Shown here: piece after piece, positions 1 through 25,280 of the stretch
Layout: each line of letters starts with the position of its first letter
Numbering within the stretch: the first letter of the stretch is position 1
IMG/VR virus record: IMGVR_UViG_2713896907_000003
Reading direction: 5' to 3' (one strand)
Length of the DNA stretch: 25,280 bases
Source: a virus
Lineage: Duplodnaviria > Heunggongvirae > Uroviricota > Caudoviricetes
The notes under the pieces: generated by a model
What the model was told of the DNA's origin: nothing
Seen by the model: only the letters and a program-made list of their open reading frames with translations
The model's database searches: none
Made by a program: the position numbers and the translations under genes

Positions 1-2711
<2,711 letters not shown>

Positions 2712-2768
2712 TCACGCTCCAGAAACGACAAAACCGCCCTGAGGCGGTTTCACATAAAACATTTTGCA

Positions 2769-3410
2769 TCAGCGACCAATCACCACAACCTGACCACCAT
2801 CCCCTTCGTCTGCCGTGCTGATCTCCTGAGAAACCACGCGTGACCCCACGCGCATTTCACCGTACAGAACAGGCAGAACATTGCCCTGGGCAACCATGTT
2901 GTCCAGTGACGAGAAATACATGTTCTGCTTACCGTTATCCGTTGTCTGTGTACGGGGAGTTCTGGCTTTCGGTGCCAGCATCTGTGCAACACCGCCAAGC
3001 GTCATCGCCGCACCCATTGAAAAGAGAATGTCACTGAAAGCGATACTGATCCCCGGCATCCAGATTGCCGTAGCAATCAACGCCGCACCCAGCACCGCCT
3101 GAAACACACCGCCACTTTTTGCTCCCGCAAGACGCGGTACGATGTGGATCACTGCACTATTTGCCAGCGGCTCATTAAGACGGGATGATAATTCGGTTTC
3201 GCCTGCATCACGCCCGGCAATCCGTACCTGATACCAGCCGTCGCTCAGTTTCTGACGAAACGCCGGGATCTGTGTGGCCAGCGCACGGATAGCTTCGGCC
3301 CCCGTTTTTACACGAAGGTCGATGCGGCGGCCAAATCGTTGTAAATCCCCGTAAAGGCAGATGCGTGCCATGCCCGGTGACGCCAGAGGGAGTGTGTGCG
3401 TCGCTGCCAT
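2769..3410 (-). CDS. I: Tail assembly protein I
   Basis: 213-aa ORF MAATHTLPLASPGMARICLYGDLQRFGRR... matches lambda gpI as recalled; overlaps K by 103 bp as in lambda. Confidence 0.85.
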   Translation of the reverse strand: MAATHTLPLASPGMARICLYGDLQRFGRRIDLRVKTGAEAIRALATQIPAFRQKLSDGWYQVRIAGRDAGETELSSRLNEPLANSAVIHIVPRLAGAKSGGVFQAVLGAALIATAIWMPGISIAFSDILFSMGAAMTLGGVAQMLAPKARTPRTQTTDNGKQNMYFSSLDNMVAQGNVLPVLYGEMRVGSRVVSQEISTADEGDGGQVVVIGR

Positions 3411-4051
3411 TTGTCGGTGTACCTCTCTCGTTTACTCAGTTGTTCAGGAATATGGTGCAGCAGCTCGCCGTCGCCGCAGTAAATTGCGGCGTGATTCGGC
3501 ACCGATGAACCAAAACAGCACAGCAGCACATCGCCCGGCTGCGCCGCTGACAACGGCACCTGATACAGCCCTGTGGCCTCCAGATTATCCAGATAGAGAT
3601 TCTGACCGTTACGCCACCAGTCATCCTCACGATGAAAATCCGGCATCTCAATCCCCGCCAGATGGTAAGCGTCCCGGAACAGCGTGTAACAGTCCGTCAC
3701 CCCGTGCTCAAAGCGCCGCCCGGTAAGATGTGGCACACAGCGGAACTTGTGAATCGCCCCCCGGCAGACCAGCCACCACGGCAAATCACTCTGCACCTGC
3801 AACCGCCGGTCAGCCTCACTCAGCCAGGGCAGACCACCGGGGTGGCTGTGAACCAGCGCCACAATCCCACCCTGCATCTCTGCCCGCAGCCAGTCCTCCG
3901 GCGACATCCGGAAATACTCCTCCGGCTCACCGGAGATATTCACGCAGGGAAAATATCTGTCCCCCTCCGACGTTCTCACCACGAAGCCGCACGACTCCGC
4001 TGGCGCACATCGTCTGGCGTGCGCCAGAATCGCTGATTCTGTCTCTGTCAT
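3308..4051 (-). CDS. K: Tail tip assembly protein K (JAMM/MPN plus NlpC/P60-like)
   Basis: 247-aa ORF containing an HSHPGG...SEAD JAMM-like motif and a TDCYTLFRD Cys region. Start is ambiguous: the internal ATG at 3907 would give the 199-aa product annotated in lambda; the long form starts 5 bp after L. Confidence 0.8.
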   Translation of the reverse strand: MTETESAILAHARRCAPAESCGFVVRTSEGDRYFPCVNISGEPEEYFRMSPEDWLRAEMQGGIVALVHSHPGGLPWLSEADRRLQVQSDLPWWLVCRGAIHKFRCVPHLTGRRFEHGVTDCYTLFRDAYHLAGIEMPDFHREDDWWRNGQNLYLDNLEATGLYQVPLSAAQPGDVLLCCFGSSVPNHAAIYCGDGELLHHIPEQLSKRERYTDKWQRRTHSLWRHRAWHASAFTGIYNDLAAASTFV

Positions 4052-4056
4052 GGGAT

Positions 4057-4755
4057 TTACTGCGAAAGTTTGTTAATGGAAAGGTAACCGCCAAAGTTGC
4101 CGACGTTATTGCGGAACTTACAACCGCTCAGGCATTTGCTGCATTTATCCTTCGTGATATCGGACGTCGGCTGGTCATATTCATCCGCGACCGCCGGACC
4201 GTGATAACCGCACTCATCGCCGCGATAGGTCCAGGTGCAGGTGTTGGCCAGCATGATACGTCCCGGAAAAACAGCGCCGTCCGTTTCCGTCGGCGTGGAC
4301 AGTACAAAAGAGGCACTCACCGCGCTCAGTTCGCTGCACTGCTCGATGCGCCAGCGACTGATCACCTCCTGCTCCGGATCGGCGTCGCTGTTTCCGTTGA
4401 CGAAGTTCACCGCATCCAGAAAACGGGCGTAAACCTTACGCCGGACAACCGTTCCGCCGACCAGACTCTGCATATCTTCCACCATCCCGGTGACCATGCC
4501 GTACAGGTTAGAGACTGCCAGCGTGGGCCGCGTACTGGTGCCTTTGCCATTCAGTTCAAAACCACTCCCCTGAATGGGATACGGCTGATACTGTCTCCCC
4601 TGCCAGGTGACCGGCTCACCTTTTTCGTTCTGCTCATTACAGAAAAAATAACGTTCTCCACCGACCTCTGTCAGATCGATTTCCCAGAGCACCACGCTGG
4701 CTGACTGCTCCGCACGGGTGCATTCATTCAGTGTTTCCTGCCGGATATCCTGCAT
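4057..4755 (-). CDS. L: Tail tip protein L
   Basis: 232-aa ORF MQDIRQETLNECTRAEQSASVVLWEIDLTEVGGERYFFCNE... matches lambda gpL as recalled. Confidence 0.9.
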   Translation of the reverse strand: MQDIRQETLNECTRAEQSASVVLWEIDLTEVGGERYFFCNEQNEKGEPVTWQGRQYQPYPIQGSGFELNGKGTSTRPTLAVSNLYGMVTGMVEDMQSLVGGTVVRRKVYARFLDAVNFVNGNSDADPEQEVISRWRIEQCSELSAVSASFVLSTPTETDGAVFPGRIMLANTCTWTYRGDECGYHGPAVADEYDQPTSDITKDKCSKCLSGCKFRNNVGNFGGYLSINKLSQ

Positions 4756-5084
4756 CAGTTCACCACCTGTTTAAACTCTGCGCTGAACTCAACACGCAAC
4801 ATACTGACCTGCGACGACCATTTTGCGCAGGTCACCTTTATCTGCCTGTAACCATAAGGCGGCGTCCACAGAAAAGCCTTCCAGCCCCCGTGCTCAGCCA
4901 GAAACGACTCCAGCGCCGTGGCCTCCTCACGGGAGACAGACAGCGTCACGCTGTACGTTTTCAGGTCAGCGTTCAGCCCGGCAGGCGCACGCTGGGAATA
5001 GCCATCACCAAAGCGCACCTCCCTGACGGAAGGAGCCGATGTCACATCCATCCCGGGTTTCACTTTCCAGCGGAAGGTTTTCAT
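4755..5084 (-). CDS. M: Tail tip protein M
   Basis: 109-aa ORF MKTFRWKVKPGMDVTSAPSVREVRFGDGYSQRAP... matches lambda gpM in length and sequence as recalled; ATGA overlap with H. Confidence 0.88.
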   Translation of the reverse strand: MKTFRWKVKPGMDVTSAPSVREVRFGDGYSQRAPAGLNADLKTYSVTLSVSREEATALESFLAEHGGWKAFLWTPPYGYRQIKVTCAKWSSQVSMLRVEFSAEFKQVVN

Positions 5085-7660
5085 CGTCCACCTCCGGAGA
5101 ACAAGCCACCATCACGCATCTGTGCCTGAATTTCATCACGGGCACCCTTGCGGGCCATGTCATACACAGCCTTCAGCGCCTGTGGTCCAATCTGCCCGTT
5201 CGTGCCGTCGTTGTTAATCACCACATGGTTATTCTGCTCAAACTTCCCGGACGCCTGCGACCGGCTGTCCGCCAGACTGCCCGGTGTACCGACATAACCG
5301 CCGGTGGCATAGCCGCGCATCAGCCGGTAAAGATTCCCCACGCCAATCCGGCTGGTTGCCTCCTTCGTGAAGACAAACTCACCACGGTGAACAATCCCCG
5401 CTGGCTCATATTTGCCGCCGGTTCCCGTAAATCCTCCGGTCGAAAAATGGAATTTCGCCGCAGCTGCCTGAATGGCTGTACCGCCTGATGCGGATGCGCC
5501 GCCACCAACAGCCCCGCCAATGGCGCTACCGATACTCCCGACAATCCCCACCATTGCCTGCTTAAGCAGAATTTCTGTCATCATGGACAGCACGGAACGG
5601 GTGAAGCTGCGCCAGTTCTGCTCACTGCCGGTCAGCATCGCTGCCATATTCTGTGCAATACCGTCAAAGGTCTGCGTGGCCACGCTTTTAACCTGCGAAA
5701 AACTGTCCGTCGCACTTTCTGCCCACTCGCCCCAGCCGGACTTCAGACCGGCCATCCAGCTTCCACGAAGCTGCTCCTCCGCAGACCAGGTGTTCTTCAG
5801 TGCAGATGTGGCCTTCGCCAGCGCATCCGGATTATCACCGTACACGTCACGAAGGCGCTGCTCTTCCGACTCCCGCTGCGCCTGACGGTCGGTGAGGCCC
5901 CGCGCCTGGGCACTGATTGCCGCCTGCTTCGCGCCCTGCTGCTGCTCAAACCGCGCAGCCTGCTGTGCCAGCTCATTCAGCCGTTTCTGGTGTTCAACTT
6001 TGTCTCCCAGCTCAGCCAGCTGGCGTTTGTACTCCAGCGTCTCTTTCTCATGGGTCAGCAGGGATTTTTCCTGCTCAGATAACTGCCGTTTCGTGGCTGC
6101 CTCTTTCAGGACCGCATACTGATTTTCCGCTTTCCATAAATCGCGACGCTGCTGGCTGATTTTCTCATTCGCACCGCTGTGTTTTTCCAGCGTCCGGAGC
6201 TCGGTTTCAAGCGCCAGCAGGGCAGCATGCGCCTGGTCTTCCTGACGCTCACCGGCTGACACTTTGACTCCTGACGACTTCGGCTTTTTCAGCGTCGATT
6301 CATAATCCTTTTTCGCCGCCGCCATCAGCGTGTTGTAATCCGCCTGCAGGATTTTCCCGTCTTTCAGGGCCTTATTCAGTTCTTCCTGACGGGCGGTATA
6401 TTTCTCCAGCGGCGTCAGCAGACGCTCATACCCCTTCTGCGCCTCTCCGGTATACTTCAGCTGTGATGCGTCCCGTTCGGCCCGGTCCCTGGCGGCCAGT
6501 TCACCGGCTTTTTCCATATCCGACTGCAGCGTGGCCGCTGCCAGCCCCAGCCGGGCATTTTCCCGGTCATTCCATGCGCCCTGAAGGTTGGCCCGGAAAG
6601 AGGAGGTTTTACCGCGGCGCTGGCTCCGGCTCTGGTACCACTGCCATTTTTTATCCGCCTCATCAAATGCCTTCTGCGCACTGGCGAGCATATCCGCTGA
6701 GGACTCAGGACGACCGATATCCAGAATGGCATCCCACATCGATTTGAATGCCTTCCCGGTTTTATCCGCCCAGGTCTCCAGTGTCCCCATGTTTTCTTTC
6801 AGGCGACGGGTCTGCTCATCAAAGCCTTTCGTGGCGATATCGTTCGCCGCCTGTAAGGCCCCGGCCTCATCACCGGAACGCTGCAGCTGCGCAACATACG
6901 CAATCTGCTCTGCCGTCACGTTACGGAACTGGCGCGCCATCGCAATCAGCCCCGACGTAGGGTCGGTGGTCAGTTTTCCGAAAGCCTCTGCAACCTTGTC
7001 CACCTCCACACCGGATGCAGAAGCAAAACGCGCGACACTCTGGTTGATGGCATCAAACTGTTCACCACCACGCACACCGGCATTCACCAGGGCTGCCAGT
7101 GACTCACTCGCCTGGTTAAACGTCAGCCCTGCGGCCTGTCCGGCTCTGGAGAGCGTCAGCATGCGATCGGCAGTCAGTCCGGACTGATTACCGGAAAGAA
7201 CCAGGGTTTTATTAAACGCTGAAAGCGTGGAATCCCCCTGGTACCAGGCGTACGCCAGCGCACCTGTCGCCACCGCCAGCGAGGTGACCCCGACCATCGG
7301 CAGGGTGATCGCACCGGCAAGCCCCCTGAACATGGGGATCATCCCGCCGAAGGAGTCCTTCACCTGACCGCCCTGTTGCAGCAGGATCAGCCAGGGATTC
7401 TGACCACCGGCAAGCTGCGTGGCGATATCCGTAAACTGTGCGGGCAGGGTTCGCATGGCCGCTTTATACTGCCCGACGGAAATCCCGGCTTTTTGTGCAG
7501 CCAGCGCCTGGCGGCTCAGGCCCTGTTCAACAGCACTGGCGGTTTTTCTGGCGTCGGTATCCAGACCTGAAAAATGACGCCTTACCCGGCTCATCTGCTC
7601 ATCGAAACGGACCGCATCCAGACTAAGGTCAATAACAAGATCACCAACCGGCTGGGACAT
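5081..7660 (-). CDS. H: Tail tape measure protein H
   Basis: 859-aa ORF with lambda gpH-like sequence throughout, a long coiled-coil/Ala-Gln-rich middle and a Gly-rich C-terminal region. Confidence 0.9.
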   Translation of the reverse strand: MSQPVGDLVIDLSLDAVRFDEQMSRVRRHFSGLDTDARKTASAVEQGLSRQALAAQKAGISVGQYKAAMRTLPAQFTDIATQLAGGQNPWLILLQQGGQVKDSFGGMIPMFRGLAGAITLPMVGVTSLAVATGALAYAWYQGDSTLSAFNKTLVLSGNQSGLTADRMLTLSRAGQAAGLTFNQASESLAALVNAGVRGGEQFDAINQSVARFASASGVEVDKVAEAFGKLTTDPTSGLIAMARQFRNVTAEQIAYVAQLQRSGDEAGALQAANDIATKGFDEQTRRLKENMGTLETWADKTGKAFKSMWDAILDIGRPESSADMLASAQKAFDEADKKWQWYQSRSQRRGKTSSFRANLQGAWNDRENARLGLAAATLQSDMEKAGELAARDRAERDASQLKYTGEAQKGYERLLTPLEKYTARQEELNKALKDGKILQADYNTLMAAAKKDYESTLKKPKSSGVKVSAGERQEDQAHAALLALETELRTLEKHSGANEKISQQRRDLWKAENQYAVLKEAATKRQLSEQEKSLLTHEKETLEYKRQLAELGDKVEHQKRLNELAQQAARFEQQQGAKQAAISAQARGLTDRQAQRESEEQRLRDVYGDNPDALAKATSALKNTWSAEEQLRGSWMAGLKSGWGEWAESATDSFSQVKSVATQTFDGIAQNMAAMLTGSEQNWRSFTRSVLSMMTEILLKQAMVGIVGSIGSAIGGAVGGGASASGGTAIQAAAAKFHFSTGGFTGTGGKYEPAGIVHRGEFVFTKEATSRIGVGNLYRLMRGYATGGYVGTPGSLADSRSQASGKFEQNNHVVINNDGTNGQIGPQALKAVYDMARKGARDEIQAQMRDGGLFSGGGR

Positions 7661-8512
7661 ATCTCACACCTCCGGAAATCCCCGCTGAAGCCACCATTAA
7701 TGCGGCATCATCCACCATGACATCCGCCACATCCGCAGACGATAAAATATCGCGCCCTCCGTCCCCACCGAACCGGACGCCTCCGGCAAGTCCTGCCGCT
7801 TTCTGCATCAGCATTTTGTCCTCATCCGGCCTCTCCACCTGCTCTTCCTCATGCCGGGGGACAAGCAGACTGAAATCAGAGGGATGCATATCCGGATCGC
7901 AAAAAAACAGGCTGAGTACAGCGTACGTCAGCCCGGAAAAATGCATATCCAGCTGGGTATCGTGAAAATAATGCATGCGGTAAAAATGTCGCCAGTCGGC
8001 ATATTCGGTGGATGTCATCCCGGCAAGCATGGCGCGCCAGTCAGGCCTCCCCATCTCACGCGCCAGTCTGAGGGCAAAATTCAGCTCGCCGTCGAAGACT
8101 TTCCCGCAGAAAAATCATCATCAGTCAGCGCGTTATTTTTCGCCACTTCGGTAATATCCGTATCCACATGAACAGGCCCGCTCATCCCGGACAGACGCAA
8201 CACCACATCTTCCGCCCGGGCAATGGCATCAGCAGGCCAGGTGGTCAGGACTTCCTGCTCAATCTGCATCACAGCCTCATTCATTGACGGTGACCCCGTT
8301 TTCTGCGGATGGTTATGCCACAGGGACATCGCCACCAGAAACGCGCCGGTTCTGACGAGATCTTCCACGCTTACCTGCAGGTTGCCGCTGGATTCTGCCT
8401 GTTCTGCACGCCGTTTCAGGAGGGCAAGATGCTCAATACGCTGCAGCGCAGACAATTCGGAAAGCGTGACAGACACACCGTTATATTCAAATTGTTCTGT
8501 TTTCAGAAACAT
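7641..8512 (-). CDS. G-T tail assembly chaperone fusion made by programmed -1 ribosomal frameshift
   Basis: Slippery heptamer GGGAAAG at 8099-8105 (minus) near the end of G; the -1 frame is open from there to the stop at 7641 and reads VFDGELNFALRLAREMGRPDWRAMLAG..., lambda gpT-like. Confidence 0.75.
8081..8512 (-). CDS. G: Tail assembly chaperone G
   Basis: 143-aa ORF MFLKTEQFEYNGVSVTLSELSALQRIEHLALLKRRAEQAE...SAGKSSTAS matches lambda gpG as recalled. Confidence 0.88.
   Translation of the reverse strand: MFLKTEQFEYNGVSVTLSELSALQRIEHLALLKRRAEQAESSGNLQVSVEDLVRTGAFLVAMSLWHNHPQKTGSPSMNEAVMQIEQEVLTTWPADAIARAEDVVLRLSGMSGPVHVDTDITEVAKNNALTDDDFSAGKSSTAS
8099..8105 (-). other. Programmed -1 frameshift slippery site G GGA AAG
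   Basis: Heptamer read directly in the G zero frame (GCG GGA AAG); frame arithmetic confirms that a -1 slip enters the T frame. Confidence 0.75.
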
Positions 8513-8525
8513 GTATGACCTCCGT

Positions 8526-9278
8526 TTACCCTGCAGCGCCTGCTTCAGTAACGGTGACTTCAGCTACCGTGGCAAACTGACCATTACCGGAAATCACGGG
8601 GATACTCACTTTTCCAGCCTTAACCCCCGTCACAGTGATCACCATATCTTTCACAGCAATGGTTCCCGTTGACGGATCGGCGGAAACCGCTCTGAACGTC
8701 TTGTCGGTTGCACTTTCCGGCTCAAAAGAAACAGTCAGGGTGGTTGTTTTTCCTTTTTCCACGGTACCGGATGTCGGTGTCACCTTAATTGCAGTGGCCG
8801 GCGTAATTTCGCTGCGTTCTTCCGCCACGGAAGGTTTGCCCACGTTGGTCACTTTCACTGTTCGGGTGATCACTTCTTTCGCCGTCACTGCCTTACCGAT
8901 ACTGCTGATCCAGCCACGAAACACATCCACCGTGCCATTCGGAAAACGGATTTTATAGGCCCGGACATCGCCGCTTTCAAACCAGCCTATAAGCCATTTC
9001 TGACCTTCTTCTCCCGGTTTCCAGGCCAGTGTAAAACTGGTATCACCTGCAGATTTCTGTCCCTGCCCGGTCGCGCTCCAGTCCGCGTCTTCATCATCCA
9101 GGTAGTTATCATCGTAGGATTCTGCCGTCATCTCGCCCGGCGTCAGATCCTTCACCTTAGCCAGTCGCTGCCAGTCATCATCTGACAACGGGTTTGCATA
9201 AGCATCACCCTTGCCGGTGTAAACCCACAGAGTGGTACCGGCACCTTTTACCGGCGCCAGGGGATTTGGTGTTGGCAT
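8526..9278 (-). CDS. V: Major tail protein V
   Basis: 250-aa [42 protein letters not shown]... matches lambda gpV as recalled, including the C-terminal Ig-like region. Confidence 0.9.
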
Positions 9279-9285
9279 ATCGTCC

Positions 9286-9681
9286 TCACATCTCGTATGT
9301 AATGGAATAAGTCAAATCTGCAGAGCTCCATAACGCCATATCGTCATCACGACGATAGTCATAGCCCTGCTGAACCATCGTGGTAATCATCCCTGCCAGT
9401 GCAGGGATCGCGGACATCGCCGGATAAATCCGGGACTCCATCCACGAATCCAGCTCTGAATCCGGCACCTGAGCAGGCAGGAAAACTTCAATATGCAGTG
9501 TGGCCCGCCAGGTATCCGCATCCAGCTCTTCACCGGTATACTCTGCATCCGTCAGATAAACCGCGACCGCGGGAAAATCCTCTTCGTCAAAAACAACGGG
9601 GCGACCATCAAACAGCGTCGCCCCGTGTTCATGCAGCTCCAGTGCATCCAGCACTGCAGCACGGATATCAGTATGTTTCAT
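9286..9681 (-). CDS. U: Tail terminator protein U
   Basis: 131-aa [40 protein letters not shown]... matches lambda gpU; ATGA overlap with Z. Confidence 0.88.
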
Positions 9682-10211
9682 CGTTTTATCGCAATCCTCA
9701 GTTGTTGTTTCAGCGCATATGCCAGTTCTCCGGGCAGGCGTTCACGCCGGATACGGTCAACGTTTTCATCAAACGCCTGTTTCAGTGGGGCCGCCATCGG
9801 GATTTTCACCACATCAATGGGGTAACGGTTTTTCCCGGCCACACGCTGCATGACATGCCAGCGACCATTTTTTAATCGCTGAATAAATGCCCGCTGATAA
9901 CGATGCTGACCGGCTTTGAGTATGCTGTTCGGACGACGCCCCGGCATCCTGATCCCCAGCTTAATCACCGGGAGATCACCGCGGTTAACGATAATTCTGG
10001 CATTCGGATTTCTGACCGTGGCCCGTTTCAGTCTGGACCGTTCCTTTACCAGTTTCCGGCTCACCCTGGTCTCCCGGGCAACCTGTGACGAAGACTGATT
10101 AATCGCCGTTGTGGCCACGCGGTTAATGGCCATTGCTGAAGCCGCCGGAATGGCGTTTTTACGAACCCGGCTCAGATTTTCAATCGCCTGATCAAGCCCT
10201 TTTATCGCCAT
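9678..10211 (-). CDS. Z: Tail completion protein Z
   Basis: 177-aa ORF MAIKGLDQAIENLSRVRKNAIPAASAMAINRVA... lambda gpZ-like (lambda is ~192 aa); synteny between FII and U. Confidence 0.85.
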   Translation of the reverse strand: MAIKGLDQAIENLSRVRKNAIPAASAMAINRVATTAINQSSSQVARETRVSRKLVKERSRLKRATVRNPNARIIVNRGDLPVIKLGIRMPGRRPNSILKAGQHRYQRAFIQRLKNGRWHVMQRVAGKNRYPIDVVKIPMAAPLKQAFDENVDRIRRERLPGELAYALKQQLRIAIKR

Positions 10212-10225
10212 AATTCACCCTGCGT

Positions 10226-10579
10226 TTATCGTCGCCGGTTAACTGCCGGTGGTTGCCCACGGTTGAGCCAGAGATAACAACTGCCCCCGTCATCCGGAGA
10301 AACACGATCCACCCAGAATGTCTCACCATTAATGGTCAGCGTGTCGCCGCGCCGCAGCTGCCGCACATCATCAGTCCGGACAAACAGGGACGGGCTGGAG
10401 CCTTCAACGCGTACGCCCTGTCCGGCATAGCTGATATTTTCAGGGTCATCAAAAACACCACGTATCACAGCACCGGACTGCTCACCGGATGTAATGGTGG
10501 CTGACGTTCCCATGTACCCGCGTATCGTTTCATCGGCGCGGGCAATGGCAGCATCGAACAGGTTATCGAAATCAGCCAC
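10226..10579 (-). CDS. FII: Head-tail joining protein FII
   Basis: 117-aa ORF MADFDNLFDAAIARADETIRGYMGTSATITSGEQ... matches lambda gpFII in length and sequence. Confidence 0.88.
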   Translation of the reverse strand: MADFDNLFDAAIARADETIRGYMGTSATITSGEQSGAVIRGVFDDPENISYAGQGVRVEGSSPSLFVRTDDVRQLRRGDTLTINGETFWVDRVSPDDGGSCYLWLNRGQPPAVNRRR

Positions 10580-10590
10580 AGTGCCTCCCG

Positions 10591-10986
10591 TTATTGCATT
10601 CTGGCCAGGCCGCGCTCTGTCATTTCAGCTGCCACACCGGCAGAGACACGAAACGCCGTTCCCGGCAGCACAAATGCCACAGGTTCATCCCGCGTGGCGT
10701 GAAGTGCATCGGTATGCAGCGTCACCAGTGCCACAACCGTGACCAGAGCAGCCGTATCAGTCACGGTATCCGTCTGTGCTGATACCACCTCATTTTCATG
10801 TCCGGTCAGCGCATTTTCCGGGCTGAGAGGGGTGTCCTGACCGGCAGTGTCATCCGTGTCATCAAGCTCTTCTTCCAGCTCTGCCACACGGAGCGCCAGT
10901 TCTTCTTTCGTCCCCGTCAGGCTGACATCACGGTTCAGTTGTTCACCCAGCGAGCGGAGACGGGCAATCAGTTCATCTTTCGTCAT
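10591..10986 (-). CDS. FI: DNA packaging protein FI
   Basis: ORF-track start at 11025 trimmed to the internal ATG at 10986 (MTKDELIARLRSLGEQLNRDVSLTGTKEELALRVAEL...), which has a GGAG RBS and gives the 131-aa lambda-like product. Confidence 0.85.
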   Translation of the reverse strand: MTKDELIARLRSLGEQLNRDVSLTGTKEELALRVAELEEELDDTDDTAGQDTPLSPENALTGHENEVVSAQTDTVTDTAALVTVVALVTLHTDALHATRDEPVAFVLPGTAFRVSAGVAAEMTERGLARMQ

Positions 10987-11027
10987 GGACTTCTCCACAG
11001 AGAGACAATGGCCCCGAAGGGCCATGA

Positions 11028-12053
11028 TTACGCCAGTTGTACGGACACGAACTCATCAGGGTCAGCCAGCAGCATCAGCGGTGCTGACTGAATCATGGTG
11101 AACTCACGCGCCGGATCGCCGGTGGTCACCCAGTTTTTCGGGTAACGGGCAGAGGCGTTAATGCCTTCGCGCTGTGCGTCCGCATCCTGAATGCAGCCAT
11201 AGGTGCGCAGACCGCGTGCCTGAGTGTTGCCCAGCACCATCGTGTTGTCCGGCAGGAAGTTCTTTTTGACACCATTTTCCACGTACTGTCCGGAATACAC
11301 GACGATGGCCACATCGCCATACATTCCCTTATAAGACACCGCTTTGCCCAGGTCTTTTACCGCTGTCTCCAGTTCGGAATGAGAGCCGCGACGGGTATCC
11401 AGCTTCTCCCTGACGGCTTTGAAGGAACGGAACAGCGCCCAGCCTTTCGGATCAAACACGATGATATTCACCACACCGCTGGCGTTCAGCGCGTAGGCTT
11501 CGATATCGTCGGTCGGGTCATACGTGGACTTATCACGCTTACTCCACTCCGTGCCGCCGGACTGCGTGATGTTATTCGCCGCACTGCGACCCATATCCAC
11601 CTCAACCGGATCGAAGGCTTCACCGGTCATGGTGTATTTGCCCTTAAGCACGGCAGAAACTGCCTGCATCTCTTCCACCTGGGCAATGGCCAGCTCTTCG
11701 TCACGCATGTTCTGCATGATGATGCGACGGCGACGGTAAGCCGGGTCCGCCAGATTCTGCGGATCTTCATCCGGCAGGCGACGCAGGGTCATCTGCGGAT
11801 TCACTTCATGCTTGGGTTTGACATATCCCGGCGTAAATTCAGAGGTGGAGCCGCCACGGGAGCGGATAACCTCACCGGAAACAATCGGCGAAACGTACAG
11901 CGCCATGTTTACCAGTCCCGGAATTTGTGAGAGATAGACTTTCTCCGTGGTGAAGGGATAGCTTTCACGGAAAAAGAGACGCAGAAACAGCGGATCAAAC
12001 TTAAATTTCTGCTCATTTGCCGCCAGCAGCTGGGCGGTTGTGTACATCGACAT
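11028..12053 (-). CDS. E: Major capsid protein E
   Basis: Start re-set to the ATG at 12053 (MSMYTTAQLLAANEQKFKFDPLFLRLFFRESYPF...), giving the 341-aa lambda gpE-like protein; the track's 9-codon extension reaches into the D-E intergenic hairpin. Confidence 0.92.
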   Translation of the reverse strand: MSMYTTAQLLAANEQKFKFDPLFLRLFFRESYPFTTEKVYLSQIPGLVNMALYVSPIVSGEVIRSRGGSTSEFTPGYVKPKHEVNPQMTLRRLPDEDPQNLADPAYRRRRIIMQNMRDEELAIAQVEEMQAVSAVLKGKYTMTGEAFDPVEVDMGRSAANNITQSGGTEWSKRDKSTYDPTDDIEAYALNASGVVNIIVFDPKGWALFRSFKAVREKLDTRRGSHSELETAVKDLGKAVSYKGMYGDVAIVVYSGQYVENGVKKNFLPDNTMVLGNTQARGLRTYGCIQDADAQREGINASARYPKNWVTTGDPAREFTMIQSAPLMLLADPDEFVSVQLA

Positions 12054-12066
12054 AAAAAAATCCCGT

Positions 12067-12087
12067 AAAAAAAGCCGCACAGGCGGC
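12067..12087 (-). terminator. D-E intergenic GC hairpin plus U7 tract (attenuator/terminator-like)
   Basis: Minus strand reads GCCGC-CUGU-GCGGC followed by UUUUUUU, then ACGGGAUUUUUUU before the E start codon. Confidence 0.4.
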
Positions 12088-12108
12088 CTTTAGTGATGAA
12101 GGGTAAGG

Positions 12109-12441
12109 TTAAACGATGCTGATTGCCGTTCCGGCAAACGCGGTCCGTTTTTTCGTCTCGTCGCTGGCAGCCTCCGGCCAGAGCACATCCTCATAACGGA
12201 ACGAGCCGGACTTGTAGAACGTCAGCGTGGTGCTGGTCTGGTCAGCATCAACCGCCAGAATGCCAACGGCAGCACCGTCGGTGGTGCCATCCCACGCAAC
12301 CAGCTTACGGGTGGAGGTATCCAGCATCAGCGGGGTCATTGCAGGCGCTTTCGCACTCAATCCGCCGGGCGCGGTTGCCGTATGTGCCGGGTCACTGTTG
12401 CCCAGCGGCTGGTAATGGGTAAAGGTTTCTTTGCTCGTCAT
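12109..12441 (-). CDS. D: Head decoration protein D
   Basis: Second ATG (12441) chosen, with an AGGGA RBS 5 nt upstream; [33 protein letters not shown]... 110 aa as in lambda gpD. Confidence 0.9.
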
Positions 12442-12450
12442 AAACATCCC

Positions 12451-13056
12451 TTACACTGGTGTGTTCAGCAAATCGTTAACGGCATCAGATGCCGGGTTAC
12501 CTGCAGCCAGCGGTGCCGGTGCCCCCTGCATCAGACGATCCAGCGCAGTGTCACTGCGCGCCTGTGCACTCTGTGGTGCAGCTGCCAGAATGCGGCGGGC
12601 CGTTTCCACGGTCATACCGGGGGTTTCGGCCAGCACGCGTGCCTGTTCTTCGCGTCCGTGAGCCTCCTCACAGTTGAGGATCCCCATAATGCGACTGTTT
12701 TCTGCCGCAACCGCTGCGGTGATCTGCGCGTTCACGTCCGGCTGCGCCGCGCTGGCGTTCTCGCCCTCCGTCGCTGGCACCACGCCAGTAACGTCAGCCT
12801 GCGAAGCAGTGGCTGAAACAGTTGTTGATTGAGTCTCTTTGGTCATTCGCCCTCCTGAGAGACAGGATTTACGTGTATCCAGTGCATCACGCATGACGGT
12901 GATCGCATCGGTACTGTTAACAAGTTCATCAGCCAGTCCGGCATCAATGGCCTCCTGACCGCTGTACACTGCAGCCTCGGTATCCAGCACAGCCTGCACG
13001 GACAGGCCGGTATATGCCGACACCTTCTGTGCAAACATCCGGCGGGTTGCATCCAT
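12451..13056 (-). CDS. Nu3: Scaffolding protein Nu3 (in-frame internal start within C)
   Basis: In-frame ATG at 13056 gives a 201-aa C-terminal product (MDATRRMFAQKVSAYTGLSV...) sharing C's stop; matches the lambda C/Nu3 nested arrangement (established knowledge). Confidence 0.55.
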   Translation of the reverse strand: MDATRRMFAQKVSAYTGLSVQAVLDTEAAVYSGQEAIDAGLADELVNSTDAITVMRDALDTRKSCLSGGRMTKETQSTTVSATASQADVTGVVPATEGENASAAQPDVNAQITAAVAAENSRIMGILNCEEAHGREEQARVLAETPGMTVETARRILAAAPQSAQARSDTALDRLMQGAPAPLAAGNPASDAVNDLLNTPV

Positions 13057-13750
13057 CCGGGACTGCAGTGTTTCCCGGACATCATCCGGTAGATGGCTGT
13101 AGGGGTTGCCATCCACCTTATGGCTGCCGCTGTAAATCAGCGTGATTTCCACACCCTGTTTCTCCAGCGCAGCACCGTAATTACTGTGAGCCATCATGAC
13201 GCCGATGGAGCCTGTCCGGGCGGTCTGCGTGACCAGACGCCGGGAGGCGGCACTGGCAAGCAGCTGACCTGCACTGCAGTTCATGTCGTTGGCCAGCGCC
13301 CATACCGGTTTTATGTCACGCACACGGGCGATGATGTCAGCGCAGTCAAATGCCCCCGCCACCATTCCGCCTGGCGTATCCATATCGAGCAGAATGCCGT
13401 CCACCATCGGATCGCTGGCAGCCTGTTGCAGACGGGCGATAATGCCGTTGTAACCGGTCATCCCCGAATACGGCTGCAGCGCCCGCGTCCGGCTGACCAG
13501 CGTGCCGGACACCGGCAGCACGGCGATGCCGTTCATGACCTGATAACTGCGGGCCTGTCGTGGTCCGTCATCATTACCAGATAACGCCAGCGTCGCGGGC
13601 GCCTCTCCGACGGTCAGGCTGTCGCCGGACACCGCATCCGTCAGGCGGCTGATCCCAAGCTGGCCGGCAAGCGCACAAAAGAAAACCCGCGCATAGGCGG
13701 GTTCAAGCATCAGCGGCTCATTAAAGGCCATGCTGGCAATATGCGGGAGA

Positions 13751-13770
<20 letters not shown>
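12451..13770 (-). CDS. C: Prohead protease / minor capsid protein C (S49/ClpP-like)
   Basis: Lambda gpC-like from TAELRNLPHIASMAFNEPLMLEPAYARVFF...; start placed at GTG 13770 behind an AGGAGGAG RBS, giving 439 aa and a 20-bp overlap with B as in lambda. The track's 483-aa form extends upstream over B's 3' end. Confidence 0.85.
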
Positions 13771-17448
<3,678 letters not shown>

Positions 17449-17477
<29 letters not shown>

Positions 17478-17979
17478 CCGCAAATTCCTTCATTTTTTCA
17501 GCAGATTCAACGCATTTATTAGCTCCCTTCGCAACAAGCTCTTTCAGATAAGCCAATTGTCTGCCTGTCAACTCAGGGAATTTTCTTTGCATCGAAAGCG
17601 GAATACTGTCCAGAACAGATGCCAGTTCTCCGGATAACCGGGACAGTGCAAAAACAGAGAAAGCGGTATCAATCACTTTATGCTCTGCAACCTGGTTTTT
17701 TAACCGCTGAGCAATAGCCTGTTCTTCCGTCAGATTAACCCTGGCCTGAAGTAGCCTTTCCTCAAGGTTATTTTCACCATCTGAAGATTTCTGGTTTTGC
17801 TGACGTCGCTCGCGATCTATCTCCAGTACAGTTTTAACGTCATAGAAAACCTCTCTCCCCCGGCGCTCAACAGGAGGGACACCCCATTTATCAAATGCCT
17901 GTACTGAGATACCGATGGAGGAGGCCATGTCGCTTTTATTCAATAAAAAGGCCACAGCTCCTCCATAAACCACCGGCAA
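17449..17979 (-). CDS. Nu1: Terminase small subunit (Nu1-like)
   Basis: 176-aa ORF directly upstream of A with a 29-bp overlap. The central region (DTAFSVFALSRLSGELASVLDSIPLSMQRKFPEL) is lambda Nu1-like; the N-terminal HTH region and C-terminal tail differ. Start uncertain: TTG at 17979, no clear RBS. Confidence 0.7.
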
Positions 17980-17987
17980 AAAAGCAA

Positions 17988-18122
17988 TACAACAACCCCG
18001 TTTTTTGTAAAACCCTCTGATTTTACATGCTTTTTCGTATAAGAAAGCTCATCAGGTTGTTGTATTTGTTTTTCTTTCTTATTACTTATCAAGTAGATAT
18101 ATCAAACGATAAAACAACAACC
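17988..18122. repeat. cosB-like repeats: three copies of (T/A)ACAACAACC, the middle one inverted
   Basis: TACAACAACC at 17988-17997, its reverse complement GGTTGTTGTA at 18056-18065, AACAACAACC at 18113-18122, all between the Nu1 start and cosN. Confidence 0.45.
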
Positions 18123-18149
18123 ACCACCTCAAAAAAACTCATAAATAGC

Positions 18150-18185
18150 GAAAACCCGCGAGGTCGCCGCCCCGTAACCTGCAGG
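18150..18185 (-). other. cos site (cosN), 12-nt cohesive end GGGCGGCGACCT at 18161-18172
   Basis: Minus strand reads GGGCGGCGACCTCGCGGGTTTTCGCTATTTAT, matching the lambda left end as recalled; the plus-strand side ends ...CTGCAGGTTACG. Confidence 0.85.
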
Positions 18186-18379
18186 ATCGCCGGAAAGGAC
18201 CCACAAAAATGATAATAATTTCATGTGAATAATGCTCATCACAACGATGTGTGTGAGCCATCAAACCACGACAAACAGTTAATTATGCAGCAGATATCGT
18301 ATTAATTGATCCGCATCAAGTTAACGTAAAAGCAACTTCAGACAATACAAATCAGCAACACTGAATATGGGGCAACCTT

Positions 18380-18604
18380 ATGTCATCGAAGAACAGAACC
18401 CGAAGAACAACAACCCGCAACATCCGATTTCCAAACCAGATGATTGAACAAATTAATATTGCTCTTGACCAGAAAGGTTCAGGGAATTTTTCAGCGTGGG
18501 TTATTGAAGCCTGCAGAAGAAGATTAATTAATGAAAAATATTCTCAATTTTTACCCAACAAAGACAAACACGACCAGAGCACCTGTTCAGACAGGTTTAC
18601 TTAA
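18380..18604 (+). CDS. ylcI: YlcI-like small protein (DUF3950; possible ribbon-helix-helix DNA-binding protein)
   Basis: 74-aa plus-strand ORF MSSKNRTRRTTTRNIRFPNQMIEQINIALDQKGSGNFSAWVIEACRRRL..., resembling the DLP12 YlcI family as recalled; followed by a hairpin terminator. Confidence 0.55.
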   Translation: MSSKNRTRRTTTRNIRFPNQMIEQINIALDQKGSGNFSAWVIEACRRRLINEKYSQFLPNKDKHDQSTCSDRFT

Positions 18605-18620
18605 ATAACTTATATATGAC

Positions 18621-18650
18621 ACAAAAGCGACCACTAAAGTCGCTTTTTAT
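18621..18650. terminator. Hairpin terminator between convergent ylcI-like and PerC-like genes
   Basis: AAAAGCGAC-CACTAAA-GTCGCTTTT followed by TTTATT on plus; A/T runs on both flanks suggest a weak bidirectional terminator. Confidence 0.5.
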
Positions 18651-18684
18651 TATGGTAACAGGCAATAACTCTCTCAGATATTTT

Positions 18685-18999
18685 TTAGCATTTTTTTGAC
18701 CGCGCGTTTCCGGACGTATTCTGTTCTCCTGTCCCTTTATATCGTCGGAATACCCGCCGCTCTTCAAATCCCATTCCCAACTCAGAATGTAGTCTGTTGA
18801 CCGCTTGTTTTATTTCTGTCAGGTTCACCGGTGAAACCGGAGTCCGGCGCGCCTTACGCAAACACTCTGCTCGTTTCTGTGCCGCCACTTTTCTTTTCTG
18901 GTCATCACTTAGCTGTACCATCACTTTTGCCCATCGTTCAGCTGCTCTCCGGTACAGTCCTTTTTTCTCCAGACATTCTGCCAGGTGATCATGTAGCAT
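18685..18999 (-). CDS. PerC/Pch-family transcriptional activator-like protein (phage cargo)
   Basis: 104-aa ORF with a strong GGAGG RBS; the N-terminal LEKKGLYRRAAERWAKVM motif resembles the PerC family as recalled. Preceded by a ~460-bp AT-rich leader. Confidence 0.5.
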   Translation of the reverse strand: MLHDHLAECLEKKGLYRRAAERWAKVMVQLSDDQKRKVAAQKRAECLRKARRTPVSPVNLTEIKQAVNRLHSELGMGFEERRVFRRYKGTGEQNTSGNARSKKC

Positions 19000-19463
19000 A
19001 AGTGACCTCCGATTATCTACAGACTGCTATCCTGAATTTACCTTCCTTTAATGAAATAACAATAAAAAATAAATCACAGAAAAACAACAAAACAACACAC
19101 AAAAAAACTAAATAATAAACCCCAATAATCACCTTATTTTATTATTTTTTGAGAGAGCTATTACTGAACAAAAAACGCTGACTATATACTCAAAACCAAA
19201 CAACTATTCTGCCAATCAGGTATAATGGCAACACAAGGAATTACCGTGTTTTTGCCTTCTCTGCCCATACAATACGGACATATACTTCATACTCTATTGT
19301 AATATTTCCATCCATGCGAACAACTTCATTTATCTGTAAATAATATTCAAAATATTTATCACAGAAATCGTTTTTGGCCATGATCTGAGCACACTATAAA
19401 GTCCGGAACTGACTTTTTGTTAAATTACCTTAACGTTACCAGTAACACCTTCATAACAAAACA

Positions 19464-19928
19464 TCACGGTATACACTGGGTACGGATATATTCCTGTGCT
19501 CCTTCCAGTTGCTTCTGCATTGTCATCAGCCGTTCTCTGAGGATGAAATAATCCCGTTCAGCGGTGTCTGCCAGTCGGGGGGAGGCTGCATTATCCACGC
19601 CGGAGGCGGTGGTGGCTTCACGCACTGACTGACAGACTGCTTTGATGTGCAACCGACGACGACCAGCGGCAACATCATCACGCAGAGCATCATTTTCAGC
19701 TTTCGCATCAGCTAACTCCTTCGTGTATTTTGCATCGAGCGCAGCAACATCACGCTGACGCATCTGCATGTCAGTAATTACCGCATTCGCCAGCTTCAGT
19801 TCTCTGGCATTTTTGTCGCGCTGGGCTTTGTAGGTAATGGCATTGTCGCGGTAATGATTAACAGCCCATGACAGGCAGGCGATAATGCAGATAACCAGAG
19901 CGGAGATAATAACGGTTACCCTGCTCAT
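19464..19928 (-). CDS. Rz: Spanin inner-membrane subunit Rz
   Basis: Start at ATG 19928 in ATGA overlap with R; [44 protein letters not shown]... matches lambda Rz. Confidence 0.9.
19526..19708 (-). CDS. Rz1: Spanin outer-membrane lipoprotein Rz1, embedded in Rz in the +1 frame
   Basis: 60-aa [49 protein letters not shown]... with lipobox VVGC and a proline-rich segment, lambda Rz1-like. Confidence 0.85.
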
Positions 19929-20422
19929 TGTTGCCCCCACAAACAGACTTCACGCTCAATCTCGCGGCGAGTCATCAGCCCTTTCCATTGCTTACCGCCA
20001 GCGTATGTCCAGCGCCGTAGCTGATCACATGCGCCTTTGATATCGCCCTGGTTTATTTTGCGAAGAAGCGTCGATGTTCTGAAATTGCCAGCGCCCACGT
20101 TGTAAACGAACGAGTAAAGAGCGCCGCGCGTTGTTTCCGGTATATCGACGTTGATGTACGGGTTAATTTGTCTGGCGACCGTGGCAAGGTCTTTATTCAG
20201 GAGGGCTTTGCATTCTGCTTCGGTATACGTTTTACCGGGCATGATGTCTTTTCCGGTGTGTCCGTGACATACAGTCCATACGCCAACGATATCTTTGTAT
20301 GGTATGTAGCTGACACCTTCCAGACCATCGTTACCACCTGGACCAGTGATGAGCACAGACGCTATGGCAACAGCCCCACCACCAATAGCAGCTGCAACAG
20401 CCTTGCGTAATGACGGCGACAT
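19925..20422 (-). CDS. R: SAR endolysin R (T4-lysozyme-like fold, phage-21 type)
   Basis: 165 aa; N-terminal Gly/Ala-rich weakly hydrophobic segment [20 protein letters not shown] (signal-anchor-release), then E..D..T spacing (E-9-D-6-T) as in T4 lysozyme; resembles R21 as recalled. TAATG overlap with S. Confidence 0.88.
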
Positions 20423-20628
20423 TATTCACCTCTCGCAGCCTTACGCTTATCTTCTTTAATCTTGAAATAAAGATTTGTCAGATACGTCAGCAGGCCAAAC
20501 AGCAGACTTCCCAGCACACCTATTGCCACCCACTGGGACGGAGAGACTTTGTCCAGCAGCTGCAGTAACCAGTATCCCGTCCCCACCGCTGACGTGGTGT
20601 ATGACACACCTGTTGTGATTTTTTCCAT
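20422..20628 (-). CDS. S: Pinholin S (phage-21 type, two transmembrane segments)
   Basis: 68-aa ORF with TMD1 [14 protein letters not shown] and TMD2 [18 protein letters not shown] and a basic C-terminus; sits directly upstream of the SAR endolysin. Confidence 0.85.
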
Positions 20629-20671
20629 CTGATGTATGTCTCCGTCACCGCCGACAGAAAATGAAAGTAAA

Positions 20672-20709
20672 GAAAAACAAAAAAGCCGCCAGTGTCACCC
20701 ACTGACGGC
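20672..20709 (-). terminator. Strong intrinsic terminator ~40 bp upstream of S
   Basis: Minus strand: 10-bp stem GCCGUCAGUG/CACUGGCGGC (one G-U), loop GGUGA, then UUUUUUGUUUUUCUUU. Confidence 0.6.
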
Positions 20710-21075
20710 CAACACCGGGAGCCGTGATTATGGCATTCAGGCTCTGCTAAAAATGCCAGATAACATTCCGGCTCCCCCCCTGATTCAGGTTATAAATGAC
20801 ACAATATCTTGACAACATCCGTCACTGTCTGTCAGAAAATGTACCGCCATATAGAAGCAACATGTGAAGTACATCTATCCTTTTGAGCCAGCACCTCTTC
20901 ACCGAAAGTCAGTGCTGGCTGTTTTTTTCCTTAATAAAGCATCTGTAACTGAAACAATCCGCATATTGATAATATATTGACAGGCATCATTGCTGTCTGT
21001 GAAAAATAAGTCTCTACAAACATATAAGGCCTTTTAGCCAGCGTCTTCTTTCAGGTCAGTCGCTGGCTTTTTTTA

Positions 21076-22917
21076 TTATGCTGCCGGTGCATTTATCTCC
21101 AGCACCAGACTTTCTATCTCAACGCCATACGCTGCATTTTTTGTAACATCCGTCAGCGTCAGCGCATTCAGTCCCAGTGTCAGACTGTCTTTTATAACCT
21201 GGAATGCCGGGCCAGCCACTCCATTCAGTTTCGGAGTAACCGTGGCACTGCCGGCGGTGAACACCAGCTCCAGCGCCTGCCAGTCGTTACTGTAGTTCCC
21301 GAATTCCCCCAGCTTCGTGTTTCCTGACTTCCTGTGGTGCATCAGATTCAGTTTGCCGTCGGTGGTCTGCGTAAAGTACGACATCAGGAACGGATCACCA
21401 GTCCCCGTCATCGTCACACCATCAGGAACAGGAGCGTCTGTGTACAGATAAAGCCCCAGTCCAAACTGGTTGTTTGTCAGAGCACCAGTCAGACGGAACT
21501 TACAGGTCAGCTTCCCTCCCCGGCTCAGCAGTGAGGATGCATTCTTCACCGGATGCGATAGTATCCAGCTTTTACCGCTCTCTTTGACAATTCTCAGTAC
21601 GCCATCCGATAACTGAACGCTGCCCCCGGTAATATTCCACCCCTGAGAAGCAACATCGCCGGCGGAGGCCAGAAGCGATATCGATTCCAGGGATGAGTCA
21701 TCCGGCGACGTAGAGCCACCTGCTGATGGTGTGTTCTCCGGTTTTACACCGGCAATAAATGCCTGTGAGCGCCCTGCCTGCGACAGGATAGCCGAGGCCA
21801 TTCTGTCTGCAATAATCCCACGCCGTGCCCAGGCACTGAAATGGCTCGCACGGTCTGCTGACGTCCAGTTGGCCGATGTCCGGGATGCCGCCCCGTAATA
21901 ACCGGCAGCCACGATATCCGGATCTTCCGTCGGCTCATTCGTGGGCGTGTTTTCACCACTGCCATCTGTCATAAAAGGAACAAAGAAAATATTCTGTGCT
22001 TCCTTTCCTTTATAAGCGCCATACACCGCCTCATATTGTGTGGCGTACTTCTGTTTCCAGATGTATGTGGTGTCGCCACAAATCCACGGCACTTTTTGAG
22101 CGCTTCCACCATGACACTGCGCCGCCATACCGGCAAGGTCGCTACGGAACTGCTGCACCATCGACTGGAATGCTGCAGGCTGCTGAGCATAGCCAGCGTT
22201 TGTCATATCGAATTCACCCTGCATCCAGCATACCGCCAGCAGAACATTTTCAGGATTCTTCGCCAGTGCCGCTTTTGTACGCAGTATCAGATCCTGATAT
22301 AACGGCTTACCCACTCCCCAGCGCGCAGAGTTCTGGCTGGCCCCCGTAGCTTCACTGAATGTACCATCCGCCCCTGCTGTAAATGCTGAACCGCCACGGG
22401 AGCAGGGAACCAGCAGAATCCCGGCATTTTTTGGGATATACGGCAGCAGACGTTTGGCGATATGTAAGCCCTGTCCGACACACCCATACTGACCTTTGCT
22501 TAAATCTGCTTCAGGGTGACTGAACACACTCATATCCTGCACATCATGCAGACAATGATCTGCCGGGATCACATCGTTAAATACACATGCCTCTCCGCCA
22601 GGCGTCACCGTACTGCGACGTGCCAACTGCTTAATACGCGGATCAGGCGCATCATATGAATCAGGAAGAGGAATACCCTCACCATAAGACATGGCATTGG
22701 ACTGTCCGGCCAGCACGACCACGTAGTACCACTCCGGCTCAGTTGTGCCACTGACCACCACATCACCTTCTGCTGCAATCGCCTGCATCAGGGTATAAGG
22801 AGTTATGGCCACAGGGCTACCAAACGGCTGCCAGCCTTCTTTCAGTTTTTGCGTGAGCTTGTCCGCCAGATCTGATGGCGATGCTGCCCGCACAATATCG
22901 TAACGATTAATCGACAT
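21076..22917 (-). CDS. nanS: Phage sialate O-acetylesterase NanS-p type (SASA/DUF303 N-terminal domain, C-terminal beta-rich domain)
   Basis: Start trimmed to ATG 22917 (GGGAGA RBS): MSINRYDIVRAASPSDLADKL...; contains the LAGQSNAMS motif typical of sialic-acid-specific acetylesterases; occupies the post-stx position of Stx-phage late regions. Confidence 0.8.
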   Translation of the reverse strand: MSINRYDIVRAASPSDLADKLTQKLKEGWQPFGSPVAITPYTLMQAIAAEGDVVVSGTTEPEWYYVVVLAGQSNAMSYGEGIPLPDSYDAPDPRIKQLARRSTVTPGGEACVFNDVIPADHCLHDVQDMSVFSHPEADLSKGQYGCVGQGLHIAKRLLPYIPKNAGILLVPCSRGGSAFTAGADGTFSEATGASQNSARWGVGKPLYQDLILRTKAALAKNPENVLLAVCWMQGEFDMTNAGYAQQPAAFQSMVQQFRSDLAGMAAQCHGGSAQKVPWICGDTTYIWKQKYATQYEAVYGAYKGKEAQNIFFVPFMTDGSGENTPTNEPTEDPDIVAAGYYGAASRTSANWTSADRASHFSAWARRGIIADRMASAILSQAGRSQAFIAGVKPENTPSAGGSTSPDDSSLESISLLASAGDVASQGWNITGGSVQLSDGVLRIVKESGKSWILSHPVKNASSLLSRGGKLTCKFRLTGALTNNQFGLGLYLYTDAPVPDGVTMTGTGDPFLMSYFTQTTDGKLNLMHHRKSGNTKLGEFGNYSNDWQALELVFTAGSATVTPKLNGVAGPAFQVIKDSLTLGLNALTLTDVTKNAAYGVEIESLVLEINAPAA

Positions 22918-23003
22918 CGAATTTCTCCCATGCACAGGAATAGAGTAAAAAAGGCCGAAACAGAAGAAAATCACAGGATGAGCATCTGCCAGTGGCAGAT
23001 CGT

Positions 23004-23029
23004 AAAAAAAGGCCGCGCCATGCGCAGCC
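23004..23029 (-). terminator. Intrinsic terminator ~90 bp upstream of nanS
   Basis: Minus strand: GGCUGCGC-AUG-GCGCGGCC (8-bp GC stem, one G-U) followed by UUUUUUU. Confidence 0.5.
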
Positions 23030-23514
23030 AAAACTCACAAGGAAAATGATAAGTAGAATCACAACTTTGATATATGCATGGTCCGGTGGCCGCCCCGGTG
23101 AATTCAGTATCAGCACCTGAATCCGCGCCCCCCAGTATTCCAGCCTGCTGATAACCTCTTACACATGGGGATTCGCCATACGGCAGTATTTCTAATAAAC
23201 AGTAAGTAAAAAAATCAAGCATTATTCAGACTGTTTCTTTTCATCACCGACCACCGTAATGTCACAATCCCACGCATCATCACACCATCAGCCAGTACCG
23301 ACATCAGACGCCCGGTGAAATCCACTGCCACCACCAGAAACAACATGATGACAGTCTGCCCAAAGCGTGCACTTTCCACAGATACTGCCCAGCGGTAACT
23401 GCAGAGCCTGCGCCAGTGGGTAACCAGCCTACGGAGGACGTCACACTGACTATCCCGTAAACCCATCCATGAAAAGCTTTATGGTTGATATGCACCGAAC
23501 GTGGCGCAGATATG

Positions 23515-23538
23515 AAAAAAGCCCGCCGAAGCGAGCCT
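23515..23538 (-). terminator. Intrinsic terminator downstream of the tRNA cluster
   Basis: Minus strand: GCUCGC-UUCG-GCGGGC (UUCG tetraloop) followed by UUUUUU. Confidence 0.5.
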
Positions 23539-23549
23539 GATAATAAATC

Positions 23550-23624
23550 TGGAGCGGGTGGCGGGAATCGAACCCGCATCATCAGCCTGGAAGGCTGAGG
23601 TAATAGCCATTATATGATACCCGC
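23550..23624 (-). tRNA. tRNA with anticodon loop CUUCCAG (anticodon UCC, glyT-like scaffold)
   Basis: 75-nt cloverleaf folded by hand: acceptor GCGGGUA/CACCCGC, perfect T-arm GCGGG-UUCGAUU-CCCGC, perfect anticodon stem UCAGC/GCUGA, CCA encoded. Confidence 0.75.
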
Positions 23625-23627
23625 ATA

Positions 23628-23703
23628 TGGTGCCGACTACCGGAATCGAACTGGCGACCTGATGATTACAAGTCAGTTGCTCTACCATTGGAGCTAAACC
23701 AGC
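23628..23703 (-). tRNA. tRNA-like gene, aberrant (weak anticodon stem; loop CUUGUAA; isotype uncertain, possible pseudo-tRNA)
   Basis: 76 nt with perfect D-arm GCUC/GAGC, T-loop UUCGAUU and CCA end, but the anticodon stem pairs at only 3 of 5 positions and the T-stem has one mismatch. Confidence 0.5.
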
Positions 23704-23708
23704 ATGTT

Positions 23709-23783
23709 TGGCGGGACAGCGTGGACTCGAACCACGATAAGAAGGTTAACAGCCTTCCGTAATGATCTTTATACGACTGACCC
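23709..23783 (-). tRNA. tRNA with anticodon loop CUGUUAA (anticodon GUU, Asn-like by sequence)
   Basis: Perfect T-arm CGUGG-UUCGAGU-CCACG and anticodon stem GAAGG/CCUUC; acceptor stem has one mismatch; CCA encoded. Confidence 0.65.
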
Positions 23784-23787
23784 CAAT

Positions 23788-23830
23788 AAAAAAAGCCACC
23801 GTTGCAACTTAAGAGTCACTAACGGCAGCT
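23788..23830 (-). terminator. tR'-like terminator immediately downstream of the late promoter
   Basis: Minus strand: 9-bp stem GCUGCCGUU/AACGGUGGC (two wobble pairs) with a 17-nt loop, then UUUUUUU; lies between the promoter and the first tRNA. Confidence 0.45.
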
Positions 23831-23837
23831 TACCTTC

Positions 23838-23870
23838 TAATTATGGCTAAATGGATAATTGCATGTCAAG
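23838..23870 (-). promoter_or_regulatory. Late promoter pR'-like (sigma70 -35 TTGACA, 18-nt spacer, -10 CATAAT) overlapping the 3' end of Q
   Basis: Minus strand: TTGACA (23869-23864), spacer tgcaattatccatttagc, CATAAT (23845-23840); position just after Q mirrors lambda pR' (established knowledge). Confidence 0.45.
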
Positions 23871-24365
23871 GCCTTTAACAGCAACATGCTTAACTTTCTC
23901 AACACGTTTACGCATTTTGAAAGCATTTTTCATTGGCTGGTATAAAACAAATAATGACGCTTTCAGGATGTCGTCAATTTCGTTTCTACAGGTTGCCAGT
24001 GAAGGTTTTCTCCATCCCTCGCCACCACGTCCACACATCTTGCGTGGCTTTGCAGTCGCGTGATAGTAGGATGCAATTGCTCGCTTAGATGAACCATGAG
24101 CGTAGTAGCTGAGGAGGATGCCGAAGGCTTTCTTGTCAATGTACATGACGGAATCGACGACCTGAGAAATCAACATTCCATCATCATCATTACACATTGG
24201 CCTTGTCATAACTCTTCCCGGCTCTACGCTCTCCATGAACTTAGCTATTACGCTGCTCATGCGCTTTTCCAGACGACCTGAATAAACCCATGCGCCCCAC
24301 AGTTCAAGCCAGCCATTCAGCCACTCGTGCTGTTCTTTGGTGAGGTTTAGTTCTCTTATGCCCAC
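23847..24365 (-). CDS. Q: Late-gene antiterminator Q (non-lambda Q family)
   Basis: ORF upstream of the late promoter, tRNAs and lysis genes; LELWGAWVYSGRLE motif resembles the QuuD-type Q family as recalled. Start placed at GTG 24365 behind a GGGAGAAGG RBS; the track's longer form (start 24422, GTG, no RBS) overlaps ninG. Confidence 0.65.
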   Translation of the reverse strand: MGIRELNLTKEQHEWLNGWLELWGAWVYSGRLEKRMSSVIAKFMESVEPGRVMTRPMCNDDDGMLISQVVDSVMYIDKKAFGILLSYYAHGSSKRAIASYYHATAKPRKMCGRGGEGWRKPSLATCRNEIDDILKASLFVLYQPMKNAFKMRKRVEKVKHVAVKGLDMQLSI

Positions 24366-24408
24366 GCGCCTTCTCCCTTGTGATTTGGAATGTGTTTTAC
24401 TGAGAACG

Positions 24409-25020
24409 TCATGCAGCCTCACTTCTGCTGTTTCGCAGTTTTTTAAGTTTCTGTTGATACTCCGCCTTGATGGCCCTGCACTCTTCGACAGTCCAGCGAT
24501 GGCGGTTATGGTCTGATTCGATTTCCTCTACTGCTTCCTGCCCGATGCGGTTAATCAGTTCGACACGATACGGAACGAGATTTCCGCTTTTATGCTGGTT
24601 GCACACCACGCATTGCTTGTGAATATTGCGTTCATCAAACCGGAGTTGAGGTGCCGCAGCAGTTGTCCGGTAATGCCCGGCATCCCACTGAGCAGACGTG
24701 AGCGTTCCGCACGAGATACATGGTAAGTCGCGGTCTCTTTCTCTGATGAAGGCGTTTACGGCTTGTTGGGCTTGTTTAATCCAGTAACTGCGGGGCTTTA
24801 AGGCGAGTTTTCTAATCTTAAGTTTATCTTTCTGTTTCTGCTCCTCTCGTCGTCGTTTCTTCTCTGCTGCTTTTTCCGCTTTTTCGCGTTCTTTGCTTCG
24901 TCGTTCGAGTGCTATCTTGGTTCCACACTCTGGAGAGCACCACCACTGATTAGCGAATGCAGGATGAAACCATTCCCGACATTCATCGTTTTTACATCGT
25001 CTTCGCGCTGGTTTAGCCAT
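24409..25020 (-). CDS. ninG: NinG / Rap recombination-associated structure-specific endonuclease
   Basis: 203-aa [50 protein letters not shown]... matches lambda NinG as recalled; GAGGAAGAAG RBS. Confidence 0.9.
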
Positions 25021-25225
25021 CGTCTTCTTCCTCGTGCATCGAGCTATTCGGATCGCTCATCAGCTCTGCACAGCAGTGCTCACACAAGTGAACTTCCAGC
25101 ACATGCAGCTTCTGACCGCAATTAGCGCACGTTAAAGCCCGCTCGACGCTTTCTTGTTCGTAACTTCGATTTGGGTCAATCACCTTGTATTCCTCGCACG
25201 ATGTCTTAGCCACCGGATATCCCAC
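25013..25225 (-). CDS. ninF: NinF-like small Cys-rich protein
   Basis: C-terminal [46 protein letters not shown] matches lambda NinF; N-terminus differs and the start is uncertain (GTG at 25225 or a downstream GTG with a GAGGAA RBS). Confidence 0.75.
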
Positions 25226-25280
25226 AGGTGAGCCGTGTAGTTGAAGGTTTTTACGTCAGATTCTTTTGGGATTGGCTTGG

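Follow-up and report, generated by a model that had tools for sequence, protein, structure and literature searches.

Packaging-initiation region of a lambda-like prophage with N15/Monarch-type recognition parts, probably swapped in by recombination and composed of two modules

The domain logic of phage terminases has been known since the work on lambda-21 hybrids. One of these hybrids, 21hy33, combines cos and the whole of gene 1 with a chimeric 2/A gene (PMC4669245). In the hairpin model for lambda, an IHF bend at I1 sets R3 and R2 side by side for the TerS dimer (PMC4669245; PMC9026076), and cosQ is described as a conserved 7-bp element (PMC4669245). For phage N15, block mutations in R3 (bp 48-59) cut packaging 10- to 100-fold (PMC4669245; PMC9026076). 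Related recognition parts were reported by the Feiss laboratory in 2015 for the Monarch-group prophages, which combine the recognition helix of N15 and an R3 resembling that of N15 with a tripartite cosB that includes an IHF site, and which lack rR2; a shared specificity of Monarch and N15 was only "suggested" (PMC4669245).

In this study, we compare these systems with the packaging region of a window of 25,280 bp, i.e., the whole stretch of DNA that was analyzed. The window is a segment of a lambda-like prophage or phage read in reverse, its reverse complement corresponding to the lambda orientation. The gene order on the minus strand starts with the Q antiterminator, three tRNAs, a SASA-esterase protein, holin, lysozyme, Rz and a PerC-like gene, and continues with cos, Nu1, A, W, B and the rest of the head and tail genes. 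We consider it highly probable that the region (Table 1) is the packaging-initiation module of a lambda-like prophage in which recognition parts of the N15/Monarch type have been swapped in by recombination, and that these parts comprise two modules.

Table 1. Features of the packaging-initiation region (positions refer to the window; aa, amino acids)
Feature	Position	Strand	Remarks
cosQ GGGTCCT (packaging-termination element)	18196-18202	-	Identical to lambda, same distance from cosN
cosN cohesive-end sequence GGGCGGCGACCT	18161-18172	-	12/12 identical to lambda left end
Replaced block	17395-18138	-	About 744 bp; from sliding identity and junction alignments against lambda
R3, predicted TerS site	18104-18122	-	Core GGTTGTTGTT at cos bp 51-60, extended GGTTGTTGTTTTATCGTTT; exact repeat
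I1, candidate IHF site between R3 and R2	18087-18099	+	TATCAAGTAGATA, one mismatch to WATCAANNNNTTR; pattern scan
R2, inverted predicted TerS site	18055-18073	+	GGTTGTTGTATTTGTTTTT on the plus strand of the window
R1, direct predicted TerS site	17979-17997	-	GGTTGTTGTATTGCTTTTT
Nu1/TerS	17449-17955	-	GTG start, 168 aa; same call as by PGAP in relatives
TerS DNA-binding domain (predicted), codons 1-45	17821-17955	-	
TerS C-terminal 40 aa, predicted to bind TerL	17452-17571	-	
gpA/TerL	15552-17477	-	641 aa; overlaps the end of Nu1 by 29 nt
gpA first 28 codons, non-lambda, predicted TerS-interaction segment	17394-17477	-	48% identical to lambda (up to the EWAD motif)
gpA remainder, ATPase and nuclease domains, lambda-type	15552-17393	-	1802/1842 nt identical to lambda

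Both hallmarks of a lambda-like cos are present, namely the 12-base cohesive end and, some 30 bp to the left of the predicted nick site, a 7-bp cosQ; the lambda counterpart of this cosQ is located at lambda positions 48473-48479. From the left cohesive end onward, cos bp 1-34 (down to window position 18139) match lambda at 34 of 34 positions, in line with the preliminary description of this DNA, which had called cosN lambda-type. By its likeness to lambda, cosN is predicted to hold a nick site that yields 12-nt 5' cohesive ends. To the left of cosN, the adjoining 300 bp resemble lambda at 85%.

The block that follows is 54% identical to the 760 bp of lambda in its place. Pairwise alignment with lambda puts its left breakpoint at 18138/18139 (cos bp 34/35) and its right breakpoint between 17395 and 17368, inside the conserved coding stretch MTAVEWAD...YYLPKESAY of gpA, in which crossing over would find homology. 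Beginning at codon 29 and through to the stop, gpA and its lambda counterpart agree in 97.8% of nucleotides and 99% of amino acids, and 540 of the first 552 nt past gpA (W and the start of B) are identical as well. Since a 54%-identical block is enclosed by flanks matching lambda at 34/34 positions on the cosN side and at 97.8% on the gpA side, we infer a recombinational swap. The exchange of packaging specificity between lambdoid phages that had been proposed earlier for this locus is thus supported by the sharp edges of a 744-bp block in lambda-like flanks.

The TerS protein matches the Pfam family Phage_Nu1 (PF07471) with 75.7 bits (cutoff 30) over residues 6-148, and in a PDB sequence search its residues 3-56 weakly match the lambda gpNu1 structures 6HN7 and 1J9I (E 0.5-0.9). 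Membership of the gpNu1 family is settled by the Pfam match in combination with the N15 alignment. PGAP annotates the same 507-nt TerS gene in two related loci (L003 and L004), in L004 with an ATG as start at the same codon. In gpA, the Pfam domains GpA_ATPase (PF05876) and GpA_nuclease (PF20454) are matched with 172.8 and 248.5 bits, respectively.

Compared to lambda, TerS shows 36% amino acid identity overall, with 29% for the N-terminal 45 residues, 39% for the middle part and 25% for the last 40 residues. These values bear out the non-lambda character previously ascribed to the N-terminal region of Nu1. The divergence that had been noticed at its N- and C-terminal ends is found as well, but it is not confined to the ends, as the protein differs over its whole length. 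The earlier division of gpA into about 28 non-lambda residues and a lambda-like remainder stands (48% versus 99% amino acid identity). The first 45 residues of TerS are 80% identical to N15 gp1: the N-terminus VAFLLNKSDMASSIGISVQAFDKWGVPPVERRGREVFYDV is nearly identical to MAVLLNKSDMASSLGISVQAFDKWGVQPVEKRGREVFFDV in N15, and the recognition helix ISVQAFDKWGV is the same in both proteins. Among 50,697 phage records, the TerS allele of the window is absent, the best match by tblastn reaching 48-49% amino acid identity, and a megablast of the region against the same records returned the lambda-like flanks only, with a coverage of at most 26%.

Three exact 10-mers are located between cosN and Nu1, as the preliminary description had reported: TACAACAACC at 17988-17997 and again at 18055-18064, and AACAACAACC at 18113-18122, in a direct-inverted-direct arrangement when read in lambda orientation. 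The repeat core common to the class is GGTTGTTGT, and the repeats extend over about 19 nt (GGTTGTTGTwTTnnTTTTT). The 9-mer core ACAACAACC is present in four copies in the 25,280 bp against 0.24 expected, a number reached in none of 100 shuffles, and three of the four copies fall inside 135 bp. The fourth copy of the 10-mer (GGTTGTTGTT, 18406-18415) is found 240 bp left of cosN, inside a DUF3950 ORF. It was considered as an R4-like site of the cassette and rejected, because lambda has the same sequence in the same place.

Between cosN and the start of TerS, the layout of a complex cosB is complete, with R3, a candidate I1, an inverted R2 and R1. On the lambda-orientation strand the candidate I1 is followed by an A-rich tract, and in the same scan the I1 of lambda itself likewise has one mismatch to the IHF consensus. 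The I1 sequence TTGATAA is kept in E. coli, E. albertii and the satellite copies and is absent from L011 and L013, the two most distant tripartite loci. At 18100-18112 there is a second IHF-like match with one mismatch, which shares positions with the 3' extension of R3 and to which no role was given.

From start to start, R3 and R2 are separated by 59 bp in the window and by 58-59 bp in six loci with both sites exact, the distance counted on the lambda sequence being about 58-60 bp. Such a conserved spacing of 58-59 bp would fit the hairpin model of lambda. Counted in the same way, the R2-R1 spacing is 67 bp in the window versus about 41 bp in lambda. In an alignment of eight cos sites with a mean column identity of 75%, the cores of R3 and R2 are invariant in all eight; R1 is conserved in 7/7 tripartite copies, and the length of the R2-R1 spacer varies by 10-12 bp between alleles. 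The invariance of R sites amid diverged spacers argues for ongoing selection on the module. Within the TerS gene (17449-17955), no match to the 10-mer with one mismatch or fewer was found as a candidate for rR2. Promoter and terminator scans found no site in the cosB interval, and an Rfam search of the window returned tRNAs outside cosB only; a transcriptional or RNA role of cosB is therefore unsupported.

The co-occurrence of these repeats with one type of TerS helix was followed by a locus scan covering one genome per species, in which only the TerS peptides LLNKSDMA and GISVQAFD were used and 25 loci were obtained. All of them have GGTTGTTGT upstream of TerS, 24 in exact form and one with a single mismatch. 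The repeats are thus conserved along with the same Nu1 type, a point on which the preliminary description had made its own reading depend. The loci originate from Pluralibacter, Escherichia, Trabulsiella, Erwinia, Aeromonas, Oceanimonas, Oceanisphaera, Halomonas/Vreelandella and Pseudomonas, with one on a contig labelled Chryseobacterium. By exact core, three loci carry R3, R2 and R1, one carries R3 and R2 only, and the rest have a single R3 near the gene start, as in N15; the Pluralibacter locus L005 has an additional inverted copy with one mismatch. Upstream of TerS, GGTTGTTGT is also present in N15 and in the Pseudomonas phages F10 and MD8. In the isolated cos phage MD8, GGTTGTTGTT occupies bp 51-60 of the record, and in F10 the motif is located just upstream of the TerS start. 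Phages with other DNA-binding domains (lambda, PhiR12_2 and PhiR5_1) are without the GGTTGTTGT motif upstream of TerS: PhiR12_2 has CCGGACATG three times, and PhiR5_1, which we take to be 21-like from the phage 21 gp1 sequence, has CATGTC-type triple repeats of its own.

Because the N15 helix, an N15-like R3, a tripartite cosB and the lack of rR2 are all found here, as in the published description of Monarch, the cassette is assigned to the N15/Monarch class. As far as can be judged from sequence, it is a Monarch-type member of a known N15 specificity class and not a new specificity. The preliminary description was therefore right in seeing a specificity cassette, but did not recognize that its class was already known (PMC4669245).

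Table 2. Segment-wise amino acid identity between terminase subunits
Pair	TerS N-terminus	TerS C-terminus	TerL N-terminus	TerL body
Window vs lambda	29%	25%	48%	99%
N15 vs lambda	29%	78%	68%	88%
Window vs L004	98%	48%	55%	66%
L004 vs PhiR12_2	13%	98%	71%	99%
L004 vs PhiR5_1	24%	55%	52%	97%

Segment-wise identities (Table 2) indicate that the cassette is composed of two separately reassorting modules, one formed by cosB and the TerS DNA-binding domain, the other by the C-terminus of TerS and the N-terminus of TerL. In N15 and the Erwinia locus L012, a DNA-binding domain and an R3 of the window type are joined to a lambda-type TerS C-terminus and TerL N-terminus, and in PhiR12_2 a TerS C-terminus of the L004 type is combined with another DNA-binding domain and another cosB. 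Across 25 taxa, the identity of the TerS C-terminus correlates with that of the TerL N-terminus (r 0.60, and 0.51 as partial r with the TerL body held constant), with a permutation p of about 5e-4 that is only indicative, since the sample was chosen for one type of DNA-binding domain and its members are phylogenetically related. In the same taxa, the identities of the DNA-binding domain and the TerS C-terminus are uncorrelated (r 0.07). The pattern agrees with the established domain map of the terminase.

Among 5426 complete genomes of E. coli, about 22-23 contain the exact allele of the window (at least 95% identical). The module of cosB and DNA-binding domain (about 80% identity or better, coverage of at least 80%) is present in 246 of these 5426 genomes (about 4.5%), and its carriers include O111:H8 and O145 strains (EHEC). 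Within E. coli, the Monarch-type module is divided into two allele groups with TerS proteins that are 71% identical to each other. The module is known only from prophages, and its putative function is derived from homology to N15.

In about 50 E. coli genomes, the match to the query is limited to its cosB part, with no terminase gene alongside. Two of these loci were examined, L035 adjoining phoQ and L036 adjoining yejO, and both are satellite islands of the EcCICFT073 family, encoding a primase or helicase, an SSB, homologues of capsid protein E and decoration protein D, and an Rpp-like helix-turn-helix protein. In each of them two cos sites face each other, one being Rpp-linked and the other a complete Monarch-type cosQ-cosN-R3-I1-R2-R1. 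This full set is kept by the terminase-less islands at about 75% overall identity. The second cos of CFT073 has a tripartite cosB of the PhiR12_2 type, with CCGGACATG. Two cos sites in EcCICFT073 had been described before, with a phage cosB that was not identifiable to the authors (Fillol-Salom et al., 2018; PMC6092414). The present comparison suggests that the second cos of EcCICFT073-family islands carries a swappable cosB matched to the helper class.

Alternative explanations differ in what they make of the same edges, repeats and mosaics. If cosB, all of Nu1 and the gpA N-terminus were one indivisible specificity unit that always moves together, the block would be expected to be replaced whole, and compared to lambda all 744 bp are indeed replaced in one piece, both in the window and in the approximately 22 E. 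coli genomes with the same allele. The mosaics N15, L012, L004 and PhiR12_2 contradict such a unit, as does the r of 0.07 between the identities of DNA-binding domain and C-terminus, and we regard this explanation as improbable. The earlier statement that the cassette was swapped as a unit accordingly holds for the window against lambda, but not elsewhere, where the two modules reassort separately (N15, L012, PhiR12_2). It is very unlikely that the block was not imported at all and diverged in place from lambda by rapid evolution. Nu1 and cosB are recognizably homologous to those of lambda and have the same architecture (39% identity in the middle of Nu1), as such an origin would require, yet at either edge a few bases separate 98-100% identity from 54%, no graded intermediates occur among the E. 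coli matches listed, and the same domain and repeats are found on backbones with a TerL body only 66% identical (L004) and in other genera.

A further explanation concerns the repeats themselves, which might have arisen by chance or serve another factor, e.g., a transcription regulator, without relation to TerS. That the motif can occur without a TerS function is illustrated by the fourth identical 10-mer shared with lambda. We nevertheless give this explanation hardly any credence in view of the excess of the 9-mer (four copies versus 0.24 expected), its co-occurrence with one TerS helix type in 25/25 loci, the conserved position from the cohesive end, orientation pattern and 58-59 bp spacing, and a cosB devoid of promoter-like or terminator-like sites and of Rfam matches; the mutagenesis of the N15 R3 also supports the assignment to TerS (PMC4669245). 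Finally, the cassette could be a non-functional relic in a decaying prophage with no present role in packaging, which would be in keeping with an allele known from prophages only (0/50,697 phage records). We consider this unlikely: both genes, Nu1 and gpA, are intact over their full length and overlap by the usual 29 nt, cosQ, cosN and the repeats are likewise undamaged, and the module persists in some 246 of the 5426 complete genomes of E. coli as well as in satellites. The prophage could still be defective elsewhere.

Our preferred reading remains a recombinational import of N15/Monarch-type recognition parts that comprise two modules, and by homology to the described systems these parts would operate as follows. 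Dimers of the TerS winged helix-turn-helix, with ISVQAFDKWGV as recognition helix, would bind R sites of the GGTTGTTGT type. R3 at cos bp 51-60 would place TerL so that nicks 12 bp apart are made in the lambda-type cosN. DNA bending of the IHF type at I1 would bring the inverted R2, 59 bp away, beside R3, and R1 would add affinity. The C-terminal 40 or so residues of TerS would hold TerL via its first 28-48 residues or so, and we propose that these two segments were replaced together, with the motor body left lambda-type, because they hold each other. One of the two crossovers would have occurred at cos bp 34/35, immediately to the right of cosN, and the second in MTAVEWAD...YYLPKES at about gpA codons 29-38.

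Two extensions of this reading, taken together, are put forward tentatively, and we regard their joint truth as possible but rather doubtful: an orthogonal subunit-pairing code in the window, and a GGTTGTTGT/ISVQAFDKW recognition pair that is ancient and widely exploited. For the former, the TerS C-terminus and TerL N-terminus of the window may have a pairing specificity orthogonal to those of lambda and 21. If true, the terminases of lambdoid phages possess two or more specificity codes that reassort independently, among them one that addresses DNA and one that addresses the partner subunit. For the latter, the pair may be unusually ancient, being kept from Escherichia to Pseudomonas and Halomonas, and may have been copied by satellites of the EcCICFT073 family in the form of a second, swappable cos, which is Monarch-type in some islands and CCGGACATG-type in CFT073. 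These satellites could then use helpers of a given class directly, without redirection by Rpp.

The present understanding of how lambda-like terminases act is left unchanged by these findings. To the description from 2015 they add that the N15/Monarch code is common in E. coli prophages, conserved across distant Gammaproteobacteria and found on satellite islands. As packaging specificity governs which helper mobilizes which phages, cosmid-like elements and pathogenicity islands, a catalogue of packaging codes helps to predict routes of transduction.

Compared to known systems, the window resembles lambda in cosQ, cosN, the order and orientation of the sites, the gene order, the Nu1-A overlap and the gpA body. 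Lambda, however, has R sites of the CGTTTCC type and the recognition helix SIRTIQNWQEQG, neither of which is present in the window (29% identity in the DNA-binding domain), and the GGTTGTTGT motif was not found in lambda bp 1-230. The 21-like PhiR5_1 differs by its CATGTC-type repeats, its helix VDIRTIDRWQTQG and a DNA-binding domain with 24% identity to that of the window, which does not display the features of a 21-type system. The EcCICFT073-family islands share the lambda-type cosQ and cosN with the window, but are without TerS or TerL and possess an extra Rpp-linked cos in opposite orientation.

N15 is close to the window in R3, which reads GAGGTTGTTGTT at bp 48-59 in N15 and GTGGTTGTTGTT at bp 49-60 in the window; the core GGTTGTTGTT is located at bp 50-59 and 51-60, respectively, an offset of 1 bp. 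N15 differs by a simple cosB with R3 only, a gene 1 that starts at bp 89, a remote rR2 and a cohesive end that deviates from that of the window at bp 9 and 12. In addition, the TerS C-terminus and TerL N-terminus of N15 resemble those of lambda (78 and 68% identity, respectively) and not those of the window (25 and 58%). The Monarch group has in common with the window a lambda-like cos, a tripartite R3-I1-R2-R1 with inverted R2 and, in the window, a candidate I1, an R3 strongly matching that of N15, the N15 helix and the lack of rR2, whereas in the window this module is joined to a gpA body with 97.8% identity to that of lambda.

Among the hybrids, 21hy51 and N15hy4 have their junctions inside TerS, as do the natural mosaics N15 and PhiR12_2 (PMC4669245). 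The junction layout of 21hy33 is the same as that of the natural recombinant in the window, with the difference that 21hy33 is laboratory-made and carries 21-type instead of N15/Monarch-type elements. The window provides a clean, naturally occurring parallel to the lambda-21 and lambda-N15 hybrids from the laboratory, by which the terminase domains were defined, and it shows where recombination can swap packaging specificity while leaving the motor undisturbed.

Prophages of Pseudomonas, Halomonas, Aeromonas and Oceanimonas and the phages F10 and MD8 (comparison loci L014-L029, L031 and L032) retain the recognition helix GIS(V/P)QAFDKW together with one copy of GGTTGTTGTT ahead of the TerS gene, despite differing cohesive-end sequences among these distant Gammaproteobacteria loci. 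Judged from this sequence comparison, helix and GGTTGTTGTT constitute a deeply conserved putative recognition pair. In the TerS of phage PhiR12_2, the N-terminal DNA-binding region (VATQTEVARHLSLTDRQLRRLQKLPG...) is unrelated and the C-terminal half is 98% identical to the second E. coli TerS allele (L004). This protein is a natural TerS chimera with the junction located within the gene.

The cosB part of our query, which combined cosB with the DNA-binding domain of TerS, was matched alone in about 50 complete E. coli genomes. Two matching loci, L035 and L036, are satellite islands of the EcCICFT073 family that code for capsid protein E and decoration protein D homologues; L035 also encodes an Rpp-like helix-turn-helix protein. 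Each island carries a pair of cos sites that point towards one another; one is a complete Monarch-type cosQ-cosN-R3-I1-R2-R1 arrangement without an adjacent terminase gene. For EcCICFT073 itself, a phage cosB could not be identified previously (Fillol-Salom et al., 2018; PMC6092414). We find a tripartite cosB at its second cos, with CATGTCCGG / CCGGACATG repeats of the type present in phage PhiR12_2. Since EcCICFT073 thus carries a PhiR12_2-type cosB, whereas L035 and L036 carry the Monarch type, cosB types appear to have been swapped between islands of this family at the second cos.

Positions of the features in the window and in the comparison loci
Feature	Locus	Position	Strand	Remark
Second cos of EcCICFT073	L037 (E. 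coli CFT073)	8080-8340		NC_004431 1388080-1388340
PhiR12_2 cosB region	L033	2150-2425
PhiR12_2 TerS	L033	2426-2935
Satellite island with Monarch-type cos	L035 (NZ_AP022811)	4935-5160, 5634-5760		adjoins phoQ
Satellite island with Monarch-type cos	L036 (NZ_AP045179)	3935-4160		adjoins yejO
ORFs of 246 and 422 aa	window	84-2105	+	window edge
Fourth AACAACAACC	window	18406-18415		exact; within DUF3950/YlcI-like ORF 18380-18604 (+)
PerC-family transcriptional activator homologue	window	18688-18999	-	148.8 bits
651-aa protein	window	21079-23031	-	DUF1737, SASA sialate O-acetylesterase domain, DUF6645
Three tRNA genes	window	23553-23783	-	downstream of Q
Q antiterminator gene	window	23850-24422

Elsewhere in the window, the tRNA cluster comprises Gly-tcc and Asn-gtt (ARAGORN) and a third gene at 23631-23703 (Rfam). 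The gene for the SASA-domain protein has the tRNAs on one side and the lysis genes on the other, the position of nanS-p-type esterases in the late regions of Stx phages, and the PerC-family homologue is located in the interval from the lysis genes to cos. The tail genes and the two ORFs at the window edge are on opposite strands, and neither ORF has a Pfam match.

The fourth copy of AACAACAACC lies to the left of cosN, at a distance of about 240 bp, and is oriented like R3 and R1. Because lambda also holds GGTTGTTGTT at the equivalent place, this copy is not tied to the cosB type of the window. The N15-specific terminase has been reported to be able to package lambda DNA.

Follow-up and report, generated by a model that had tools for sequence, protein, structure and literature searches.

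Since 2004, the pch genes have been investigated as master activators of the LEE in EHEC that are carried on prophages. Three of them (pchA, pchB and pchC) are needed for full expression of ler and espA and for adherence, and pchD and pchE are not (PMC6265319, citing Iyoda and Watanabe 2004). At LEE1, Pch relieves the silencing imposed by H-NS/StpA/Hha: PchA binds the LEE1 promoter region, H-NS occupancy falls both in vivo and in a reconstituted system, and PchA activates LEE1 only with a promoter silenced by H-NS/StpA/Hha/YdgT (PMC4764244). PerC, encoded on the pEAF plasmid of EPEC, likewise belongs to PF06069, and PerC and Pch both activate the LEE1/ler promoter (PMC4764244, PMC4456613), LEE expression in EPEC being PerC-dependent only under some conditions (PMC4764244). 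Unlike the gene described below, perC is plasmid-borne and lies in the perABC operon, and the likeness is one of family. PchD and PchE (groups 2 and 3) are PerC homologues on O157:H7 prophages or prophage-like elements (PMC6265319); unlike group 1 they show other DNA similarity and size and have little effect on the LEE, and PchE represses curli and flagella (PMC6265319, PMC7369912).

The DNA analysed here, called the window throughout, is a stretch of 25,280 nucleotides from a caudoviricete virus (IMG/VR record IMGVR_UViG_2713896907_000003). A first-pass annotation, made from the letters alone, had described a 104-aa ORF in it as a PerC/Pch-like regulator with a strong ribosome-binding site, lying where lambda carries bor, and as a possible lysogenic-conversion gene. 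To place this ORF, we compared it with the Pfam PerC family and with the known Pch proteins. The profile search gave PerC (PF06069) as its only significant Pfam match, at 148.8 bits against a gathering score of 22.6 (E 5.4e-44) and over model positions 1-89 of 90. The protein matches PchB of E. coli O157:H7 Sakai (prophage Sp11) residue for residue (100% identity), and 103 of its 104 residues are shared with Sakai PchA (L6V) and with Sakai PchC of prophage Sp14 (V58M). Exactly the same protein sequence occurs in at least 1000 contigs of a protein collection under the names 'PerC family' or 'PchABC family transcriptional regulator'; the UniRef name is the latter, and RefSeq labels the gene at a 99%-identical O55:H7 locus as a PerC family transcriptional regulator. 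Its length of 104 aa and its near-identity to Sakai PchA, PchB and PchC are those of group 1, which sets it apart from PchD and PchE. The gene is thus a group-1 pch, identified by identity; the family assignment of the first-pass annotation was borne out, no unrelated phage protein matched more closely, and the GGAGG motif just before the ATG agrees with the strong ribosome-binding site.

We put at about 0.93 the probability that the ORF is a group-1 pch gene (pchA/B/C type) and belongs to the cargo that a lambda-like prophage carries at its right end, in the interval from the lysis cassette to cos; no evidence against its identification as pch was found. It is a textbook group-1 pch gene at its usual site and as such already known, so that its discovery value is small; its value for annotation is that the prophage is marked as a carrier of a virulence regulator. 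A weak match to the ANR (AraC negative regulator) family, NF033650, was set aside because its 13.6 bits (E 0.046) fall below the cutoff of 32. A sequence search of the PDB with the pch protein returned no relative (best match E 1.6), and a single-sequence AlphaFold2 model with five helices (pLDDT 50.5, pTM 0.31) was too poor for fold comparison.

The 1.2-kb pch region shares 99.1-99.2% identity with O55:H7 genomes and about 98% with O157:H7, and its best matches among complete E. coli genomes are O55:H7, O157:H7 and O157:H16. A scan of species-representative genomes with the single protein as query, which detects close relatives only, found two homologues, one in Escherichia albertii (91% identity) and one in Escherichia sp. 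MOD1 (77%). We take O55:H7, O157:H7, O157:H16 and E. albertii to be attaching-effacing lineages, and the locus suggests that the source strain is itself an attaching-effacing Escherichia or has exchanged phages with such strains. Of 5426 complete E. coli genomes, 1539 contain some match to the 1.2-kb region, with a median of 2 and a maximum of 10 places per genome, which means that pch copies are often redundant. For the window as a whole, the best match among complete E. coli genomes covers 85% of its length at about 90.7% identity, while the pch block of the window is 99% identical to that of O55:H7.

No LEE lies within the 25-kb window, and that the window copy acts on the LEE is an assumption. 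In a LEE-positive E. coli, Pch would be a small helical DNA-binding protein of the PerC family that binds the LEE1 (ler) promoter; its binding would loosen the H-NS/StpA/Hha silencing complex there, so that Ler and in turn the type III secretion genes would be expressed. We consider it unlikely that the protein is a genuine Pch that does not act on the LEE in this host, because the LEE is missing or another copy is redundant with it, and instead works as a general H-NS antagonist on other acquired genes, such as those for non-LEE effectors, adhesins, acid resistance, curli or biofilm. The redundancy of copies would suit such a role, as would the many chromosomal Pch sites beyond the LEE, 88% of which lie inside H-NS-bound regions (PMC4764244), and the influence of Pch family members on curli, biofilm and adhesion (PMC6265319). 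Against it stand the identity to PchB, for which LEE activation is documented, and the closeness of the locus to O55:H7 and O157:H7.

The gene order in the window is S, R, Rz, pch, ylcI, cosN, Nu1, A (Table 1), and all of the phage genes around pch are on the minus strand except the ylcI/ynfO gene; the first-pass annotation had named no strand. In Sakai, Sp11 (pchB, ECs_2182) and Sp14 (pchC, ECs_2737) have the same order of Rz, pch and terminase small subunit, and both genes, together with pchA (ECs_1091, Sp4), have the same type of AT-rich upstream region and the terminator hairpin. The prophage of the window nevertheless differs from the Sakai pch prophages as a mosaic. In Sakai Sp4, the segment from holin through endolysin and Rz to pchA (L002 33365-36375) runs opposite to its usual direction with respect to the terminase and Q genes and has IS629 and ISEc8 copies on its flanks, indicating that this prophage is rearranged and probably defective.

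Table 1. Features of the pch locus and its surroundings, in positions of the window
Feature	Position	Strand	Remarks
Terminase large subunit (A)	15552-17483	minus	
Nu1	17449-17979	minus	Pfam Phage_Nu1
Mosaic block: 3' part of Rz, leader, pch, terminator, ylcI, right side of cos	18139-19867	minus	about 1.7 kb
cosN, lambda-type 12-nt cohesive end site GGGCGGCGACCT, then CGCGGGTTTTCGCTATTTATGA	18161-18172	minus	sequence reading
YlcI/YnfO family (DUF3950) gene	18380-18604	plus	74 aa; convergent with pch
10-bp hairpin flanked by A and T runs	18623-18647	none	likely bidirectional terminator of pch and the convergent ylcI/ynfO gene
pch, group 1 (PchABC type), PerC family transcriptional activator	18685-18999	minus	104 aa, ATG start
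Predicted anti-SD and DicF target in the pch CDS (+48 to +105)	18895-18952	minus	RNA folding, RNAduplex
AT-rich region between Rz stop and pch start (putative promoter and 5' leader)	19000-19463	minus	464 bp, 31.5% GC
Shine-Dalgarno GGAGG	19006-19010	minus	6 nt before the pch ATG; kept in pchA, pchB and pchC
46-aa ORF in the leader	19241-19381	minus	probably not coding
Rz spanin	19464-19940	minus	Pfam Phage_lysis E 2.6e-53; last lysis gene, directly upstream of the leader
Rz1 lipoprotein ORF, embedded in Rz	19526-19708	minus	
Endolysin (lysozyme)	19925-20422	minus	upstream of Rz
Holin, P21-type	20422-20628	minus	upstream of the endolysin

RzoD is annotated at the site in O55:H7 CB9615 that is equivalent to the Rz gene with its embedded Rz1 frame. 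As proposed by the first-pass annotation, pch occupies the position where lambda carries bor, being the last gene of the late strand at the right end of the packaged genome. Its placement between the lysis genes and cos also stands, with the correction that it is not the sole gene there, the ylcI/ynfO gene lying between Rz and cos as well. A ylcI/ynfO gene beside cos is common to the window and to the right end of the lambda/DLP12 type. In lambda and DLP12 the Rz-cos slot is filled by bor and by borD-ybcV-ybcW, respectively, cargo that is dispensable for phage growth. Lambda bor has no sequence relation to pch, and it lies on the strand opposite the late genes, whereas pch in the window is on the same strand as the late genes.

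The cosN site resembles the left end of lambda, and the match extends over cosN plus 22 bases and diverges beyond. Searching the window for a 45-nt pattern of lambda cos, with a tolerance of 3 mismatches, gave no match, because the sequences diverge after ...TATTTATGA. The YlcI/YnfO assignment comes from Pfam PF13132 (E 9.6e-20) and NCBIfam NF041551 (35.5 bits against a cutoff of 30). The 5' part of this gene (18380-18514) is also found, at 91% identity, in Stx phages that lack pch; the homology to those phages ends inside the gene at about 18514, after some 45 codons, so that the C-terminal tail of the protein varies with the neighbouring cargo.

Between the two convergent genes, the hairpin lies 37 nt past the pch stop and 19 nt past the ylcI stop. 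Both the MFE and the centroid structure of a 91-nt fold contain it, and it is kept in the Sakai pchA locus and in O55:H7; the consensus terminator scan did not call it. On this folding it is likely to be a terminator common to pch and ylcI/ynfO.

The stretch between Rz and pch had been described as about 460 bp of strikingly AT-rich DNA with poly-A/T tracts, an account with which our measurements agree. Its GC content contrasts with 48.9% for the pch CDS and 54% for the whole window; only 0.09% of the 464-bp windows across the 25-kb sequence are as AT-rich, and those below 36% GC all start within 18870-19107. Eight runs of at least five A or T bases were observed, compared with 1.85 expected per 464 bp at the whole-window rate. 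The AT-richness of the leader is well beyond chance, and its base composition fits silencing by H-NS, as the first-pass annotation had supposed from the same feature; among the papers found, none describes H-NS bound to the pch upstream sequence itself. When 18100-19500 was searched for repeats and tandem repeats, the search yielded low-complexity A/T-rich matches and a single array, an 8-nt tandem repeat (AAAACAAC, 3.6 copies on the plus strand) at 19081-19108, about 80-110 nt upstream of the pch start, which is GT-rich and T-rich when read on the pch strand. The only sigma-70-like site in the leader found by a consensus scan lies at 19231-19203, in a region (17900-19600) where 2 such sites were found and 4.2 were expected from shuffles, which is below chance level, so that the site does not count as evidence for a promoter.

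Comparison with the Sakai upstream regions showed the leader to be 99.1% identical to that of pchC, 94% to that of pchA and 87% to that of pchB. The window copy thus joins a PchB-type protein to a pchC-type upstream region, which suggests that coding sequences and regulatory regions have been exchanged among the pch paralogues by recombination between prophages. Such recombination could account for the differences reported between pchA and pchB in their regulation.

That the AT-rich region contains a further functional element in addition to the pch promoter, for example a 46-aa small protein, an upstream regulatory ORF or an unannotated small RNA, we regard as improbable. The 46-aa ORF is full-length in 71 of 80 copies, although an open frame says little among copies so similar, and the leader segment from -382 to -242, which overlaps this ORF, is the least variable part, with a diversity of 0.027 versus 0.097 for -241 to -71. 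The codon variants of the ORF, 24 nonsynonymous and 3 synonymous, argue against coding, as does the lack of an SD upstream of it. Neither Pfam nor NCBIfam matched the ORF and PGAP annotates no gene there; Rfam matched only tRNAs in the whole window at gathering scores and nothing in 17900-19700 at E values up to 1, leaving the leader without a known RNA family. With this substitution pattern we consider the ORF unlikely to be a gene; in the original EDL933 record it appears as an 'unknown protein encoded within prophage CP-933R'. It is similarly doubtful that an undescribed regulatory element at -382 to -242, be it a small protein, an upstream ORF, an sRNA or an H-NS nucleation site, sets paralogue-specific responses. 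If such an element did set the signal response of each pch paralogue, recombination could rewire virulence regulation, since leaders and coding regions are shuffled among the paralogues.

The standing of pch as cargo was assessed by blastn of window positions 16000-22500 against 85 loci, 80 of them IMG/VR prophage contigs. The mosaic block recurs with its exact extent in most of the 80 contigs at 90-99% identity. Beside it, the terminase region (window 16000-17408) is either 97-98% or about 69% identical, representing two terminase types, and the endolysin region (window 19868-20422) is often unmatched in prophages that have the block. In the Stx2a-converting phage F349, pch is absent and two other hypothetical genes lie between Rz and the ylcI-like gene; what F349 has in common with the window is limited to the lysis genes and the initial 135 bp of the ylcI-like gene. 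Since the same pch block occurs in different backbones and F349 holds other genes in the slot, the slot is one for variable cargo, in which pch, its leader and its terminator move as a cassette between lambdoid prophages, in keeping with the description of pch as cargo in the first-pass annotation. The gene also has the marks of a moron: it is present in some and absent from other related phages, its leader deviates in base composition, and it has a terminator of its own, the 10-bp hairpin with U runs downstream of its stop. Among 56 distinct alleles, the pch CDS varies in 7 of 315 columns (5 synonymous and 2 nonsynonymous codon variants), with a mean diversity of 0.003 versus 0.03-0.10 for segments of the leader. 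By these alignments the coding region is far more constrained than its flanks, pointing to selection on the protein.

Transcription of pchA and pchB responds to LrhA, Lrp/butyrate and LeuO (PMC4456613). In a lysogen, pch would be transcribed from its own promoter in the 464-bp AT-rich region, and upon prophage induction the Q-antiterminated late transcript would also extend into it, given that pch is oriented like S, R and Rz, the consensus scan found no terminator-like site between Rz and pch, and an SOS-inducing antibiotic strongly induces group-1 pch genes (PMC6265319). These same three observations would suit a mainly phage-serving pch, a late-operon product that alters host nucleoid silencing for lytic growth and affects virulence regulation as a by-product, but we hold this to be very improbable indeed. 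Related phages are without pch or have other genes in the slot, Sakai pchA still functions in Sp4 despite the IS629 and ISEc8 insertions that disrupt this prophage, and uninduced lysogens express and need pch under LEE-inducing conditions (PMC4764244, PMC4456613).

A further step of control may act on the pch mRNA, where an SD:anti-SD hairpin would form that is reportedly opened by the sRNA DicF. The pchA mRNA is reported to inhibit itself through an anti-SD within its coding region; pairing of DicF at this anti-SD frees the ribosome-binding site under low oxygen (PMC7769764, PMC7873438). When the window gene was folded, its SD was predicted to pair with CDS positions +92 to +100 (AAGUGAUGACC) with a probability of 0.53-0.67 in two of three folding windows; in the longest (-120 to +315) it pairs locally with +14 to +17 instead, so that the outcome varies with the RNA segment chosen for folding. 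Around the SD, the predicted fold was no more stable than shuffles (z -0.97). With DicF taken from Sakai Sp4 through its Rfam match, RNAduplex predicted a duplex over CDS +48 to +105 of -46.7 kcal/mol, an energy reached by 9 of 500 shuffles, in which the DicF 5' end UUCUGGU pairs with ACCAGAA at about +98 to +105. The predicted SD partner overlaps this predicted DicF site. The modelled folding is consistent with, but no proof of, the published SD:anti-SD/DicF model.

Several minor observations concern the remaining late region. Between tRNA-Asn(GTT) and tRNA-Gly(TCC) lies a third tRNA-like sequence on the minus strand (23631-23703), which scores 47 bits with the Rfam tRNA model and is called neither by ARAGORN nor by RefSeq at the approximately 99% identical O55:H7 locus; its anticodon loop reads UGU (Thr), and two of its five anticodon-stem pairs are mismatched. 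The late region on the minus strand (21076-24422) has the layout of an Stx phage without stx genes: the Q antiterminator, the tRNAs, a small DUF3927-type gene, so labelled from the annotation at the matching O55:H7 locus, and a 651-aa SASA/DUF1737/DUF6645 esterase, followed by holin, endolysin and Rz.

Follow-up and report, generated by a model that had tools for sequence, protein, structure and literature searches.

The window (the whole stretch of DNA that was analysed, 25,280 nucleotides) carries the late region of a lambdoid prophage on its minus strand. In the direction of late transcription, the gene for the Q antiterminator (PF06530) is followed by the late promoter pR', three tRNA genes, an sRNA candidate, an esterase gene, a 447-nt intergenic region, the gene for a P21-type pinholin (PF04971) and that for a lysozyme-family endolysin (PF00959), with overlapping ORFs 3' of the endolysin gene at the position of Rz/Rz1. 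The element considered here, which consists of hairpins and a terminator, occupies the final 145 nt of the esterase-pinholin intergenic region. The features to which the analysis refers are as follows.

20422-20628, minus strand: gene S, encoding the P21-type pinholin, the first gene of the lysis cassette (Pfam PF04971, E = 1e-32)
20672-20683, minus strand: U-tract of the terminator, UUUUUUGUUUUU (from the sequence and the terminator scan)
20684-20710, minus strand: terminator stem-loop with 11 pairs (7 G-C) and a 5-nt loop, about -20 kcal/mol
20717-20776, minus strand: hairpin 1, a nested, imperfect hairpin of 60 nt, -26 to -28 kcal/mol
20789-20815, minus strand: TTGTCA-15-TATAAC, unsupported as a promoter (sequence, sigma-70 scan and match count)
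20809-20814, plus strand: a perfect TTGACA, overlapping and mirroring the minus-strand TTGTCA, 30 nt upstream of the PasA 5' end
20811-20834, minus strand: predicted bipartite PasB pairing site in the late-sense RNA, coinciding with the RIL-seq chimera coordinates
20844-20928, plus strand: PasA homologue (EcOnc51/52), antisense to the late operon (mapped through alignment A1; 98.8% identity)
20985-21077, plus strand: second, diverged PasA-like unit with an approximate 5' end, whose own terminator overlaps the esterase stop codon
21076-22917, minus strand: moron gene for a sialate O-acetylesterase, NanS-p-like (Pfam DUF1737, SASA and DUF6645; homology)
23786-23869, minus strand: genuine late promoter pR' by sequence comparison (TTGACA-18-CATAAT), its leader and tR'; tRNA genes lie 3' of tR'

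The intergenic region is widely shared. It is found at 95-98% identity in phage 434, H-19B, YYZ-2008 and 22 Stx1a-converting phages; in H-19B and other Stx1a phages, the same region lies 3' of stx1 and the esterase gene. The corresponding locus of the EPEC lysogen E2348/69 is 99% identical to that of the window (alignment A1), and that of EHEC Sakai Sp12 is 96% identical. The element itself is present in 699 of 5426 complete E. coli genomes, with a median of 4 and a maximum of 9 copies per genome. With respect to the neighbouring genes, the esterase gene (21076-22917, minus strand) has 76% identity to that of E2348/69 prophage PP2, and the adjoining intergenic sequence (20629-21075) has 99%, which points to a recombination joint close to the stop codon of the esterase gene. 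Immediately 5' of this gene, at the position that PasD occupies in EPEC, the stretch 23033-23211 (minus strand) matches the Rfam family STnc100 below threshold (43 bits against a gathering score of 47, E = 8e-8), and its resemblance to PasD2 is limited to the 3' 78 nt (83%).

The 114 nt of the minus strand from 20785 to 20672 have a predicted fold of -48.7 kcal/mol (z = -4.2), more stable than all 200 shuffled sequences, and fold into two domains, the nested hairpin 1 and then the terminator. The outer stem of hairpin 1 (GGGAGCCG/CGGCUCCC) pairs 20776-20769 with 20724-20717, and the inner stem (UGGCAUUU/GAAUGCCA) pairs 20758-20751 with 20738-20731. A previous sequence-only reading had described nested inverted repeats on the minus strand ending in the strongest terminator of the window, and both statements are borne out: the repeats and the terminator stand at the coordinates given there, and the terminator (20672-20710) ranks first in the terminator scans of both window halves. 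It has the form of an intrinsic terminator, with a G+C-rich stem-loop directly 5' of a U-tract on the late strand, and the pinholin ATG lies 55 nt 3' of the end of its stem-loop. The terminator is strongly strand-specific, with -20.5 kcal/mol on the late strand versus -13.4 kcal/mol on the opposite strand and a U-tract on the late strand only. Hairpin 1, on the other hand, is nearly strand-symmetric (-26.3 versus -25.7 kcal/mol), so that for this hairpin the comparison of strands is uninformative. An Rfam search of the element at gathering score gave no match, only tRNAs passing in the window, and a permissive local Rfam search of the element returned chance snoRNA hits alone, with E above 1.

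The sequence-only reading had also proposed that a minus-strand promoter makes this region a self-contained unit. The two hexamers do stand where it had placed them, TTGTCA at 20815-20810 and TATAAC at 20794-20789, but as a promoter the site is not supported: the spacer measures only 15 nt, a C occupies position -7, and a sigma-70 scan of the window with 16-18-nt spacers did not list it. A looser count, which accepted at least 10/12 matches and spacers of 15-19 nt, gave 13 sites in the window versus 6.5 +/- 2.6 in shuffled sequences; sites of this quality are roughly as frequent as chance would give, and TTGTCA-15-TATAAC is the sole minus-strand site of the 13 that combines the shortest spacer with the lack of a T at -7. 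Since TTGTCA is the mirror of the conserved TTGACA upstream of PasA, the promoter-like sequence is better assigned to the plus strand. Lacking a credible local promoter, the element does not stand as a self-contained unit. The promoter scan likewise listed no promoter-like site in the stretch from the terminator to S.

A strong promoter is found next to Q. The pR' promoter at 23869-23840 is the best promoter match in the window (11/12), and the tR' of the window lies at about 23786-23830. The curated record of phage 21 (OL657228) annotates the -35 of pR', the Q-binding elements (QBE), the -10 and the start site, and also a sigma-dependent pause element and tR', followed by tRNA-Asn. Compared with phage 21, the Q-proximal unit has a leader and terminator that agree at nearly every base and stand before the same tRNA-Asn; the -35 of pR' is identical whereas the promoter spacer is different. 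On this sequence evidence, the site at 23869-23786 is to be regarded as the real late regulatory unit. The differing spacer is also the location of the Q-binding elements of phage 21, and the Q of the window belongs to the PF06530 family. Further along, a tRNA-like gene at 23631-23703 (minus strand; 47 bits with the Rfam tRNA model) was missed by ARAGORN; it has mismatches in the anticodon stem, and phage 21 has an annotated tRNA-Thr there.

The element resembles this unit in layout only. When the element was compared by blastn-short with four pR'-tR' regions (those of the window itself, phage 21, lambda and phage 434), only chance matches of 8-9 nt were obtained (E at least 0.69), and the suggested pR'/tR'-type unit accordingly has no homology to any of them and lies 3 kb from Q. 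Nor does the element have a strong promoter adjoining Q: its candidate is 3 kb away from that gene and combines a 15-nt spacer with a C at -7. The idea of a Q-utilisation (qut) site fares no better at this distance: by inspection, the spacer AGATATTGTGTCATT contains no repeat like the annotated QBE of phage 21 (ATTGAGCA/AATGAGCA), and the proposed initial transcript AAUCAGGGGGGG contains no TAnnnT-like hexamer, that is, no -10-like pause element, although this inspection is a weak test because it takes the phage 21 elements as its yardstick and the Q of the window may use another QBE.

The sRNA genes already described for this intergenic region lie on the plus strand. In prophages of this type, pasA has been placed in the interval that separates the esterase gene from the holin gene (Zhu et al. 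2026); PasA converges on the esterase gene and is a homologue of EHEC EcOnc51/52 (Pearl Mizrahi 2021). Its published position is the minus strand of NC_011601 from 743499 to 743415 (major form) or 743264 (minor form) (Pearl Mizrahi 2021, Table S6). These coordinates map to 20844-20928 on the strand opposite to the element, with no overlap with the hairpins, so that identity of the element with PasA was ruled out. The second PasA-like unit matches the 3' extension of the minor, 236-nt form of PasA. The two units are repeated in tandem, antisense to the late operon, and each has a plus-strand TTGACA, a long spacer of 19-20 nt, (G)AAAAT and its own terminator. HnrS (EcOnc10-12), a multicopy sRNA of prophage late regions with up to nine copies, was also considered as the identity of the element and rejected, as it has no match in the window; in Sakai Sp12, it sits about 3 kb further along. 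The sRNA genes established here are therefore antisense to the late operon, and the hairpin/terminator element is not among them.

The two domains of the element differ in their distribution. Hairpin 1 is confined to the PasA/PasC-type module, accompanies the PasA/PasC promoter region in every case, and its module is present in only about a quarter of the close pinholin loci. Its fold is kept in 19 of the 21 sequence variants obtained from about 115 IMG/VR copies, one of which combines a G-to-A with a matching C-to-U change. No divergent homologues of hairpin 1 suitable for a covariation analysis were found among 5426 E. coli genomes and phage records, where all copies are at least 94% identical, and its conservation may, given this identity, reflect mere recent spread. 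The G-tract at the 5' foot of the hairpin (20776-20782, minus strand) varies in length and sequence among the IMG/VR copies, with length differences of 1-5 nt between common variants, and the 3' arm is almost invariant. Two copies that looked like mosaics proved uninformative: that of contig L190 (around 1880-1920), which has foreign upstream sequence, carries an apparent insertion sequence exactly at the G-tract, and a partial copy inside a 'DUF1737' CDS (H187) is a deletion derivative.

The terminator, in contrast, stays in place when the upstream gene is swapped. In the phage 434 record OL657226, the homologous stem-loop is already annotated 'terminator'. When 80 IMG/VR loci with near-identical pinholins were fetched and 83 loci were counted, a hairpin and T-run ending 46-56 nt before the holin ATG was present in 72 of the 83, whatever gene lay upstream. 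In an alignment of 38 distinct upstream sequences (A2), 91% of the cells in the terminator stem are paired, compared with 25-68% in slid controls; 6 of the 11 pairs are changed on both sides, and the covariation score is 0.38 versus 0.02-0.20 in the slid controls. Compensatory changes in relatives, the mark of a selected hairpin, are thus found for the terminator stem.

The pattern extends beyond close relatives. Across 70 distinct P21-type holin loci from species-representative genomes of many Enterobacteriaceae genera (36-100% protein identity), 48 have a terminator-like site on the coding strand within 160 nt upstream of the holin gene, versus 17, 16, 11 and 0 of 70 in control windows (Fisher p = 2e-7). 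Phage 21 has a long hairpin and U-run before S21 that is unrelated (non-homologous) to that of the window. Within this sample (loci L211-L290), the terminator-like sites cluster about 50-60 nt and about 115-125 nt before the start codon. At least two of the wider-sample loci have a Q-like reading frame whose end lies no more than a few hundred bases 5' of the holin gene, and the terminator at these loci may therefore be tR' itself; in phages without morons, the positional enrichment may thus partly represent the known tR'. P21-type lysis cassettes across Enterobacteriaceae thus regularly have a terminator immediately 5' of the holin gene. The tie to the phage-21-type lysis cassette drawn by the sequence-only reading is in this respect well founded, since the terminator recurs before the holin gene with compensatory changes irrespective of the upstream gene. 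Because it remains S-proximal when that gene changes, it is better described as the 5' boundary of the lysis module than as part of the moron.

Based on the results presented above, the hairpins and the terminator are real, and a second promoter, a pR'/tR'-type unit and a qut site are unsupported. The element is most likely a feature of an ordinary kind rather than a new RNA gene, its terminator having a structured region, hairpin 1, ahead of it. In lambdoid late operons, intrinsic terminators stop unmodified RNA polymerase but are passed by polymerase that Q has modified at pR'. Against this background, it is probable that the terminator is an insulator at the 5' boundary of the lysis cassette that Q can override; termination in vivo, read-through with Q and protection of the lysis genes are what we infer from its position and structure. 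The segment would form the 3' end of a late-strand transcript that crosses the moron region, including the PasD-like RNA, the esterase gene and the strand opposite PasA, and the esterase transcript would end at the terminator (20672-20710). RNA polymerase that started without Q, from moron promoters or weak intergenic promoters, would stop here, and consequently a lysogen would be expected not to produce holin, endolysin and spanin, while Q-modified polymerase from pR' (23869-23840) would read through, as at tR'.

Several observations favour this insulating role. The terminator is strong, canonical and top-ranked, its phage 434 homologue carries the annotation 'terminator', and a conserved, covarying hairpin with a T-run precedes P21-type holin genes. 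The absence of a promoter between the terminator and S in the scan and the presence of late-sense RNA upstream are consistent with it. So is the fall in expression across the intergenic region in E2348/69, where the DESeq2 base mean is 102 for the esterase gene and 3.5 for the holin gene (Pearl Mizrahi 2021, Table S2), although this fall could also stem from collision with convergent PasA transcription or from RNA decay. The insulator role leaves hairpin 1 unexplained; as a guess, hairpin 1 may be a structure that stabilises the 3' end of the terminated RNA or insulates its folding.

The first alternative is that the element is an independent small RNA gene, in which a weak local promoter would give rise to a structured RNA of about 100-120 nt ending at the terminator. 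The stable, non-random fold (z = -4.2) suits this idea, the U6 tail of the terminator would suit Hfq binding, and its multicopy occurrence, with 699 of 5426 E. coli genomes carrying a median of 4 copies each and at most 9, is reminiscent of known prophage sRNAs. In addition to TTGTCA-15-TATAAC, a second minus-strand promoter can be proposed, CAGACA (20830-20825)-17-GATATT (20807-20802), with a symmetric -10 region shared with a plus-strand promoter, and a 9/12 match, CAGACA-17-TATATT, occupies the corresponding minus-strand position of the first repeat unit. As promoters, however, the two candidates are weak, the former with 10/12 matches, a 15-nt spacer and no T at -7 and the latter with 8/12. 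The Hfq data also argue against such a gene. Hfq CRAC in EHEC Sakai lists the PasA homologues, and no late-strand EcOnc entry next to S in Sp4 or Sp12; Hfq RIL-seq in EPEC detected the neighbouring PasA and no sRNA on the late strand here. In these two studies, which covered few growth conditions, the element was thus not recovered with Hfq as an sRNA. The sole EPEC RIL-seq entry on this strand behaves as a target and lies upstream of the proposed start. Neither a match to an Rfam family nor, in a literature search for the element's own sequence, a paper printing it was found. An independent sRNA gene is accordingly considered unlikely.

The RIL-seq entry itself suggests another possibility, namely that a stable 3' fragment of the esterase/intergenic transcript serves as an Hfq-bound target or sponge of PasB, an sRNA that is encoded by another prophage and not in the window. 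According to the supplement of Pearl Mizrahi (2021), the late-strand intergenic RNA at 743494-743512, which corresponds to 20849-20831 of the window, forms chimeras with PasB, comprising 19 fragments under activating and 798 under non-activating conditions; the entry is RNA1 in 97-100% of its chimeras and has PasB as its one partner. This late-sense RNA maps upstream of the proposed start site of the element, and its presence on Hfq with PasB indicates that transcripts enter the element from upstream. In a duplex scan with a 40-nt sliding window, the best predicted pairing with PasB along the whole late-sense intergenic RNA (20834-20811) sits on the RIL-seq coordinates, with -23.6 kcal/mol versus a background of -12.6 +/- 3.9 kcal/mol, although shuffled sequences reached -27 kcal/mol. 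The sliding window was used because RNAduplex on the whole-length PasB and intergenic RNA gave meaningless long-range structures. A sponge of this kind is compatible with the insulator role. On the other hand, the pairing site is outside the hairpins of the element, the evidence consists of one partner in one study whose authors did not discuss it, and PasB is absent from the window. The probability of the sponge is therefore held to be small.

A broader version combines these two ideas: the terminated late-strand RNA might be a stable, Hfq-associated catcher of PasB, or an sRNA from a weak bidirectional promoter shared with PasA, and this too seems doubtful. In the catcher version, hairpin 1 and the terminator would act as a protective 3' domain, and such an RNA, if real, would mean cross-talk between co-resident prophages.

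It is still less probable, in fact very improbable, that the element acts at the DNA level, with the repeats as protein sites controlling the divergent PasA promoter, or that it encodes a small protein. Hairpin 1 does always lie beside the PasA/PasC promoter region and folds about equally on either strand, and phage 2B8 has a CDS annotation here, the plus-strand ORF 20636-20812 being annotated 'hypothetical protein'. However, the three nested stems are collinear, which speaks more for a folded single strand than for operator sites, and the terminator is strand-specific (-20.5 versus -13.4 kcal/mol, with the U-tract on the late strand only). The 1-5-nt length variation of the G-tract is not in multiples of three and would shift the frame of the ORF, which argues against a protein. 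Finally, a second late promoter with a qut site of another Q specificity is barely credible, as only the superficial layout, with hexamers resembling a promoter, a short structured stretch and a terminator, speaks for it, while the element has no homology to the four pR'-tR' regions compared, lies 3 kb from Q with a weak promoter and no visible Q-binding repeat or pause element, and the window already has a canonical Q-adjacent unit matching that of phage 21.

Returning to the insulating terminator, its relation to known systems can be described in three respects. Like the tR' of lambda, phage 21 and phage 82, it is a late-strand stem-loop with a U-tract between pR' and the lysis genes, and by analogy unmodified polymerase would be expected to stop at it and Q-modified polymerase to pass it. 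It differs from the tR' of the window in position, 3 kb further downstream and beyond the tRNAs, the sRNA candidate and the esterase gene, and in sequence, of which the two have none in common; where a phage lacks morons, the terminator that precedes S is probably tR' itself. Lambdoid morons are additional genes, inserted 3' of pR' together with a promoter and terminator of their own (Juhala et al. 2000, cited by Tree et al. 2014, PMC4104026). The present terminator agrees with that architecture in closing an accessory block (esterase and sRNAs) just before the essential lysis cassette, but differs in staying S-proximal when the upstream gene is swapped. With the PasA/PasC (EcOnc51/52) and AgvB/AsxR class, it shares the esterase-holin intergenic region and the multicopy occurrence in EHEC/EPEC prophages, whereas the sRNAs of this class are encoded on the opposite strand and converge on the late operon; PasA has no overlap with the hairpins, and no reported experiment places an sRNA on the late strand here. 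In addition, StxS, an sRNA from pR' terminated at tR' (Sy et al. 2020, PMC7547250), is a precedent for a short, terminated late-strand transcript as a functional Hfq-binding RNA; StxS, however, starts at a strong, constitutively active and mapped Q-adjacent pR', and the element has no comparable promoter or Hfq signal.

For annotation, these results imply that the late-strand hairpins should be described as a terminator rather than as a second late promoter or a qut site, and that the PasA-type sRNA genes of this intergenic region belong on the other strand. The survey of holin-proximal terminators fits the established biology of Q antitermination and leaves it unchanged. In general, an insulating terminator before the lysis cassette would help to explain how accessory genes, such as stx1 in H-19B-type phages, the NanS-p esterase gene and several sRNA genes, can be transcribed inside the late operon of a lysogen without leakage into the lysis genes.

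Follow-up and report, generated by a model that had tools for sequence, protein, structure and literature searches.

Two paralogous modules in tandem at a probable pasA small RNA locus of a lambdoid prophage

The gap between the nanS-p gene and the lysis cassette of the prophage studied here contains two similar hairpins in tandem, and the question is whether they belong to one small RNA gene, to two, or to something else entirely. An initial annotation of the window (the whole stretch of DNA that was analysed, 25,280 nucleotides) had described them as a diverged tandem duplication of a ~45-bp unit. Its sequences and coordinates are present in the window as described and the duplication is real, but the unit was drawn too small, as both the promoter-like box and the variable 5' region were omitted: the actual unit extends from about AATAT-TTGACA through the end of the U-run and measures ~120 nt in module 1 and ~105 nt in module 2. 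The stretch is very probably the pasA sRNA locus of lambdoid (Stx-type) prophages, consisting of two paralogous, gene-sized modules in tandem. The pasA locus, with PasA and a longer form of 236 nt, was already published, so that the reading from raw sequence has re-found a known locus. What is new is that the locus itself is a diverged tandem pair, with a downstream unit homologous to PasC; this is absent from the 2026 survey of Pas sRNAs, which missed the pair because its BLAST filter demanded more than 75% query coverage.

Position and structure of the locus

Both modules lie head to tail on the plus strand, between nanS-p (21076-23031, minus strand) and the holin gene S (20422-20628, minus strand). 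The former encodes a nanS-p-type sialate O-acetylesterase with the Pfam domains SASA, DUF1737 and DUF6645, its homologues are annotated as SASA family esterases, and its stop codon (21076-21078) abuts the U-run of module 2. Gene S, the first of the lysis cassette, encodes a class II (phage 21-type) holin (Pfam Phage_holin_2_1, E 1e-32). Pfam searches with the flanking ORFs as well as the annotations of phage 434 and E2348/69 therefore place module 1 between a SASA/nanS-p esterase and a class II holin, on the opposite strand, and pasA and pasC are both reported to sit between sialic acid esterase and holin genes, with NC_011356 named as a PasA phage (Zhu et al. 2026, bioRxiv 10.64898/2026.05.13.724894). 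The 451-bp intergenic region has 98% identity to phage 434, YYZ-2008 and Stx1a phages, and the annotation of phage 434 has two terminators here, on the plus strand of the modules.

The closest known system is PasA (E2348CN_0003) of prophage PP2 of EPEC E2348/69. This locus is collinear with the window in alignment A1, the published PasA coordinates fall on positions 20844, 20928 and ~21077, and flanking genes, strand, seed, hairpin and U-run are all as in the window, including a second terminator that abuts the esterase stop codon. The differences are two substitutions within PasA (20845 and 20901), a hairpin 2 loop that is 2 nt shorter in the window and, at the level of the prophage, the absence of stx and a different set of tRNAs in the window. 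The locus is present in 699 of 5426 complete E. coli genomes and, among single representatives of other species, only in E. albertii. A scan for the promoter motif in one genome per species returned 16 matches, which correspond to chance (~17 estimated) plus E. albertii, and hence no distant relatives for covariation analysis.

Evidence that the two modules are paralogues comes from their sequence and from their fixed geometry. Within the 25-kb window, TTGACA-N10-CTGTCTGT is found at 20809 and 20977 and nowhere else, while 0.01 occurrences are expected when one mismatch is allowed. In a global alignment, 83 of 100 aligned pairs are identical (z ~9 against dinucleotide shuffles), and the local score of 33 exceeds the maximum of 27 reached by 1000 shuffles. 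Upstream of TTGACA and downstream of the U-runs the similarity is not significant, so that the homology is bounded by these two elements; a duplication that carried along a piece of the nanS 3' end was considered and dropped, as the flanks beyond the modules have no significant similarity. The two copies had been placed ~155 bp apart, each with a TTGACA ~65 nt before its hairpin. Two copies and two boxes there are, but the spacing is 168 nt from promoter to promoter and 150 nt from hairpin to hairpin, and the TTGACA precedes the hairpin by 69 nt in copy 1 and by 54 nt in copy 2. Across ~70 tandem loci the spacing is fixed at 167-169 nt. The spacer between the modules (20929-20976, plus strand) is a recurrent insertion site of IS629/IS1203-family elements in other genomes.

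A search of sRNA databases, proposed in the initial annotation and run with Rfam at the gathering threshold for the whole window and at E up to 10 for positions 20600-21200, returned only tRNAs and two chance snoRNA-like matches, with no PasA, AgvB, AsxR or STnc100 match at the locus. AgvB and AsxR, prophage 'anti-sRNAs' (Rfam RF02702 and RF02703), resemble the pasA modules in several respects: they are short and bind Hfq, they are encoded in the late region of Stx-type prophages in antisense orientation to late genes, and their 5' part varies while the terminator is conserved. Their position relative to stx and nanS differs from that of pasA, and their covariance models gave no match in the window at the gathering threshold, nor in 20600-21200 with cmscan at E up to 10. 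In the literature on PasA, EcOnc51 and EcOnc52, nothing was found beyond Pearl Mizrahi 2021, Tree 2014 and Zhu 2026.

Module 1, PasA and the two terminators

Module 1 starts with a promoter-like block (20809-20837, plus strand) that consists of TTGACA (20809-20814), a 17-nt spacer with CTGTCTGT and a weak -10-like TCAGAA (20832-20837). The block is nearly invariant among 74 loci, and a start 7 nt past TCAGAA falls on 20844, the mapped 5' end of PasA. A consensus promoter scan calls neither of the two TTGACA boxes, and the -10 hexamers of both are very poor. Moreover, the mature 5' end of PasA was described as a cleavage product of a longer transcript (Zhu et al. 2026, bioRxiv 10.64898/2026.05.13.724894), in which case the TTGACA may not be a -35 element.

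The 85-nt major form of PasA corresponds to positions 20844-20928 (plus strand) by alignment to PasA of E2348/69 (NC_011601.1, 743499 to 743415, minus strand), with 83 of 85 nucleotides identical. PasA of EPEC E2348/69 is a Northern-validated, Hfq-stabilised sRNA of 85 nt (Pearl Mizrahi et al. 2021, PMC8550237), and RIL-seq identified 41 partners with 4983/116 chimeric fragments (PMC8550237). The Northern probe GCCAGCACTGACTTTCGGTGGAGAG, taken as its reverse complement, aligns to 20888-20912 within hairpin 1 with one mismatch. The PasA seed GCCAGCACC (Fig. S5 text, PMC8550237) is found at 20888-20896, where it overlaps the 5' arm of hairpin 1, consistent with the reported overlap of seed and terminator stem (Zhu et al. 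2026, bioRxiv 10.64898/2026.05.13.724894). Module 1 would thus make an abundant, Hfq-stabilised, trans-acting base-pairing sRNA of ~85 nt (20844-20928); these properties were shown in EPEC E2348/69, and we infer them for the window from the 83/85 identity, as the expression data come from near-identical loci.

PasA ends in a CCUUUU followed by hairpin 1 (20879-20928, plus strand), with arms at 20886-20894 and 20912-20920, then G and U7 at 20921-20928. Hairpin 2 has its arms at 21036-21043 and 21061-21068 (plus strand), followed by U7 at 21069-21075. As plus-strand RNA, the hairpins fold with -16.9 kcal/mol (z -3.3) and -16.0 kcal/mol (z -5.9), respectively, and in both cases none of 200 shuffles was as good. 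The stem is kept across variants of the family through compensatory changes: in 14 variants, 95% of the stem cells are paired and three pairs have changed on both sides, while slid controls are paired to 21-49%. Both hairpins have the features of intrinsic terminators, a G+C-rich stem followed by a U-run, with a G preceding U-run 1; a simple terminator scan, which is limited to loops of 8 nt, calls hairpin 2 only in part, as both loops are longer. The published RNA 3' ends 743415 and 743264 (PMC8550237) coincide with the two U-runs. The proposal that the hairpins are plus-strand intrinsic terminators, antisense to the late genes, was therefore correct, and so was the idea that short antisense RNAs end there: the 85-nt PasA has its 3' end at hairpin 1, and the 236-nt isoform and an Hfq-bound RNA have theirs at hairpin 2.

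The two PasA isoforms share their 5' end and differ in the 3' end, which is at 743415 in the major and at 743264 in the minor form (Table S6, PMC8550237). The latter maps to ~21077, the end of module 2, and the 236-nt read-through isoform thus covers both modules (20844-21077, plus strand; Table S6, PMC8550237). Terminator 1 probably lets some transcription through, as suggested by a G that breaks up the beginning of its U-tract and by the existence of the 236-nt form itself, and the read-through RNA would end at terminator 2 (~21077) to give the minor isoform. Terminator 2 adjoins the nanS stop codon and may also keep antisense transcription out of nanS.

The downstream module

Module 2 has a putative promoter-like block at 20977-21005 (plus strand), with TTGACA at 20977-20982, a 17-nt spacer with CTGTCTGT and a -10-like TGAAAA at 21000-21005, followed by an RNA body (21012-21077, plus strand) with a predicted 5' region, CCUUUU, hairpin 2 and U7; a stretch specific for module 2 is CUCUACAAACAUAUAAGG. 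The module appears to be a diverged copy of a gene of the module 1 type: TTGACA, 17 nt and a weak -10, a different 5' region, then the same CCUUUU, stem-loop and U-run. At a minimum, it would provide a second terminator and the Hfq-binding 3' end of the long isoform. As an observation apart, the consensus promoter scan places a candidate, CTGAAA-18-TATATT (20949-20978), shortly before module 2.

The homology of module 2 to its family covers the promoter box, the U-rich tract, the stem and the U-run, and its closest relative at the hairpin is PasC (E2348CN_0005) of prophage PP5. PasC matches module 1 in position and promoter-proximal sequence, and module 2 in the stem of its terminator (AGCCAGCG/CGCUGGCU; 8 of 8 positions identical), in the U-run and in the 3' flank. 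PasC loci have one module, in contrast to the two of the window, and one tandem locus (L172) has the PasC hairpin in the module 2 slot. The loops of PasC and module 2 differ (UCCUUCAGAGUGGG versus UCUUCUUUCAGGUCAGU), so that PasC did not arise by a recent deletion from this very tandem. Alleles with a single module fall into two types, a PasC type and an A* type, and resemble products of unequal crossover in which the repeated arms of the hairpins recombined: an exchange within the 5' arm would yield the PasC type, and the single A*-type alleles can be related to a crossover in the 3' arm or the U-run. In addition, there is a PasA allele that has lost its terminator by insertion of IS1203 in the U-run; it may be the variant called 'PasA-3' in the 2026 survey. 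We also considered solo copies of module 2 as stand-alone genes, but all that were examined are products of IS insertions or rearrangements.

RNA with the hairpin of module 2 has been found bound to Hfq in both EPEC and EHEC. In E2348/69, RIL-seq chimeras at 743267-743294 (minus strand) correspond to the region of hairpin 2; there are five partners and 119/54 fragments, with the module in the sRNA position of 100% of the chimeras and a U-tract of 7. In EHEC Sakai, EcOnc51 and EcOnc52 are orphan Hfq CRAC peaks of prophages Sp12 and Sp4, listed as unvalidated candidates without Northern (Tree et al. 2014, PMC4104026) and cited later as PasA homologues. A shift of ~142 nt lies between the Sakai genome versions NC_002695.1 and.2, and once it is corrected, both fall on the downstream module: EcOnc52 lies over module 2 of Sp4, and EcOnc51, moved by ~+142 nt, over module 2 of Sp12. 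An assignment of EcOnc51 to the PasA hairpin and of EcOnc52 to module 2 was rejected for this reason. The module 2 hairpins of Sp4 and Sp12 are identical and differ from the window in one base of the U-run.

Could module 2 then be an sRNA gene in its own right that is transcribed independently and adds a third member, with its own seed GCCAGCGUCU, to the PasA/PasC group? Tandem paralogous Hfq-dependent sRNAs are known from PrrF1-PrrF2/PrrH of Pseudomonas aeruginosa and OmrA-OmrB of E. coli, and PrrH is a longer RNA that arises by read-through of the first terminator. Both pairs were cited as tandem duplicates by Zhu et al. (2026, bioRxiv 10.64898/2026.05.13.724894). The pasA locus resembles them in having two adjacent homologous sRNA-type units on one strand, and its 236-nt isoform, which starts at the PasA 5' end and runs over both units, resembles PrrH; it differs in that the second unit is only putatively transcribed on its own, and in that its units are prophage-borne, much younger and without a defined regulon. 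That the locus is a true tandem pair of this kind, with a read-through product, is a candidate reading, but we consider it somewhat improbable. Module 2 has the promoter-like architecture of module 1 in the same register (TTGACA, 17 nt, T-N-A-N-AA), and the homology starts exactly at the box; it is possible that this promoter fires independently. In agreement, the 5' edge of EcOnc52 and the predicted start at ~21012 are no more than 1 nt apart, and the peak was called in Sp4 of Sakai even though IS629 has removed the PasA promoter there. However, CRAC peak edges reflect read length and are not mapped 5' ends, and since the module 2 sequences of Sp4 and Sp12 are identical, reads map equally to both: the Sp4 peak may be read-through from Sp12, and it does not indicate where the RNA starts.

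The ratio of module 2 to PasA chimeric fragments rises from 2.4% to 47% between growth conditions, but in the condition in which PasA is expressed the EPEC signal is ~2% of that of PasA, and the published Northern probe covers hairpin 1 and is blind to an RNA of module 2 only. The tandem allele that has diverged most (L203) carries 2 changes over the 29 nt of the promoter block but 4 over the 18 nt of the 5' region, and its spacer has lost 10 nt. Over all alleles, in contrast, spacer and promoter block are equally conserved (6% versus 3% variable sites): module 2 and spacer are uniformly conserved, and a segment-wise polymorphism test for promoter constraint is therefore powerless. The origin of every examined solo copy in an IS insertion or rearrangement, rather than in a retained gene, also speaks against an independent function.

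A still more far-reaching combination, in which module 2 is an independent sRNA with a separate seed, read-through of the leaky first terminator provides a chimeric RNA as third product in the manner of PrrF1/PrrF2/PrrH, and unequal crossover between the hairpin arms generates 'different' Pas sRNAs, is unlikely, albeit not by far. Were module 2 a regulator of its own, the targets now listed under 'PasA' would have to be divided up; were it also true that crossover generates the Pas sRNAs, this would contradict the conclusion of the 2026 survey that tandem duplication has no role in PasA evolution. For work on the prophage sRNAs of pathogenic E. coli, the points of use are the tandem pair, the remapping of EcOnc51 and EcOnc52, the IS1203 allele and the crossover relation.

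The opposite strand, recombination and the 23-codon ORF

The hairpins could also act mainly on the other strand, where stable stem-loops near the 3' end would protect the nanS or late mRNA or serve in its processing, with PasA as a cis-antisense RNA. On the minus strand, the folds are equally good or better (-20.4 and -15.5 kcal/mol; z -4.1 and -6.4). Beyond the modules, between the sRNA cassette and holin S, there is a late-strand terminator-like hairpin (20684-20710, minus strand; an 11-bp stem with 7 GC pairs in the scan), whose counterpart is labelled 'terminator' in phage 434 (OL657226); nanS and late transcripts that run on to this hairpin (20710 to 20684) contain the complementary sequence of both modules in full. 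The region is flanked by a conserved 16-nt inverted repeat, and the nanS 3' end (743175-743305, plus strand) is among the RIL-seq partners of PasA (PMC8550237). The nanS mRNA contains GGUGCUGGAG near its 3' end (21097-21106, minus strand), with 8 nt complementary to the PasA seed and a match to the RIL-seq target motif CUGRUGCUGGA, of which there are also sites in E2348C_0688 and E2348C_1246 (Table S7-type data, PMC8550237). The conserved features are, however, specific for the plus strand (U-runs, CCUUUU, TTGACA box and mapped RNA ends), the Hfq-bound RNAs derive from the plus strand, and the inverted repeat has uncompensated changes. Duplex energies of PasA or module 2 RNA with the nanS 3' end, the start region of holin S or the escD RIL-seq fragment were no better than those of shuffles, which is uninformative either way. 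We regard a main function on the minus strand as improbable; it would be compatible with the plus-strand pasA locus and does not exclude it.

That the repeats are non-functional recombination or insertion scars is very improbable: the region is a hot spot for IS elements and the single-module alleles resemble crossovers between the repeats, but RNA ends map to the repeats, the stems are kept through compensatory changes, the geometry is fixed in ~70 loci and Hfq binding is documented. Of the 'recombination scars' that had been suggested for the locus, what holds is that the hairpin arms look like substrates of unequal crossover; as functional terminators they are not scars.

It is equally hard to believe that copy 1 encodes a peptide of 23 residues. 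The ORF (20796-20867, plus strand), which reads MTQYLDNIRHCLSENVPPYRSNM as first given and is degenerate in module 2, starts 13 nt upstream of TTGACA, and its ATG precedes the mapped 5' end of the RNA by 48 nt and is hence outside the transcript. An AGG is found 7 nt before the ATG, but there is no sign of purifying selection on the ORF: variable codons among alleles are nearly all non-synonymous (8 versus 1 synonymous), codon 19 has four different residues, and one allele has lost the stop. We judge the ORF to be spurious; the ATG...TGA frame is kept in nearly all alleles because start and stop sit in blocks that are conserved at the nucleotide level.

PasA and its tandem paralogue

The sRNA cassette lies within a 450-bp gap that separates two minus-strand genes in the late region of the lambdoid prophage. 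In the late direction, the gap is preceded by a nanS-p-type sialate O-acetylesterase ORF (21076-23031, minus strand; 651 aa with SASA, DUF1737 and DUF6645 domains) and followed by a phage 21-type class II holin (20422-20628, minus strand), then lysozyme and Rz. The gap matches phage 434, YYZ-2008 and many Stx1a phages at 98% identity. The curated record of phage 434 shows two terminators in it on the strand opposite to the late genes, and another on the late strand immediately ahead of holin gene S.

The cassette consists of two related plus-strand modules: TTGACA-N10-CTGTCTGT occurs exactly twice in the 25 kb (0.01 occurrences expected), and modules 1 and 2 align with 83 identities in 100 aligned pairs (z ~9). 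Both end in hairpins for which no shuffle folds as well: hairpin 1 (arms 20886-20894 and 20912-20920, plus strand, then G and U7) folds with -16.9 kcal/mol (z -3.3) and hairpin 2 (arms 21036-21043 and 21061-21068, plus strand, then U7) with -16.0 kcal/mol (z -5.9). These data confirm the diverged tandem duplication proposed in the initial annotation, but not its unit of ~45 bp: the repeated unit is gene-sized (~120 nt and ~105 nt, box to U-run), because the similarity runs from ~AATAT-TTGACA to the U-run; the flanks upstream and downstream of it showed no significant similarity between the copies. Both modules have kept the TTGACA box, CTGTCTGT with an A-rich -10-like hexamer, CCTTTT, the stem, GTCAGT within the loop and the U-run, while the stretch from the box to CCTTTT has diverged.

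RIL-seq has identified five prophage sRNAs in EPEC E2348/69 that were validated by Northern blot and lose stability without Hfq (Pearl Mizrahi et al. 2021, PMC8550237). One of these, PasA, is located on the minus strand of NC_011601.1 between E2348C_0688 and E2348C_0689 (Northern probe GCCAGCACTGACTTTCGGTGGAGAG), starts at 743499 and ends at either 743415 (major form, 85 nt) or 743264 (minor form, 236 nt) (Table S6, PMC8550237). Its locus in prophage PP2 is collinear with the window: our alignment (A1) places the 5' end at 20844, the major 3' end at 20928, the end of U-run 1, and the minor 3' end at ~21077, just beyond U-run 2 and directly next to the esterase stop codon; 2 of the 85 PasA positions differ. 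Since the published 3' ends map to these two sites, hairpin 1 is, by sequence correspondence, identified as the terminator of PasA and hairpin 2 as that of the 236-nt long isoform. Zhu, Shabalina and Storz (bioRxiv 2026, 10.64898/2026.05.13.724894) also locate pasA and pasC between sialic acid esterase and holin-lysozyme genes, and NC_011356, which they name as a PasA phage, is among the 98%-identical matches to the gap. The feature is already known, as PasA, its long isoform and the Hfq CRAC peaks EcOnc51 and EcOnc52; what we add is the reading as tandem paralogues, the remapping of both peaks and a crossover model for the alleles of PasC type and of a further type, A*.

The stem is kept in related prophages, as a covariance comparison of 14 distinct hairpin variants of three types indicates: 95% of cells in the 9-bp helix are paired, versus 21-49% with partners slid, three stem pairs are altered on both sides (C-G to U-A, G-C to A-U) and the covariation score exceeds that of every shuffle. 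Evidence for selection on the stem is modest but consistent, in a family that is young and narrow. The 23-codon ORF that had been noted in copy 1 (20796-20867, plus strand) was rejected as a peptide gene: its ATG precedes TTGACA by 13 nt and the RNA 5' end by 48 nt, eight codons vary non-synonymously (codon 19 is Y, G, N, S or D) and one synonymously, and the stop is lost in one allele. The frame persists because the blocks that contain its two ends are conserved as nucleotide sequence.

Allele forms, distribution and insertion sites

The PasC locus of E2348/69 (prophage PP5) is built of one module only. The promoter-proximal part of PasC corresponds to module 1, whereas the stem (AGCCAGCG/CGCTGGCT), the U-run and the 3' flank (TTTTTTTATTATGCTGCC, with the esterase stop) correspond to module 2, the loop being the only part of the hairpin region that differs from module 2. 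IMG/VR contigs, surveyed by hairpin pattern and separately by promoter pattern, contained ~70 tandem loci, whose promoters are always 167-169 nt apart, 25 single PasC-type loci and 10 single loci with A*, a PasA-like hairpin with a compensated stem change (AGCCAGTAC...GTACTGGCT) that is joined directly to the esterase flank; in two further loci module 2 comes after A*. In one tandem locus (L172), it is the PasC hairpin that occupies the module 2 position. Because PasC, A* and module 2 hairpins all occur beside the esterase stop, this slot holds interchangeable hairpin alleles. The single-module forms are as expected from unequal crossover between the repeated arms: crossover within CCTTTT-AGCCAGC would retain hairpin 2 (PasC type) and crossover within GCTGGCT-T-run hairpin 1 (A* type). 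The model would fit either duplication or deletion as the original event. Zhu et al. 2026 concluded that tandem duplication had no part in the evolution of PasA; the diverged downstream module was missed by their filter of >75% query coverage.

The region is present in 699 of 5426 complete E. coli genomes (median 5 places per genome) and, within a one-genome-per-species collection, in E. albertii only, in agreement with the published restriction to Escherichia and Shigella. A contig of E. albertii NBRC 107761 (L136) carries the whole tandem in the same allele as the window, with 98.5% identity over the surrounding 2.5 kb (L136 3674-6173, window 19681-22180); the best match in a complete E. coli genome is 99.6% over 461 bp.

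In other genomes, this 300-bp stretch is a repeated target of IS629, IS1203 and IS3-family elements, which lie in the PasA U-run and the spacer (~20951-20960), both within window 20921-20976, and inside the module 2 5' region (NZ_CP148374, L129, ~2784; Sakai Sp4, L125, 731; L128/L209; L113; L088). Insertion into the U-run leaves PasA without terminator; this allele may be 'PasA-3', described as terminator-less (Zhu et al. 2026). Plasmid NZ_CP027391 (L127, 2501-2677) and similar large E. coli plasmids of ~94 kb carry, among IS elements, a solo module 2 copy (91% identical) together with part of the esterase 3' end; there, the TTGACA-to-minus-10 block is unaltered and mismatches were acquired in the stem.

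Transcription of module 2

Module 2 could also be transcribed independently, although we lean against this. The box architecture is common to both modules, TTGACA followed after 17 nt by TCAGAA (module 1) or TGAAAA (module 2); module 1 RNA starts 7 nt past the hexamer, at the published 5' end (20844), and the same rule predicts a start at ~21012 for module 2. However, the -10 hexamers are very poor, neither box is called by a consensus promoter scan, and polymorphism does not set the module 2 box apart from the neutral-looking spacer.

EHEC Sakai has two orphan Hfq CRAC peaks, EcOnc51 (Sp12) and EcOnc52 (Sp4) (Tree et al. 2014, PMC4104026). Their coordinates (Table S2, PMC4104026) refer to an older genome version and need an offset to NC_002695.2, which is 0 at 1.180 Mb (from the probe position) and ~+142 nt at 1.268 Mb (stx2B end) and 2.167 Mb (probe core). 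With the offset applied, EcOnc51 also maps to module 2, that of Sp12, and not to the PasA hairpin. Uncorrected EcOnc coordinates placed on NC_002695.2 will be wrong. In Sp4, IS629 insertion has removed module 1, and EcOnc52 covers the remaining module 2, beginning at most 1 nt from the predicted start. Yet the edge of a CRAC peak does not mark a 5' end, the module 2 copies of Sp4 and Sp12 are identical, so that reads multi-map, and all solo module 2 copies examined are products of IS insertion or rearrangement. In EPEC RIL-seq, the region downstream of PasA had 5 partners (119/54 fragments), always in the sRNA position, with one chimera mapped at 743267-743294 (PMC8550237), which is the 3' half of hairpin 2. 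The ratio of this region to PasA changes between conditions (2.4% vs 47%), as separate transcription could explain, but Hfq-bound RNA with hairpin 2 is already accounted for by the published 236-nt RNA.

Late transcripts and flanking features

At the near-identical EPEC locus, PasA is abundant and Hfq-dependent and has many RIL-seq partners, including the esterase mRNA 3' end; a motif that MEME recovered from its targets, CUGRUGCUGGA, is complementary to GCCAGCACC within the terminator 5' arm (PMC8550237). This overlap of seed and terminator stem was noted as unusual (Zhu et al. 2026). The window has GGUGCUGGAG at 21097-21106 (minus strand). The G that opens U-tract 1 would weaken termination and thereby yield the 236-nt form, and terminator 2, flush with the esterase stop, would shield nanS from antisense transcription. 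Late and nanS transcripts would end only at the late-strand terminator from 20710 to 20684 and would therefore hold the full complement of both modules, making sense-antisense pairing and promoter occlusion possible after induction.

This hairpin (20684-20710, minus strand; 11-bp stem, annotated as terminator in phage 434) lies between the cassette and holin S, as does a second terminator-like hairpin at 20755-20772 (minus strand); the former would stop nanS transcripts ahead of the lysis genes in a lysogen. A 16-nt inverted repeat with one mismatch (CAGGTTATAAATGACA / TGTCTTTTATAACCTG; 20786-20801 and 21186-21201) encloses the cassette and the last ~125 nt of nanS (none in 30 shuffles). It is found in tandem and PasC-type loci alike, with arms 384-387 or 231 nt apart, and could form a long-range stem in late mRNA; changes in its right arm are uncompensated.

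Just upstream of the listed esterase ORF start and overlapping it, 23004-23081 (minus strand) has 83% identity to the 3' 78 nt of E2348/69 PasD2, a PasD/STnc100-type terminator region; only the PasD 3' part is recognisable, and Rfam STnc100 did not match this stretch at gathering threshold. Further upstream, a tRNA cluster (23550-23783, minus strand) leaves no space for stx genes before the esterase gene. Rfam recognises three tRNAs and ARAGORN two (Gly-TCC, Asn-GTT); the middle one (23631-23703) has mismatches in the anticodon stem. Sakai Stx prophages have a different set, the ileZ-argN-argO cluster.

Follow-up and report, generated by a model that had tools for sequence, protein, structure and literature searches.

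A lambdoid prophage with the stx slot of Shiga toxin phages but no toxin gene carries a worn tciB copy and a PasD/STnc100-family small RNA gene

The 632-bp interval between the tRNA genes and the nanS-p-type esterase gene (23549..22918, read on the minus strand) of the 25,280-nt stretch of viral DNA analyzed here, referred to as the window, lies in a lambdoid late operon and is the slot for accessory genes ("morons") that stxAB fills in Stx phages; here it has no toxin gene. We estimate a probability of about 0.8 that the slot consists of a post-tRNA terminator, a tciB leader and gene lacking tciA, a PasD/STnc100-family small RNA (sRNA) gene, and the nanS-p leader, with no toxin. This is an ordinary variation on a prophage layout already known, and the sRNA and the tciB copy both belong to known families.

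The late region runs Q, pR'/tR', three tRNA genes, interval, nanS-p-type esterase gene, and S-R-Rz/Rz1, all on the minus strand. This order had been proposed from the letters alone, and each of its parts was located by profile, Rfam, open reading frame (ORF), promoter, and terminator scans. The Q antiterminator gene (24422..23847; Pfam Phage_antitermQ, E = 1e-25) is followed by a pR'-like promoter (TTGACA-18-CATAAT, 23869..23840; promoter scan score, 11/12) and the tR' terminator (hairpin 23831..23790, then U7; fold z = -3.2). The whole pR'/tR' part, 23785..23869, aligns collinearly with the annotated pR'/tR' of phage 21, and the late-control region including Q (25279..23626) is 92% identical to phage 21 DNA. 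The tRNA genes are tRNA-Asn-GTT (23783..23709; Rfam, 52 bits), a tRNA-Thr-UGU-like gene (23703..23631; Rfam, 47 bits), and tRNA-Gly-TCC (23624..23550; Rfam, 47 bits). The Rfam matches to the first and the third are slightly shorter, spanning 23783-23712 and 23624-23553. ARAGORN called only the first and the third. The middle gene has a mismatched anticodon stem, and its counterpart is annotated as Thr in phage 21 and in phage JLK-2012, where the cluster reads Asn/Thr/Gly. To the right of the interval lies the sialate O-acetylesterase gene (22917..21076; Pfam DUF1737, SASA, and DUF6645), which is 81 to 83% identical to homologs in phage 434 and a Stx1 phage, followed by the holin gene (20628..20422), the lysozyme gene (20422..19925), and Rz (19940..19464) with Rz1 embedded at 19708..19526. 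Alignment also located PasA in the window, with 83/85 identity and a 1-nt indel.

The interval qualifies as the toxin-cargo slot by position, as both of its flanks match sequences that border stx in Stx phages. On the left is a conserved post-tRNA terminator (23492..23549, minus strand; stem 23538..23519 plus a T-tract). Positions 23548..23492 show ~83% identity to the 57-nt spacer that separates the last tRNA from stx2A in VT2-Sakai and >100 other Stx2 phages; the matching VT2-Sakai segment (4001-4058 of our sequence L005) ends 32 nt before stx2A. The same terminator is 88 to 95% identical in many IMG/VR prophages, where it lies ~530 nt upstream of tciB. The right part of the interval is an STnc100-family element plus the nanS-p leader, which in Stx1 and Stx2 phages is found just downstream of stxB. 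STnc100 has been placed 75 nt downstream of stx2 (PMC12370729), and we find the element 75 to 79 nt after stxB in Stx2 and Stx1 phages. There, between stx2B or stx1B and the esterase gene, its Rfam scores are 208 and 191 bits; where tciB precedes the element and the esterase gene, the scores are 107 bits in JLK-2012, 41 bits in phage 434, and 43 bits in the window. Both intrinsic terminators described earlier are present, at 23538-23519 (fold z = -4.1) and 23029-23011 (fold z = -3.2).

The Stx-converting-phage synteny of Q, pR'/tR', tRNAs, slot, STnc100, nanS-p, and S-R-Rz is present in the window with stxA and stxB absent, as had been claimed. Searches of the interval with Stx1A, Stx1B, Stx2A, and Stx2B (tblastn) and with both operons (blastn, word size 7) gave no match, and no toxin remnant is left; the best stx match anywhere in the window had an E value of 0.1 and lay outside the interval. 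The ORF list holds no stxA- or stxB-sized ORF between Q/tRNAs and nanS-p. The genes present between the tRNAs and nanS-p are the tciB/DUF3927 gene and the sRNA gene. AsxR and AgvB (RF02703 and RF02702), both found in two Stx phages (L005 and L002), gave no Rfam match in 22850-23900 even at an E value of ≤10. An anti-sRNA of this type on the plus strand was likewise rejected, the hairpin on that strand lacking a T-tract. Comparison with stx-negative lambdoid prophages showed that phage 434 and EPEC PP2 share 23353..22918 with the window and that JLK-2012 is collinear with it. The view that the interval might be common backbone unrelated to the stx insertion point is thus half correct, because about two-thirds of it is backbone common to these two non-Stx phages. 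Cargo at the slot differs among related prophages, being Stx, TciA plus TciB, a 247-amino-acid (aa) membrane protein plus TciB, or TciB alone.

The sRNA gene is 178 nt long (23181..23004, minus strand) and was identified by Rfam model RF02076 and by alignment to PasD. It was missed in the earlier note, where its terminator figured as the second intrinsic terminator. The window sequence scores 43.0 bits (E = 5e-7 to 9e-8) with the model aligned over its full length (positions 1-206); this is below the gathering threshold of 47 bits, and the gene is missing from a scan at that threshold. Its ends are homologous to those of PasD2 (741157-741328), and it aligns end to end with PasD1 and PasD2 through the promoter region, mapped 5' end, seed, and terminator. 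Its position, after tciB and before nanS-p on the strand they share, fits the family pattern of cargo (stxB or tciB) on one side and nanS-p or a holin gene on the other. The structured 5' core (23181..23076) is 77% identical to JLK-type STnc100 and 59% identical to PasD, while the 3' seed/terminator module (23075..23004) is 83% identical to PasD1. Within this module, UAUCAUUUUCCUUGUGAGUU contains the seed UGUGAG (23034..23039, minus strand; CTCACA on the plus strand), which is identical to that of PasD1 and PasD2, where it pairs with the target motif CUCACA(GG) (PMC8550237, Fig. S5 and Table S7). The module ends in the intrinsic terminator GGCUGCGCAUGGCGCGGCC plus U7 (23004..23029), whose stem is identical to the PasD1 stem. 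The seed and terminator stretch is 41/42 identical to PasD1, compared with 59 to 77% identity elsewhere in the RNA, which suggests that selection acts on the seed.

A putative sRNA promoter (23186..23221, minus strand) comprises a -35 element, TTGATT (23221..23216), which overlaps the tciB stop codon, and an A/T-rich -10 element (TATTAG/AAAT). We assign it by homology: column by column, it lines up with the sequence preceding the mapped 5' ends of PasD1 and PasD2 (PMC8550237, Table S6), where the -35 element reads TTGACT. The consensus promoter scan did not call it, and its -35/-10 spacing is short at 15 to 16 nt. Compared with the family fold, the window sRNA retains all six pairs of P1, one of them G-U, and all eight of P3. 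Three of the six P2 pairs are broken, and P4 has moved to an alternative CCGG/CCGG stem. Among the core helices of the family, P3 shows compensatory changes, GC to AU or the reverse in nine sequences and AU to UA or GC in six. The whole sRNA folds no more stably than its shuffles (z = -0.75), an uninformative result. Three ORFs that overlap the sRNA gene (22930..23049 and 22992..23120 on the plus strand and 22971..23222 on the minus strand) have no Pfam match and were rejected.

PasD1 and PasD2 are 172 to 173 nt long, were validated by Northern blotting, have Hfq-dependent stability, and had their targets mapped by RIL-seq (PMC8550237). The demonstration of a discrete Hfq-dependent RNA of ~170 nt applies to these two sRNAs in EPEC only (PMC8550237), and we infer the expression, Hfq dependence, and targets of the window copy from its relatedness to them. 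In a lysogen, pR' transcripts would end at tR', and the sRNA would be made from its own sigma-70 promoter. The U-tract of its terminator would bind Hfq, and the seed UGUGAG would pair with core- and accessory-gene mRNAs that contain CUCACA, as has been shown for PasD1 and PasD2 in EPEC. After induction, Q-modified RNA polymerase would pass tR', the post-tRNA terminator, and the sRNA terminator, allowing expression of nanS-p and the lysis genes.

Among the prophages sampled, the 3' cassette of the STnc100 family tends to go with the upstream cargo: the PasD seed with the 247-aa membrane protein and TciB, the JLK type with TciA and TciB, and the Stx type with Stx. This association hints at a modular family, whose conserved and structured 5' domain would be combined with exchangeable seed cassettes that travel with the neighboring moron. 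The window sRNA might itself be a natural recombinant, a JLK/STnc100-type 5' scaffold joined to a PasD seed/terminator cassette and caught as an intermediate of exchange, an idea that we offer tentatively and regard as somewhat against the odds.

The other gene in the slot accounts for most of the 83-codon ORF that the earlier note had listed as doubtful. That ORF exists as described (23466..23215, minus strand), and inspection of the sequence agrees that no Shine-Dalgarno sequence precedes its ATG. It is not an orphan, as its last 54 codons encode a TciB/DUF3927 homolog. The tciB-like gene starts at a GTG at 23379, which is conserved and aligns with the tciB start of JLK-2012, and ends with the TGA at 23217..23215. 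Residues 3 to 52 of its product match positions 4 to 53 of the 54 in PHROG 1470 ("TciB-like"; E = 1e-17), and Pfam DUF3927 (PF13064; cutoff of 25 bits) matches over the full length with 44.6 bits, compared to 71.7 bits for JLK-2012 and 53 bits for phage 434. The family motif between the two hydrophobic helices, DF(T/S)xR, is retained as DFTGR. The helices themselves are interrupted, by G7/Q8/T9 in helix 1 and by R36, T40, and R42 in helix 2, and S44 stands where 38/39 relatives have a Pro after that helix. Positions Q8, R36, T40, R42, and S44 are hydrophobic or Pro in 38 to 39 of 39 relatives. The gene differs from that of O55:H7 strain CB9615 by two nonsynonymous and no synonymous substitutions, and the copy in a relative, L010, has two frameshifts. 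Sequence comparison thus indicates that this tciB copy is probably degenerating. A 75-aa "conserved hypothetical" ORF of Stx1 phage YYZ-2008 was rejected as a TciB equivalent, as it overlaps STnc100. A literature search on tciB and DUF3927 found nothing useful.

Upstream of tciB, positions 23380..23491 (minus strand) are the retained leader of a tciA-tciB cassette, and the ATG (23466) and 29-codon extension of the 83-codon ORF fall within it. Window positions 24378..23404 match JLK-2012 (L004, 1175..2146) at 88% identity, and homology resumes in tciB; alignment to JLK-2012 and tblastn found no tciA (TerB family; ~430 nt, 143 aa) in the window. The deletion junction can be placed to within ~25 nt and no finer, because an GGTAAAAA-like sequence is common to both ends.

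Signs of wear in both genes raise the alternative that the DNA between the tRNAs and nanS-p is dead, tciB and the sRNA being relics of a tciAB-sRNA module and only the terminators and the nanS-p leader mattering. The polar and charged residues at TciB transmembrane positions, the loss of its near-invariant Pro, the substitution pattern and frameshifts just described, the broken P2 hairpin, and the subthreshold Rfam score all point this way. In nearly identical O55:H7 copies of the sRNA, the invariant ATGG/P1 motif has further mutations and the score is 34 bits, and the L010 copy has a different seed, so that the sRNA lineage of the window and its relatives may be decaying. Against complete inactivity stand the near identity of the 42-nt seed and terminator stretch to functional PasD1, the conserved promoter-region alignment, and the intact P1 and P3, and we consider dead DNA unlikely.

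A second alternative grants the element a function in cis, as a structured 5' leader or attenuator governing read-through into nanS-p rather than a trans-acting sRNA. At the sampled loci, the element almost always immediately precedes nanS-p on the same strand, late transcription has to pass the terminator at its end, and its 5' core is conserved while its 3' module varies. However, the gene that follows EPEC PasD1 encodes a holin and no esterase gene is present, yet PasD1 is an abundant Hfq-bound sRNA with trans targets. Cis and trans roles are not mutually exclusive, and a leader in place of an sRNA seems improbable to us.

Translation of the full 83-codon ORF would yield a new, N-terminally extended membrane protein as genuine alternative cargo. 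The frame is open from the ATG in the window and in IMG/VR contigs L006 and L007, and its C-terminal part matches DUF3927. In CB9615 and L010, however, the ATG reads AGG and a 1-nt indel shifts the frame of the 29-codon extension, and neither the ATG nor the extension is conserved; the ATG lacks a Shine-Dalgarno sequence; and the family profiles match from the GTG onward only, at full length for 54 aa. We rejected the ORF in favor of the 54-codon GTG form and regard the longer protein as very improbable. That a former Stx phage lost stxAB, as in EHEC strains with stx loss, and left the interval as a deletion scar between the two preserved slot flanks is hardly credible, given that no stx-derived sequence was found at the protein or DNA level, that the tciA leader and tciB are collinear with non-Stx phages JLK-2012, 434, and EPEC PP2, that the tRNA set is that of phage 21 and JLK-2012 (Asn/Thr/Gly) rather than that of VT2-Sakai (Ile/Arg/Arg), that the sRNA 3' module is of the PasD and not the Stx-phage type, and that the AsxR/AgvB elements accompanying stx are absent.

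The rightmost part of the interval is the nanS-p leader (22918..23003, minus strand), which carries a hairpin (23000..22984) and the nanS-p ribosome-binding site GGGAGA (22929..22924) and shares 84 to 88% identity with its counterparts in phage 434, EPEC PP2, JLK-2012, and one further sequence (L012). A direct repeat reported here and in the adjoining sRNA terminator is real, but its exact shared core, AAAAAAGGCCG, spans only 11 nt (22947-22957 and 23005-23015). One more A is present in the second copy than had been written, and because of it the 13-mer given earlier fails against that copy at ≤1 mismatch. The tail of the first terminator supplies a third copy, 91% identical (23515-23525). Read on the coding strand, the motif consists of CGGCC or CGGGC and then T6-7, that is, the 3' half-stem and T-tract of a terminator, and folding found no partner stem for the copy at 22947-22957, which leaves a terminator-tail-like motif without a stem in the leader (22957..22945). 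The direct repeat is only the tail common to the terminators.

The best complete Escherichia coli genome is ~91% identical to the window over 85% of its length, and the interval is shared only by O55:H7 genomes (n = 7, 98%) and contigs L006 and L007 (99 to 100%). The "empty" stx slot of this toxin-negative lambdoid prophage is not empty, as a regulatory sRNA and the remains of tciAB, a tellurite resistance-type moron, occupy it. In EPEC and EHEC, the PasD/STnc100 family rewires the expression of host and virulence genes. The sRNA escapes annotation pipelines, which place spurious ORFs over it; examples are opposite-strand "hypothetical protein" pseudogenes from PGAP and the 75-aa ORF of YYZ-2008. 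The slot is bounded exactly, on the left by the post-tRNA terminator and on the right by the STnc100-family sRNA, and these edges could serve to catalogue exchanges of cargo among Stx-like prophages. The general picture of these phages is unchanged by the finding.

Compared with the late region of VT2-Sakai and 933W (Q, tRNAs, stx2AB, STnc100, AsxR, nanS-p, and S-R-Rz), the window has the same gene order and conserves both slot flanks but lacks stxAB and AsxR and has another tRNA set. Its late-control region and lysis genes are instead phage 21-like (~90 to 92% DNA identity). Phage 21 is 90 to 92% identical to the window from NinE through Q, pR'/tR', tRNA-Asn, tRNA-Thr, and S21-R21-Rz and lacks a 2,992-nt block (23625..20634) that holds tRNA-Gly, the terminator, tciB, the sRNA, nanS-p, and PasA. 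JLK-2012, from E. coli O55:H7 DEC5E, has the same upstream region of Q, tRNA(Asn/Thr/Gly), terminator, and leader (88% identical). Its tciB likewise has 54 aa and a GTG start and is followed by an STnc100-family sRNA and nanS-p, whereas its tciA (143 aa, TerB family) has no counterpart in the window. Window TciB is only 41 to 46% identical to the TciB proteins of JLK-2012 and 434 and has charged residues in its predicted transmembrane helices.

STnc100 (RF02076) of Stx1 and Stx2 phages occupies the same slot boundary between cargo and nanS-p and shares the closing helix P1 and P3 with the window sRNA. The Stx-phage copies score 190 to 208 bits versus 43 bits for the window, differ in the 3' seed/terminator module, and are adjoined on the opposite strand by an AsxR/AgvB anti-sRNA that the window lacks. 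The kinship of PasD and STnc100 has been described, with PasD2 upstream of an esterase gene and PasA downstream (bioRxiv 10.64898/2026.05.13.724894), and EcOnc13 in EHEC is a PasD homolog (PMC8550237; bioRxiv 10.64898/2026.05.13.724894). At every other sampled locus with the PasD seed, a gene for the 247-aa membrane protein lies upstream; the window is without it. The 5' core of the window sRNA is nearer to JLK-type STnc100 (77%) than to PasD (59%), its P2 hairpin is damaged, and its length is 178 nt versus 172 to 173 nt for PasD1 and PasD2 of EPEC E2348/69. These share with it the late-operon strand, the homologous 5' end GYAUGG, the UGUGAG seed, and the terminator stem. Both occupy the same place, directly after a DUF3927/tciB gene, PasD2 is also upstream of an esterase gene, and PasA lies across the esterase gene in the window as it does in EPEC PP2.

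In this lambdoid prophage, which is not a Stx phage, the 632-bp interval between the tRNAs and the nanS-p-type esterase gene (23549..22918, minus strand) is equivalent to the stx slot and shows no toxin remnant. Within it lie a terminator, a tciB gene in decay, and an sRNA gene of the PasD/STnc100 family. Every part belongs to a known family, and the sole modest novelty is the mosaic sRNA.

The late region of the window lies on the minus strand. Q (24422..23847; Pfam Phage_antitermQ match) is followed by a pR'-like promoter (23869..23840, promoter scan), a tR' hairpin and then U7 (23831..23790, fold z of -3.2), three tRNAs by Rfam, the interval, the esterase gene (22917..21076; DUF1737, SASA, and DUF6645 domains), and lysis genes for a class II holin, lysozyme, and Rz with Rz1 embedded. 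Pfam, promoter and terminator scans, and Rfam thus bear out the order read earlier from the sequence alone. ARAGORN reports only Asn-GTT and Gly-TCC tRNAs. The middle, Thr-UGU-like tRNA (23631-23703, minus strand; Rfam, 47 bits) is missed by ARAGORN here and in phage JLK-2012, and its counterpart is annotated as Thr in phages JLK-2012 and 21; given the mismatches in the anticodon stem of the window copy, this tRNA may be weakened or a pseudo tRNA. The pR'-like promoter and tR' (23785-23869, minus strand) are collinear with pR'/tR' as annotated for phage 21; the -35 to -10 spacer, which in that phage serves as the Q-binding element, differs between the two. By analogy with StxS, the short constitutive transcript from pR'/tR' of Stx phages, pR'/tR' of the window would give rise to a similar transcript. 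In O55:H7 CB9615 (L001 2523-3194) and JLK-2012 (L004 526-1197), ninG and Q are separated by a ninI-like Ser/Thr phosphatase gene; this gene is absent from the window (24378-24422), where ninG abuts Q.

The window was compared with VT2-Sakai (Stx2), YYZ-2008 (Stx1), JLK-2012, phage 434, O55:H7 CB9615, EPEC E2348/69, and phage 21. The left flank of the interval (23548..23492, the post-tRNA terminator) is ~83% identical to the 57 nt after the last tRNA of VT2-Sakai, where the counterpart stops 32 nt upstream of stx2A; over 100 records of Stx2 phages share this match. On the other side, Rfam places STnc100 (RF02076) between the esterase gene and stx2B in VT2-Sakai (208 bits) or stx1B in YYZ-2008 (191 bits); independently, STnc100 is situated 75 nt downstream of stx2 according to PMC12370729. 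The STnc100-family element scores 107 bits in JLK-2012, 41 bits in phage 434, and 43 bits in the window (E of 5e-7), and in each it lies just upstream of the esterase gene. By position, the interval is therefore the stx slot together with the conserved flank on its right. Searches with Stx1A, Stx1B, Stx2A, and Stx2B by tblastn and with both stx operons by word-7 blastn gave chance-level matches only, none inside the interval, and an Rfam search even at E ≤ 10 placed no AsxR/AgvB, the anti-sRNAs that adjoin STnc100 on the opposite strand in Stx phages, in 22850-23900. The earlier note's observation of a Stx-phage-like late region without stx is confirmed, and its interpretation is partly supported: the toxin-cargo slot stands as a position, and no stx remnant was found in it.

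The 83-codon ORF lies where it had been placed, with a Pfam DUF3927 match confined to its C-terminal part; only the C-terminal 54 codons are TciB/DUF3927. Relatives annotated as TciB or DUF3927 are 52 to 54 aa long, and the GTG at 23379, kept in all close relatives, aligns with the GTG at which JLK-2012 tciB begins. The 54-aa product from this GTG gives a full-length match to PHROG 1470 ("TciB-like", E of 1e-17) and scores 44.6 bits against Pfam DUF3927. The 29-codon extension is judged not to be coding sequence, because both CB9615 and L010, a further relative, have AGG in place of the ATG at 23466 and a 1-nt indel that shifts the frame of the extension. Upstream of tciB, JLK-2012 is collinear at 88% identity (Q, tRNAs, terminator, tciA leader); the ~430-nt tciA gene (TerB family) is missing from the window, where TciA was not found by tblastn, and homology to JLK-2012 restarts in tciB. 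The post-tRNA terminator lies ~530 nt upstream of tciB in many IMG/VR prophages, a spacing expected with tciA present. Window TciB has G7/Q8/T9 in helix 1, R36, T40, and R42 in helix 2, S44 in place of a Pro that 38 of 39 relatives carry, and a DUF3927 score below those of the JLK-2012 and phage 434 proteins. The gene differs from that of CB9615 by two nonsynonymous and no synonymous changes, and the L010 copy carries two frameshifts. The window copy looks degenerate, and we conclude that it is a decaying remnant of a tciAB moron.

Two intrinsic terminators (z of -4.1 and -3.2, terminator scan and fold) sit at the positions first noticed. The direct repeat also exists, though not exactly as described: its common core is AAAAAAGGCCG, exact at 22947-57 and 23005-15, with a third copy of 91% identity at 23515-25. 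Read on the coding strand, the copies are a terminator 3' half-stem plus T-tract; that at 22947-57 folds without a partner stem.

PasD1 and PasD2 of EPEC E2348/69 (173 and 172 nt) are validated by Northern blot, depend on Hfq for stability, have targets identified by RIL-seq, and pair through their seed with CUCACA(GG) motifs (PMC8550237). PasD is related to STnc100, and in Stx-like prophages PasD2 and PasA flank the sialate esterase gene (bioRxiv 10.64898/2026.05.13.724894). Alignment of the window with both EPEC PasD loci spans the tciB stop codon, the mapped PasD 5' end, and the terminator. A -35-like TTGATT (TTGACT in PasD) overlaps the tciB stop and would belong to a putative promoter not called by consensus scan; the mapped 5' end GCAUGG appears as GUAUGG from 23181, and UAUCAUUUUCCUUGUGAGUUUUGGCUGCGCAUGGCGCGGCC is 41/42 identical to PasD1. 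From this homology we infer that the 178-nt unit (23181..23004, minus strand) is a PasD/STnc100-family sRNA gene with PasD seed and terminator intact. Its Rfam score is under the gathering threshold, and its whole-RNA fold is not unusually stable; the O55:H7 copies are further damaged (34 bits).

Scanning the collection by core pattern yielded 54 different core sequences. The alignment of 24 representatives folds into hairpins P2 to P4 closed by helix P1, and P3 shows compensatory changes. The window sRNA keeps P1 and P3, and three of six P2 pairs are broken. The RNA is a mosaic: identity in the 5' core is 77% with JLK-type STnc100 and 59% with PasD, and in the 3' module 83% with PasD1 and 64% with JLK. 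Slot cargo in the sampled prophages comprises Stx, TciA plus TciB, a 247-aa membrane protein plus TciB, TciB alone, and others. Among 95 non-identical loci, a sample biased by the search pattern used, the 247-aa membrane protein plus TciB is the sole cargo that accompanies the PasD seed cassette outside the window. Across these loci (L088-L207), the 3' seed/terminator cassette tends to track upstream cargo, the PasD seed going with the membrane protein plus TciB, the JLK type with TciA plus TciB, and the Stx type with Stx. The most frequent cassette (CCCCUCUCCGGAGGGG terminator) accompanies several cargo types and also unidentified cargo. Tandem STnc100-core copies ~470-480 nt apart, with differing central inserts, occur at L094, L102, L103, L110, L124, L153, L162, and L164. 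Protein-coding ORFs or pseudogenes in public annotations that cover the STnc100/PasD sRNA and its flank (YYZ-2008, L002 5460-5687; CB9615, L001 4499-4656; L086 3198-3439; L087 2801-3199; JLK-2012, L004 3008-3124) are probably spurious gene calls.

The nanS-p leader (23003..22918, minus strand; hairpin 23000..22984, RBS GGGAGA 22929..22924) is 84 to 88% identical to those of phage 434, EPEC PP2, JLK-2012, and L012. The gap separating nanS-p from the holin gene contains a PasA sRNA homolog (20844-20928, plus strand) that runs antisense to the late operon and is identical at 83 of 85 positions to EPEC E2348/69 PasA (NC_011601 743499..743415). Over this entire gap the window shares 98% identity with EPEC PP2 and phage 434.

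Among complete genomes, the whole interval occurs at 98% identity only in seven O55:H7 genomes, in which PGAP calls a "DUF3927 family protein" and, across the sRNA, a pseudogene; the tciB-sRNA-leader part is common to ~690 E. coli genomes at ~78% identity. Phage 21 is 92% identical to the window over 25279..23626 and 90.5% over 20633..19486. In phage 21, Q, pR'/tR', tRNA-Asn, and tRNA-Thr are followed directly by S21-R21-Rz, whereas the window carries an inserted 2,992-nt block (20634-23625) of tRNA-Gly, terminator, tciB, sRNA, nanS-p, and PasA.

Follow-up and report, generated by a model that had tools for sequence, protein, structure and literature searches.

A recombined Asn-Thr-Gly tRNA cassette in the late-operon leader of a lambda-like prophage, with a proposed role against tRNA-cutting defence nucleases

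The long-standing explanation for tRNA genes in phage genomes is codon supply. In Stx phages, the tRNA genes reported between the late promoter and nanS-p are ileZ, argN, and argO, and their expression depends on antitermination by Q. Work from 2024 to 2026 has added a second explanation, namely that some phage tRNAs replace host tRNAs that have been destroyed by defence nucleases. P2 OLD targets tRNA-Thr(UGU) first and tRNA-Asn(GUU) as well, and in tRNA-ThrU it cuts 3' of C28 and 3' of C40, each within one of the paired CNG motifs (PMC12445682). For a phage tRNA-Thr(UGU) to resist OLD, both an alteration of the CNG motif and a shorter stem are required, as published in 2025; the tRNA-Thr of phage 21 (tRNA-Thr21) was tested, protects against OLD, and restored ACA decoding (PMC12445682). 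[quoted passage not shown] In the phage 21/Sf6/P22-like group (Sf6 record AF547987), an Asn-Thr pair lies directly after the late-leader terminator tR'. Finally, extra copies of thrU and glyT that are flanked by phage DNA have been reported in Shigella (PMC4539685).

The window (the whole stretch of 25,280 nucleotides that was analysed, IMG/VR record IMGVR_UViG_2713896907_000003) contains a tRNA cassette in the late-operon leader of a lambda-like prophage. All of the features are on the minus strand, which the first-pass annotation had left unstated. Read along that strand, they are:

23847..24422, minus strand: Q antiterminator gene of the phage 21/Sf6 type (maximal ORF; Pfam Phage_antitermQ, 1.4e-25)
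23840..23869, minus strand: late promoter pR' (TTGACA-18-CATAAT, 11/12; overlaps the 3' end of Q)
23786..23830, minus strand: late-leader terminator tR' (position transferred from the Sf6 annotation via a 98% alignment)
23709..23783, minus strand: tRNA-Asn(GUU) of the phage 21/Sf6 type, CCA encoded (ARAGORN; Rfam, 52.2 bits)
23628..23703, minus strand: hybrid tRNA-Thr(UGU), CCA encoded (Rfam, 47.0 bits; alignments to Sf6 and to K-12 thrU)
23550..23624, minus strand: tRNA-Gly(UCC) on a glyT-derived scaffold, CCA encoded (ARAGORN; Rfam, 46.9 bits)
23513..23538, minus strand: terminator-like hairpin AGGCUCGC-UUCG-GCGGGCUU with a U-tract (terminator scan)
21076..23031, minus strand: NanS-p-like esterase gene (Pfam DUF1737+SASA+DUF6645)

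The first-pass annotation had described three tRNA-like genes, separated by 3 and 5 nt and lying between the late promoter and nanS, and this layout held up. Each of the three genes has a minus-strand match in a search with the Rfam tRNA family RF00005 (23783-23712, 23703-23631, and 23624-23553, with scores against a gathering score of 29 and E-values of 1e-8 to 3e-7 over the whole window), and the boundaries agree. The spacers are AACAT between Asn and Thr and TAT between Thr and Gly. The anticodons that had been read by hand folding were also correct. ARAGORN, which had been proposed as a check, finds two of the genes, Asn(gtt) (23709-23783) and Gly(tcc) (23550-23624), the latter on the glyT-like scaffold that had been recognized by hand, but it skips the middle gene.

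On its upstream side, the trio is flanked by a Q/pR'/tR' module of the phage-21 type. The Q region has 98% DNA identity to the gene 59 region of Sf6, and in the closest genomes PGAP annotates Q as "antiterminator Q family protein." Q likely starts with the GTG at 24365, which gives a protein of 172 amino acids, the same as Sf6 gp59 and DEC5B. The late promoter aligns to the annotated pR' of Sf6, which is described in the Sf6 record as "nearly identical to phage 21 late promoter." The qut region is immediately upstream of tR', which reads GCUGCCGUU...AACGGUGGC and then U7, and the U-tract ends 2-3 nt 5' of tRNA-Asn. (The position of tR' comes from the terminator at 1571-1615 of the Sf6 locus, L003; a simple terminator scan missed it because its loop is longer than 8 nt.) On the downstream side, the terminator-like hairpin lies 11 nt 3' of the CCA of Gly and is kept in phage JLK-2012, according to the alignment. 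The first long late gene after the trio is the NanS-p-like gene, which is annotated in relatives as a SASA family carbohydrate esterase and likely starts with the ATG at 22974. There are no stx genes between the trio and the NanS-p-like gene.

The Stx-phage cassette is similar in that it, too, is a group of closely packed tRNA genes within the pR'-tR' leader, with stx/nanS-p and the lysis genes following downstream. This positional analogy is the sole basis for supposing that our trio is ileZ-argN-argO and that its anticodons were misread because of wrong cloverleaf boundaries, and we give that idea practically no chance. The anticodons of the Stx-phage genes are CAU, UCG, and UCU, as opposed to GUU, UGU, and UCC in the window; the genes and the type of Q differ; and the window lacks stx. 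ARAGORN and Rfam agree with the boundaries and anticodons from hand folding, near-identical public DNA is annotated as Asn, Thr, and Gly, and genes of the ileZ and argO types are different and are found in other cassettes (for example, L160). So, the earlier suspicion that this trio is different was right: its Q/pR'/tR' module is of the phage 21/Sf6 type, which carries Asn(GUU)-Thr(UGU), and JLK-2012 and E. coli genomes have the same trio in their annotations. The other suggestion in the first-pass annotation was that the phage tRNAs are host scaffolds, remodelled in such a way that folding by hand gives the wrong assignment. Half of this is right, as Gly and the 3' two-thirds of Thr are derived from the host (glyT and thrU) but none of the anticodons was misassigned. 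For the biology of Stx phages, this means that the tRNA set after pR' is not fixed and that it follows the type of the Q/pR' module.

The trio joins two arrangements that were already known. Its upstream part is the Asn-Thr module of phage 21/Sf6 (Q, pR', tR', Asn, the 5-nt spacer, and positions 1-25 of Thr). The window is 98% identical to this module over 713 nt from Q into Thr, shares its pR', qut, tR', Asn (except for G19A in the window), and spacer, and likewise has the tRNA genes directly after tR'; homology to Sf6 ends within the middle gene at 23666. Its downstream part is the prophage Thr-TAT-Gly doublet (positions 26-76 of Thr, the TAT spacer, and Gly(UCC)), whose genes are derived from host thrU and glyT and which also sits between Q and the lysis genes. 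In the Thr gene, positions 1-25 match Sf6 at 25/25 in the alignment, and positions 26-76 match K-12 thrU at 48/51, with G42U, U43C, and A49G as the differences. The 5' half (GCUGGUU..., with the D-loop CAAUGGUA) is of the phage-21 type and not of the thrU type that the doublets have (GCCGACU..., with the D-loop AGUAGGUA). Conversely, the anticodon arm (ACUGA/UCAUC) is of the thrU type, and the phage-21 arm (GUCGC/GCGAA) is absent. The crossover is inside the Thr gene, in the block GGTAGAGCA (positions 18-26) that is common to both Thr genes. Compared to the phage 21/Sf6 pair, then, the window has a Thr gene that is of the thrU type from position 26 onwards and has an added third gene (Gly); compared to the doublet, it has a different 5' half of Thr and is preceded by Asn. 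The acceptor stem of the hybrid has mismatches at three positions, all of them G.U wobbles, and the reciprocal hybrid would have three A.C or C.A mismatches. Here, the tRNA genes themselves are the crossover points between phage modules.

The proximate donor of the downstream part was a prophage doublet and not the chromosome. In K-12, the order of the host operon is thrU-tyrU-glyT-thrT, so that tyrU and about 200 nt separate thrU from glyT, whereas the phage copies have exactly TAT between Thr and Gly in 139/139 doublets and trios. This rules out direct capture from the host chromosome. The Thr-TAT-Gly doublet is present in 872 of 5,426 complete E. coli genomes; its Thr gene is identical to K-12 thrU in 69/114 copies and its Gly gene is identical to glyT in 49/114. 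One locus (L015) is an intermediate: its chimeric Thr gene has a 3' half of unmodified thrU and is called as tRNA-Thr by ARAGORN, and its Gly gene is close to glyT. Homology between the window and L015 ends exactly at the 3' end of Gly, at 23549. The Asn-Thr-Gly trio is already annotated in phage JLK-2012 and in 13 of the 5,426 E. coli genomes. The cassette itself is known, and it holds a new tRNA variant. (The closest trio is that of E. albertii NBRC 107761, with 1 difference.)

The new variant is the middle gene, which had been described from hand folding as having a UGU-type loop and a badly paired anticodon stem. Both parts of this description are accurate. The loop has 7 nt (C32 U33 U34 G35 U36 A37 A38, or CUUGUAA), which gives a UGU anticodon with A37. 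The anticodon stem has 3 bp and not 5, because G42U and U43C break the 27-43 (A.C) and 28-42 (C.U) pairs. The same two changes remove the CNG motif from the 3' strand (CAG becomes CAU) and leave C28 unpaired. The first-pass annotation had not seen that the gene is a recombinant of two tRNA-Thr genes or that the stem defect is a recurrent allele.

One explanation for such a gene is that it is a decaying scar: the middle gene, and perhaps Gly, would be pseudogenes left behind by recombination between the Asn-Thr and Thr-Gly modules, and only Asn would matter. The location in a short leader, and the fact that prophage genes are rarely under selection, would account for their persistence. Several observations fit. 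ARAGORN misses the chimera with U42 and C43 (the UC allele) in every carrier, and PGAP omits the U68 form, which is the form in the window. Besides the 3-bp anticodon stem, the gene has the three G.U pairs in the acceptor, and its cloverleaf is weak: the Rfam score drops from 73.8 bits for thrU to 47.0 bits for the hybrid, and the predicted energy of the canonical cloverleaf is −12.0 kcal/mol for the hybrid and −24.8 kcal/mol for thrU. For the hybrid, the prediction favors, by about 3 kcal/mol, a register-shifted arm with 4 pairs (28-31/42-45) and a loop of 10 nt. (The MFE structure proved uninformative about tRNA quality, as that of even host thrU is not a cloverleaf.)

However, we consider decay to be rather unlikely. 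The Rfam score of the hybrid is still 18 bits over the gathering score. At least 9 haplotype backgrounds, in several cassette contexts, carry the UC allele, and most of them have the other stems intact. The allele is also found in cassettes that are unrelated to the trio, such as Thr-TAT-Gly doublets (TUM9757, M19, and several IMG/VR contigs), so the allele predates the proposed scar and has persisted. Furthermore, the changes in the stem are not scattered. All ten positions of the anticodon stem were free to vary in our searches, and only 42 and 43 do; these two always change jointly, as UC or CC, and never with compensation at 27 or 28. In 17 of the 25 chimeras with the UC allele, U68C improves the pairing by turning G5.U68 into G5-C68. 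Because the variation is confined to 42-43, recurs on at least 9 backgrounds, and is accompanied by this repair, the allele does not look like random decay. The identity elements for ThrRS, AsnRS, and GlyRS are well established, and all three genes have them: G1-C72, C2-G71, G35, and U36 in Thr; G73 and GUU in Asn; and U73, G1-C72, C2-G71, G3-C70, C35, and C36 in Gly. Finally, both of the parental halves come from working tRNAs, namely host thrU and phage 21 tRNA-Thr, the latter with its ACA decoding (PMC12445682).

The Gly and Asn genes also bear on the question of decay. The Gly of the window is identical to K-12 glyT at 72/75 positions, but it scores 46.9 bits versus 64.9 for glyT. The changes are a compensated pair (C6-G67 to U6-A67) plus A38G, G10A (giving A10.C25), and U66C (giving A7.C66). 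Our idea that these changes are private to the window proved wrong, as the same allele is present at three other loci (the E. albertii NBRC 107761 contig, which is both L007 and L025, and L019). A38G is found in 22/23 trio copies of Gly, together with U8C or G10A, and every derived copy in the trio lineage has U8C or G10A. At least one new broken pair is seen in 14/23 trio copies versus 7/113 doublet copies. Some related cassettes also contain damaged genes, such as a "Val" gene with a truncated 3' end in L160. As for Asn, the copy in the window has G19A in the D-loop, which the other 23 copies all lack and which is the only change that is unique to the window within the trio; otherwise it is identical to the copies in Sf6, JLK-2012, and DEC5B. 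Overall, the uncompensated changes at conserved positions in the window's lineage are G19A in Asn (window only) and G10A, U66C, and A38G in Gly, and the window's G19A and U66C would be additional steps of decay.

What might the cassette do? Judging by its position and by published relatives, the three tRNAs would be made only once Q allows RNA polymerase past tR', would be excised from the late transcript, and would supply decoding of AAY, ACA, and GGA/GGG codons during lytic growth. We propose that the most likely role of Asn and Thr in this recombined late-leader cassette is to substitute for host tRNAs that are cut in the anticodon stem by Toprim defence nucleases, and we judge the chance of this to be slightly better than even. 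The phage tRNAs that resist such nucleases (the T5 tRNAs for Lys, Thr, and Asn against AriB, and tRNA-Thr6 and tRNA-Thr21 against OLD) share two of the three anticodons with the trio (UGU and GUU), and they too have changes at or beside the cut sites in the anticodon stem, including an altered CNG together with a short stem (PMC12445682, PMC12409363). Neither CNG motif is present in the phage Asn, and the UAAU39 element is absent as well: the AriB site U36-A-A-U39-C40/A41 (the slash marks the cut) has become UAAC39 C40 U41. In the hybrid Thr, the loss of CNG and the shortened stem would be the two changes that are jointly needed for resistance to OLD, reached by other substitutions. The known resistant tRNAs have G30C/C40G+U43A, or C28U/G42A plus G27.A43, whereas the window has G42U/U43C, and the window's stem is shorter by two pairs and theirs by one. 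In particular, the arm of phage 21 that was tested has U28-A42 and G27.A43, as opposed to a thrU arm with G42U/U43C in the window.

The hybrid also provides evidence against nuclease evasion. By recombining, it gave up the protective anticodon arm of phage 21 and regained the AriB site of the host, UAAUC/A, a difference from the published nuclease-resistant phage tRNAs. At the other determinant for AriB, U16, it has A16, and its pairs 27-43 and 28-42 are open. (We also considered a link between the UC allele and U16C, a change in the D-loop at a determinant for AriB, but we dropped it, as P = 0.0015 when counting copies and P = 1.0 when counting haplotypes.) Furthermore, evasion cannot be the general reason that these genes are carried, because most of the Thr genes in doublets are identical to the host's and so are expected to be sensitive to the nucleases: among the 110 doublet Thr copies that were found only by a second viral scan, 107 are host-identical thrU.

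The prevalence of host-identical doublets fits dosage more than evasion, which leads to a third possibility: the cassette only supplies codons. It would raise the levels of the scarce tRNAs Thr-UGU (for ACA) and Gly-UCC (for GGA/GGG), plus Asn, and the 42-43 allele would be neutral. In E. coli, the codons ACA and GGA each depend on just one tRNA species, of low abundance. In the late genes of the window, ACA accounts for 19% of the codons for Thr and GGA for 15% of those for Gly, and the NanS-like gene uses ACA for 14/42 of its Thr codons (33%). However, the enrichment is modest, with general comparison values of about 13% for ACA and about 11% for GGA. Codons for Asn are not rare. Codon supply also leaves unexplained why uncompensated changes in the stem cluster at 42-43 and why CNG and UAAU are absent from the Asn and Thr of phage 21. 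Lastly, a previous study of phage-borne thrU and glyT copies did conclude in favor of codon supply (PMC4539685), but phage 21 tRNA-Thr counters OLD in direct experiments (PMC12445682). As the whole explanation, codon supply seems distinctly unlikely. As a second benefit (for ACA and GGA), it would be compatible with nuclease evasion.

A stronger version of nuclease evasion is that G42U/U43C, along with its CC sister, is an adaptation that offers a third way to escape Toprim anticodon-stem nucleases (P2 OLD and PARIS AriB), that the hybrid is a working tRNA, and that these cassettes are anti-defence kits that are shuffled and edited. This is possible but doubtful, and we offer it tentatively. 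The allele is not covered in the main text of the study of resistance to OLD (PMC12445682). Temperate lambdoid phages provide a natural series: host-identical thrU, the hybrid with an intact arm (as in L015), the hybrid with G42U/U43C, and the hybrid with the U68C repair as well. This makes the escape idea directly testable with the published assays for OLD and AriB. Sister cassettes also contain scaffolds with switched anticodons (glyT to UAC and an argO-like gene to UUU), and if escape is correct, then the same pressure would also have produced these switches.

Variants of this kind are dropped silently by ARAGORN and by tRNAscan-SE in PGAP, so the tRNA repertoires of prophages are under-annotated. 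As for the rest of the prophage, the module from Q to the lysis genes is 99% identical to that of O55:H7 prophages, and the structural genes in the window are only about 91% identical to those of E. coli lambda-like phages.

Three minus-strand tRNA genes follow one another head to tail, each with an encoded CCA, separated by AACAT (Asn/Thr) and TAT (Thr/Gly). They and their flanking signals are as follows (the gathering score of the Rfam tRNA model is 29).

23869-23840, minus: strong promoter-like site, TTGACA-18-CATAAT, overlapping the 3' end of the Q gene
23783-23709, minus: tRNA-Asn(GUU); ARAGORN Asn(gtt); Rfam tRNA 23783-23712, 52.2 bits
23703-23628, minus: middle tRNA gene, anticodon UGU; Rfam tRNA 23703-23631, 47.0 bits; no ARAGORN call
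23624-23550, minus: tRNA-Gly(UCC); ARAGORN Gly(tcc); Rfam tRNA 23624-23553, 46.9 bits
23513-23538, minus: terminator-like hairpin (23538-23519 in a terminator scan), with UUCG tetraloop and U-tract, 11 nt after the Gly CCA

The hand folding of the first-pass annotation was accurate: Rfam, and ARAGORN for Asn and Gly, agree with its positions, the anticodons GUU, UGU and UCC are correct, and the UGU loop (CUUGUAA) does sit on a broken stem, with pairs 27-43 (A.C) and 28-42 (C.U) lost. Its glyT-like scaffold for Gly also holds (72/75 identical to K-12 glyT in an alignment). Of its two alternatives, the one in which the trio differs from ileZ-argN-argO is right: the records of phage JLK-2012 and E. 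coli 2013C-4830 label this trio Asn-Thr-Gly. The trio is carried by 13 of 5,426 complete E. coli genomes, by E. albertii NBRC 107761 (the closest for the trio itself) and by 18 IMG/VR contigs. ARAGORN misses the middle gene in every carrier, and the PGAP annotation of the seven O55:H7-type genomes nearest the window has Asn and Gly but not this gene. The element belongs to an established class, the tRNA cassettes of lambdoid late leaders, and public records already annotate it. Three things appear to be new: that the middle gene is a hybrid, that its alleles form a natural series, and that its stem defect agrees with OLD-escape rules published in 2025.

The surroundings place the tRNAs in the late-operon leader, behind tR'. 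The Q antiterminator gene (Pfam Phage_antitermQ) is upstream, and from Q into the middle tRNA the window shares 98% identity with Shigella phage Sf6, whose record has pR', qut, tR', tRNA-Asn and tRNA-Thr annotated at the matching positions and describes its pR' as "nearly identical to phage 21 late promoter". Past Gly come the hairpin, about 500 nt, a NanS-p-like esterase gene (DUF1737+SASA+DUF6645), and holin and lysozyme genes. By analogy to phage 21, Sf6 and Stx phages, the tRNAs should be produced only under Q antitermination. Without read-through by Q-modified polymerase, the UUCG hairpin would stop transcription just past the tRNAs, giving a short transcript with no other genes. The hairpin is conserved in JLK-2012. 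The tRNA doublets of other phages are followed by unrelated sequence, starting with the very first base past CCA. The stretch from the tRNAs to the NanS-like gene (23032-23549) has no stx genes and no convincing ORF, and at the Rfam gathering score no STnc100 sRNA is detected in the window. Relatives carry TerB-like (tciA) and DUF3927 genes in this stretch, and JLK-2012 has an STnc100 match (4109-4281 of its locus).

Alignment of the middle gene to Sf6 tRNA-Thr and K-12 thrU gave one clean breakpoint. Positions 1-25 match Sf6 and phage 21 (25/25, with 7 differences from thrU), while positions 26-76 are of thrU type (48/51; the changes are G42U, U43C and A49G) and differ from Sf6 at many positions. 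(The A52.C62 "mismatch" in the T-stem is native to thrU.) The chromosome was not the donor of the 3' part: in K-12, tyrU and about 200 nt lie between thrU and glyT. Lambdoid prophages, in contrast, commonly carry a Thr-TAT-Gly doublet in the interval from Q to the lysis genes: we found it in 872 of 5,426 complete E. coli genomes, with the TAT spacer identical in 139/139 copies examined, Thr equal to thrU in 69/114 and Gly equal to glyT in 49/114. Extra phage-flanked thrU/glyT copies were reported in 2015 (PMC4539685). Together, the breakpoint, the chromosomal layout and the common doublet indicate that the trio is Asn, a fusion of the 5' part of the phage 21 Thr to the 3' part of a doublet Thr, and a doublet Gly, with the crossover in a shared GGTAGAGCA block.

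One contig (L015) carries a hybrid with an unmodified thrU 3' half, which ARAGORN calls tRNA-Thr, and a near-glyT Gly. Its homology to the window stops exactly at the Gly 3' end; thus, the tRNA genes mark module boundaries. The window as a whole is a mosaic of lambda-type structural genes (1-20600, with no E. coli phage or genome more than about 91% identical) and a Q-tRNA-nanS-lysis module (20449-24378, 99% identical to an O55:H7 prophage). In the aligned sequences, all three acceptor positions that differ between the parents become G.U wobbles in the hybrid (U3.G70, G5.U68, U6.G67); the reciprocal hybrid would carry three A.C or C.A mismatches.

The badly paired anticodon stem is a recurrent allele. 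The search patterns left all ten anticodon-stem positions free. Across all thrU-type and hybrid genes retrieved, variation is confined to 42 and 43, which always change jointly (to UC or CC, or in a single degraded copy to AU), with no compensation at 27/28. UC occurs on at least nine haplotype backgrounds and in several cassette contexts, with other stems mostly intact: on hybrids with U68 or C68, and on thrU-type genes with U16C/U20C, U16C/U59C, U16C alone, no other change, C2U, G24A, or C3U/G15U/U16C. (ARAGORN does call UC and CC forms on thrU-type backgrounds.) UC is a minority allele: UC or CC was present in 3 of 110 copies unique to the second viral scan, and among complete genomes the exact UC doublet is in 6 and its one-mismatch class in 9.

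Two published nucleases cut tRNA-Thr(UGU) in the anticodon stem. P2 OLD is lethal to lambda-infected cells because it cleaves host tRNA-Thr(UGU) behind C28 and C40, inside the paired CNG motifs CUG 28-30 and CAG 40-42, with slower cleavage of Asn(GUU), Lys(UUU) and Val(UAC); tRNA-Thr(UGU) genes from phages give rescue, the tested phage 21 tRNA-Thr protects, and resistance needs both CNG alteration and a shorter anticodon stem (PMC12445682). PARIS AriB targets Lys(UUU), Thr(UGU) and Asn(GUU), with its cut between 40 and 41, and depends on U36AAU39C40|A41 and D-loop U16 (PMC12409363). The hybrid Thr retains C28-U29-G30, but CAG has become CAU, C28 is unpaired and two pairs are lost, so we infer that its stem defect fits the published escape pattern via different substitutions. 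Our literature search found no report of the G42U/U43C allele being tested. The hybrid D-loop has A16, and the phage Asn arm (GAAGG/CCUUC) has CNG on neither strand and C39 instead of U39. U16C and/or U20C is found in about 30% of thrU-type prophage copies (doublet Thr genes of L030-L142, from IMG/VR); in tRNA-Lys, U16C is reported to make AriB cleave less well.

A serious rival explanation for this window's copy is that the cassette is decaying, because the hybrid has lost the tested phage 21 arm and regained the host AriB site, the association of UC with U16C was lost when haplotypes were counted (leaving no robust link to the 42-43 allele), and because of the features that follow. The canonical cloverleaf of the hybrid is weak (predicted -12.0 kcal/mol, versus -24.8 for thrU), and by prediction a shift of register, giving an arm with a 10-nt loop, would be about 3 kcal/mol better. 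Rfam scores fall stepwise, from thrU (73.8) to the L015 hybrid (58.6), the JLK hybrid (49.0) and the window (47.0). Also, Gly looks less constrained in the trio lineage than in doublets: A38G is in 22/23 trio copies, U8C or G10A is in every derived copy, and a new broken pair is in 14/23 trio copies versus 7/113 doublet copies. (Common doublet Gly changes are compensatory: C6U+G67A and G49A+C65U.) The window further has Gly U66C, shared with E. albertii NBRC 107761 (L007/L025) and L019, and Asn G19A, unique to it, which alters a D-loop G that is conserved universally.

Every copy of the phage 21-type tRNA-Asn, that of Sf6 among them, has a U4.U69 mismatch in the acceptor stem. The D-arm of this tRNA (GUAU/UUAC, U13.U22 mismatch) resembles that of glyT.

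Codon supply is compatible with the defence reading and can hold alongside it. In the late genes (6,063 codons), ACA makes up 19% of Thr codons and GGA 15% of Gly codons, modestly above averages for E. coli of about 13% and 11%, which are general background figures; the NanS-like gene uses ACA for 14 of 42 Thr codons.

Sister cassettes show switched anticodons. E. coli O121 201805972 (L160) and L146 carry a CAU gene (ileZ-like), Arg(UCU), Thr(UGU) with the UC allele, and a last gene (L160 1554-1625, L146 2795-2866) with a glyT scaffold whose anticodon has become UAC. PGAP and ARAGORN call it tRNA-Val; it bears A38G, its 3' end is damaged (a C is missing and CCA is absent), and Val(UAC) is among the tRNAs cut by P2 OLD. 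In E. coli M19 (L029 3416-3492), an argO-like scaffold has the anticodon UUU (tRNA-Lys by ARAGORN, without PGAP annotation), and Lys(UUU) is the prime AriB target. Directly after this gene come a Thr with the UC allele and G24A, likewise missing from the annotation, and then Gly.

Follow-up and report, generated by a model that had tools for sequence, protein, structure and literature searches.

The 25,280-nt stretch of viral DNA analysed here (hereafter the window) carries on its minus strand, at the 3′ end of an antiterminator gene, a compact unit (23788-23870) that is best read as the late-gene regulatory cassette of a lambdoid prophage, built around a Q protein of the phage 21 family and belonging to the Sf6/phage L subtype. 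Judging from the sequence, we put the probability of this reading at roughly 0.9. Read in this way, the pR′-tR′ unit is an ordinary late switch of a kind already annotated or described for phages 21, Sf6, and L. The original prediction had called it a Q-proximal late promoter followed at once by a terminator, an identity that is backed by homology to the phage 21 annotation and by the descriptions of Sf6 and phage L.

A predicted sigma-70 promoter lies at the 3′ end of Q, on the strand that it shares with that gene (features below are on the minus strand unless marked otherwise). Its −35 hexamer, TTGACA (23864-23869), is invariant in related loci and, together with the −10 hexamer CATAAT (23840-23845), matches the sigma-70 consensus at 11 of 12 positions across a spacer of 18 nt. 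The stop codon of Q (TAG, 23849-23847) falls within this spacer, so that the overlap between promoter and stop codon had been located correctly from the start. The promoter is the sole sigma-70 match of at least 11/12 in the whole 25-kb window, both strands included, and block shuffling of the window gave a mean of 0.2 matches at this level by chance (100 shuffles). Between the two hexamers, and abutting the −10, lies a putative Q-binding element (QBE) made up of two direct 8-bp subsites (23860-23845). The putative upstream subsite (QBEu), AATTATCC at 23853-23860, matches the phage 21 QBEu in position, and the putative downstream subsite (QBEd), ATTTAGCC at 23845-23852, is aligned with its phage 21 counterpart and kept in about 80 close relatives. 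QBEd contains the TAG of Q, and its final base is the first base of the −10.

Transcription is predicted to start at G 23833, 7 nt after the −10 and with an uncertainty of about 3 nt. This G aligns with the annotated phage 21 start, one base before TAAGCT; the start in the window could be a few nucleotides off because the −10 and the bases that precede the start differ from those of phage 21. TAAGCT itself, at +2 to +7 (23827-23832), is identical to the annotated sigma-dependent pause element (SDPE) of phage 21, and it also opens the 5′ arm of the tR′ hairpin. The intrinsic terminator tR′ (23788-23831) consists of a hairpin from 23831 to 23793 that leads into a U7 run at 23794-23788. In the RNA, the hairpin spans +3 to +41; its 17 bp are interrupted by one bulged A and capped by a CUUA loop, with a predicted folding energy of −20.2 to −20.8 kcal/mol (z = −4.9); none of 200 dinucleotide shuffles was equally stable. 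A simple terminator scan did not call this hairpin, probably because the bulge does not fit the ungapped-stem pattern. There is no T run after the hairpin on the plus strand, which makes the terminator signal one-directional. Counted from +1 through the last U, the predicted Q-independent RNA measures 46 nt, in line with the roughly 45 nt first proposed, and the predicted start lies, also as first proposed, only a few nucleotides from the hairpin and its U7. Across 18 close variants, 95.8% of the cells of the hairpin are paired. Covariation among the same 18 sequences was no better than in shuffles and revealed no two-sided compensatory changes, because the sequences are too similar to one another. 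The invariant part of the hairpin runs from +2 to +28 and thus comprises the 5′ arm and the loop, and the 3′ arm is variable, with changes that mostly preserve pairing.

The Q gene upstream of this unit (23847-24365) encodes 172 amino acids from a GTG start assigned by homology with Sf6 gene 59. The same homology led us to reject, as an over-extension, a 191-aa version starting at 24422 that appears in a mechanical list of open reading frames. The protein belongs to Pfam PF06530 (E = 1.4e-25) and matches the Q21 structures in PDB entries 6P18 and 6JNX with E of about 1e-92. Its identity with phage 21 Q is 86%; residues 1-94 are identical, and nearly all differences lie beyond residue 94. The window protein is also 10 residues longer than Q21, and this C-terminal extension is encoded by the DNA of the −35 and the QBE, which places pR′ inside the gene: the last eight codons of Q hold the −35 and both predicted Q-binding subsites. 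As a result, a promoter polymorphism is also a protein polymorphism. The AGC core of QBEu has T in the window where many relatives have G, and because the promoter lies inside the gene, this G/T difference sets Ala or Ser, respectively, at residue 171 of Q. The strand opposite the Q coding sequence holds a CII-type site, TTGC-N6-TTGC, at 24040-24053 (+) and a −10-like TAGGAT at 24067-24072 (+). Both lie at positions annotated as paQ in phage 21, which suggests that an antisense promoter within Q is probably conserved between the two phages.

Much of this arrangement has close counterparts among known phages. A megablast search against phage records returned phage 21, Sf6, HK-type coliphages, and many P22-like Salmonella phages. 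The late region of phage 21 is annotated in GenBank OL657228 and AJ237660, and we take the experimental basis for this site from the GenBank annotation and later papers. In the complete phage 21 record, the −35, QBE, −10, late start, SDPE, and terminator all stand at positions that align with those of the window, the QBE being given as QBEu ATTGAGCA and QBEd AATGAGCA, with the experimental papers cited, among them Guo, Kainz, and Roberts (1991; PMID 1704887) for the terminator. In an older record for this phage, a 50-nt "aRNA" is placed where the window RNA would be, and a short late-promoter RNA has already been reported for this phage (PMC7547250). Phage 21 and the window share the overall layout, the Q family, the −35, and the length of the short RNA, and from TAAGCT through the hairpin and the U run into tRNA-Asn, they are the same except at two single bases, 23784 and 23759. 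The differences are concentrated in the promoter. The Q-binding subsites are AATTATCC/ATTTAGCC in the window vs ATTGAGCA/AATGAGCA in phage 21, in a shared register; the −10 is CATAAT with an 18-nt spacer in the window vs AACACT with a 17-nt spacer in phage 21; and the bases between the −10 and the start also differ.

The Shigella phage Sf6 and the Salmonella phage L are further counterparts. The Sf6 record (AF547987) annotates P R′, a qut site, and t R′ as "similar to phage 21", and Sf6 is 98.6% identical to the window over Q, the promoter, the hairpin, and tRNA-Asn, differing in having G where the window has T in QBEu and T6 where the window has T7. For phage L, the probable QBE has been given as AATTATCC/ATTTAGCC, the same octamers as in the window, with the late start placed 46 bp before tRNA-Asn (PMC8022706). 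The same study notes that phage L Q diverges from residue 94 onward, a segment through which the protein touches the QBE; of the six residues that make this contact, three are changed (PMC8022706). Since that paper names the same octamers as the QBE, the window feature, including its specificity variant, is already in the literature. Unlike Sf6 and phage L, the window has tRNA-Gly as a third tRNA gene, its middle tRNA has diverged, and a DUF3927 gene and an esterase gene precede the lysis genes.

Taken together, these counterparts suggest how the unit would work. Sigma-70 RNA polymerase would initiate at pR′, transcribing from about G 23833, and would pause as sigma region 2 re-binds the −10-like TAAGCT at +2 to +7. 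When Q is absent, the polymerase would leave the pause, transcribe the 17-bp hairpin and U7, terminate, and release the RNA of about 46 nt, and the downstream tRNA, lysis, and virion genes would stay silent. Once Q has accumulated, two protomers would bind AATTATCC/ATTTAGCC while the polymerase is paused, and one of them would transfer to the polymerase and form a ring, or torus, at the RNA exit channel. The torus would admit only single-stranded RNA, so that hairpins would not form, and tR′ and later terminators would be read through. This torus mechanism comes from structures of Q21 (Yin et al. 2019). For the window, we infer the start site, the pausing, the binding of Q to the variant element, and the efficiency of termination from the sequence.

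The surroundings of the unit bear on whether such a switch could still operate. The genes in the Q region of the window all lie on the minus strand, in the order ninF, ninG, a short ninH remnant, and Q, and 3′ of Q they continue with pR′-tR′, three tRNA-type genes, a DUF3927 open reading frame, a NanS-p-like esterase, and the lysis and packaging genes. The late genes downstream on this strand include a P21 holin, a lysozyme, Rz, Nu1, and a gpA terminase. The first gene after tR′ is tRNA-Asn (GUU) at 23709-23783, called by ARAGORN and by Rfam at 52 bits, and it begins 5 nt past the U run. A gap of this size is too small for a promoter, so the tRNAs should depend on read-through of tR′. RNase P cleavage of the read-through transcript would then release nearly the same leader RNA as termination does. 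The tRNA-Asn differs at 23759 from phage 21, Sf6, CB9615, and JLK-2012 (A vs G, in AAAGATC vs AAAGGTC), and the base directly 5′ of the gene, 23784, is G vs T.

The second gene of the cluster, at 23631-23703, is tRNA-like and related to the phage 21 tRNA-Thr (UGU), with an Rfam score of 47 bits; ARAGORN did not call it, and it is unannotated in the matching prophage of O55:H7 CB9615. Up to the anticodon stem its sequence is identical to that of the phage 21 gene, and from there it diverges. The standard register leaves two mismatched pairs in the anticodon stem and one in the T stem, and an alternative register would make the anticodon loop 8 nt long. The gene may encode an unusual tRNA, or it may be decayed or a hybrid. 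The third gene, tRNA-Gly (UCC) at 23550-23624, was found by both ARAGORN and Rfam. Past the cluster, the terminator scan called a second terminator-like hairpin with a T run (23519-23538).

Further along lies the DUF3927 open reading frame (23466-23215), followed by a terminator-like hairpin (23029-23011) just 5′ of the likely ATG (22916) of an esterase with DUF1737, SASA, and DUF6645 domains, of NanS-p type. This esterase gene is placed where Stx phages carry their stx genes. We also observed, in the late region, a gene for a PerC-family (Pch-like) transcriptional activator (18685-18999), with lysis genes on one side and terminase genes on the other. On the other side of Q, an 18-codon open reading frame between ninG and Q (24355-24411) has a start like that of lambda NinH and overlaps the start of Q. 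The phage 21 annotation has a ninH remnant of this kind; ninH and ninI are absent from the window and present in Sf6 and CB9615.

One could argue from some of these features that the unit no longer has a function and is a relic left in a defective prophage, or even that it is a chance match to consensus sequences, given that the AGC core of QBEu is altered relative to Sf6 and that the middle tRNA of the cluster looks degenerate. We consider this extremely improbable. The promoter match is unique in the window and is coupled to a hairpin with a z-score of −4.9, Q is intact, and the lysis and packaging genes downstream are complete. The QBE allele of the window is, moreover, that of a viable phage, phage L, and is often seen in viral contigs. 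The 80 IMG/VR contigs that we fetched all keep the promoter and QBE, and QBEu occurs among them as AATTAGCC or AATTATCC, either allele being frequent.

The late switch is also widespread. The Q of the window is encoded at 98-99% identity in more than 590 IMG/VR contigs, and among 5426 complete E. coli genomes, 354 (about 6.5%) carry the whole 92-nt unit, while about 380 others have the hairpin alone, preceded by other versions of the promoter. In the complete E. coli genomes listed, only the Q gene is annotated on the unit, with nothing on the hairpin. When one genome per species was scanned, the exact hairpin was found only in Escherichia, Shimwellia, and two metagenome-assembled genomes that are probably mis-binned.

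Two variant arrangements were observed among the relatives. In the Stx2c phage 2851 (locus L096, about 995-1160), a Q21-type Q is accompanied by what is essentially the phage 21 promoter and by the identical hairpin. Its QBEu is GTTGAGCA, one base different from the ATTGAGCA of phage 21, and its tRNA-Asn persists only as a truncated remnant. With this near-phage 21 promoter and identical hairpin, Stx2c phages would make the same RNA of about 46 nt upstream of stx2c. In other relatives, an HNH/AP2-type endonuclease gene separates the pR′ −10 from the GTAAGCTG hairpin, having been inserted exactly between the two (loci L048, L059, L067, L069, L077, L035, L036, and L041, at about positions 1996-2790). 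The insertion brings its own initial transcribed region, with a TATGCT pause element, and its own terminator, and the 21-type hairpin then stands about 735 nt downstream of pR′. The displaced hairpin is followed by tRNA-Asn in L048, L059, L067, L069, and L077, and in L035, L036, and L041, no tRNA was detected behind it.

What becomes of the short transcript is a separate question from the switch itself. By analogy with related phages, a short pR′-tR′ RNA is very probably made. The original prediction went further and suggested that it may act as a regulatory small RNA in lysogens, as short pR′-tR′ transcripts have been reported to do in Stx phages. This background is accurate: StxS is the pR′-tR′ product of Stx1 and Stx2a phages, which binds Hfq, activates rpoS, and represses stx1 (PMC7547250). 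It is cut by RNase E from a 258-nt transcript to 74 nt, it pairs with the rpoS and stx1 mRNAs through a single-stranded seed, and it is linked to a short Q of 144 amino acids (PMC7547250). StxS resembles the window RNA in arising from a constitutive late promoter, in ending at tR′ in lysogens, and in its 3′ hairpin with a U tail, and it provides a precedent for a pR′ by-product turned regulator.

Several general points would favour an StxS-like role for the 46-nt RNA, acting in trans through Hfq and base pairing. pR′ promoters fire constitutively, and their short RNAs build up in lysogens carrying lambda, 21, 82, phi80, or P22. The 3′ end of the window RNA is a GC-rich hairpin with a U tail, the usual Hfq-binding module, and its hairpin and U7 are compatible, as far as sequence can tell, with Hfq binding. 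The hairpin is also nearly invariant behind promoters of two Q specificities and in several downstream contexts.

Nonetheless, we regard such a role as very improbable. The Q of the window is of the 172-aa Q21 type vs the 144-aa Q that accompanies StxS, and StxS thus comes with a different Q family as well as with a much longer precursor. It has 74 nt and a seed, whereas the window RNA has 46 nt and is almost fully paired; by unpaired probabilities, what is left single-stranded is +1 and +2, the bulged A, the 4-nt loop, and the U tail, and there is thus no seed. A blastn-short comparison with the Q-to-tRNA region of 933W, the phage type that the original prediction had named for comparison, found no homology to its pR′-tR′ region except a 10-nt match in the terminator tail. 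A search of Rfam at gathering and at permissive thresholds returned only the three tRNAs, with no family matching the short transcript, and we found no usable transcriptome evidence for a short pR′ RNA in BTP1-type prophages. Finally, the near-invariance of the hairpin has another possible source, in that the invariant stretch from +2 to +28 is where the pause and Q loading would constrain the DNA, and the 3′ arm outside it varies. The analogy with StxS thus fails on every feature that could be tested, and a regulatory role in the manner of StxS is neither shown nor likely.

Another comparison is the lambda 6S RNA, which runs from pR′ to tR′ and measures 194 nt. Like the window RNA, it arises as a by-product when the late promoter is used without Q in lysogens, and it is not known to have a function. 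It is about four times longer than the window RNA, and it comes with a different Q family and a differently built Q-binding site. No function has been assigned to the late-promoter short RNAs of lambda, 21, phi80, 82, and P22 (PMC7547250).

Beyond trans-acting regulation, the hairpin could have a job in the leader itself. A wider comparison was made with distant Q21-family loci, with Q identities of 47-87%, drawn from phage records and viral contigs (L092-L314). In all of these distant loci, a promoter lies at the end of Q with two 8-bp direct repeats that abut the −10, and TAnGYT followed by GC begins at +2. The repeats themselves vary, with at least seven sequences represented (TGAGCA, TTAGCC, TGAGCC, TTTACC, TGGACA, TTAGCA, and TGAACA). 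The leaders follow two layouts. In one, of about 46 nt, a hairpin at +3 runs directly into the U run, as in 21, Sf6/L, the window, an Enterobacter phage, and the Edwardsiella phage GF-2, in which a hairpin of different sequence with U6 has the same position and size as that of the window. In the other, of about 65-70 nt and seen in HK639, Proteus Pm34, and Hafnia yong1, the 5′ hairpin has no U run, and a separate terminator comes after it.

This pattern raises an alternative hypothesis, where the hairpin, besides terminating transcription, is a conserved 5′-terminal stem-loop with a function of its own. It might guard the late leader from decay that depends on the 5′ end, or serve as the leader that RNase P cuts off the tRNA-Asn precursor. 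Minimum-energy folds place the transcribed pause element in the stem of a hairpin that starts at +1 to +4 in 9 of 10 Q21-family leader classes. This pairing is also present in HK639, Pm34, and yong1, where the hairpin lacks a U run and about 30 nt separate it from the terminator. The variants of the pause element, namely TAAGCT, TATGTT, TAGGTT, TATGCT, TAAGTT, and TACGCT, are matched by the 3′ arms. The placement of tRNA-Asn 5 nt after the U run would fit such a function, as would the loci in which hairpin and tRNA-Asn persist as a unit behind the HNH gene, some 735 nt past pR′. On the other hand, shuffle tests within each class were weak, with the native value reached by 18 to 260 of 500 shuffles, the leader classes are not independent of one another, and the hairpin is also found with no tRNA after it. 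Stabilization of the late mRNA is moreover not possible where tRNAs follow, because RNase P cleavage would detach the hairpin. We therefore think a separate function for the hairpin unlikely, while giving it more credence than an StxS-like regulator. That a 5′ hairpin is selected in all Q21-family leaders with its own function, also in those where it does not terminate transcription, or else that the 46-nt RNA acts in trans, we consider slightly less probable still. The family-wide 5′ hairpin is the sole point in our analysis that might go beyond published work, and it is suggestive at most.

For the late switch itself, there is thus very little new at this locus. The cassette confirms an intact-looking switch of the phage 21/Sf6/L type in a prophage, and it would put three tRNA genes, an esterase, and the lysis and packaging genes under the control of Q. 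For the study of Q21-type antitermination, our comparison may be of modest use, as it shows many variants of the 8-bp QBE combined with the same pause element, and leaders of about 46 nt alongside leaders of about 65-70 nt. This two-layout pattern would carry more weight if the recurring 5′ hairpin were selected independently of termination. If so, the hairpin could stabilize the 5′ end of the RNA, help in the processing of the tRNA precursor, or take part in Q21-type antitermination. If the 46-nt RNA were instead to act in trans in lysogens, it would do so via a protein or Hfq and not through a seed.
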